Assembly: GCA_048941265.1 (NCBI GenBank)
Contig: JBHLNT010000021.1
Location: forward strand, 1-30,856
DNA from: Promethearchaeota archaeon
GTDB lineage: Archaea > Asgardarchaeota > Lokiarchaeia > Sigyniarchaeales > SOKP01
Length of the DNA stretch: 30,856 bases
Direction of reading: 5' to 3'
Shown: piece by piece, positions 1 to 30,856 of the stretch
Numbering within the stretch: position 1 is the first letter of the stretch
How the letters are laid out: the number at the start of each line of letters is the position of its first letter
Notes under the pieces: generated by a model
Database searches by the model: none
Seen by the model: the letters and a program-made list of their open reading frames with translations, nothing else
Told to the model about the DNA's origin: nothing
Made by a program: the position numbers and the translations under genes

Positions 1-2
1 TA

Positions 3-2327
3 GGAACTACAACTGCTTATGTATATTCGTTTTTGACGACTTTTTTTATATCAGGAGAAGTTTTCTATGAGGCAATGAGTTTGATCTTTGCATTTATATT
101 AGTAGGAAAATACCTTGAACATAAAACAAAAGGGCAGGCATCAGAAGCTATTAAAAAATTAATTGGACTACAACCAAAAACAGCAACTCTATTAAAAGAT
201 GATGGAGAAATTGAGATTCCAATCGAGGAAATCGAAGTCGGAGATATATTAATAGTACGACCAGGTGAAAAAATCCCTGTGGATGGAAGAGTAATTAAAG
301 GCAAAACTAAGGTTGATGAATCTATGATTACGGGAGAGAGCCAATATGTAAAGAAAGAAGTAGATAGTGAGGTAATTGGAGCAACAGTTAATCAAACTGG
401 ATTGATTCAAATGATAACAGAAAAAATCGGGAAAGAGACGATGCTATTTCAGATTATTGAATTTGTAAAAGATGCTCAGTCCAGAAAAGGAGCTAAACAA
501 CGTTTAGCGGATAAAGTTAGTAATTATTTTGTACCTATAGTAGTTATTACTGCAGTAATGGCCTTTATCTATTGGTATTTTATTGCAGGTGCGGGTCTTG
601 AGATTGCATTACTAGTATTTACATCAATAGTAGTTATTTCTTGTCCATGTGCCCTTGGTTTGGCAATTCCAACAGCAATAATGGTTGGAACGGGTAAAGG
701 AGCCGAAAACGGAATATTAGTTAAAGGTGGTGATTCATTGGAATCAATAAATGGGATCAATACCATAGTTTTCGATAAAACTGGAACATTAACTGTCGGA
801 AAACCAAAAGTAACAAAAGTAATTACAGAGAAACAGATAGCAAGTACGGGTTTAGAGGAAAAAGAACTTCTATACTATGCTGGTAGTGCTGAAATGGGTT
901 CTGAACACCCTCTTGGACAAGCAATTATAGAAGAGGCAAATCAAAAAGGATTAAAACTTATTTCTCCAACTGATTTTGATGCTATTCCGGGAGAAGGAGT
1001 GTCTACAAATATTAATGGGAAGAGAGTCTTAATAGGAAATGAAAAGTTGTTTTTAGAAAATAATATAACATTTGAAAATTTCAAATCTAAATTTGATGAA
1101 CTTCAACAAAGAGGTATTACAACAATATTGATTGGAATTGATGGAACTGTTAAGGGTATAATAGGTATTTCAGATAAAATTAAAGAACAAACTCCCTATG
1201 CACTCCAAAAATTAAGAGAAAAGGGCATAGACCTCTTCATGTTAACTGGTGATAATAGACAAACAGCTCTCAGTATCGGACAGGAATTAGAATTTGATGA
1301 AAAACATATTTTAGCAGAAGTACTACCCAATGAAAAAGCTTTGACTATAAAAAATCTTCAAGATTCTGATGAAAATCGCATTGTTGCCATGGTTGGAGAT
1401 GGTATTAACGATGCTCCAGCTTTAGCTCAAGCCGATGTTGGAATCGCGGTGGGATCCGGCACAGATGTAGCTATTGAAACAGCGGATATTGTTCTTATGA
1501 GAGGTGATTTGAGAAATGTTGTATCAGCTATTAACCTCTCTAGAAAAACGTATAAAAAAATGATTACAAATCTCTTTTGGGCGTTTATTTATAATATTAT
1601 TGGAATTCCTCTAGCTGCTGGTTTACTATTTGCTTTAACGGGATATTTTTTACCTCCATACTTAGCAGCTGTCTTTATGGCAACAAGTTCAGTCTCAGTA
1701 GTTACTAATGCTCTTTTATTAAAGAGATATGAACCAAAAACTAAACAACAAGTTGAAGAAATGAAATTATTGACTGAAACAAAAGTTATAGATCCAATAT
1801 GTGGTATGGAAATAATCCCTAGCCAATCAATTGAATATACATACAAAGGTAAAAACTATTATTTCTGCAATCCATCGTGTGAAGCAGAGTTTAAACGAAA
1901 CCCTGAAAAATATAAGGACTTTAACAATATTGATCCCAAATTAATGCAAAAAGGTATGACAGAAACGAAATTAGTGACTGATCCTGTCTGTGGCATGAAA
2001 GGAAAACCAGAAGATTGGATTGAGCATGAATATAATGGCAAGAAATATTACTTTTGCAATCAATCATGTGAAGTTGAATTTAAAAAAAATCCTGAGAAAT
2101 ATATCAAAATTGATGAAAATAAAGAAATAATTGAACCAAAAAAGGAGGTTGAAGAAAAAGTGGGAAAATTAAAATGTGTGGAATGTGGTACAGAGCAGGA
2201 CTTACCAATGCATTGTGGTAAGCCTATGCATAAGGAAGGAGACCAATTAGTTTGTTGGATGGGTGCGTCCTGTGGAGCTCAACCCATCCCAGAACACCAT
2301 GGAAAACCTATGGAAGTAATAGAATAA
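3..2327 (+). CDS. copA: Cu(I)-translocating P1B-type ATPase, 5'-truncated, with two C-terminal YHS/TRASH domains and a further Cys/His domain
   Basis: Frame is open upstream of the called TTG at 33 ([10 protein letters not shown]), so the gene begins before the window. Motifs [32 protein letters not shown] and MATSS are typical of P1B-1 ATPases. Tail has DPICGM...YYFCNPSC and DPVCGM...YYFCNQSC repeats. Confidence 0.95.
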
Positions 2328-2329
2328 AT

Positions 2330-2360
2330 TCTTCCTTTTTTTTTAATTTTTTAGTTTTTT
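2330..2360 (+). terminator. Probable archaeal oligo-T terminator after copA
   Basis: Several T runs (cttccttttttttta attttttagtttttt) directly after the stop codon. Confidence 0.5.
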
Positions 2361-2540
2361 AAAGCTTTGATTTATTATAAATCCTATCTTATATGTGAAT
2401 TTCATTTAATCTCATTTAAATTAACGCTAATAATTTAATTTAGGCAATTTAGAAAGATATAAATATCACTTATAAGTAAAAGATTTTAGAAGTTTATTTT
2501 AAGATTTGATAATAATTAAAAAAATTGGAAGGAAAAAGAT

Positions 2541-3278
2541 ATGGCTTTTGAAGATTTAACACAGTCAGACGTTCTCTATGGTAGTTTAAGTTTAATCTTG
2601 GTCTTAGTATCGACAATTGTGGGTCTACGGATTATATCAAAATATTTTTCGTATAAAGAAAAGACACTTCTAACAGTTGGGCTAGCATGGGCTTTTATTA
2701 CATCTGCATGGTGGGTCTCTGCTTTTCAATTTATCTTTATTGCGTTATTTAATTACAAATTTACACCTTATGTATATCTTCTAATAGAAAATGCGTTCAC
2801 CCCCTTTGCGATAATTTTTTGGATATATTCTTTTTGCGCTCTTATGAGATTAAAATCTCAAAAGATCATCGTTTCTATATATGTGGTAATATGCGCTCTA
2901 TTTGAAGTGATACTTTTTACTTTACTTAGCATAAATACTGAGCTGGTTGGAACAGGTATTGAGGAGGGGATCTTTACTTCTAGACTTACAGATTTTTTCA
3001 TTGGTTTTCAAATATTTGCAATATTATCAATAGTGATAACAGGTATAATCTTTTCAAGAAAATCATTACAATCGGAAAAATCGGATATCAAATGGAAAGG
3101 AGTTTTTCTCTTAATTGCATTTCTTTCAATAGCGTTTGGAGCAGCCTTAGAGGCTATTTTTCTTTTAGGACCATTGGAATTAATTTTAGTACGTGCATTA
3201 CTTATCTCTGGTAGTATTGAATTTTACTTTGGCTTTTTTCTGCCTAAGCCAATAGCTAAAATATTAGTAAAAGAATGA
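2541..3278 (+). CDS. Uncharacterised integral membrane protein, about 7 TM helices
   Basis: About seven hydrophobic segments, purine-rich RBS (ggaagga) before ATG, no soluble domain. Confidence 0.85.
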   Translation: MAFEDLTQSDVLYGSLSLILVLVSTIVGLRIISKYFSYKEKTLLTVGLAWAFITSAWWVSAFQFIFIALFNYKFTPYVYLLIENAFTPFAIIFWIYSFCALMRLKSQKIIVSIYVVICALFEVILFTLLSINTELVGTGIEEGIFTSRLTDFFIGFQIFAILSIVITGIIFSRKSLQSEKSDIKWKGVFLLIAFLSIAFGAALEAIFLLGPLELILVRALLISGSIEFYFGFFLPKPIAKILVKE

Positions 3279-3475
3279 AAATAAACTTTATTCTTAACTT
3301 TTTTTAATTTCTTCTATTTAATACTAATCTTATTCTATTATATTTTATAATTAATAATATAAAAGCGATTAAGATTTACAATGATTCTTCCGAAAGGTCA
3401 AATAAAGTGAAGTCAGAGCTTTTTTATTATTAAATTTGTTTTTATTTTTTGGGAAAAAAATGGAGGTTATTTAAT

Positions 3476-3655
3476 ATGGTAAATATGAGATGTTGCATAT
3501 GTGGGAATAAAATTGAGACGATTCCAGTTCATTGTGGGGAAGATATGATTTATAACGAACAAACTAATCAATGGGAGTGCTATATGGGTCCTGAATGTGG
3601 GTATATAAAATTAGATAAGCTTTTTTGCTCACGGTGTGCAGATTCTGAATGTTAA
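3476..3655 (+). CDS. Small Cys/His-rich metal-binding protein homologous to the CopA C-terminal domain
   Basis: GGAGGT at 3462-3467 precedes in-frame ATG 3476. Pattern CxxCG...PVHCGEDM...CYMGPECG...CxxC matches the copA tail. Confidence 0.85.
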   Translation: MVNMRCCICGNKIETIPVHCGEDMIYNEQTNQWECYMGPECGYIKLDKLFCSRCADSEC

Positions 3656-3686
3656 ATTTAAAATTTAATAATTTATTATTCTCATC

Positions 3687-4847
3687 TTAATTACAAAAAT
3701 CTAAGATTGTTCCTATTAGGATCCGAGCGGTAGAAACAACAGATTTAAAATCTACATATTCAAGTGAACTATGAGATCCTACGCCTTTTGCTCCAAAAAG
3801 AATTGTAGGGATCCCAGCATCATTTAGGATTGCTGCATCTGTCCAACCGCTAAATCCGCTAAATTTGATTTTACGATTTAATACTTCACTGCATATTTTA
3901 AACAGTGATTTAGCTATGGGTTGATTTGATGATACTTCTAAAGGCGATCGATAAAAAAGTAAATCAAAATCCGCTTTAAATTTATTATCTTCTCCACTTA
4001 AATTTGTAATTAAATTTTTTATTTCTTGAGTTATATAATCACGGTCCTCTCCTGGTAATGTCCTTCTCTCTAATTGAATCTCACAATAATCAGGATATGT
4101 ACTTAATTCAATACCCCCTTTGATAAGAGACGCATGTAATGAAGGAGAACTGAGTAATGGATGTTTTTTTTGAGAAAGAATCATTTTCTCCAAATCTTCT
4201 AGTTTTGCCAAAAATTTACCACCCTTAACTATAGCATCGACGCCAAACTCAGGTAGACTTCCATGTGCCGATTTTCCATGGATAATTACCTTGATCCATG
4301 CAAATCCCTTATGAGCTATAACAATTTGCAGATTAGAGGGTTCACAAATAATAGCAGCATCAGCATGATATTCTTCGATCAACTTTTCAGTTCCTAAACT
4401 GGCATATTCCTCATCTGCGACAAAAGTTAAAATGATATCTCCTTTTATTTTTATATTATTTTCAATTAATGTTTTAATAGCTAGAATAATCGCAGCAAGC
4501 CCACTTTTCATATCATTAGCTCCTCTTCCGTAAACTTTTCCTTCCTTAAAAACAGGATTAAATGGCTCTATTTCCATACCACTAATACTAACCGTGTCGG
4601 TATGTCCATTTAACATTATACTTTTTCCGGAGCCCGTCCCCTTAAGTATACCTATGGTATTTAATCTTCCATCACCTATATCTTGATGCTTTACTTCCAG
4701 CCCAATTTCTTTTAAATAATCTCCTATATATTTTGCGATCTCAGCTTCCCCACTTCCTTTCTTAGATAATGTAGGATTAATGGATTCAATCCTGATTAGC
4801 TCTTGCAATAACTCTAATAACTCTTTTTCATTAATATTGAAATTCAT
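3687..4847 (-). CDS. M20 family ArgE/DapE-like metallo-deacylase
   Basis: LNGHTDTV, GRGANDMKSG, ADEE, ICEPS, GKSAHGS, GWTDA and C-terminal His. Confidence 0.92.
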   Translation of the reverse strand: MNFNINEKELLELLQELIRIESINPTLSKKGSGEAEIAKYIGDYLKEIGLEVKHQDIGDGRLNTIGILKGTGSGKSIMLNGHTDTVSISGMEIEPFNPVFKEGKVYGRGANDMKSGLAAIILAIKTLIENNIKIKGDIILTFVADEEYASLGTEKLIEEYHADAAIICEPSNLQIVIAHKGFAWIKVIIHGKSAHGSLPEFGVDAIVKGGKFLAKLEDLEKMILSQKKHPLLSSPSLHASLIKGGIELSTYPDYCEIQLERRTLPGEDRDYITQEIKNLITNLSGEDNKFKADFDLLFYRSPLEVSSNQPIAKSLFKICSEVLNRKIKFSGFSGWTDAAILNDAGIPTILFGAKGVGSHSSLEYVDFKSVVSTARILIGTILDFCN

Positions 4848-4960
4848 TTTCTTATTTCTCCAATTAAATTTATTATCTGTTTATAATTTATCGCTTTAAA
4901 TAGCGAAGATTGGATTAGATTAAATAAATAAAAGTAAAAAAATTGAAAACTTTCGTATTT

Positions 4961-7336
4961 TTATTTTTTCTTAAGCTTACCGATAATTCTTGGAAGTTTT
5001 TTGATATCTGGTAATGTAATTAGTTCTTTAGTAAATAATGGATAATAATCAATTAAACGATCCAGGATGGTTCGCCATGCTTTTTGACTTTCCGTTTGAT
5101 TTGGAATTTTTCTTTTAATACTTGCTAAGATGGTGCTAGTGGTTTTCTGTTTCAAAAGTGGTATTAATTTCTTAATTACCCTAATTCTTACTTCAGAAAA
5201 ATCCTCTGGTCTAAAATTAGCTAAAGCATAACTTATTTCATCATCCGCAATAGGAAAGAATTTGATTTTCTTATCTTCGGGCTCCTCAGGATTTTTAATT
5301 AAAGTGAGCTCAAGGTCAGATTTACTTAAACTTTCAAGAATCAGAAATATCTCCCCGACAGTAATCCTAGTTGCCATAGAAATTTGATTAACAATATGCG
5401 AAATTGGATAATGATAATCGGGATAACTTTCAGTATTCTCAATCCTATATAAATACTCCTTCTTTAAAATTTCTAAAATTTGATTTTTTAAATACTCGGG
5501 GAGTTTTCTTTCTGTAAAGGCAATCTCTCTTTTTGCTTTTTCCTCTAATACTTCTTTTTCTTTTTGTTTTTTCGTATAAGTTGAGGCAAGGGAAGCAATA
5601 AACTGATCGGATGCTTTTTCCTTTTCTAAAGGAGTAGTTACTCTTAATGCTTTTCTCTCTTTAGCTGATGTAGTTTCAATCAATTTTCGAGAAAGGAAAC
5701 GTTTTGCTTTTTCCTCCGCATCTCCCTTTTTTTCAAATTGCTCAGTAATAGAATGAAATTCAACCATCTGAACTACTTTTCCCGACTTATCTCTCTTTCG
5801 GGAGATAGATACATCTACCTTTTGAGTATCCAATCTTTTAACGAGTGAATGAACTTCCCCTTTTGAAAGTTTAGTAGCTTTAATGAGCTCTCGTTCCAAA
5901 ATCTCTAAGGGATACTCATCACCTCTTCGGATATACTCACTTTTAATAAGCTTGTAAATTATATCCATAGTGTCTTCTTCCTCTTTCACTGTTTCTTTTT
6001 GTAATCGCATAAACATTGATGTTTCATGGGGTTTCAAGTAATACAATAACAGAGTGATCCCTAAGAATGTTATCATTAAAATGGAAATTACATATCTATT
6101 TGCCATTAGAATTGTTCCAAATAGCGTTAATTCCTGATTTTCAATCTGACTAGCTAAAGCAAATGCAGTTAAAGAATCAGCAAAAACACACGCAAGAAAA
6201 AACAAAATTAAACCATCTCTTTTGAAAAATAAAATTCTCCAATCAAAAGTTCCTCCTAATTTAATGATTATTCGATAAAGAAAAATCATAGAGATACCGA
6301 ATTGGATTAAATAAAGGTATGTGAGAGCTGTTCCACTAGCTCCAACTGTACTTTTAAATCCTGCGATTGTTTCAGGCCTCAAAAGTAAAAATATACTAAC
6401 CTGCAATATCTGAAAGAAAAATATAAATAAAATTATTAGAGAAAAGGTAAAATTATCATAACAGCCAGCTTTCCTTGTTTCAGCTTTTCTTCTCGTAGCA
6501 AAAAATTCTACTACAATAAATACGAGTGTTAAAACCAAACTAAAGTAAATTAGAGGCATTACTACTCGCATTCCAAAGTTATAAACTCTAACCGCATTTA
6601 CAGGATCTTTCTCTCCAAAAAAGTCTAAAGCAATAAATACAAGCAAGCTTCTATAAAATAAAGATATAATAATAAGTATGGACATAATGATAAACGGTGT
6701 AATTAAAGCAAGAAGATATCTGGAATAAGAATATTTTGAGATGAATTTTGCCTCTATTTTTGTCGAAGTTTTTCTCGATAAAGTATAGTATCTTGAGCTT
6801 AATAGAATTAACCAAATCATAGAAAAGATGAGAAAATAATTTATCCAATTAACACTTGTTCCGTAAAATGAGAATATTATATAATATACGGCAATTATTG
6901 CTCCAAATATGATCGGCTGTTTTATTTGTGTCATATTTTCAAATATAAACAGCCTGAATTTATCATAATTTAATACTATTGCTAGCGTTAAAAAGAATAA
7001 AAATATTGCATTAGCAAAAGCAAAAGGATTACCAAACATGAATATTACAAATATAAGATTTTCAGGGTCATTTATTCCTAAAATTAAAACAAATGAATAA
7101 AAAACAAATAAAAGATATAACCCCATAAATTTTTTTTCAAAAGCAAAGGATTTTGGAGGCTCTTTTCCTTTAACATAAATTTCTCTATGAATCACGTAAG
7201 CTTTTAATTTTTCATATTTTTTGTTAATCTTATCCTTAACTATTGTTGATAAAGGTTTACTAACCTTTTTCTCTTTATCTTTTGAAATTTTTAGCCTTTT
7301 TGAGGTTTCCTTTGCTTTAGAGTTCTTTTCAGACAT
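4961..7336 (-). CDS. Large polytopic membrane protein (about 10-11 TM) with cytoplasmic C-terminal region containing two winged-helix-like repeats
   Basis: Hydrophobic residues about 70-433. Soluble tail repeats IYKLIKSEY...YPLEILERELIKATKLSKGEVHSLVKRL and ILEILKKEY...YPISHIVNQISMATRITVGEIFLILESL. Confidence 0.8.
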   Translation of the reverse strand: MSEKNSKAKETSKRLKISKDKEKKVSKPLSTIVKDKINKKYEKLKAYVIHREIYVKGKEPPKSFAFEKKFMGLYLLFVFYSFVLILGINDPENLIFVIFMFGNPFAFANAIFLFFLTLAIVLNYDKFRLFIFENMTQIKQPIIFGAIIAVYYIIFSFYGTSVNWINYFLIFSMIWLILLSSRYYTLSRKTSTKIEAKFISKYSYSRYLLALITPFIIMSILIIISLFYRSLLVFIALDFFGEKDPVNAVRVYNFGMRVVMPLIYFSLVLTLVFIVVEFFATRRKAETRKAGCYDNFTFSLIILFIFFFQILQVSIFLLLRPETIAGFKSTVGASGTALTYLYLIQFGISMIFLYRIIIKLGGTFDWRILFFKRDGLILFFLACVFADSLTAFALASQIENQELTLFGTILMANRYVISILMITFLGITLLLYYLKPHETSMFMRLQKETVKEEEDTMDIIYKLIKSEYIRRGDEYPLEILERELIKATKLSKGEVHSLVKRLDTQKVDVSISRKRDKSGKVVQMVEFHSITEQFEKKGDAEEKAKRFLSRKLIETTSAKERKALRVTTPLEKEKASDQFIASLASTYTKKQKEKEVLEEKAKREIAFTERKLPEYLKNQILEILKKEYLYRIENTESYPDYHYPISHIVNQISMATRITVGEIFLILESLSKSDLELTLIKNPEEPEDKKIKFFPIADDEISYALANFRPEDFSEVRIRVIKKLIPLLKQKTTSTILASIKRKIPNQTESQKAWRTILDRLIDYYPLFTKELITLPDIKKLPRIIGKLKKK

Positions 7337-7566
7337 TTCTGTAATGAAGTTGTTATTATATATTCCTTAGATATATATTATTTGAACCTATATTAAAGAT
7401 TACTATAGGGTTATAATAAAGATAATAATTGTATTCCGTTTTAAGTTTTTTCTAACAAATTTCAGAAGTTTTAACATATTTACTTGGATATGAAATATAA
7501 ACTCGATAATAATTTTTAAAAAGTATAAAAAACATAATCTATATGTTAAATCAGATATAGATTACT

Positions 7567-7848
7567 ATGATGGAAAAGGAACAAAATCTCGAAAAAGAAA
7601 AATTAGTATTATTAATAAAAAAAGCCATCGAAGTACTTTGCGAAAAAAATATTTCTGACGTTGTTATACTAAGTTCTTATAAAATTAATTCAGTTCTAAA
7701 GGAGCAATACGGTTTAGATATCAAAGCGGATAGAATTGGAAGAATTCTGTCAAATATCGCTAAAAGGAATCAATTAAAAAGATTAAGTACAAACATTCCA
7801 AAATACAAACTACATATCTCGAATATAACAAACTTAAAATTCTTTTAA
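7567..7848 (+). CDS. Small basic hypothetical protein, probable winged-helix fold
   Basis: 93 aa, helix-strand-helix-turn-helix-wing pattern (SSYKINSVLKEQYGLDIKADRIGRILSNIAK...IPKYKL). Overlaps the 3' end of the convergent MPN gene by 15 nt. Confidence 0.7.
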   Translation: MMEKEQNLEKEKLVLLIKKAIEVLCEKNISDVVILSSYKINSVLKEQYGLDIKADRIGRILSNIAKRNQLKRLSTNIPKYKLHISNITNLKFF

Positions 7849-9222
7849 GTTGTTTGCTACATTCTGAAATTTTTTAACAAAGTTGCTAATTTTCGAATAA
7901 TCCTCCTTAATTCTATTTAACTCATCGTTCAATTTTTTAATTTCTGAATCAATCATTTGTTCAAATGAAGTAAAACTTCCATTTATCCCAGTTTTTATGT
8001 TATTAGAAATAGTATTTGTATTATCTGTGATTTTTGAGATTTTCTGTGAAGAATTCTTTATTAATTCATCTATTTCCGAAGTCTTAAGAGATGCTTTTTT
8101 TAGACTATCTGATAATTCTTGAGTTTTATTTTCAATTTCAGTTGTCAAATTTTTGAAATTTTTATTCAAATTAGAATCATAATTACTTATAATCTCGCTT
8201 TTGGTATTTGATGATTGGCTAACTAATTCTTTTTGAGCCTGTTTTTGTTTGTCTATCTCTTGATAAAATTGCCCTTTAAATCCATCCACAATTTCATTTA
8301 AATTTCTATTTAACCAACCATCTAATTTGTCAAATCCAGATGTAATTTTTTCTTTCATATGGGTCAAACTATCACGAATTAATTCAGAGCCATTTAAAGT
8401 TCCTTGATTCACATCCTTTGTCCAATCTCCTACATGAGTTTCAAAAATTGTTGAGAATATTTCTGAAAATTGTGAGGAGCCTTCTTGAAAACCTGAAATT
8501 ATTGGCTTCATCACACTTTGACCCTCTCTTTTTTTTAAAATAGCCATTTCTATCTCTGATTTTGGTATTTCTTGAAGATCACTTGGTGCTGTATCAATTA
8601 ACTCATTAAACTCCTTAATTAAAATTGGTTCTCGCTTTTGGGTGTCTTCTACAAATTTTTGTATCCATTTGTAATAATCTAAGGTATTAGGAGGTTCAAG
8701 TTCATAGGTTACTTTATGGTGGTCTTTTGCCATTTGATCTAAATAATTATCTAAGCGATAAATTTCAAATCCAAGGTTTTCGTCTTTACCCATTAGAGTA
8801 TGGTCAAAAACAATACAAAAAGCATAGGGTTTCTGTTCAGTTTGAAAAAATCGATGATTTTTTAATCCAATATCTGAAAAAAATAAACCCCAACCTGGAT
8901 GTGATAAATAAAAACCAACAATATGAAGATCTTGACTAGTATAATGTTCTTCAATTTTTTTAAAAGTTATGTAATTTTCTTGTGAAAAGCCATTTGATAC
9001 TTGAGGTCCATGATTTATAGGAATAGCATTTACCAAAATTACATCAATACCGTTAGGTTGGACTTTTCCTAAACAAATTCCCATAACTTCTACACTATTT
9101 TCTAAAGCATTACTACCAAACCTTAATACATGGGTAATCATGTTTCGAAAAGCTTCTTTAGAAATATGAACTTTTCCTTGTTTAAATTTAGATTTATTTT
9201 CATCCTTTAATGGTACAGACAT
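7834..9222 (-). CDS. MPN-domain protein with degenerate JAMM motif (MPN-minus) and long coiled-coil tail
   Basis: VHISKEAFRNMITH...EVMGICLG is MPN-like. Motif reads FYLSHPGWGLFFSDIG (first His to Leu, Asp to Gly). C-terminal half is helical/heptad-rich. Confidence 0.9.
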   Translation of the reverse strand: MSVPLKDENKSKFKQGKVHISKEAFRNMITHVLRFGSNALENSVEVMGICLGKVQPNGIDVILVNAIPINHGPQVSNGFSQENYITFKKIEEHYTSQDLHIVGFYLSHPGWGLFFSDIGLKNHRFFQTEQKPYAFCIVFDHTLMGKDENLGFEIYRLDNYLDQMAKDHHKVTYELEPPNTLDYYKWIQKFVEDTQKREPILIKEFNELIDTAPSDLQEIPKSEIEMAILKKREGQSVMKPIISGFQEGSSQFSEIFSTIFETHVGDWTKDVNQGTLNGSELIRDSLTHMKEKITSGFDKLDGWLNRNLNEIVDGFKGQFYQEIDKQKQAQKELVSQSSNTKSEIISNYDSNLNKNFKNLTTEIENKTQELSDSLKKASLKTSEIDELIKNSSQKISKITDNTNTISNNIKTGINGSFTSFEQMIDSEIKKLNDELNRIKEDYSKISNFVKKFQNVANNLKEF

Positions 9223-9237
9223 CTCTTTTTAATTTCC

Positions 9238-10683
9238 TCACGTTTTTAATTTTTTCAAGTCATTTAATAGTTCTTTTTTTTCTTTTTCAAGTGATTTTAT
9301 TTTATTCTGAATAGTATCTTTTGAAGATTTGAGATCCGCTAGAAGCTCATCTAGTTCAGTAGAAAACTCTGTTCCTTGCTTACTAATCTCAATTAAGGAG
9401 GTTTTGATATTGTTAATTTTTTCTATAAAATTTCCTTTAAATTTCTTATTAGCTTTCTCAGTTTCATCAAAGATTAAACTTTCTATAGTTTTTATATTCT
9501 CTGATAAATTAGTTAAAGAATTTTGTAGGTTATTCAAATTTTCAGAGTTTTTTATATTATTTTGATCAATTTCAGATAAAATTTTTAAACCCATATCAAA
9601 ATTTTCAAACATCTTATTTAATGTATTGTGTATTTTTTCTTGAAATAAATTATCTATTAAATTATTGAATTCAAACTTTAATTGAGTAAAATTATTTTTA
9701 ATATGTTCATGATCTTTATCAAAATCATCTAGTCTATCATCAACATAAGTTAAAAGTTCATGTAGTTTATCTGTAAGAGAAAATTTAAGAGAATTTTTAA
9801 GATTATTTATACCTTGGGTCATGATATCTTTTAGAGCAATTAAATCCTTTCTCATTTGGATGTTATTATCTATAATACTCTTTATTGTGTTTTTACTCCA
9901 ACTATTTAAGAATTCAATTAAGGGTTCAATAGATAGTCGTATAAATTTCGAAACCCCATCCTCCAGAGCTGATAATATATTTGGTAAATTTAATTCGGGT
10001 TTTTTTGACAAGATCTCGTTTTGGTCAGGAAAAATAATTTCACCAAACGGGTCTTCCGTTTCATTAATTTCTAAAATCGGAGATTCTTTAGAATGTACAC
10101 TTTCTATTAGTTTCATTATTTTATAATAATATTCTACATTATCAGGAGGGTCAACTTTTGTCTCTACTTCGTGGTAATCTGACTTTGAGCCTTTCGAAGG
10201 ATCATCGAGTCTAAAAGTTCTGAATCCTAAATCTCCAGAATTTTCTAAAAACGTGTGATCAAATACAATCCCAATCGCACTAGGATTAGGTGTTTGCCAT
10301 CCCAATTGGTTGAAAATATCAGTTCCAGAGAAAAAAATTCCTAACCCTGGATGACTATGATACCATCCTACAGTCCACCAATTTTTTTCTGCAAAATTTT
10401 CATCAATTGTGGCGAAAGTTACATAATCTTGAGGTGCAAAGTTAACTTCAATTGATCCCCCATGAGAGACAGGAACTGCATCTTCAATTATAACATTTTG
10501 AATTCCTCTTTGATCTGCATCTCCTTCAAGATGACCAATTAACATGCCCATTACCTCTCGATAGTCTCTCGGATCTCTTGCTTTATTACCAAATCGCAAT
10601 ACATGAATTAGCATTTTGTAATATGCAATAGGTTTAATTCTTACGAATTTATCGAAGTCCTTATTTTTTAATCGTCTGCTCAA
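9238..10683 (-). CDS. MPN+/JAMM metallo-isopeptidase (Rpn11/CSN5-like) with long coiled-coil tail
   Basis: REVMGMLIG and GWYHSHPGLGIFFSGTD give a complete E-HxH-S-D set. TTG start. C-terminal about 260 aa helical. Confidence 0.93.
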   Translation of the reverse strand: MSRRLKNKDFDKFVRIKPIAYYKMLIHVLRFGNKARDPRDYREVMGMLIGHLEGDADQRGIQNVIIEDAVPVSHGGSIEVNFAPQDYVTFATIDENFAEKNWWTVGWYHSHPGLGIFFSGTDIFNQLGWQTPNPSAIGIVFDHTFLENSGDLGFRTFRLDDPSKGSKSDYHEVETKVDPPDNVEYYYKIMKLIESVHSKESPILEINETEDPFGEIIFPDQNEILSKKPELNLPNILSALEDGVSKFIRLSIEPLIEFLNSWSKNTIKSIIDNNIQMRKDLIALKDIMTQGINNLKNSLKFSLTDKLHELLTYVDDRLDDFDKDHEHIKNNFTQLKFEFNNLIDNLFQEKIHNTLNKMFENFDMGLKILSEIDQNNIKNSENLNNLQNSLTNLSENIKTIESLIFDETEKANKKFKGNFIEKINNIKTSLIEISKQGTEFSTELDELLADLKSSKDTIQNKIKSLEKEKKELLNDLKKLKT

Positions 10684-10891
10684 GGTTATTCACGAGGTTA
10701 TGAAATTTAGATATAGTAAATTGTTTTAAAAATTTTTTAAGGTATATTACAAATAATAGATTCTGTTTAAATAATTTTATTTGAAAAATTTAACTAGGAA
10801 ATAACTTAATAAATAGTGATCTAACCAAAATTAGAATACTATTCTAAAATTAACTACTTCAGAAATAAGAAAATTTAAAGAATAAAAAAAT

Positions 10892-11557
10892 TCATTTTTT
10901 TAGAGGTTTTCCACAATAAGGACAGAATTTGAAAGTTAAATCTTTTCCACAATACCCACAAAAAACAGAATCCTCCGCTACAATTGCAGCAGGTTCAGCT
11001 TTCGGGGTGCCTCCAGGAATTGATGGTAATTCTCTTTTTGTTTTTACTGTAGGTGTAGAGGATGAAGAAGCTGCAGCCTCCTCTTCTTGTTTAGCAGCTG
11101 CCATTCTAGCTTGGAATGCCTTTCGCATTTCATCTTCTTTATCTTGAGCTGATACCATTCCCTCTTGTTTTACCCATCCTTTTGCTTGAGGCCTCTTTAA
11201 TTGACTTTCGGGGACCTTTTCTAATTCAACTTTTGAAGTTTCAGCGACAGGAGCAACTATTTTCTTTTCATCTTTGCGCTGGACTGCTTGCTTTACTAAA
11301 GCTTGGGTGGTCTTCATAATTTGATGAGGATTAATATTAGGAATTGCAACTGTTCTAAGAACCCATCCTACAATATAGTTTTGGTTGGGAAAATCGCCAG
11401 ATACTTCTGTTTCTTTATATACATATGAATCGATAAGATCTTGTCCTTTCATAATCCTTGAAGCCCATTTACCATTTATTAGCCCTAATTGAAGTCTATA
11501 TGAGGTACCAGAAATGCCCAACTGACTCGTTAGTGGAATAAAACCTTGCTCTGTTAT
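10892..11557 (-). CDS. Hypothetical protein: N-terminal globular domain, low-complexity linker, C-terminal zinc ribbon
   Basis: FCGYCGKDLTFKFCPYCGKP at C-terminus. Called start is TTG 11521, but the frame is open to 11563 and the GGTGA RBS (11564-11568) points to ATA at 11557; the start is uncertain. Confidence 0.8.
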   Translation of the reverse strand: MTEQGFIPLTSQLGISGTSYRLQLGLINGKWASRIMKGQDLIDSYVYKETEVSGDFPNQNYIVGWVLRTVAIPNINPHQIMKTTQALVKQAVQRKDEKKIVAPVAETSKVELEKVPESQLKRPQAKGWVKQEGMVSAQDKEDEMRKAFQARMAAAKQEEEAAASSSSTPTVKTKRELPSIPGGTPKAEPAAIVAEDSVFCGYCGKDLTFKFCPYCGKPLKK

Positions 11558-11768
11558 TATTTCTCACCTTTTTTTTAAATATCTATTAATTAATCCAATT
11601 TTGTAATATTTTGAACTTAATATAAAGTTAAATTTAAAATTTAAATATTTAATGTTCTGTTTAGTAGGGAATTTTTAAAAAAAAAAGCATAAATAGAATT
11701 ACTTTTATTATCTTTAAAAATTAGTTTAAAAATTACTTATACCAAAAATGTAAGGGTGTTATAAAAAT

Positions 11769-12728
11769 ATGTCAGGGATTATAAAACTTTCAAAAAAGAC
11801 ATATTATACGATTGTTGCATCATCTGTGAGATATGCTAACACAAGAATAAAAACGGAAGATTGGCTTGAGGTTAGTGGAGTTCTTATCGGTAAAAATCAA
11901 GGAAACGATGTAATTATTTCTGCAGCTTATCCCATTATGCACCAAGAATTAGACAAAAATGCAGTAATTGATCAATATAAATGGAATGATGAAGATTATT
12001 TATCTCTAAGTATTATTGATGACGAAGCATTCTCTCGAGGAGAATTCACAGTAGGTTGGTGGCATTCGCATCCAGGATTTCGTATTATGATGAGCCATAT
12101 TGATATTCAAACAACATTATCTTATCAACAAAATAATCCCTTGGCTATAGCTTTAGTTTTTAATCCTCAAAGACTAACTAGACAAATTGAATTACCTGAT
12201 AAGAAAGGAGATCCTGTAATTCAACTGGAAAACGATCCTGGGTTCAAGATATTCAGGTTAGATGACGTTAATAAGGGTGTTCAGGCATCTTATCATGAAG
12301 TTTATTTTGAGATAGAAGGATTTAATAATGTGGTGCAGTTGATCCAACAAGCACAGAAATTCGTTATAGATGTAACAAATTTCTTACCTAAAAACAGAAT
12401 ATCTGAAAGATATGAAAGCTTTGTTAATGAACGAATAGATCAATTAAATTCTCTTATAGTGGGTACAGATGAATATTTAAAAACTCTGGTCCGTCAAGGA
12501 GAAACAAGTAGAATCGCTGAAGTATTAGAAAATCAAAAGAAAGAAATAAGAAAATATGTAGCTGAAACATTTGTTAAAATCGGAAATATCAAAGAATTCA
12601 TGGATTATTTGGAATATAAAGAAAGAGATCTGATTATACCACAAGTGAATAAAATTTTGATTAAATGGGATGAGATAATTTCTAAATTGGATGAAAAATT
12701 AGCCGAAATCTCACAAAAGTTTCAATGA
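11769..12728 (+). CDS. MPN+/JAMM metallo-isopeptidase with helical C-terminal bundle
   Basis: LEVSGVLIG, GWWHSHPGFRIMMSHID, IALVFNP. Shares the GF-x-x-FRLDD...YHEV motif with the neighbouring MPN genes. Confidence 0.93.
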   Translation: MSGIIKLSKKTYYTIVASSVRYANTRIKTEDWLEVSGVLIGKNQGNDVIISAAYPIMHQELDKNAVIDQYKWNDEDYLSLSIIDDEAFSRGEFTVGWWHSHPGFRIMMSHIDIQTTLSYQQNNPLAIALVFNPQRLTRQIELPDKKGDPVIQLENDPGFKIFRLDDVNKGVQASYHEVYFEIEGFNNVVQLIQQAQKFVIDVTNFLPKNRISERYESFVNERIDQLNSLIVGTDEYLKTLVRQGETSRIAEVLENQKKEIRKYVAETFVKIGNIKEFMDYLEYKERDLIIPQVNKILIKWDEIISKLDEKLAEISQKFQ

Positions 12729-13001
12729 GAAATATAAATGAATGGAACTTTATATATTTAAAATCTTATTCTTAATTTTTATCAATAATATTTTAATCTC
12801 AATTCTAGGATAAAACAAAATGAAAATTGGTTTAATTTTAAGCGACACAACACCTCAAATAGAAAAATCTCTATTAAAAACCATTCTCCATTAATTAGAA
12901 AACTAAAAATAAGAATAAGAAAGAAGTTTAATTATTATTAAAAGTTGTTATCAAAGATTTGGGAGAGAATAGAAATCAAATAGTAATAGGAATGAGAGTT
13001 T

Positions 13002-13514
13002 ATGGTAAGAGAATTAACAAAAAAAATGGCGGAAGTTGTGAGACTCCAAATGCTATATAATATTTCTAATGGGTGGTCATGGTATGCATATAAGAAATTG
13101 GGATCAGAGGCGATAATTGAGCTAGAATTAAAAATGTGGGATGATTTAATGCCTCCAGCTATAGATTTATTGTATCAATTGATACAACCTGAGGGAAGCA
13201 AAATTGAAAAAGCGAGACATGTACTTACTCAAGTTAGTAAAATTAATGGTTATCTTCCTAGAAATATTAAAGAAACTCCAGATTCATTGAAATGGGAATA
13301 CAAAATCTGTCCAAATTGGAATTCTATGAATCAAATGGGTTTAGATGATTACATATCTCAAAATAATAAGCCAGCAAAAGTTTCATGCATCCATGGGTGT
13401 ACTAAAATTCATGAACATTATTTTAAAAAGATTGATTCAGGAGTAAAAGTCCAAAACATTAAGAATCGACCAGATGCAGACGACAAATGCATTTTTGAAG
13501 TATCTTTTAGGTGA
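13002..13514 (+). CDS. Hypothetical protein, V4R/ATC-hydrolase/DUF6125-like Cys-containing ligand-binding fold
   Basis: YKKLGSEA helix, ICPNW, SCIHGC and terminal DKCIFEV strand are characteristic of this superfamily. Confidence 0.6.
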   Translation: MVRELTKKMAEVVRLQMLYNISNGWSWYAYKKLGSEAIIELELKMWDDLMPPAIDLLYQLIQPEGSKIEKARHVLTQVSKINGYLPRNIKETPDSLKWEYKICPNWNSMNQMGLDDYISQNNKPAKVSCIHGCTKIHEHYFKKIDSGVKVQNIKNRPDADDKCIFEVSFR

Positions 13515-13739
13515 CAAACTTCTTATTTTGTCCTTATTGAAAAATTAATAAAAATATTCTTTAGCTAAAGTATCTTGAAAATAAGAAATTGTATGTATAT
13601 TTTTTGAATAAAATTTAACATATCTCTAATCATATCTTTAATTTTGATAAATTTTTATGTGATTATGATTTATTAGATTGAATAGATCGTTTTTTAAAAC
13701 TTAGAAATACTTAGAACTATACAAGAATAGTTAAATACC

Positions 13740-15947
13740 ATGAAAAAGAGTAATTTTCCGTTTACTGCAATTTTAGGACAAGAGAAAATGAAGATGGGAT
13801 TAATTTTAAATGTAATTGATCCTCTCATTGGTGGTGTATTATTAACAGGCCATCAAGGTACGGGAAAGTCTACGGCAGTTAGATCTTTAGTCGAACTTAT
13901 GCCAAAAATAGAAGTCATTGAAGACTGTAATTTTGCTTGTGATCCTAAATCTAATATGGATGATTTATGCGCATCATGCCGTGAAAAAAAAGAAAAACAC
14001 AAGTTAAAAACTGAAATTAGGGAAATGCGTTTGGTAAATTTACCTCTTGGAGTAACTGAAGATATGGTTTGTGGTAGTTTATCCATTGATAAAGTTCTTA
14101 CAGAAGGGACTTCCGAACTTCATCCTGGGTTACTTGCGAAAGCAAATCGGGGTATTTTATATGTAGATGAGATCAATCTATTACAAGATCATATTGTTGA
14201 TGTACTTCTTGACGCTGCAGCTTCAGGTGTTAATATCATCGAAAGGGAAGGAATCTCAGTCTCGCATCCCTCTAGATTTGTGTTAGTTGGATCAATGAAT
14301 CCTGAAGAAGGAGAATTAAGACCTCAAATCGCTGATAGACTCGGTTTAGAAGTTAAAATAAGAGCTCCTCGAGATCCTAAATTAAGAGCGGAAATTACTA
14401 AAAGAGTTATCGATTTTTATGATAATCCGAAGCTGTTTATCGAAAAATTCGAAAAAGATCAAGAAAACCTTAGACAGAAAATAATCATTGCCAGAGACAT
14501 TTTAAAAAATGTTGAAATTCCAGCCAAAGTATATGAATTAGTCTCAAAAATAGTAAATGATTTAGAGATTTTTTCCCAAAGAGCAGATATTACCTTTATT
14601 AGGTGCGCTAGGGCTAATGCTGCCTTAAATAATAGAAAAATGATTACAGAAGAAGATCTTAATGTAGCTATGGATTTGGTCTTTGAGCATAGAATAGCTT
14701 CTTTACATTATGAGATGACCCCTCAAGAAATTAAAGCTAAAATTGCAGAAGTATATGGTAAAATTGAAAAGGCCTATGAGGACCCTAAGATTTATCAACC
14801 AAATAAGGATACAGAGGGTCCACTAAAACATGATGATACACCTCAAAAAGAATTCCAGAGACAATCTATAGATCCAAAAAAAGTAGATATCCCAGAAACA
14901 AAAGAACAAAAATTGCCACCCCCTAAATATCCCGATAAAAGAAAGAGAGAATCTAGTCCTGCTGGAGGTTGGAAAGTAAAAGATATTCCGGAAGAAGAGA
15001 AAAAAGAATTTAATCTTTCAGATTATGAACTGGATATTATGCCGTTTATTTATAAAATGGAAAAAAAAATGACATCAATATTAGACAATATTAGAAGGGA
15101 TCGGAAAATATCGGAATATGGAGGGCGTGGTATTGGAAGAAGGATTAAAGTTGCATCATCCCAAAAGGGTAGATATGTATCTTATAGAACTCCCATTAAT
15201 CAACCAAAAAGCATAGCTTTGGATGCAACTATAAGGAATTATTTAAAAAATGTGGTATATAATAAAACTAACGTTGAATTTCCTATCCATTTTAACAAGT
15301 ATGACTTAATGGATAAAATATATGAGTATCGTGCCCCGTTAGCTCTTTTTTTCGTTTTAGATAGCTCTGCGTCGATGTATTATGTTATCAAGCAAATGAC
15401 GGATGTAATCCAGAGTTTACAAAAGGAAGGATATCGTAAAAAAGACAAATTGGCTCTAATAATTTTTAGAGGAAAAGAAGCAATTGTACTCCAAAAACCG
15501 ACAGTTAATTTTAAATCCGCATTAGGTAAATTAAAAAATATTAAAGGAAAATCTTATACTCCTATGGCTGCTGCTTTACAAAAATGCATGAAATTAATTA
15601 AAATTGAGAAGTTGAAAAATAGAAATGTTATTCCTGTTTTGTTCATTCTCTCCGATTGCGGAGCAAACATATCTGTAAAAAATCCCGATCTAATTGCCCA
15701 GATTGAAAATGATTACTTATTAGTAGTAGAAGAATTAGAAGACTTACAAAAAAAGTTAGCAAAGCAGAAAATTTATACCGTTGTTTTAGAACCCAAAAAG
15801 AGTTATGCCACTCAAGCATTGGGAATCCATCCCTATTCCGCAGAAAAAATTAAAAAGAATTTCCGCAAATATGCTAAAGCTATGGTTTATCAATTCGACC
15901 GATACAATCCTTCTGCTTTAATTTTAGAATTGAAAAGAATCCTATAA
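13740..15947 (+). CDS. ChlI/ChlD-like (Mg/Co chelatase type) AAA+ ATPase fused to vWA domain
   Basis: FPFTAILGQEKMK, Walker A GHQGTGKST, HPGLLAKANRGILYVDEINLL, GSMNPEEGELRPQIADR, Pro/charged linker, MIDAS LDSSASM...YTP...LSD. Confidence 0.93.
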   Translation: MKKSNFPFTAILGQEKMKMGLILNVIDPLIGGVLLTGHQGTGKSTAVRSLVELMPKIEVIEDCNFACDPKSNMDDLCASCREKKEKHKLKTEIREMRLVNLPLGVTEDMVCGSLSIDKVLTEGTSELHPGLLAKANRGILYVDEINLLQDHIVDVLLDAAASGVNIIEREGISVSHPSRFVLVGSMNPEEGELRPQIADRLGLEVKIRAPRDPKLRAEITKRVIDFYDNPKLFIEKFEKDQENLRQKIIIARDILKNVEIPAKVYELVSKIVNDLEIFSQRADITFIRCARANAALNNRKMITEEDLNVAMDLVFEHRIASLHYEMTPQEIKAKIAEVYGKIEKAYEDPKIYQPNKDTEGPLKHDDTPQKEFQRQSIDPKKVDIPETKEQKLPPPKYPDKRKRESSPAGGWKVKDIPEEEKKEFNLSDYELDIMPFIYKMEKKMTSILDNIRRDRKISEYGGRGIGRRIKVASSQKGRYVSYRTPINQPKSIALDATIRNYLKNVVYNKTNVEFPIHFNKYDLMDKIYEYRAPLALFFVLDSSASMYYVIKQMTDVIQSLQKEGYRKKDKLALIIFRGKEAIVLQKPTVNFKSALGKLKNIKGKSYTPMAAALQKCMKLIKIEKLKNRNVIPVLFILSDCGANISVKNPDLIAQIENDYLLVVEELEDLQKKLAKQKIYTVVLEPKKSYATQALGIHPYSAEKIKKNFRKYAKAMVYQFDRYNPSALILELKRIL

Positions 15948-15997
15948 TTTTAAAGGGAAATATCCTTCAAATTTTTTATTTTGATTAATACAAAGTA

Positions 15998-16747
15998 TTA
16001 CTTGAGATGTATAAATCTGTTATTCCTAAAAGTCATCTTCGAATTTTCAAATGCCTCTTGAATAGTTTTAAATTTATTAAGCCGACGAAGAGTAGAATAT
16101 TGTGGGAATATAATTTTAATTTGATTTTTCTTATATAATTCTAAAATTTTCTTCGGTGTTCCCCATAATCCTTCTGTTAATTCATCACTAAATAGATTAA
16201 TATTCTGTTCTTGAGGGATATCACATAAAAAAAATTGCGTATCAAATCTAATAGGGGACATCGCAGGAGTGACCAATCTTCCAAAATATTTAACGTGAGA
16301 AGCATCATAATAAAGATTTTCCCTAATTAAAATATTAGTCATTGTTTCTCGGTCTTTTTGCAGGTCTTCTTGATATCTTTGAAATTTATTCTTATTTTCC
16401 TCATTTATTAAGATTAAATCTCCAGTTTCGTTTACTGCAAGTAAAATACCTGTTTCTTCAAATAATTCTCGGATTGCAATGATCCAGAAAATAACGGGAT
16501 CTTTATAGATTTCTTTTAAATTATTTGCGAAATTTTTATCAAGTCCACGTAATCTTTCTCTGGATTCTTTATTAACATCTTGTTCTTCAATGCTTCCCCC
16601 TGGAAAAACATGATGACCTCCTAAAAATTTATTATTTATATGTCTTTTACCCATGAAAACTTCAAATTCACAATTTTCATTAGGAAAATCGGGTATCCGC
16701 TTACGTAATAGAATGACTGTAGCAGCTAATTTAGGTTTTACAGGCAT
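15998..16747 (-). CDS. Nudix hydrolase (NUDT19-like, split Nudix box)
   Basis: PKLAATVILLR, HVFPGG, AIRELFEETGILL, RFDTQFF, IFPQ. ATG at 16747 preferred to the upstream TTG. Confidence 0.9.
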   Translation of the reverse strand: MPVKPKLAATVILLRKRIPDFPNENCEFEVFMGKRHINNKFLGGHHVFPGGSIEEQDVNKESRERLRGLDKNFANNLKEIYKDPVIFWIIAIRELFEETGILLAVNETGDLILINEENKNKFQRYQEDLQKDRETMTNILIRENLYYDASHVKYFGRLVTPAMSPIRFDTQFFLCDIPQEQNINLFSDELTEGLWGTPKKILELYKKNQIKIIFPQYSTLRRLNKFKTIQEAFENSKMTFRNNRFIHLK

Positions 16748-16883
16748 AAAAATCAATCATTGATTAGAAGATTTATCTAAATAAAACAAATTATTTTTTC
16801 ATGTTTTGTTATAAAATTAAAGAGTACTTAATAAAGCTAAGAAAATAATTATTTCTTTAAAGACCCCTTCTAATATTTTAATA

Positions 16884-18131
16884 ATGGTGAAAAAATCAAA
16901 TTCAGTATTAGTTGTAGGATTCAATATTCGTCCTTTAGCTTATTCCTTAAATAAAGCCGGATATGAAGTTTTCGCAGTAGATTTCTTTGGTGATTTAGAT
17001 TTATATCCGAGTGTAACTGACTGCTTAATAGTAATAAAACAATTAAACACCCAATATAATATGTTAAAAGAAAAATATCATCTCTTTTTGGCAGATTTTA
17101 CGTTTGACATGCTTCGGAAGTATCCACAAATAGAAAATTTGATAATAGGAAGTGGTTTGGATGATGCTTTTGAGGAAAGAGAAAAAATTGTAAAGGAAAT
17201 AGACAAAAATCAATATTATATTAGAAATTTAAATAATTCAATCCAAGCACTTAAAAAAGCTAGAAATATAGAATACGTGTATGGTATTTTAACATCAAAA
17301 GAGTATAAGGTACCTTTAACCTTGTCCTATGAAGATCCAAAATTAGAGGATTTAAAGATTCAATTCCCTTTTGTTATGAAAAAAAAGACGGGAGCTGGGG
17401 GGATTAATGTCTACAAAATTGAAGATAAAAGCAAATTATCGTTATTCTTGAAAATACAAGAAACTAAAGATTTTAAAGCATCAGAGTGGTTAATACAAGA
17501 ATATATGGAGGGAATTCCAGTTAGTTGTACAACAATTTCTAATGGAAAAGAAACTTTGATCATCTCAATAAATCGACAAATTATTGGTGAAAAATTCGTT
17601 AATACTCCAAAAGAATTTATGTATTGTGGTAACGTTGTTCCAGCCAATTTATTTAATAGGGATAAAATATTAATTTCGGAAATATCTCAAACATTAGCTA
17701 ATGAACTAAAATTAAGAGGTATAAATGGCTTTGATTTTGTTTTAAAAGATCATTATCCTTACTTAATGGAAATTAATCCTAGAATCCCCGGTTCAATAAG
17801 AGTTTCAGAGTCAGCTTTAAACCTAAATTTATTAGACTTGCATATTAAAAGTTTTGATAAAGCTGAATGGAAATACGTTAAAGAAGTAATAAATGCAGCT
17901 CACCCGAAAGTATTTGCTACTAAGCTAATAATGTTTGCTCCTAAAGATATTGATAAAACTCACTTAATGATGATTAATAACCTTGAGCATGTTCATGATA
18001 AAAGTGAACTAAGTTCAAAAATCTTAAAAGGTGATCCAATATGTACAGTGTTGTTTAAAGGAAAAACCTTTTCAGAGTCTTACTTTGGAGCGCTAAAAAT
18101 TATTGATGAGATAAAAAGAATTATAGGCTGA
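16884..18131 (+). CDS. ATP-grasp ligase (archaeal COG2232-like family)
   Basis: AVDFFGDLD, GSG, PFVMKKKTGAGG, LIQEYMEGIPVS, GINGFDF, LMEINPRIPGS, GDPICTV. Confidence 0.88.
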   Translation: MVKKSNSVLVVGFNIRPLAYSLNKAGYEVFAVDFFGDLDLYPSVTDCLIVIKQLNTQYNMLKEKYHLFLADFTFDMLRKYPQIENLIIGSGLDDAFEEREKIVKEIDKNQYYIRNLNNSIQALKKARNIEYVYGILTSKEYKVPLTLSYEDPKLEDLKIQFPFVMKKKTGAGGINVYKIEDKSKLSLFLKIQETKDFKASEWLIQEYMEGIPVSCTTISNGKETLIISINRQIIGEKFVNTPKEFMYCGNVVPANLFNRDKILISEISQTLANELKLRGINGFDFVLKDHYPYLMEINPRIPGSIRVSESALNLNLLDLHIKSFDKAEWKYVKEVINAAHPKVFATKLIMFAPKDIDKTHLMMINNLEHVHDKSELSSKILKGDPICTVLFKGKTFSESYFGALKIIDEIKRIIG

Positions 18132-18144
18132 AAATAGTATCTCT

Positions 18145-18888
18145 TTATTTAATAATGGTTTTTATTTTCGCAATAAACGATCCTAATTTGCTCTCATCAG
18201 CTTCAGGTACAGCAACAAATAAAATTCTATGTTCATCTAATTCATGGAGAATTATCGACCCATTCTCACCTGCAATAATAGAGTATTCTACATTTTGTTC
18301 TTCTAATAAAACATCAGATAAATTATATAAAGCCGAAATCATTGCCGAAATCACTGGTTCTGGCATAATAGATTGAATCTTAATGGGTAATCCCTCTCTA
18401 GATATTATTCCAAGCATAATAGCAGAGGGAATTGCTCTTTTTACAGCTACAAAAATCTCTTCTCTAATAAATTCCGATGTTTCTACAAAAGCCGATACTT
18501 GTAAAGCAAATCTCTTCATTTTATTAATATAATAATTCACACCTTCTAATTCCGCCAGTTCTCGCTGAAGATATGAGATCATCGTGATATTTTCTGTTAA
18601 TATAGCGAGGATCATTTTCTTCTTCCCAGTTATGATATTATAAGAGATTTCTTGCATTAATGAGCCCATTAGCGTTTTTGAGGATAAAAACAATAAACTA
18701 GAAGTTGCGGCAGCAATTTCTAACGTTGATAACTTTGTATCTTCCTTAAAATAGTTCCCGAGGAATGTACCTCCATGAGTACCAACATTTATACCTAATA
18801 TAGCAGAATCTTCGCTTATTTCTTTATTAATTAAAGCATAAATATCATTTTGTAATTGATTCATACTTTCTTCTGGTTGGGTATCCAT
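18145..18888 (-). CDS. Tandem roadblock/LC7 (profilin-like) domain protein
   Basis: Second half LGIISREGLPI...VISAMISAL...IIAGENGSIILHEL...KLG is a classic roadblock pattern. First half has the same order of elements (GINVGTHGG...IAAATSSL...IITGKKKMIL). Confidence 0.85.
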   Translation of the reverse strand: MDTQPEESMNQLQNDIYALINKEISEDSAILGINVGTHGGTFLGNYFKEDTKLSTLEIAAATSSLLFLSSKTLMGSLMQEISYNIITGKKKMILAILTENITMISYLQRELAELEGVNYYINKMKRFALQVSAFVETSEFIREEIFVAVKRAIPSAIMLGIISREGLPIKIQSIMPEPVISAMISALYNLSDVLLEEQNVEYSIIAGENGSIILHELDEHRILFVAVPEADESKLGSFIAKIKTIIK

Positions 18889-19067
18889 GTGATTATATTA
18901 GAATTGGCAATTATAAAGGTATGCTAACGGGTAAAAAATTAAATAATCTTAAAACTAAAAAATTAGATGAAAAAGCTATTAATAGAACAAAGTTATAAAC
19001 TTTTATAAGTACTAATTTGTTTTATAGTTTTAAGATTTAAGAAATAAAAAACATTTGAATTCTAAAT

Positions 19068-19889
19068 ATGGATGAACAATATAGAAAACAACTTGAGACT
19101 AAAGAAAGCTTAATAAAAACTCTCCAGGATTCCATCAAACTAAAGGATAATCAATTAGAGACTATTCAAGATTCTTTAAAATTAAAGGATGATCAAATTA
19201 AGATTCTCGAGAATTCTTTAAATACTAAAGATGCTAAAATTCAGACTTTAGAAAAAACAATTAAGCTAAAAGAAGATCAGATGAAATCTATGGCATCCAC
19301 ATCCACTGATGAGAAAATATTGGCTGAAAAAGAAAAAGAAATCAAAGATCTTAGAAAAGAAATTGAAATTTTAAATGATGAGCTAATAAAAGCAGATGAG
19401 GATTTAGAAAAATTAGAAATTGAAAATGAAAAATTACGAAAAGCCGGTATAAATTCATTTGGACCCAAAATTTTAGATTTTACTAACCAAGAGATTACAA
19501 GATCGGAAATACTTGAAGAAATGCGTAAAATAATACAAAAATCCATAAGTAGTGTTACTATTGCGGTTCCTAAGATAGATGACTTACAAGACTTGTATCT
19601 CTATGAAGTAAGGTCTTCAGTAAATATAAAAATTTCATGTGGGATCAATCCCGGAATTGAAGAGCATGTAGAATTATTAGATGAGTACGAATCTCTTGAT
19701 AATATCTCTCTACGGCACTTTGAGGGAGCAGATCGATATGTTTTAAATAGAGATGGGGAAGAACTCTTGATGGCTGTTATAGGGGAAAATGAAAATAATC
19801 ATTTAGTGTTTAAGACAAAGGATCCAGCTCATATTAGGCTTCTCAATCCTTTGGTTATGGATTCCTGGCTTAGATCAAGAAAAATCTAA
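19068..19889 (+). CDS. Coiled-coil protein with C-terminal PLD-like/TrmB-effector-like alpha/beta domain
   Basis: N-terminal heptad repeats. C-terminal IIQKSISSVTIAVP...LNRDGEELLMAV...KTKDPAHIRLL...W resembles the PLD-like fold without HKD. Confidence 0.7.
   Translation: MDEQYRKQLETKESLIKTLQDSIKLKDNQLETIQDSLKLKDDQIKILENSLNTKDAKIQTLEKTIKLKEDQMKSMASTSTDEKILAEKEKEIKDLRKEIEILNDELIKADEDLEKLEIENEKLRKAGINSFGPKILDFTNQEITRSEILEEMRKIIQKSISSVTIAVPKIDDLQDLYLYEVRSSVNIKISCGINPGIEEHVELLDEYESLDNISLRHFEGADRYVLNRDGEELLMAVIGENENNHLVFKTKDPAHIRLLNPLVMDSWLRSRKI
19089..19290 (+). repeat. Degenerate in-frame 42-bp (14-aa) tandem repeat, about 4.5-5 copies
   Basis: LETKESLIKTLQDS / IKLKDNQLETIQDS / LKLKDDQIKILENS / LNTKDAKIQTLEKT / IKLKEDQMKSM. 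Confidence 0.75.
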
Positions 19890-19908
19890 TTTAACAATTT
19901 TATTTATT

Positions 19909-20625
19909 TCAAAAAATTGGACAATTCTCTTTTTCACATTTATTATTTAAACCAGAAAATCCGCAATTGGCTGGAGTATAATCCAATTTAATTTGAAAAT
20001 GTTCAATTAAAAAATTTAACGCTTCACAAATAGTTAAGCGGACAGATCTTTTACAGCAATGCTCTAAATTATCCGCTATTTTATTTAACGCCTGCGAGGT
20101 CATTTTATTTGCTAAAGTTCTTTCAAAATTTGTTGCTGGTGTTGCTCCAGTAAAAATGCTGATTGCAATCCCAGAACCCATTCCAGCACCACAGGATCCA
20201 TAAAAGCCACACCAACCCCCAGGAATCTTAGAAGCTCTTCTAATCGCTTCTTTAATATCAAATAGAGTAATCTCTGTACCATTGGGTTTTTTAATATTAT
20301 TATTTTTTAAGGAAGTTAAAATAACTGCGGGTGTTAAGACGTGATGTTCTGGACCGTACATTTTAAATTTTGGGTGTTGCATAATCTTATCTGCTAATAA
20401 GAATGGATCTTTGATAGTTGTCGTTTCACATACTTCTTCTATAACTTCAATTGGCCCCTTTGAATGGCAAGTATCACAGATATAGTGTCCATCTTCACAA
20501 AATGTATTAGTATTGAATAACTTCCCACAAAATTCGCAATTTAGATCTTTGTATTCTTTTGGTACTGTAGCATATACCAGATTTTTTCCACATATTTCGC
20601 ATTTATCTTTTTTTTTCTCGGACAT
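19909..20625 (-). CDS. Cys-rich DUF5714-like protein with N-terminal zinc ribbons
   Basis: CEICG, CEFCG, CEDGHYICDTCH, GPEHH, IPGGWCGFYGSCGA, CCKR, CEKENCPIF. ATG at 20625 avoids overlap with the upstream gene. Confidence 0.8.
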   Translation of the reverse strand: MSEKKKDKCEICGKNLVYATVPKEYKDLNCEFCGKLFNTNTFCEDGHYICDTCHSKGPIEVIEEVCETTTIKDPFLLADKIMQHPKFKMYGPEHHVLTPAVILTSLKNNNIKKPNGTEITLFDIKEAIRRASKIPGGWCGFYGSCGAGMGSGIAISIFTGATPATNFERTLANKMTSQALNKIADNLEHCCKRSVRLTICEALNFLIEHFQIKLDYTPANCGFSGLNNKCEKENCPIF

Positions 20626-20647
20626 TATATATAACTCCAAAATCTTT

Positions 20648-21499
20648 TTATAATTCAAGTAAAGTTCTTTTTCTGTGATGAAAATGTGCTAGCTGGTTAT
20701 ATCCAATTTTCTTAAGCATTTTAATTACCTTTTTAAATTCCCATGCTATTGAATTTGGATTATGAGCATCTGATCCTAGAACTATTGGAATATCGTAATC
20801 GTACATCCTTAAAATTATTTCTTTACTTGGATAAACCTCCTTTACATCTTTTCTTAATCCACCGGTATTAATTTCCATGGTTAAATCTTTTTTTTTTACT
20901 AGATCAAGAATTTTAAGAATTTCATTTTCAATTATTTCTTTGTTCTTTGGAAAATCATTAAATTTTTTAGGCAAATCAAAATGACTGATGACATCTAATT
21001 GAAATTTATTAGATGAAAGCATTTTCTGCTGGGTTTTATAATATTCCAAATAAACCTTATCAGGCCCATAAGATTGATAATCGCCCCTAAATCTGCTATC
21101 ATCAAAACCCCATGCGCCTTTTCCATCATTAAAATTCAGTATATGAATTGAACCAAGAATATAATCCAAGCGATGAATAATCTTATTTAAGTGAGTATTG
21201 AGCGCTGTTTCCTGATTTTCGAAGAAATCTATTTCAAAACCGATCCTCACATTAATTTTAGACGTATAACTATCCCTTAGATTTTCTGCTAGTGATAGGT
21301 AATGTTCGATTTCTCCTAAAGTAATGGCATATTCACTGTAAGGAATTCTTTCTATATTAGAAAGGAATTCGTATGGAAAATGATCGCATATTCCTATGGT
21401 GGCTAAATTTAAATCAATAGCGCTTTTAATGTAATCCTCAATTGTTCCTGTAGCATGTCGACATAATTCACTATGAGTATGCCAATCTTCTAGTTTCAT
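20648..21499 (-). CDS. hisJ: PHP-family histidinol-phosphatase (HisJ/HisK type)
   Basis: DWHTHSELCRHA, ICDH, IGFEIDF, LGSIH, SHFDLPK, EINTGG, GSDAH. Confidence 0.9.
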   Translation of the reverse strand: MKLEDWHTHSELCRHATGTIEDYIKSAIDLNLATIGICDHFPYEFLSNIERIPYSEYAITLGEIEHYLSLAENLRDSYTSKINVRIGFEIDFFENQETALNTHLNKIIHRLDYILGSIHILNFNDGKGAWGFDDSRFRGDYQSYGPDKVYLEYYKTQQKMLSSNKFQLDVISHFDLPKKFNDFPKNKEIIENEILKILDLVKKKDLTMEINTGGLRKDVKEVYPSKEIILRMYDYDIPIVLGSDAHNPNSIAWEFKKVIKMLKKIGYNQLAHFHHRKRTLLEL

Positions 21500-21533
21500 T
21501 ATTTTTATGAAATATGCTAAATAAGTTAAAATT

Positions 21534-22349
21534 ATGGAATTTAAAGAGAAACAATTTGACGGTCCATATGAGGTTATTGAAATTGAGATAAATAATAAGG
21601 GAGAAATTTTTAAAGGAATGCTATATAATCCTCCAGAATTTATTCAAAAACCTTATCCTTTGGTCATATACTTTCATGGTTTTCCTCAAATCTTCCCTCT
21701 ACAAGAAATTGCAAAAAGCTATAAATATATCTTGGATTTAGGATTTGCATTTATGATTTTTAATTTTAGAGGATATAGATATAGTGATGGGGAGATCTCA
21801 ATTATGGGACAGTTTTCTGACGCTATTAAGATTATTGAATTCGTAGAGAAAACAGCGCATAATGGGATATTTGATTTAGAAAATCTAAATATATTAGCTC
21901 ATGATTTTGGAGCTTTTATTGCTCTAATCTTATGTTCGAAAACCAAATTAATAAATAATTTATTATTATTGAGCCCAATACTAAACATAGAACGGCATGT
22001 AAATAATAAAAATTTTGAAATAGTACTAAATTATATCAATAGATTTCTTCCCGGTAATGTTCGGGGTATAGATAATGTGGAAGATTTTATAAAAAAAACC
22101 CAAAAAGAATTATCTAAAAGAGATTTTAAGATTGAAACAATCATTAAACGCTTGAAAAATAAAAAACTCATAATTATTATTGGAGAGAAAGATAAGATAA
22201 CTCCTCTTTCAGAAGTTAATAAAATAATGAAAAACTCTAATTTAATCCCAGAATTAGTTTTAATTAAAGGCATGGACCATCAATGTATAGAAGATGAAGA
22301 CTTAGAAGCAGTCAGACAAAAGATTGAAGAAATTTTAAAAATTGATTAA
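21534..22349 (+). CDS. Alpha/beta-hydrolase-fold protein with Asp at the nucleophile elbow
   Basis: YFHGFP, FNFRGYRYSDG, AHDFG elbow, GEKD acid, GMDH His. Confidence 0.85.
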   Translation: MEFKEKQFDGPYEVIEIEINNKGEIFKGMLYNPPEFIQKPYPLVIYFHGFPQIFPLQEIAKSYKYILDLGFAFMIFNFRGYRYSDGEISIMGQFSDAIKIIEFVEKTAHNGIFDLENLNILAHDFGAFIALILCSKTKLINNLLLLSPILNIERHVNNKNFEIVLNYINRFLPGNVRGIDNVEDFIKKTQKELSKRDFKIETIIKRLKNKKLIIIIGEKDKITPLSEVNKIMKNSNLIPELVLIKGMDHQCIEDEDLEAVRQKIEEILKID

Positions 22350-22385
22350 ATAAATTATTCAAATAAAAAATCTACTTACAGAAAG

Positions 22386-23597
22386 GTGGCTCATATAAAT
22401 AGCAAATTTACTCCAAAAGAATTGGATGAATTAATTAATAGAAATAATATGAGTAAATCCGAGGCAATTAACCTCTTAATTTCTTTAATTGAGGGATCTA
22501 ATTCTGGAGAAATTCGCACTAAGTATCTAAATATGTTTGAAAGCTTGTCTTTGAAAAATAAGAAAGCCTTTATTTTTATAGAAAATCTACTTATATCTGA
22601 TGAAAATCAAATTGTTAGAGCAACTGCTTCTAAAGTTATAGTTAAGCTTTTTCCAGAGGACTGTCTTAATCCTTTAAAATGGACAATCCAAAATGACAAT
22701 TCTTCCTATGTATTAACTACTATCAAAAATTTGATTGGAAGACTAAATAATCAATTCAATGATATATTAAATATTGAATACTCAAAAAGGCTAAATATAA
22801 TCGCCAAAAATTATGGCGTCATGCTAAAAGAAGCCGAATTTTTAATGGATATTGGATTAAATCCTAAATTCTATAGAGATTTGGATTCAGATTCAAAGCG
22901 TAATGTAATTTATGGAGATAATATTTTGGTAATAGCTAAGGAGAACCATATAAGGGCCATAAGCTTATCAAACTGGAAACCAGAAAGTCTTCCAGAGTCT
23001 ATACGTAATTTAGAAAAACTGAAATATCTTAATTTAAGTTGTAATGAATTAAAAATTTTGCCTACTTCGATCGATGAGCTTACTCAGCTTAAATTTTTAG
23101 ATCTAGGCTGGAATAAATTTCAATCAATCCCAAGTTTTTTGGCTAAAGTTAAGTCAGTCAAGAATTTTCGGCTAGATTTAGATCATAACGAGATAAAATC
23201 AATACCTAAATGGATTGATAATCTTGAATCATTAAATTATTTGAACTTAAGAAAAAACCATATTGAAGTAATCCCTGATTCTATAGGGAATTTAAGAAAC
23301 TTAGAATTTTTAGATTTAAGGGAAAATCGATTGGAAATCATTCCTGATTCTATTGGTTCAATTCCCGCACTTAAAGTTTTATGGTTAAATAATAATAGGA
23401 TAAAATATATCCCCAAATCAATAGGAGCTCTAATATCGCTTGAAGTTTTGGACTTGGGGAATAATAACATTCAAGAAATACCTGAAGAAATAAGCAAGTT
23501 AAAATCATTGGAATTTTTGAATCTAAAGTATAACAAAATCAAGGAAATACCAGAATCAATTAAAAAATTAGACAAGCTTAAAACAATTAGAATATAA
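22386..23597 (+). CDS. HEAT-repeat + leucine-rich-repeat protein
   Basis: N-terminal ENLLISDENQIVRATA (HEAT-like), then about 9 23-aa LRRs (IPDSIGNLRNLEFLDLRENRL). Start uncertain (GTG 22386 or ATA 22395). Confidence 0.92.
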   Translation: MAHINSKFTPKELDELINRNNMSKSEAINLLISLIEGSNSGEIRTKYLNMFESLSLKNKKAFIFIENLLISDENQIVRATASKVIVKLFPEDCLNPLKWTIQNDNSSYVLTTIKNLIGRLNNQFNDILNIEYSKRLNIIAKNYGVMLKEAEFLMDIGLNPKFYRDLDSDSKRNVIYGDNILVIAKENHIRAISLSNWKPESLPESIRNLEKLKYLNLSCNELKILPTSIDELTQLKFLDLGWNKFQSIPSFLAKVKSVKNFRLDLDHNEIKSIPKWIDNLESLNYLNLRKNHIEVIPDSIGNLRNLEFLDLRENRLEIIPDSIGSIPALKVLWLNNNRIKYIPKSIGALISLEVLDLGNNNIQEIPEEISKLKSLEFLNLKYNKIKEIPESIKKLDKLKTIRI

Positions 23598-23603
23598 CTA
23601 TAT

Positions 23604-24476
23604 TTACTGAGTTAGAATACCTTTTATCTTCTCTAAAATCTCCGGATTTCTAATATACTTCGAATTATTTAACAATAGAACAAAATTTTCAGCTAAAATT
23701 TCTTCAGGGTGTATAATGTAATCAGTATTCATCCCTATTTTTTGTAAATATGATTGAATATCATCAACACGGAATAATTGTAGCTTACCATTTTTATAGC
23801 ATGGTTCGCAACTATTTTTCTTTATAACCACTTCGAGCAGTCGAAATTCAAGATAATCGAAAAAATCACCTCTTTTTTTCAAATTATATGGTTCATTAGA
23901 ATACAATATAGGCATAACACTGATTTCATTATCCTCTAAATAGCAATTTATCAGCGGAGCATCGGGATTAGTAATTTTTAAATCTTTTAATTCCTTAGGA
24001 AATTCTAATTCTGGACAATCAAAAAATCCAATAATATTATATAATTCGCTTCTTTTTTTTGGATTATTTTTCGAATAGATATGAAATAATTCATGAGTTA
24101 AAATATTCTTTAAAGCATATGGAGTATTTATTAATGATTGAGGAAGTATTATCGAATTCCCACGACAATAAGCCGCATTTCCCTCCTCTCTACCTGTTGT
24201 TTTTACAATTGAGATATTTTTTGGAAAATTTAAGGAATACTGATTAAGTTTCGATATAATCGATTCTAATATCGATTCAACTCCCGTGCATTCAAATGAG
24301 CCCCAATCTAAAGCTTGTTTAGATAAAAAGTATAAAAATTCGTTTTGTGAAACTGAATTTTCTGTTTTAAATCTTGAAGCACGGTCAAAAGGGCTTAATG
24401 ATAAAATGAATATATCTCTTGTAGTAAGTACTTTTCTCGCCTCAGTTTTATTCAAGAAAACAATATCCATAGCCAT
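23604..24476 (-). CDS. Putative zincin-like metallopeptidase
   Basis: EEGNAAYCRG strand, LTHELFH (HExxH) and distal HPEEILAENF helix providing a candidate third ligand. Confidence 0.7.
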   Translation of the reverse strand: MAMDIVFLNKTEARKVLTTRDIFILSLSPFDRASRFKTENSVSQNEFLYFLSKQALDWGSFECTGVESILESIISKLNQYSLNFPKNISIVKTTGREEGNAAYCRGNSIILPQSLINTPYALKNILTHELFHIYSKNNPKKRSELYNIIGFFDCPELEFPKELKDLKITNPDAPLINCYLEDNEISVMPILYSNEPYNLKKRGDFFDYLEFRLLEVVIKKNSCEPCYKNGKLQLFRVDDIQSYLQKIGMNTDYIIHPEEILAENFVLLLNNSKYIRNPEILEKIKGILTQ

Positions 24477-24583
24477 TCAAGTTTGTTTTTATCTTTAAAA
24501 TAAATTTAGAAAAAAGTATTTAAAATGAGAAAAAATTTTTAGATTGAAAAGAAACGATTTGGATCTTATTAAAAAGAGAAATA

Positions 24584-25501
24584 TTACGATTCTTGTTGTT
24601 CCTTGAGCCTTTTTTCTTCTTCCTTCATTTCTTTCCTATGTTCTATTCTTTCTTTAATACTTTGGTGCTCGTCATAGCGCTTAATATACATTTCTTCATA
24701 TTTCTGCCTTAATCCTTCCACATCTTTTACATGTCCTAATATATTTTCAAGCCCATCTTCAAAAAACCTATTCTTCTTGTATTTTTCTGAAGGGATACCT
24801 ACATAAATATAACCCTCTTCAAGTTGCTGTCCCACAATTGTGACTGAATTCGCAGCTAAAACGCTTCGTTTACCGATGTGGGTGCCCGGCATAACTACTG
24901 CATGAGCGCCAATCCTTACATCATCTTCAATGATGGTTTTCCTGATAATAAGGAGATTTCCTACTATTACAGCACTTTGGACTATGCTTCCTTGCCCAAC
25001 TACAACATTTTTGCCAAATTCAATGAATTCACAGTCCACCCATCCTTCAAAGAGTGAATTTGTAAAAGTTGTCTTAACACCAAATGCTTTAAAACAGACA
25101 TTATCTAAGAAAGGAAATGGAAATTTATGAGCCAACCATACTGGCCATCTTTTTATAGTATTTCTAAGGCTCCAATATCTATAATCCTTGTCTGTAGGAT
25201 CTCTCATAAACACGCCCTCCTTAGGTTTATGAAAAGCATTTACAATACCTAAAAGTATTTTAGCAAATAAAAGTGCGGTAAAAACCATTGTTAAATACAT
25301 TACAAAAATTAAAAGTGGGAGAAAAATATAAAAATGAACGGGTCGCAATGGGTCGTATAACCACTGCCAATAAAACCAAAACTCGAGTAAAATAGGGATA
25401 ATACTAATCCATATTAGAAAGATATAAAATAATAAGTATCTTTTCTTTACTAATACTGTTGGAGTAAAAGGTCCAACCCTCATAGAAGTAGGAACCGACA
25501 T
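24584..25501 (-). CDS. Membrane-anchored (2 TM) left-handed beta-helix acyltransferase-like protein, paralog 3
   Basis: Two TM helices, HKPKEGVF...YRYW, hexapeptide repeats (FGKNVVVGQGSIV, IEDDVRIGAHAVVMPGTHIG), YIYVGIPS. Confidence 0.88.
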   Translation of the reverse strand: MSVPTSMRVGPFTPTVLVKKRYLLFYIFLIWISIIPILLEFWFYWQWLYDPLRPVHFYIFLPLLIFVMYLTMVFTALLFAKILLGIVNAFHKPKEGVFMRDPTDKDYRYWSLRNTIKRWPVWLAHKFPFPFLDNVCFKAFGVKTTFTNSLFEGWVDCEFIEFGKNVVVGQGSIVQSAVIVGNLLIIRKTIIEDDVRIGAHAVVMPGTHIGKRSVLAANSVTIVGQQLEEGYIYVGIPSEKYKKNRFFEDGLENILGHVKDVEGLRQKYEEMYIKRYDEHQSIKERIEHRKEMKEEEKRLKEQQES

Positions 25502-25505
25502 GTAG

Positions 25506-26399
25506 TTACAACCTCTCTTTTAACTTTTCTTTTTTATCTTCTTCTATATTGATTACTTCTTCTTCAACTACTTTTTGTTCATCATCAACACTACTTTTTG
25601 TCATCTGTGATACAAACGCAAGTTTATTAGGTTTAAGTTTGATAGCTGGAATTCCGAAATAAATCCATCCAGTTTCTAAGACTTGATTTAAAACGGTCGC
25701 GGAAATCGCGCCTAAAAGAGAATCTCTACCGGTAAATGTTCCCGGGGAAACACATGCCATACCTCCTACAACAGTATAATCATCAAGAATTACTTGCTTA
25801 ATTATTAAATAATTCCCTATTACCATTGAACTCATTATCACTGCGCCTTGTCCAACCAATACTCTGCGACCTAATTTAACAAACTCAATATCACACCACG
25901 CATCTGGTAGATGACTTGAAAAATCCATTCGTATTCCAAACCATCTAAAAGCAAGAGAATCCATCCACGGGAGCGGAAAATTTCTAAGAAGCCAAAGTAC
26001 TAGCTTTTTTAGTTCAGTTCTCAAACACCAAAACTCAAAATCAGCATTTCCTATTTCTGCTCTAAACACACCCTCTTTCGGTTTATGAATAAGATTAATA
26101 AGTATTAAAAATAATTTACTGAGGATAGTACAAGATAAAATAAAAATAAAATACATAGCAATTATCGCGTAGGGAAGAAATATTAAGGTTCCTATCCAAG
26201 GTTCCCAATCTTCCGTAATGGGTGGCTTGTTCTTATTCCATTCGTACCAGAAAATTCCCGTAAGAATACCACTTAACCAGATAATTGGGATGTATACCGC
26301 TAAAAATTTAATATTAACTCTACTTATTGCGCTACTTGTTGTGAAATCGAGAGTATAATCATTTTCTTCCTCTGATCCATTATTCGTAGCATTACTCAT
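25506..26399 (-). CDS. Membrane-anchored (2 TM) left-handed beta-helix acyltransferase-like protein, paralog 2
   Basis: Two TM helices, HKPKEGVF...FEFW, LGRRVLVGQGAVI, LDDYTVVGG, WIYFGIPA. Confidence 0.88.
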   Translation of the reverse strand: MSNATNNGSEEENDYTLDFTTSSAISRVNIKFLAVYIPIIWLSGILTGIFWYEWNKNKPPITEDWEPWIGTLIFLPYAIIAMYFIFILSCTILSKLFLILINLIHKPKEGVFRAEIGNADFEFWCLRTELKKLVLWLLRNFPLPWMDSLAFRWFGIRMDFSSHLPDAWCDIEFVKLGRRVLVGQGAVIMSSMVIGNYLIIKQVILDDYTVVGGMACVSPGTFTGRDSLLGAISATVLNQVLETGWIYFGIPAIKLKPNKLAFVSQMTKSSVDDEQKVVEEEVINIEEDKKEKLKERL

Positions 26400-26412
26400 A
26401 ATAAAAAACTCA

Positions 26413-27315
26413 TTATTTTATTTTCTTATTTTCTTTTTTTTGCTTTTCAATTAGTTGTCTCTCTCTTTCTAAATCTTTATCTGTTATTTTTAAATAATTT
26501 AAAATCTTTTTATGGAATATTTTTCTGGCAGGTAATCCAAAATAATAATTACCATCACCCTGAGTAGTTTGATGTTTTGCAACACTGGCCAAAGGTAAAA
26601 AATATGAATTATCTCTTATATCTCCTCCAGGACCAACAATATTAAATACTGAACAGGTTACATTATTACCTATTTTTATTTCAAAATAAGGAATCCGGCC
26701 AAATATTCCTTCTACTACGTGCGAACATATAGCTGAGTTAACTCCGATGTAACAATTATCTCCTACATCAATATATTTATCGGCAACAATTTCTTCTTCA
26801 ATTGTTGTTCCTTTCCCAATTTTATTTGAGCCTACAAAATTATAAAACCAATTCGCCAACCAGGGAAACATTCCCTTTGTGAAAGCATATTTTCCGTACT
26901 TTATCATAAAAGATCTTAGATGGTAATAATTTAAAGTATCACTTGGAACACTTCGAAGAATTATTCCATCTTTAGTTGGACACATTCTTTCAGTAAAACT
27001 CCAAAATAATCTCGTAAATACTCCAATAAATATCAAGTGAAGAACATAACTAACAATCATAACAAAAGGAAATAATAACAAAGCTAATAGAGAGTTTAAC
27101 TCTGTAAAAAGAGAAATAAAATCGGGATTTTCTAATACAAGAGGTTGAAATATTAAGAGATAATATAGCATATAGACTAATCCTGGGATTAGAAATGATC
27201 CAAAATATATAACAATAAAAAAGAGCAAATATAAATGAAATTGAAATTTAACTTCTTTTTTTTCTAAATCTTCAAGTGTATCGGATGAAGGTGCTTCTTT
27301 TGAGTCCGTAGCCAT
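26413..27315 (-). CDS. Membrane-anchored (2 TM) left-handed beta-helix acyltransferase-like protein, paralog 1 (retains His)
   Basis: Two TM helices, PTKDGII, KIGKGTTI, VGDNCYIGVNSAICSHVVEG, IKIGNNV, YYFGLPA. GGTGA RBS 6 nt before ATG. Confidence 0.88.
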   Translation of the reverse strand: MATDSKEAPSSDTLEDLEKKEVKFQFHLYLLFFIVIYFGSFLIPGLVYMLYYLLIFQPLVLENPDFISLFTELNSLLALLLFPFVMIVSYVLHLIFIGVFTRLFWSFTERMCPTKDGIILRSVPSDTLNYYHLRSFMIKYGKYAFTKGMFPWLANWFYNFVGSNKIGKGTTIEEEIVADKYIDVGDNCYIGVNSAICSHVVEGIFGRIPYFEIKIGNNVTCSVFNIVGPGGDIRDNSYFLPLASVAKHQTTQGDGNYYFGLPARKIFHKKILNYLKITDKDLERERQLIEKQKKENKKIK

Positions 27316-27462
27316 CTTATATCACCTTCGAATTATAAACTTTATAAACTTTATCCTAATAATAATATAGATTTTGCTAGGATTTCATTTGATAATTATG
27401 TGAATTTTTATAAAATATAGCCTTATAATTATCTTACTAGATTTCTAATAATTGATTAAGCA

Positions 27463-27852
27463 ATGAAAGAAAAGTGTAAAAACTGCGGAAAATGTTGTAT
27501 AGATACTGAAATGATGATATCCAAAAAAGACATTAGCTTAATTTTAAGACAATATCCGCAAGATTTACGAGAAGAGGATTTTGTAATCAAAAACCATGGT
27601 TATTCTCAATTAAAAAATATCGACGGACATTGTGTATTTTTTGACGCATTTACTAAGAAATGTAAGATTTATATAAATCGTCCTCAAGGGTGTCGGTTTT
27701 ATCCTCTCACATACGATAAAGATAAAAAATTATGTGTTTTCGATGAAGATTGCCCAAGAATCGAGTTATTTTATCTGTCGGATGATGATTTCGAAAAAAA
27801 ATGTCGAAAAATAAAAATCTTTTTACGAGAAGATTTAAATATCCATTTATAA
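27463..27852 (+). CDS. YkgJ/CxxCxxCC cysteine-cluster protein
   Basis: CKNCGKCC, HCVFFD, KCKIYINRPQGCRFYP, C...CP. Confidence 0.92.
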   Translation: MKEKCKNCGKCCIDTEMMISKKDISLILRQYPQDLREEDFVIKNHGYSQLKNIDGHCVFFDAFTKKCKIYINRPQGCRFYPLTYDKDKKLCVFDEDCPRIELFYLSDDDFEKKCRKIKIFLREDLNIHL

Positions 27853-27912
27853 TTTTTTAGTCAAATTTGCCCTTAAGTTTAAAAGTGGAAATCCTCATTA
27901 TTTATTTGTTTA

Positions 27913-28284
27913 ATGGAGGTGATAAAAATCACAATACTAGAAAAAGATATAGTAGAATGGTTTCTCCAACTTAAAAAGTATAGAAAGATAGAACCGGAAC
28001 TTGAAGTAACTACACAAAAAGAAGTACACAAAAAGGATTTAAGAGAATATATTACAGTCGCTGCCTACTTTCTTTCACAAAATGAACTTTCATATAATGA
28101 ATTATGTTGGATGCTAGCAGAAAAGCAACTCATAATTCAAAAGGGAGACGAACATGTTTTCGAAAATGATATCCGAAACAAAGCAGCACAAATATTCAGT
28201 TCAGATCTCTCTTACGACGAATTATGCTGGTTAATAGCAGAACTAAATATTTTGGTTGATAAAAAGTATTTGGAAATAGGATAG
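27913..28284 (+). CDS. Small helical protein with duplicated DUF2934-like motif
   Basis: ITVAAYFLSQNELSYNELCWMLAEKQL and IRNKAAQIFSSDLSYDELCWLIAELNI. Start uncertain. Confidence 0.8.
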   Translation: MEVIKITILEKDIVEWFLQLKKYRKIEPELEVTTQKEVHKKDLREYITVAAYFLSQNELSYNELCWMLAEKQLIIQKGDEHVFENDIRNKAAQIFSSDLSYDELCWLIAELNILVDKKYLEIG

Positions 28285-28354
28285 TTTAAGACTCTATGCA
28301 GACAACTAATATCCCAAAATTTTAAATAAACTTTAAAAATTTGAGTTCGAAATT

Positions 28355-29575
28355 TTATATTATTTTTAGTAGTATGAAGCACTCTGAAAAATCATTATCA
28401 CTCGGTCTTAAATATTTTAATAATTCAATCTGTTTTGGAACGACTGTAAACCAACATTCATTTTTTTTAAAGCTATCAGGATTTGCTTCAATTCCTATTA
28501 TATGTCTTTGATTATTTAATTTATAGTAAAAATGGGTTACATAATAATCATCTTTATGTGAAAAGTCAGCATCTAAATAATATTTTGAAAAATTCTCCCA
28601 ATTATGCAATCTTTTTCCACAAAGCATTTCCATCATACCTATGACAGGTGCCTCTTCGGGTCTTATTCCTTCTGAGATATATTTCGGAGCGTATACCCTC
28701 TTAGAAAATGAATATAATGAATCTGCCAATGATGAAAGAGGATTTTTATTTAAATTTAGATACCTTAGAGAAGGTAGTTGTCCAATAAAATTCGGAATTG
28801 TTTTTAACTTATTATCTGAGAAATCTATATGTCGTAGCTGATGAAGATACCTAATTCCATAAGGAATACGTCTCAAGCCTGTGCCACTCGCATTAAGAAA
28901 TCGTAAACTAGTTAAATATCGAATAGATTTTGAGATCTTTTTATTATAACCGAAAAGATTTTTATTTTTAATACGCAATCCAATAACATGATTTTTCCTA
29001 ACAGCATAAATATATTCAAGACCATCATATAGGCTGGAAATTTCATATAATTTAGAAGTTCCATAGTAATACATTTTATCATAAAATTTGATTGCCTCTT
29101 TTTTTGCAAGTTGAAATTCCGATTCAATGAAAAAAGTAACTTCATCCTTTTGTAGTTTGTAACTTTGAGAATATTTTTCCAGAATTTTCTCTAATAGAAT
29201 TCTTGAAAGGTTTTCAGAAAAAAAACCGAGTCCAATAAAAATTGTTTTTAAGATTCTTACTGAAGATTCAATTTGAATGACATCTTTAAGGAAATCTACA
29301 CACTCATCCTTAAATATTTTCATCATGTTAAGAATGGCTGTAATCCTAACATTCGGATTTTCATCTGAAAGTAAAACCAGTCTAAATATATCAAATATCT
29401 TTTTATTTTTTATATTCAATTTAGCTAATTTCTCAATACATTCAGCTCTTACACCCCTAAAATCAGAATGCTCAATAAGAGCAATAAACTTATCTACTGC
29501 TTCAAATTTTGTAATGAAGCCATTCATGTAATCTCTATAAATTTTATTTGGATTTATATGCTCATTAGATTTCAT
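28355..29575 (-). CDS. HEAT-repeat + leucine-rich-repeat protein
   Basis: VLLSDENPNVRITA HEAT-like region, about 3-4 LRRs (LRHIDFSDNKLKTIPNFIGQLPSLRYLNLNKNPL). ATG 29575 preferred to TTG 29620. Confidence 0.88.
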   Translation of the reverse strand: MKSNEHINPNKIYRDYMNGFITKFEAVDKFIALIEHSDFRGVRAECIEKLAKLNIKNKKIFDIFRLVLLSDENPNVRITAILNMMKIFKDECVDFLKDVIQIESSVRILKTIFIGLGFFSENLSRILLEKILEKYSQSYKLQKDEVTFFIESEFQLAKKEAIKFYDKMYYYGTSKLYEISSLYDGLEYIYAVRKNHVIGLRIKNKNLFGYNKKISKSIRYLTSLRFLNASGTGLRRIPYGIRYLHQLRHIDFSDNKLKTIPNFIGQLPSLRYLNLNKNPLSSLADSLYSFSKRVYAPKYISEGIRPEEAPVIGMMEMLCGKRLHNWENFSKYYLDADFSHKDDYYVTHFYYKLNNQRHIIGIEANPDSFKKNECWFTVVPKQIELLKYLRPSDNDFSECFILLKII

Positions 29576-29719
29576 ATCTTTAAGTAAGTGATAAATATTT
29601 TGTTCAGATGCTAAATTCAAGAAAATGATAATATATGTTTTTTGAAAAATAATAAAAAATAAGACCTTAAAAATCTAAATGTTTTAGTTGATAAAATATA
29701 TTTTGAACCTGCGTAATAT

Positions 29720-30508
29720 TTATTTCTGTTGAATTAATCCACACAAATAGGGTATTGCCAAAAATGGCATATAAATCAGAGCAATTTCTACACCTGCATT
29801 GTAAATAATAACGCTAAATTCTATTATAGGGTCGACACGTCGTAAATTTGAATACGTCCCATCCGGATTTTTAGTTCCTATTTCTACCCATCGTTGACCA
29901 GATAACCAATAAAATAGATACCAGATACAACCGAGGATAAACATGGTAATAAACATATAAGTGCCTCTCTTCCTTGATTCATTATCAGTTTTTATAAACC
30001 AGTATATTGCCGGGGAAACCAAAACAGGTATTAATAAGGACCATAGGGAGAATACTTCTCTTCGAGATGGAACCTCACCACCAACATTCGGAGTATAAAT
30101 ACCATGGCTAAACATTACTAACGCCATTCCCATTACGACAAATGTAAATGTAATTATGCTAAACTTCCGCATTTCTTTATCTAAATATAAATCCGTTATA
30201 AATAATCCCATTATCCCTACTGATACACCCTCTGAAAGCCCTTGCATCGGTATTGAGATCCATATCGGTATTTCCATCCCAAAAAGATAACGATTTGGCA
30301 TATCTCTAACACCCGTTAAATGAAGCATTAATTCAACTGAAGTCCAGAAAATTGCCCCGGTTAAAAAAACCCAAAAATAATCTTTTCTATCCTTCCATTT
30401 CCAATCAAAAATAGTGATACTAATTGCAACTACGGCAAATAAAAGCTTAAAATCGTACTCTTCTCCCCAGAATCCACCTCTTACAATAAATACACTATCT
30501 AACAGCAT
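29720..30508 (-). CDS. Uncharacterised integral membrane protein (about 7 TM)
   Basis: Multiple hydrophobic helices with intramembrane Glu residues. Starts 21 nt after the stop of the upstream gene on the same strand. Confidence 0.82.
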   Translation of the reverse strand: MLLDSVFIVRGGFWGEEYDFKLLFAVVAISITIFDWKWKDRKDYFWVFLTGAIFWTSVELMLHLTGVRDMPNRYLFGMEIPIWISIPMQGLSEGVSVGIMGLFITDLYLDKEMRKFSIITFTFVVMGMALVMFSHGIYTPNVGGEVPSRREVFSLWSLLIPVLVSPAIYWFIKTDNESRKRGTYMFITMFILGCIWYLFYWLSGQRWVEIGTKNPDGTYSNLRRVDPIIEFSVIIYNAGVEIALIYMPFLAIPYLCGLIQQK

Positions 30509-30529
30509 AATACTTCGTTCTTACCTAGT

Positions 30530-30856
30530 TTACTCCATATAACCTCTAATATATCGTGCAACTCTTTCTGCAGGTTGGAAAATCCCAAAATGACCTTCAC
30601 ATAAGATGTCTGCTTTTAGATCTAATACTTTTCGTAAAGAATTTTGATAATCATTAAAATTACTAACTCCGGGAATCATCGGTCCATGTAAATCTTGTCC
30701 AAATAAAACTTTAGTATCATTAATTTCTATTAAAACGACAATAGATCCGGGTGTATGACCGGGAGTATGAATACATTGAAAATCATAAGGACCGAATTTG
30801 AGTATCTCAATATCTCCTGTGAGCCTTTTTTCTAATTTAACTGGAGTGTAACTTAC
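30530..30856 (-). CDS. Metallo-beta-lactamase-fold hydrolase, 5'-truncated (missing from ORF track)
   Basis: Manual translation from the window end: ...FQCIHTPGHTPGSIVV...KVLFGQDLHGP...ADILCEGHFG...YME-stop (TAA at 30532-30530). Confidence 0.92.
   Translation of the reverse strand, partial: VSYTPVKLEKRLTGDIEILKFGPYDFQCIHTPGHTPGSIVVLIEINDTKVLFGQDLHGPMIPGVSNFNDYQNSLRKVLDLKADILCEGHFGIFQPAERVARYIRGYME

What the first reader, a model, noticed from the sequence alone, without database searches (positions are those of the whole stretch)
7834..12728. Cluster of three paralogous MPN + coiled-coil genes with an operonic MPN+/MPN- pair: candidate archaeal heteromeric isopeptidase complex
Seen: three MPN proteins within 5 kb share a specific tail motif (GF-x-x-[FY]RLD...[YH]H[EK]V) followed by long helical/coiled-coil extensions. 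Two keep the full JAMM set (E...HSHP-x6-S-x2-D). The co-oriented gene 15 nt downstream of one of them has lost two Zn ligands (LSHPGWGLFFSDIG). Known: eukaryotic Rpn11/Rpn8, CSN5/CSN6 and BRCC36/Abraxas are obligate active/inactive MPN heterodimers assembled through C-terminal helical bundles, whereas typical prokaryotic JAMMs are single small domains. Inference: this locus encodes an archaeal MPN+/MPN- complex, either related to or convergent with the eukaryotic design, acting on ubiquitin-like conjugates. No ubiquitin, E1, E2 or PCI gene is in the window.
Basis: partly seen in the sequence, partly recalled or inferred. Interest (0 to 1): 0.85.

Follow-up and report, generated by a model that had tools for sequence, protein, structure and literature searches.

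The report
Paired MPN proteases on coiled-coil stalks
An Asgard archaeon encodes three related metalloprotease-type (MPN) proteins with long helical tails, two of which are made together and probably pair up as one active and one inactive enzyme, much as eukaryotic deubiquitinases do, though this looks like a separate, local invention.

Summary
Three ORFs, A (7834-9222, -), B (9238-10683, -) and C (11769-12728, +), all match Pfam JAB/MPN above cut-off. B and C keep the full JAMM motif. A, 15 nt downstream of B, has lost two Zn ligands (His to Leu, Asp to Gly).

The B-A tandem is kept in 19 of 20 relatives' loci (gap -26 to +15 nt). It sits in a conserved block with a Zn-ribbon gene and the divergent gene C.

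B orthologues are always catalytic (116 of 120; 4 are N-truncated), as are C orthologues (120 of 120). Only 54 of 120 A orthologues keep the motif. The others lost it in over 20 patterns, needing at least 6 state changes on a tree.

A complex prediction supports B-A binding (0.66 against 0.00 for the controls). The contacts are helix α1, the last MPN helix, and the tails.

The post-MPN module occurs in only one Asgard order (123 of 134 genomes of one family, none in other families of the phylum outside that order). The genome's ubiquitin-operon JAMM is closer to Rpn11.

Verdict: a lineage-specific heteromeric JAMM enzyme, convergent with Rpn11/Rpn8 and BRCC36/Abraxas. The inactive partner is a recurrent derived state. 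Substrate and activity are untested.

The parts
9238..10683 (-). B: catalytic MPN+ subunit, 481 aa. MPN domain about 14-197, conserved linker motif PILEINE..D.FG (about 202-214), then long helices 233-316 and 321-480.
   Evidence: ORF; PF01398 46.0 bits; JAMM intact in 116 of 120 homologues, the other 4 N-truncated; AF2 model with mean pLDDT 74.2; Foldseek best matches Rpn11, CSN5, CsRpn11, BRCC36.
7834..9222 (-). A: paralogue of B, 462 aa, MPN- in this genome (His to Leu106, Asp to Gly119). Same architecture as B and the predicted partner of B.
   Evidence: 54 of 120 homologues intact, 64 degenerate, 2 gapped; complex prediction 0.66 against 0.00 for the controls; predicted-interface positions of the MPN part are more conserved than the rest (0.80 vs 0.68).
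11769..12728 (+). C: third MPN+ paralogue, 319 aa, transcribed divergently. It has a roughly 15-residue insertion before the GFKIFRL strand and a helical tail of about 125 residues.
   Evidence: the catalytic Glu and the three Zn ligands are kept in all 120 homologues, with Ser/Thr swaps at the two Ser positions in 10 (110 EHSHSD, 6 EHTHSD, 4 EHSHTD); a separate clade in the tree (SH-aLRT 90); divergent from B in all 11 relatives' loci where it was found.
10892..11521 (-). F2: conserved 209-aa protein upstream of B on the same strand. Conserved N-terminal domain of about 90 aa, a low-complexity linker, and a C-terminal double zinc ribbon. Role unknown.
   Evidence: Zinc-ribbon Pfam hits near cut-off; present in 15 of 21 sources between C and B; AF2 pLDDT 62.6 and no fold match at E <= 0.001; the Atlas returned one row above the display score, an archaeal zinc-ribbon cluster (0.91).
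7567..7848 (+). F1: conserved 93-aa protein, convergent with A (the 3' ends overlap by 15 nt). No family match. Whether it belongs to the system is uncertain.
   Evidence: no Pfam or NCBIfam hit; present in 16 of 21 sources next to A.
4961..7336 (-). F3: conserved 791-aa polytopic membrane protein with a soluble C-terminal half. A conserved neighbour; whether it belongs to the system is uncertain.
   Evidence: no Pfam or NCBIfam hit; present in 13 of 21 sources; not similar to the PCI/UFL1-like 789-aa protein on contig C92.
13740..15947 (+). F4: ChlI/ChlD-type AAA+ protein with a vWA domain ('putative cobaltochelatase' type), co-directional with and downstream of C. A conserved neighbour, probably metabolic.
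   Evidence: Pfam Mg_chelatase, AAA_lid_2 and VWA_2; TIGR02442 at 581 bits, below its 779-bit cut-off; present in 11 of 21 sources.

Best explanation
B and A are translated from one transcript (inferred). They assemble into a heterodimer. The two MPN domains pack through helix α1 and the last MPN helix, and the two helical tails of about 250 residues zip together (predicted). B carries the only working Zn site in this genome and is the protease. A, which has lost two of three Zn ligands here, is kept as a structural or allosteric partner (inferred from conservation). The most likely reaction is hydrolysis of isopeptide or peptide bonds after a ubiquitin-like protein made by the Ub/E1/E2 genes encoded elsewhere in this genome (inferred from family membership only). 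C is a third paralogue that is always catalytic, with its own shorter tail. It acts alone, as a homodimer or as an alternative partner (open). The system is an innovation of one Asgard (Promethearchaeota-type) order. The pair began as two active enzymes, and the downstream copy lost its active site repeatedly in different sublineages. So it parallels Rpn11/Rpn8, CSN5/CSN6 and BRCC36/Abraxas but does not descend from them.
For: Anatomy.

Operon: the B-A gap is 15 nt here and -26 to +15 nt in 19 of 20 relatives' loci.

Conservation of the block: F2 in 15, F1 in 16, F3 in 13 and F4 in 11 of 21 sources.

Catalytic asymmetry: B is intact in 116 of 120 (4 N-truncated), and in C all 120 keep the Glu and Zn ligands, with Ser/Thr swaps in 10. 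A is intact in 54 of 120, with over 20 different degenerate patterns. At least 6 state changes are needed on a tree. Early-branching A copies are intact.

Relaxed constraint on A's MPN domain: mean pairwise identity is 0.40 against 0.61 for B, and A is lower in 170 of 171 genome pairs. Yet A remains a full-length ORF in all 21 sources, and its most conserved MPN residues lie at the predicted interface (0.80 vs 0.68).

Binding: complex prediction scored 0.66, with the best of 3 controls at 0.00. That mark was reached by 58 of 80 solved complexes and 2 of 110 mismatched pairs. The runs agree in at least 79% of contacts, and the partner's pLDDT is at least 68. Interface positions in the tails have 3-4 spacing and are hydrophobic (0.55-0.58 against 0.20-0.28 elsewhere).

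Possible substrates exist in the genome: a Ub-E1-E2-JAMM operon on contig C327 and further Ub-like, E1 and E2 genes.

Lineage restriction: the post-MPN module is found in 123 of 134 genomes of family f1, 1 of 1 of f3, 4 of 14 of f2 and 0 in all other families, among 400 genomes of the phylum. Only 84 representative clusters out of 1.84 billion match at E <= 0.001.

A and B are sister clades (A clade SH-aLRT 96, A+B 94).
Against: No activity, expression or physical interaction has been measured.

The complex pass may reflect likeness to solved MPN heterodimers (Rpn8-Rpn11, CSN5-CSN6, BRCC36-KIAA0157). So heterodimer versus homodimer is not settled.

In about half of the orthologous pairs both subunits keep the JAMM motif, so an inactive partner is not needed for the system to exist.

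No Ub, E1 or E2 gene lies in or next to the block in any of the 21 sources. The substrate assignment therefore rests only on what the family usually does.

The tree is a quick search on about 219 columns with long outgroup branches, and no eukaryotic sequences were included.

The catalytic columns were not removed before counting state changes.

In one relative (L030) B and A are separated by 6 kb.
Confidence: 0.55

Rival explanations
1. These are independent paralogous JAMM enzymes that each work as a homodimer or monomer. A is simply a redundant duplicate drifting towards loss of function, and the tandem arrangement is a relic of the duplication.
For: A evolves faster than B. It has lost catalytic residues in many different ways. 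CsRpn11 crystallises as a homodimer through helices H1 and H4 and BRCC36 forms an inactive homodimer (passages read in PMC6043591, and PMC4579573), so MPN homodimers through this surface exist. The complex test is known to pass close cousins of a true partner.
Against: A is a full-length ORF in all 21 sources and in 120 listed homologues of 416-478 aa (one of 360) despite identity as low as 32%. Its α1 helix and last MPN helix are its best-conserved parts. The tight B-A coupling is kept in 19 of 20 loci across several families. A decaying duplicate would be expected to be lost or truncated in some lineages.
Confidence: 0.2
2. The pair is homologous to, and a surviving relative of the ancestor of, a eukaryotic MPN+/MPN- pair (Rpn11/Rpn8, CSN5/CSN6 or BRCC36/Abraxas).
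For: The MPN domains are of the eukaryote-like JAB type, with best PDB sequence hits to CSN5 and Rpn11. The organism is an Asgard archaeon. An Atlas feature search of C's tail listed Rpn11_C/CSN5_C-bearing clusters at 0.82 and 0.78, which is a lead only and below the 0.9 bar.
Against: A and B are each other's closest paralogues, and basal A copies are catalytic. The tail module is absent from every family of the phylum outside one order and from eukaryotes at HMMER sensitivity. No RPN11_C, CSN5_C or MitMem_reg Pfam hit appeared at E <= 0.01. A 57-sequence profile of C matches CSN5 and Rpn11 only over the MPN core, positions 29-136. The Ub-operon JAMM of the same genome scores higher against Rpn11 (62 bits) than B does (36 bits).
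Confidence: 0.05
3. A heteromeric complex forms, but its job is not removal of ubiquitin-like modifiers. It could be a different peptidase specificity, or a mainly structural coiled-coil assembly with MPN heads used as binding modules, perhaps tied to the conserved membrane protein F3 or the Zn-ribbon protein F2.
For: No Ub/E1/E2 gene is linked to the block in any of the 21 sources, whereas the genome's other JAMM genes on C327, C241 and C137 do sit beside E1/E2 genes. The conserved neighbours are a membrane protein, a Zn-ribbon protein and a small protein of unknown family. The tails are very long (about 250 aa) for a simple dimerisation device.
Against: The JAMM residues of B and C are invariant across 116 of 120 and 120 of 120 homologues, which argues for catalysis. 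Characterised enzymes of the eukaryote-like JAB type cleave after Ub/Ubl (family knowledge; passages in PMC6043591).
Confidence: 0.2

Closest known systems
BRCC36-KIAA0157/Abraxas (BRISC / BRCA1-A core)
   Same: An MPN+ enzyme is paired with a paralogous partner. The MPN domains associate around helix α1, and helices after the MPN core form a coiled-coil bundle between the two chains (passages of PMC4579573 read). The predicted B-A contacts use the same elements: α1, the last MPN helix and the tails. Foldseek aligns about 300 columns of B to BRCC36 chains.
   Different: Sequence similarity to BRCC36 is weaker than to CSN5 and Rpn11. The tails here are about 250 residues rather than two short helices. 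The partner is catalytic in 54 of 120 orthologues. No BRCC45/MERIT40-type genes were seen. The origin is lineage-specific.
Rpn11-Rpn8 (proteasome lid) and CSN5-CSN6 (COP9 signalosome)
   Same: Eukaryote-type JAB domains give the best sequence and fold matches. The principle of an active plus an inactive MPN subunit applies in this genome.
   Different: No PCI partners are in the block. No RPN11_C, CSN5_C or MitMem_reg match was found. The tail is unrelated and confined to one order. [quoted passage not shown]
CsRpn11 and the Asgard ubiquitin-operon JAMMs
   Same: Archaeal, eukaryote-like JAMM domains. This genome has such a gene beside Ub, E1 and E2 on contig C327.
   Different: Those are single short proteins encoded in Ub operons. 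The C327 copy scores 62-63 bits to CsRpn11 and Rpn11, against 36-42 bits for B. A, B and C have long tails, are paralogous to each other and are not linked to Ub genes.
Minimal prokaryotic JAMMs (Prok-JAB; haloarchaeal desampylase HvJAMM1)
   Same: The same JAMM catalytic motif.
   Different: B scores 19 bits against the 130-bit cut-off of NCBIfam 'desampylase'. PF14464 Prok-JAB is only at its cut-off (B 25.0, C 27.9). Those enzymes are single small domains.

Membership tests
JAB/MPN domain superfamily (Pfam PF01398) | Sequence match to the JAB/MPN profile above the curated cut-off | tested here: met
   A 52.8, B 46.0 and C 46.6 bits against a cut-off of 22.5. B's model superposes on Rpn11, CSN5 and CsRpn11 at Foldseek E about 1e-10.
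JAMM/MPN+ metalloproteases | The catalytic motif E...H-x-H-x(7)-S-x(2)-D is complete | tested here: met
   Met for B and C. Not met for A in this window (Leu106, Gly119), so A is MPN- here.
JAMM/MPN+ metalloproteases | Zn-dependent isopeptidase or peptidase activity on Ub/Ubl | not testable with these tools
Obligate MPN+/MPN- heterodimers (the design of Rpn11/Rpn8, CSN5/CSN6, BRCC36/Abraxas) | The two paralogues bind each other through the MPN α1 / C-terminal helix surface | tested here: inconclusive
   Complex prediction 0.66, best of 3 controls 0.00; mark reached by 58 of 80 solved and 2 of 110 mismatched pairs; at least 79% contact agreement; partner pLDDT at least 68. This supports binding but does not show it. 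Homodimers were not tested, and likeness to solved MPN dimers may drive the pass.
Obligate MPN+/MPN- heterodimers (the design of Rpn11/Rpn8, CSN5/CSN6, BRCC36/Abraxas) | The partner subunit is catalytically dead throughout the family | tested here: not met
   54 of 120 A-type homologues keep all JAMM residues, and basal A copies are intact.
Rpn11/Rpn8 and CSN5/CSN6 orthologous groups | Family-specific C-terminal helices (RPN11_C, CSN5_C, MitMem_reg) and PCI partners | tested here: not met
   No such Pfam hit at E <= 0.01. The profile of C matches CSN5 and Rpn11 only at positions 29-136. There is no PCI gene in the block. The Atlas lead at 0.82 was not confirmed.
BRCC36 orthologous group | Closest sequence relationship to BRCC36 | tested here: not met
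   BRCC36 hits have E 1e-6 to 1e-3, weaker than CSN5 (4e-11) and Rpn11 (3e-8) for B; likewise for A and C.
Haloarchaeal desampylase (NCBIfam NF041370) | Score above the equivalog cut-off | tested here: not met
   B scores 19 bits against a cut-off of 130; A and C have no hit.

The most novel reading that the evidence does not exclude
An archaeal lineage independently built an obligate two-headed deubiquitinase: an MPN+ enzyme locked to a paralogous partner by a four-helix MPN interface and a very long coiled-coil stalk. Living relatives span the stages from an active/active pair to an active/dead pair. That would be a natural time series of how pseudo-enzyme partners such as Rpn8, CSN6 or Abraxas arise. 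The third paralogue C, the Zn-ribbon protein and the conserved membrane protein may be further subunits or docking sites of the same machine.
Probability: 0.3. Interest if true: 0.75.

Novelty: new variant of a known kind. Interest (0 to 1): 0.6.

Why it matters
Active/inactive MPN pairs are a hallmark of the eukaryotic proteasome lid, the COP9 signalosome, eIF3 and the BRCC36 complexes. A 2018 study of the archaeal Rpn11 homologue stated that this organisation was not known in archaea (PMC6043591, passage read). Here an Asgard family has a co-transcribed MPN pair with the same predicted interface. Its partner has lost the active site repeatedly, while other lineages keep it.

If the heterodimer is real, it shows that this design evolves readily by duplication. 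It also offers matched natural pairs (active/active against active/dead) for testing what a pseudo-deubiquitinase contributes.

It does not look like the ancestor of the eukaryotic pairs, which limits its weight for eukaryogenesis.

Tried and rejected
Fold and family of the Zn-ribbon protein F2. The Atlas returned one row above the display score, an archaeal zinc-ribbon cluster. AF2 with 14 sequences gave pLDDT 62.6. Foldseek against the PDB found nothing at E <= 0.001. The idea that F2 or the 93-aa F1 is a ubiquitin-like substrate has no support: neither matches a family.

PCI link. I suspected that the winged-helix-like repeats of the membrane protein F3 might be PCI-like. F3 has no Pfam hit at E <= 0.01 and no similarity to the PCI/UFL1-like protein on contig C92. 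Idea dropped.

Tail homology to Rpn11/CSN5 C-termini. The Atlas lead (0.82 and 0.78, below the 0.9 bar) was not confirmed by Pfam or by a 57-sequence profile against PDB sequences.

Chelatase-like F4 as a proteasome-base or Rpn10 analogue. It matches the 'putative cobaltochelatase' and BchI/BchD models along its length. I treat it as a metabolic neighbour.

Expression. The look-up of sequencing runs (kind rna) listed no RNA holder.

The sigma-70 and terminator scan gave no more sites than shuffles, and it is not suited to archaea.

Coiled-coil orientation. The residue lists fit both a parallel and an antiparallel packing of the tails, so I make no claim.

Literature. Five full-text searches and term look-ups in six papers found no description of an Asgard MPN+/MPN- coiled-coil pair. 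I did not ask for supplements.

Full report
**What is there.** One search confirms three ORFs at the stated coordinates. A is 7834-9222 (-), 462 aa. B is 9238-10683 (-), 481 aa, and ends 15 nt before A starts. C is 11769-12728 (+), 319 aa. All three match Pfam PF01398 (JAB/MPN) well above its cut-off (52.8, 46.0 and 46.6 bits against 22.5).

Aligned, B and C carry the full JAMM set (Glu, His-x-His, Ser, Asp). A reads LSHPGWGLFFSDIG: the first His is Leu106 and the Asp is Gly119, so two of three Zn ligands are gone, while Glu45, His108 and Ser116 remain.

The shared GF-x-x-[FY]RLD...[YH]H[EK]V motif is real. It forms the last strands of the MPN core (CSN5 aligns over it), not part of the tail. 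It recurs in two more MPN paralogues of the genome.

**Structure of B.** An AF2 model of B was built from 61 sequences (mean pLDDT 74.2).
- It shows an MPN domain (about 14-197).
- A low-confidence linker (198-231) nevertheless holds a nearly invariant motif (P202 I203 L204 E205 N207 E208 ... F213 G214).
- Two long helices follow (233-316 and 321-480).
- Foldseek places the MPN domain with Rpn11, CSN5, CsRpn11 and BRCC36 (E about 1e-10).
- By sequence, the best solved relatives of all three proteins are CSN5, then the Caldiarchaeum Rpn11 homologue and Rpn11, then BRCC36 and AMSH.

**Conservation.** The genome (5.0 Mb, 361 contigs, 91% complete) has seven PF01398 matches. Public sources label close homologues as hypothetical, 'Mov34/MPN/PAD-1 family' or 'proteasome lid subunit RPN8/RPN11' proteins of Promethearchaeota-type (Asgard) MAGs.

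I fetched 20 loci from relatives.
- All 20 hold the B-then-A pair on one strand. In 19 the gap is -26 to +15 nt, and in one (L030) 6 kb of other genes intervene.
- C was found in 11 of the 20, always divergent from B and about 1 kb away (2.7 kb in L040). The Zn-ribbon gene F2 lies between them.
- Clustering all ORFs shows a conserved block: membrane protein F3 (13 of 21 sources), small protein F1 (16), A, B, F2 (15), C, and a ChlI/ChlD-type AAA+/vWA protein F4 (11).
- Many misses are at contig ends.

**The key asymmetry.** Among the best 120 homologues of each protein:
- B-type proteins keep E, H, S, H, S, D in 116 of 120. The other four lack only the N-terminal Glu column because they are truncated.
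- C-type proteins keep the Glu and the Zn ligands in 120 of 120, with conservative Ser/Thr swaps in 10.
- A-type proteins keep the set in only 54 of 120. Of the rest, 64 are degenerate in more than 20 patterns (first His to S, N, L, I, Y, T, Q or A; Asp to A, G, E, T, S or I; second His to R or N) and 2 are gapped.

On a FastTree of the A-type proteins of at least 400 aa, at least 6 changes between intact and degenerate are needed (the six catalytic columns were not removed).

In a quick IQ-TREE of 59 MPN domains, A forms a clade (SH-aLRT 96), C forms a clade (90), and A+B group together (94). The earliest A branches (loci L044-L046, L037, L031, L034) have intact motifs.

A's MPN domain is less conserved than B's (mean pairwise identity 0.40 against 0.61, lower in 170 of 171 genome pairs). 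Yet A is full length everywhere.

So the pair began as two active enzymes. The downstream copy has repeatedly become a pseudo-enzyme, including in the window's own genus.

**Do they bind?** The one complex job (B as alignment A2, A as alignment A3 and scored partner) gave 0.66, with the best of 3 controls at 0.00. That mark was reached by 58 of 80 solved complexes and 2 of 110 mismatched pairs. The three runs agree in at least 79% of contacts, and the partner's pLDDT is at least 68.

The confident contacts are B 18-36 and 177-202 with A 25-40 and 175-201, that is helix α1 and the last MPN helix of both chains. Two stretches of the tails also touch (B 270-344 and 383-451 with A 278-351 and 388-455), with 3-4 residue spacing.

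Those tail positions are hydrophobic (0.55-0.58 against 0.20-0.28 for other tail positions). In A, the MPN interface positions are more conserved than the rest of the domain (0.80 against 0.68).

The same elements build the BRCC36-KIAA0157 dimer, where the MPN domains are centred on α1 and helices α4/α5 form a coiled-coil bundle (PMC4579573, passages read).

Caveats. The test supports binding but does not show it. Solved MPN heterodimers may drive the pass. Cousins of a true partner also pass. I could not test B-B, A-A or pairs with C.

**Related or convergent?** The conserved post-MPN region of B (residues 175-330) was searched in 400 genomes of the phylum. It occurs in 123 of 134 genomes of the window's family, 1 of 1 and 4 of 14 in two sister families of the same order, and in no other family.

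A 19-sequence profile of that region was run against 1.84 billion representative proteins. It finds 84 at E <= 0.001 and 39 at <= 1e-10. Nearly all are 440-560 aa with the match starting near residue 170, and a few long coiled-coil proteins match weakly.

No Rpn11_C, CSN5_C or MitMem_reg match was seen. A profile of C matches CSN5 and Rpn11 only over the MPN core. An Atlas lead to Rpn11_C-bearing clusters (0.82) is below the tool's bar.

The genome's ubiquitin-operon JAMM (contig C327, beside Ub, E1 and E2) scores 62-63 bits to CsRpn11 and Rpn11. B scores 36-42 bits to these and 45 to CSN5.

Together with the A/B sisterhood, this favours a lineage-specific duplication that converged on the eukaryotic design.

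**Function.** It is shown that B and C keep an invariant metalloprotease site, that A does not, and that the genes are co-arranged.

It is predicted that B and A form a heterodimer. It is inferred that they are co-transcribed, that B is the protease and A a scaffold or activator, and that the substrates are Ub/Ubl conjugates or precursors from the Ub/E1/E2 genes found elsewhere in the genome.

No Ub-system gene is linked to the block in any source, so a different substrate remains possible (rival 3). The roles of C, F2, F1, F3 and the invariant linker motif are open.

**Novelty.** Five full-text searches and look-ups in six papers found no description of such a pair. PMC6043591 says the Rpn8-Rpn11 type of organisation is not known in archaea. 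I rate this a new variant of a known kind (JAMM/MPN enzymes with paralogous partners), with interest 0.6. The convergent, recurrent birth of a pseudo-enzyme partner is the notable part. The narrow distribution and the lack of any experiment limit it.

Noticed in passing
L063 (G000:C137:1-9000), ORFs 8246-8914(-) to 888-2027(-): A co-directional gene row elsewhere in the genome: SPFH/Band-7 protein, a 360-aa unknown, E1-like ThiF (179 bits), a 413-aa MPN protein (JAB 23.8 bits), a 270-aa protein with a sub-threshold UFC1 (UFM1 E2) hit, then two PCI-domain proteins (33.5 and 29.2 bits, cut-off 22) and a 379-aa unknown. An MPN gene next to PCI genes and an E1 is a better candidate for a lid/CSN-like or UFM1-like system than the window's triad.
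   Followed up: partly
L062:1558-3927 (+) (G000:C92): A 789-aa protein with N-terminal zinc ribbons and Pfam hits to DDRGK (59.8 bits), E3_UFM1_ligase (59.2 bits), three PCI-type winged helices (95.8 bits in all) and a sub-threshold Vps28 C-terminus. It resembles a UFL1/DDRGK1-like fusion.
   Followed up: partly
G000:C327:951-3717 (loci L001, L049, L054, L057) and G000:C241:11472-13448: A canonical Asgard-type ubiquitin operon (Ub-like, E1, E2, a 275-aa Rpn11-like JAMM) and a second E2-like/E1-like/162-aa JAMM cluster.
   Followed up: partly
L006:1387-2937 (+) (G000:C334) and L007:811-2052 (-) (G000:C258): Two more MPN+ paralogues with C-terminal extensions. One is 517 aa with a TPR-like tail (sub-threshold Rgg_C and SNAP hits). 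The other is 414 aa with a helical tail. The 517-aa type recurs in many relatives as 513-570-aa frames.
   Followed up: partly
L031:1558-2163 (+) and its neighbour; L045:4099-4839 (+) and its neighbour: In two relatives the operon has two extra small MPN-like genes (about 200-246 aa) between F2 and B. The two small genes that entered the motif alignment (one per locus) lack the JAMM residues (YRSS-NKG..., YKVIEMS...), giving four MPN genes in a row.
   Followed up: no
window 10044-10082 (B residues about 202-214) and the matching stretch of A (residues about 199-220): A nearly invariant short motif lies just after the MPN domain in a region modelled as disordered: PILEINE..D.FG in B, and PILIKE.NE ... 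DLQEIP in A. It may be a docking peptide or part of the interface.
   Followed up: partly
window 12183-12233 (C residues about 139-155): C carries a conserved insertion of about 15 residues (ELPDKKGDP..L.NDP) before the GFKIFRL strand that A and B lack. By recollection this is at the place where eukaryotic JAMMs have Ins-2.
   Followed up: no
L030:5820-11865: In one relative of the same genus, about 6 kb with five other ORFs separates A from B, the only broken tandem among 20 loci.
   Followed up: no
window 18145-18888 (-) and 19068-19889 (+): A 247-aa protein with a sub-threshold Roadblock/LC7 hit, and a 273-aa coiled-coil protein next to it.
   Followed up: no
window 10892-11521 (-): The listed TTG start of F2 is probably too far downstream. 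Orthologues begin about 15 residues earlier with a conserved M.EKGF.PLTSQLGI stretch.
   Followed up: no

What the first reader, a model, noticed from the sequence alone, without database searches (positions are those of the whole stretch)
24584..27315. Three-gene operon resembling a split epsilon-poly-lysine-synthetase C1-C2-C3 membrane module
Seen: three tandem paralogs (gaps 13 and 4 nt), each about 300 aa with 2 TM helices, a P.[ED]G[VI] ... [WH].LR linker, a hexapeptide left-handed beta-helix and a terminal Y.G.P[AS]. Known: Pls-type homo-poly(amino acid) synthetases carry three tandem acyltransferase-like domains, each preceded by two TM helices (NRPS terminal domain), and LbH enzymes work as trimers. 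Inference: these genes build a heterotrimeric membrane acyl/aminoacyl transferase or polymerase equivalent to that fused pseudo-trimer. No adenylation or carrier gene is in the window, so the donor may be acyl-CoA or supplied in trans. I know of no description of such a system in archaea.
Basis: partly seen in the sequence, partly recalled or inferred. Interest (0 to 1): 0.8.

Follow-up and report, generated by a model that had tools for sequence, protein, structure and literature searches.

The report
Three-subunit membrane beta-helix acyltransferase, Asgard
Three neighbouring genes of a Loki-type Asgard archaeon encode three different "membrane hairpin plus beta-helix" proteins that most likely join into one asymmetric membrane acyl-transfer enzyme with a single active site, a free-standing cousin of the polymer-making end of bacterial poly-lysine synthetases whose substrate is still unknown.

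Summary
Three minus-strand genes, A (26413-27315), B (25506-26399) and C (24584-25501), lie 13 and 4 nt apart. Each encodes two long membrane helices, a linker and a left-handed beta-helix (LbH).

- **Homology to Pls/PosA:** profile-profile alignment to the three modules of the Pls/PosA C-terminal domain gives 98-99% probability and reaches past the LbH into the linker and TM2.
- **One assembly:** the A, B, C order is kept in 17 of 18 related loci. A-B, C-A and complete C-A-B fusions occur naturally. A 797-aa triple fusion folds as one compact unit (pLDDT 84, pTM 0.85).
- **One active site:** the putative catalytic His is kept only in A (28/28). B has Ser (24/24) and C has Ser or Ala (24/24). 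All 12 solitary relatives in other Asgard families keep it.
- **Parallel evolution:** Pls and a bacterial stand-alone triple also keep one His in three, yet trees and an AU test show separate triplications. This is a parallel invention, not a split Pls.

No carrier domain was found in the genome. Donor (probably acyl-CoA) and acceptor are inferred. The heterotrimer fold test could not be queued. This scan reached the same reading on eight other genomes.

The parts
27316..27462 (-). Upstream region of gene A, shared with the divergent CxxCxxCC gene. It holds two TATA-like TTTATAA boxes and an SD-like GGTGAT 8 nt before the ATG of A.
   Evidence: Read directly from the sequence. Promoter function is inferred, not tested.
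26413..27315 (-). Gene A (300 aa): TM hairpin, linker and LbH. It is the only subunit with the putative catalytic His (H199, codon 26719-26721).
   Evidence: (H199 invariant in 28/28).
25506..26399 (-). Gene B (297 aa): TM hairpin, linker and LbH. Ser (S191, codon 25827-25829) replaces the His.
   Evidence: (Ser in 24/24).
24584..25501 (-). Gene C (305 aa): TM hairpin, linker and LbH. Ala (A177, codon 24971-24973) replaces the His. C is the most conserved of the three and the closest to Pls modules.
   Evidence: (13 Ser and 11 Ala of 24).
24477..24583 (-). T-rich spacer after gene C (several oligo-T tracts). It is the probable end of the A-B-C transcript.
   Evidence: Read from the sequence. 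The downstream HExxH gene (23604-24476) is not conserved beside the triad (0 of 18 loci). Termination is inferred.
27463..27852 (+). Divergent small CxxCxxCC (YkgJ-type, PF03692) gene. It is the only neighbour conserved beside the triad. Its role is unknown.
   Evidence: Pfam 52.8 bits. An ortholog lies beside the triad in 10 of 18 loci. The genome holds 8 PF03692 matches, so the link is weak.

Best explanation
A, B and C are co-transcribed and assemble 1:1:1 into a ring-shaped heterotrimer. Three left-handed beta-helices pack side by side in the cytoplasm on top of a six-helix membrane bundle, the same layout as the fused C1-C2-C3 end of Pls/PosA synthetases.

Only subunit A keeps the His that every solitary (presumably homotrimeric) relative has. 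The complex therefore has one active site at one subunit interface, and B and C act as non-catalytic scaffold or substrate-binding subunits.

The chemistry is that of the LbH superfamily. An acyl group carried on a pantetheine thioester, here most likely an acyl-CoA entering from the cytoplasmic tip, is passed to a hydroxyl or amino group of an acceptor. The acceptor would be held in the membrane-proximal chamber formed by the linker helices and TM hairpins.

- **Shown:** gene arrangement, paralogy, homology to Pls modules, natural fusions, the pattern of the His, and a compact fold of a fused homolog.
- **Inferred:** physical assembly of the window's own three proteins, the catalytic role of H199, the CoA donor and the membrane-associated acceptor.
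For: - **Operon:** gaps of 13 and 4 nt, SD-like sites, T-rich tract after C.
- **Homology:** hhalign of A, B and C profiles against Pls module 1 gives 98.1, 98.1 and 99.1% probability over 150, 159 and 194 columns. For C the alignment runs from TM2 to the end of the LbH. TIGR02353 is the top NCBIfam hit for B and C. The only proteins over 875 aa found with a fused paralog were 7 A-T-LbH3 synthetases.
- **Assembly:** A, B, C order in 17 of 18 loci. A-B is fused in 11 genes. C-A fused with B next to it in 16 of 16 loci of the second paralog set. Full C-A-B fusions P0129, P0285 and P0322 exist.
- **Fold:** the AF2 model of P0129 has pLDDT 84.3 and pTM 0.85. Each module shows two long helices, a strand, two helices and an LbH, as described for PosA (PMC10522769, section 13).
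- **Single site:** His in A 28/28, B 0/24, C 0/24. His in 12/12 solitary genes of other Asgard families. One His-bearing module of three also in Pls (M3) and in bacterial triples (m2).
- **Topology:** K+R counts favour the N-terminus and the LbH inside the cell.
- **Precedent:** the plant complex I gamma-CA LbH heterotrimer has one complete site (PMC8290278 passages).
Against: - No direct test of A-B-C binding was possible. The complex prediction was never queued.
- The AF2 model is of a paralogous fused protein, not of the window's proteins. I could not inspect its coordinates, so packing rests on pTM. Its third module had only about 6 alignment rows.
- The catalytic role of the His is by analogy. 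I found no accessible mutational data for Pls.
- TIGR02353 scores (23-41 bits) are far below its cut-off of 423, and that model gives weak hits in all 14 control genomes.
- The donor is unknown. A PPTase-like gene exists in the genome (PF01648, 30-32 bits), so an unrecognised carrier protein is not excluded.
- Stoichiometry is not always 1:1:1. Contig C46 has A'-B' without C, L030 and L031 have an extra A, L023 and L027 have two A-B units per C, and L037 has A plus a 422-aa C-like gene only.
- Context gives no acceptor.
Confidence: 0.65

Rival explanations
1. Carrier-dependent homopolymer synthetase in pieces. The triad is the polymerising half of a Pls-like machine and receives aminoacyl thioesters from a stand-alone adenylation enzyme and carrier protein encoded elsewhere. 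It would make and perhaps export a poly(amino acid).
For: The modules are true homologs of Pls/PosA modules, including the linker. One His per three modules is the Pls pattern. The genome has 32 AMP-binding matches and a PPTase-like gene.
Against: No PP-binding domain was found in the 91%-complete genome (0 matches, 15 candidates scored). None of the 32 AMP-binding matches lies on a contig with a module locus. The Asgard modules do not branch inside Pls. The closer bacterial stand-alone triples sit with sugar-nucleotide, GT1 and SDR genes, not with A or T domains.
Confidence: 0.12
2. Three independent homotrimeric acyltransferases with different specificities that merely share an operon.
For: LbH enzymes are normally homotrimers. 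Solitary family members exist in other Asgard families. The closest solved folds are homotrimeric maltose/galactoside O-acetyltransferases.
Against: B and C lack the His that all 12 solitary relatives keep. Order and number are conserved. A-B, C-A and C-A-B fusions would force the modules into one particle. The triple fusion is predicted as one compact unit (pTM 0.85).
Confidence: 0.07
3. Non-enzymatic role: an LbH scaffold, channel or gamma-carbonic-anhydrase-like module attached to the membrane.
For: Gamma-CA chains of complex I appear among the sequence hits in the PDB. Two of the three subunits have lost the His. Half of the residues in the C-terminal tails are charged.
Against: There is no three-His metal site. 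Only one invariant His lies in the LbH of A and one in that of C, and none in that of B. The acyltransferase-type G.P[AS][KR] end motif and the His in A are strictly kept. The best folds are acetyl-CoA-dependent O-acetyltransferases.
Confidence: 0.06

Closest known systems
C-terminal polymerisation domain (TM1-6 with C1-C2-C3; NCBIfam TIGR02353) of Pls/PosA-family synthetases (epsilon-poly-L-lysine, delta-poly-L-ornithine, poly-Dap)
   Same: Each module has the same layout: two membrane helices, a strand, two helices and a five-turn-class LbH. There are three unlike modules per particle. The P.G and W.LR linker motifs and the G.PA end are shared. Only one module of three has the His (Pls M3 QTHLF against Asgard A SHVVEG).
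   Different: Here the modules are three separate genes, or two, or one in relatives, with no adenylation or thiolation domain. Scores on TIGR02353 are 23-41 bits against a cut-off of 423. The triplication is independent. Product and donor are unknown. The host is an archaeon.
Bacterial stand-alone triple-module proteins (P0214 in a Planctomycetales MAG, a 71% relative in an Omnitrophota MAG, P0191, SDR-fused P0227); uncharacterised
   Same: They have three TM-hairpin plus LbH modules without A or T domains, and one His-bearing module of three (m2).
   Different: They are single polypeptides of about 680 aa with compact modules. They score higher on TIGR02353 (168-184 bits). They form their own clade (100/99). 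They lie in an operon-like row with GT1, GMC oxidoreductase, SDR and dTDP-sugar genes.
Maltose/galactoside O-acetyltransferases (closest solved folds: 1ocx, 4isx, 3hjj, 1kru)
   Same: They share the LbH with preceding helices. Foldseek gives E 2e-6 and TM-score (target) 0.56-0.62. They carry out acetyl-CoA-dependent transfer with a catalytic His at a subunit interface (recalled knowledge of the family).
   Different: They are soluble homotrimers with three active sites and no membrane hairpin. NCBIfam scores here are 17 bits against cut-offs of 314-347.
Gamma-carbonic-anhydrase heterotrimer of plant and protist mitochondrial complex I
   Same: It is a membrane-attached LbH heterotrimer of paralogous subunits in fixed positions with only one complete active site (PMC8290278 passages). 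Its chains appear among the PDB sequence hits.
   Different: It has a zinc site of three His and no acyl transfer. It is anchored by an amphipathic helix to complex I, not by TM hairpins.

Membership tests
Pls/PosA family NRPS terminal domain (TIGR02353) | Score above the curated cut-off (423.1 bits) on the 695-position model | tested here: not met
   A 23.4, B 29.7 and C 41.3 bits. None of the 12 matches in the genome is over the cut-off.
Pls/PosA family NRPS terminal domain (TIGR02353) | N-terminal adenylation and thiolation domains in the same protein | tested here: not met
   No AMP-binding or PP-binding hit in A, B or C. PF00550 gave 0 matches in the genome. None of the 32 PF00501 matches lies on a module contig.
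Pls/PosA family NRPS terminal domain (TIGR02353) | Three tandem modules, each a TM pair plus linker plus LbH, in one polypeptide | tested here: not met
   The window has three separate genes. The feature is met only in relatives (P0129, P0285, P0322).
Pls/PosA family NRPS terminal domain (TIGR02353) | Module architecture shared beyond the LbH (TM2, P.G turn, W.LR helix) | tested here: met
   hhalign of C against Pls M1: 99.1%, 194 columns, residues 44-243. The AF2 secondary structure matches the PosA model description.
Hexapeptide-repeat (LbH) acyltransferase superfamily (PF00132) | Hexapeptide repeats forming a left-handed beta-helix | tested here: met
   C scores 40.7 bits against a cut-off of 27. 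B scores 14.6 (below) and A has no hit. For A and B the LbH is shown by profile alignment and by the AF2 model of the fused homolog.
Hexapeptide-repeat (LbH) acyltransferase superfamily (PF00132) | Catalytic His (general base) in every subunit of a homotrimer | tested here: not met
   The candidate His is present in A only: A 28/28, B 0/24, C 0/24. That this His is the general base is by analogy and was not tested.
Hexapeptide-repeat (LbH) acyltransferase superfamily (PF00132) | Acyl-CoA or acyl-carrier-dependent acyl transfer | not testable with these tools
   This needs an enzyme assay.
Maltose/galactoside O-acetyltransferase family | Score above the NCBIfam equivalog cut-offs (NF007076: 347; NF007499: 314) | tested here: not met
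   NF007076 scores 17.6 bits (A) and 17.3 bits (C). The similarity is of fold only.
Gamma-class carbonic anhydrase | Three metal-binding His across a subunit interface | tested here: not met
   The invariant His residues are A H199 and C H125 and H200. B has none invariant in the LbH. NF050158 scores 21.4 bits against a cut-off of 250.

The most novel reading that the evidence does not exclude
The Asgard triads are carrier-independent, processive membrane polymerases or lipid-modifying machines. A single active site fed by CoA thioesters would build, and thread through the six-helix bundle, a polymer or acylated lipid or glycan of the cell envelope that is specific to Loki-type archaea. Several paralogous triads per genome, and possibly a shared C subunit, would give different products.
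Probability: 0.15. Interest if true: 0.85.

Novelty: new variant of a known kind. Interest (0 to 1): 0.62.

Why it matters
The polymerising end of Pls/PosA synthetases has no solved structure. Foldseek found none against the PDB copy, and the sequence search found none. The 2023 PosA paper says the same.

A natural version cut into three small genes, with fused and unfused forms side by side, offers a tractable system. It could show how an LbH trimer becomes an asymmetric, single-site membrane machine, and which module does what.

The same "keep one His in three" solution arose separately in Pls, in bacterial stand-alone triples and in Asgard archaea. That points to a general design rule.

For Asgard biology the family is large and conserved. 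All 25 further genomes of the window's family that were searched carry it, with 2 to 15 matches each. C orthologs are 63-82% identical in 16 of the 18 fetched loci. It is therefore likely to make or modify an envelope or membrane component that has not been described. Four literature searches found no paper on it.

Tried and rejected
- **Complex prediction (A 18-272, B 14-262, C 1-250, each with its alignment).** I handed it in 16 times. The queue was full or the machine gave no usable answer, and the job was never queued. There is no result either way.
- **AF2 of the own-genome C-A fusion P0121 without an alignment.** pLDDT was 43.5, so the model is unusable.
- **Alignments A4 and A5.** They were meant to deepen the third module of P0129. 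MAFFT placed the A-B fusions and the B singles onto module 1, so I discarded both and used A6.
- **RNA evidence.** No RNA holder was listed for window 24400-27500.
- **Context of the triad.** Only the CxxCxxCC gene recurs (10/18). The HExxH gene downstream does not (0/18).
- **Context of the second set.** An acyl-CoA dehydrogenase lies nearby in 3 of 8 loci only.
- **Context of the C50-type pair.** A metallophosphoesterase and a coiled-coil gene occur in 8/8 loci and a ThiI-like gene in 6/8. None points to a substrate.
- **Pairwise phmmer of A, B and C against Pls proteins.** It gave only weak LbH matches, so profiles were needed.
- **ESM Atlas.** It returned only Promethearchaeota clusters and one bacterial Hexapep cluster, and had no structure.
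- **Papers.** PMC4135771 (Pls linker paper) is not held. Kito 2013 (mutational analysis of the Pls domains) was seen only as a reference. I therefore could not check whether the Pls His has been mutated.
- **Gamma-CA reading.** Rejected for lack of the His triad.
Full report
**1. Observation**

One search shows three tandem ORFs on the minus strand at the stated places.

| Gene | Coordinates | Length |
|---|---|---|
| A | 26413-27315 | 300 aa |
| B | 25506-26399 | 297 aa |
| C | 24584-25501 | 305 aa |

- **Spacing and signals.** The genes are separated by 13 and 4 nt. An SD-like GGTGAT lies 8 nt before the ATG of A, behind two TTTATAA boxes. GAGAGG precedes C. Several oligo-T tracts follow C. 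The three genes therefore look like one transcript. No RNA run was listed to test this.
- **Paralogy.** B and C are 36% identical (E 2e-61), A and C 24% (5e-11), A and B 17% (4e-9).
- **Membrane segments.** Each protein has two long hydrophobic segments. K+R counts across the alignments put the N-terminus and the LbH on the cytoplasmic side. For N-terminus, TM1-TM2 loop and the stretch after TM2 the counts are 2.8/0.4/2.8 for A, 1.0/0.5/2.2 for B and 3.0/1.3/3.3 for C.
- **Tails.** About half of the residues in the C-terminal tails of all three proteins are K, R, E or D.

**2. What the proteins are**

- **Pfam.** Only C passes the Hexapep cut-off (40.7 bits). B scores 14.6 and A has no hit.
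- **NCBIfam.** The Pls/PosA terminal-domain model TIGR02353 is the top hit for B (29.7 bits) and C (41.3 bits; residues 44-243 on profile positions 24-215, which includes TM2 and linker). It is second for A (23.4 bits). All scores are far below the cut-off of 423. That model also gives weak hits in all 14 control genomes, so it is not specific on its own.
- **Profile-profile test.** I obtained real Pls/PosA-type proteins by searching proteins longer than 875 aa with an own-genome fused paralog. All 7 hits carry AMP-binding, PP-binding and Hexapep domains, among them a Corynebacterium 'Pls/PosA family' protein. I cut five of them into their three modules and compared profiles.

| Asgard profile | Against Pls module 1 | Aligned columns |
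|---|---|---|
| C-type | 99.1% (E 1.8e-18) | 194, from TM2 through linker to the end of the LbH |
| A-type | 98.1% | 150 |
| B-type | 98.1% | 159 |

  The residue-level alignment for C is shown. The relationship is therefore homology of the whole module, not only of the generic beta-helix.
- **Solved structures.** The PDB holds no such module. The sequence search finds only soluble LbH enzymes over residues of about 160-290. Foldseek with the model described below finds maltose/galactoside O-acetyltransferases best (E 2e-6, TM-score on target 0.56-0.62).

**3. Do the three proteins work as one particle?**

- **Distribution.** Homologs of C are 71-94% identical in the 120 best of 682 hits. Where named, all are Asgard MAGs, labelled Lokiarchaeota, Promethearchaeota, Thor-, Hod-, Hermod- or Odinarchaeota by their submitters. 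In 151 genomes of the phylum, strong matches occur in 25 of 25 further genomes of the window's family and 2 of 2 of a sister family, with 2-15 matches per genome. Elsewhere the matches are weak.
- **Conserved order.** I fetched 18 loci around C orthologs. The order A, B, C is kept in 17. The 18th, L037 from the sister family, has A plus a 422-aa C-like gene.
- **A-B fusions.** In 11 genes of 9 loci, A and B are fused into one protein of 585-633 aa.
- **C-A fusions.** A second paralog set, on own-genome contig C302, has C and A fused with B immediately downstream. This holds in 16 of 16 fetched loci.
- **Full fusions.** Complete C-A-B fusions with six membrane helices exist: P0129 (797 aa), P0285 (805 aa) and P0322 (808 aa).
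- **Circular order.** A-B-C, [A-B]+C, [C-A]+B and [C-A-B] are all rotations of one circular order. That is what a ring of three modules predicts.
- **Model.** AF2 on P0129 with 37 aligned sequences gave mean pLDDT 84.3 and pTM 0.85. Only the two inter-module linkers are of low confidence. Each module shows two long helices, a short strand, two helices and an LbH. This matches the published description of the PosA model: six bent helices, three five-turn LbH in pseudo-threefold packing, and two helices plus a strand before each LbH (PMC10522769, section 13, read in full).
- **Limits.** The model is of a paralog. Its third module had few alignment rows. I could not see its coordinates. The direct test on the window's own three chains was never queued.

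**4. One active site**

In an alignment of 62 modules, the His of A (H199 in SHVVEG, invariant in 28/28 A-type sequences) lines up with a His in every deep-branching single-module relative. Counts and related calls are below.

| Group | Residue at the His column |
|---|---|
| Asgard A-type | His 28/28 |
| Asgard B-type | Ser 24/24 |
| Asgard C-type | Ser 13, Ala 11 (of 24) |
| Second set, A'' modules | His 14, Gln 1; one more His sits in a truncated ORF binned with module 1 |
| Second set, B'' | Ser 14, Cys 2 |
| Solitary genes in other Asgard families | His 12/12 |
| Pls/PosA | His only in module 3 (QTHLF), in the 3 proteins shown of 5 aligned |
| Bacterial stand-alone triples (P0214, P0191, P0227) | His only in module 2 |

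- The solitary genes (242-286 aa) are dispersed single genes that match the module from TM2 onward.
- I read this His as the general base of an LbH acyltransferase. This is analogy with the family and is recalled, not tested.
- On that reading, solitary proteins are homotrimers with three sites, and every triplicated form has a single site.
- The plant complex I gamma-CA heterotrimer is a solved precedent for an LbH heterotrimer with one complete site (passages of PMC8290278).

**5. Evolution**

- A quick tree and a careful tree of 48 modules (LG+G4) group the modules of each lineage with their own kind. Fourteen long or redundant rows were dropped for the careful tree and are named in the script.

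| Group | Support (UFBoot / SH-aLRT) |
|---|---|
| Pls M1-M3 | 95/83 |
| Bacterial triples | 100/99 |
| Asgard A | 100/100 |
| Asgard B + C | 99/98 |
| Asgard B | 94/94 |

- An AU test rejects a clade of all His-bearing modules from the three lineages (delta lnL 94.5, p 5e-42). The group was named after I had seen the first tree.
- The triads are therefore not a fission product of a Pls gene. Triplication with loss of two of the three His happened at least three times. Roots are unknown and the sequences are very divergent, so I give no order of events.

**6. Function**

- **No carrier found.** No PP-binding domain was found in the 91%-complete genome. None of the 32 AMP-binding matches lies on a contig with a module locus.
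- **Against a firm 'no carrier' claim.** A PPTase-like gene exists (PF01648, 30-32 bits against a cut-off of 25) next to a MaoC dehydratase.
- **Context of the triad.** It is poor. Only a divergent CxxCxxCC (PF03692) gene recurs, in 10 of 18 loci, and the genome has 8 matches to that family.
- **Hints from relatives.**
  - The bacterial triple in a Planctomycetales MAG is followed on the same strand by a GT1, a GMC oxidoreductase, an SDR and dTDP-sugar genes. P0227 carries the SDR as a fusion.
  - The His-bearing singleton of the A clade (own-genome contig C84) has strong matches (53-82% identity) in 22 of the 26 other genomes searched in the family. It lies beside a GDPD gene in 9 of 12 loci and a convergent NDP-forming acyl-CoA-synthetase-like gene in 7 of 12.
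- **Reading.** These hints suggest CoA-thioester chemistry on glycerophospho- or glyco-conjugates for relatives, but they do not fix the triad's substrate. I commit to acyl-CoA-dependent acyl transfer to a membrane-proximal acceptor (about 0.5 given assembly). I hold a Pls-like polymerase with trans-acting loading at about 0.12.

**7. Inventory in this genome**

There are eleven modules in five loci:
- the window triad;
- C46: A'-B' followed by a DUF1295 gene, with no C;
- C302: [C''-A''] plus B'';
- C50: a pair, of which one member has the His;
- C84: the singleton.

Some related loci have two A-B units per C (L023, L027) or an extra A (L030, L031). The C subunit, the most conserved of the three, may therefore be shared.

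**8. Novelty**

- Four full-text searches found no paper on free-standing or archaeal versions. I saw listings only, apart from the papers named above.
- A 2015 paper states that the layout had been reported only in Pls (PMC4668381 passages).
- Databases name these proteins 'DapH/DapD/GlmU-related' or 'hypothetical'.
- This scan reached the same reading earlier on eight other genomes. I saw those notes only after and had re-derived their main points independently.

**Verdict.** It is a new variant (heteromeric, carrier-free, archaeal) of a known kind. The substrate is unknown.

Noticed in passing
P0122, P0123: Two grass proteins of about 2400 aa (Phragmites, Paspalum) combine catalase, amine-oxidase, AMP-binding and PP-binding domains with Pls-type LbH modules. 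This is a eukaryotic Pls-like synthetase with redox domains.
   Followed up: no
L065:6971-15407 (Planctomycetales MAG) and L066 (Omnitrophota MAG): A bacterial stand-alone triple-module protein (690 aa) is followed on the same strand by a GT1 (EryCIII-like), a GMC oxidoreductase, an SDR, and RmlA-, RmlD- and RmlB-like genes. A relative (P0227) has the SDR fused to the three modules.
   Followed up: partly
own genome C302:17977-18084 (L002): The C-A fusion's homology to C starts about 36 codons upstream of the first ATG, GTG or TTG in the frame. The gene may use a non-canonical start, or the N-terminus may be miscalled.
   Followed up: partly
own genome C84:43819-44586 (L083) and 12 related loci (L084-L095): A His-bearing solitary member of the A clade is conserved across the family. 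It lies next to glycerophosphodiester phosphodiesterase genes (9/12) and a CoA-binding/Succ_CoA_lig gene (7/12). In this genome two FAD oxidoreductase genes (glpA/glpB-like by my reading) are inserted between them.
   Followed up: partly
own genome C50:10495-13690 (L006, L007) and L075-L082: A two-gene version (one member with the His, one without) is conserved in 8/8 loci, together with a 529-aa metallophosphoesterase and a divergent coiled-coil protein.
   Followed up: partly
window 22386-23597 (+) and 28355-29620 (-): Two leucine-rich-repeat proteins flank the locus; the second also has HEAT repeats. Neither is conserved beside the triad.
   Followed up: no
window 23604-24476 (-): A 290-aa protein with an HExxH motif has only faint SprT-like/DUF5700 matches (16 bits). 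It has no ortholog in the 18 related loci.
   Followed up: partly
own genome C267:4576-5801 (L096): A PPTase-like gene (PF01648, 30 bits) sits directly after a MaoC dehydratase gene, in a genome where no PP-binding carrier domain was found.
   Followed up: partly
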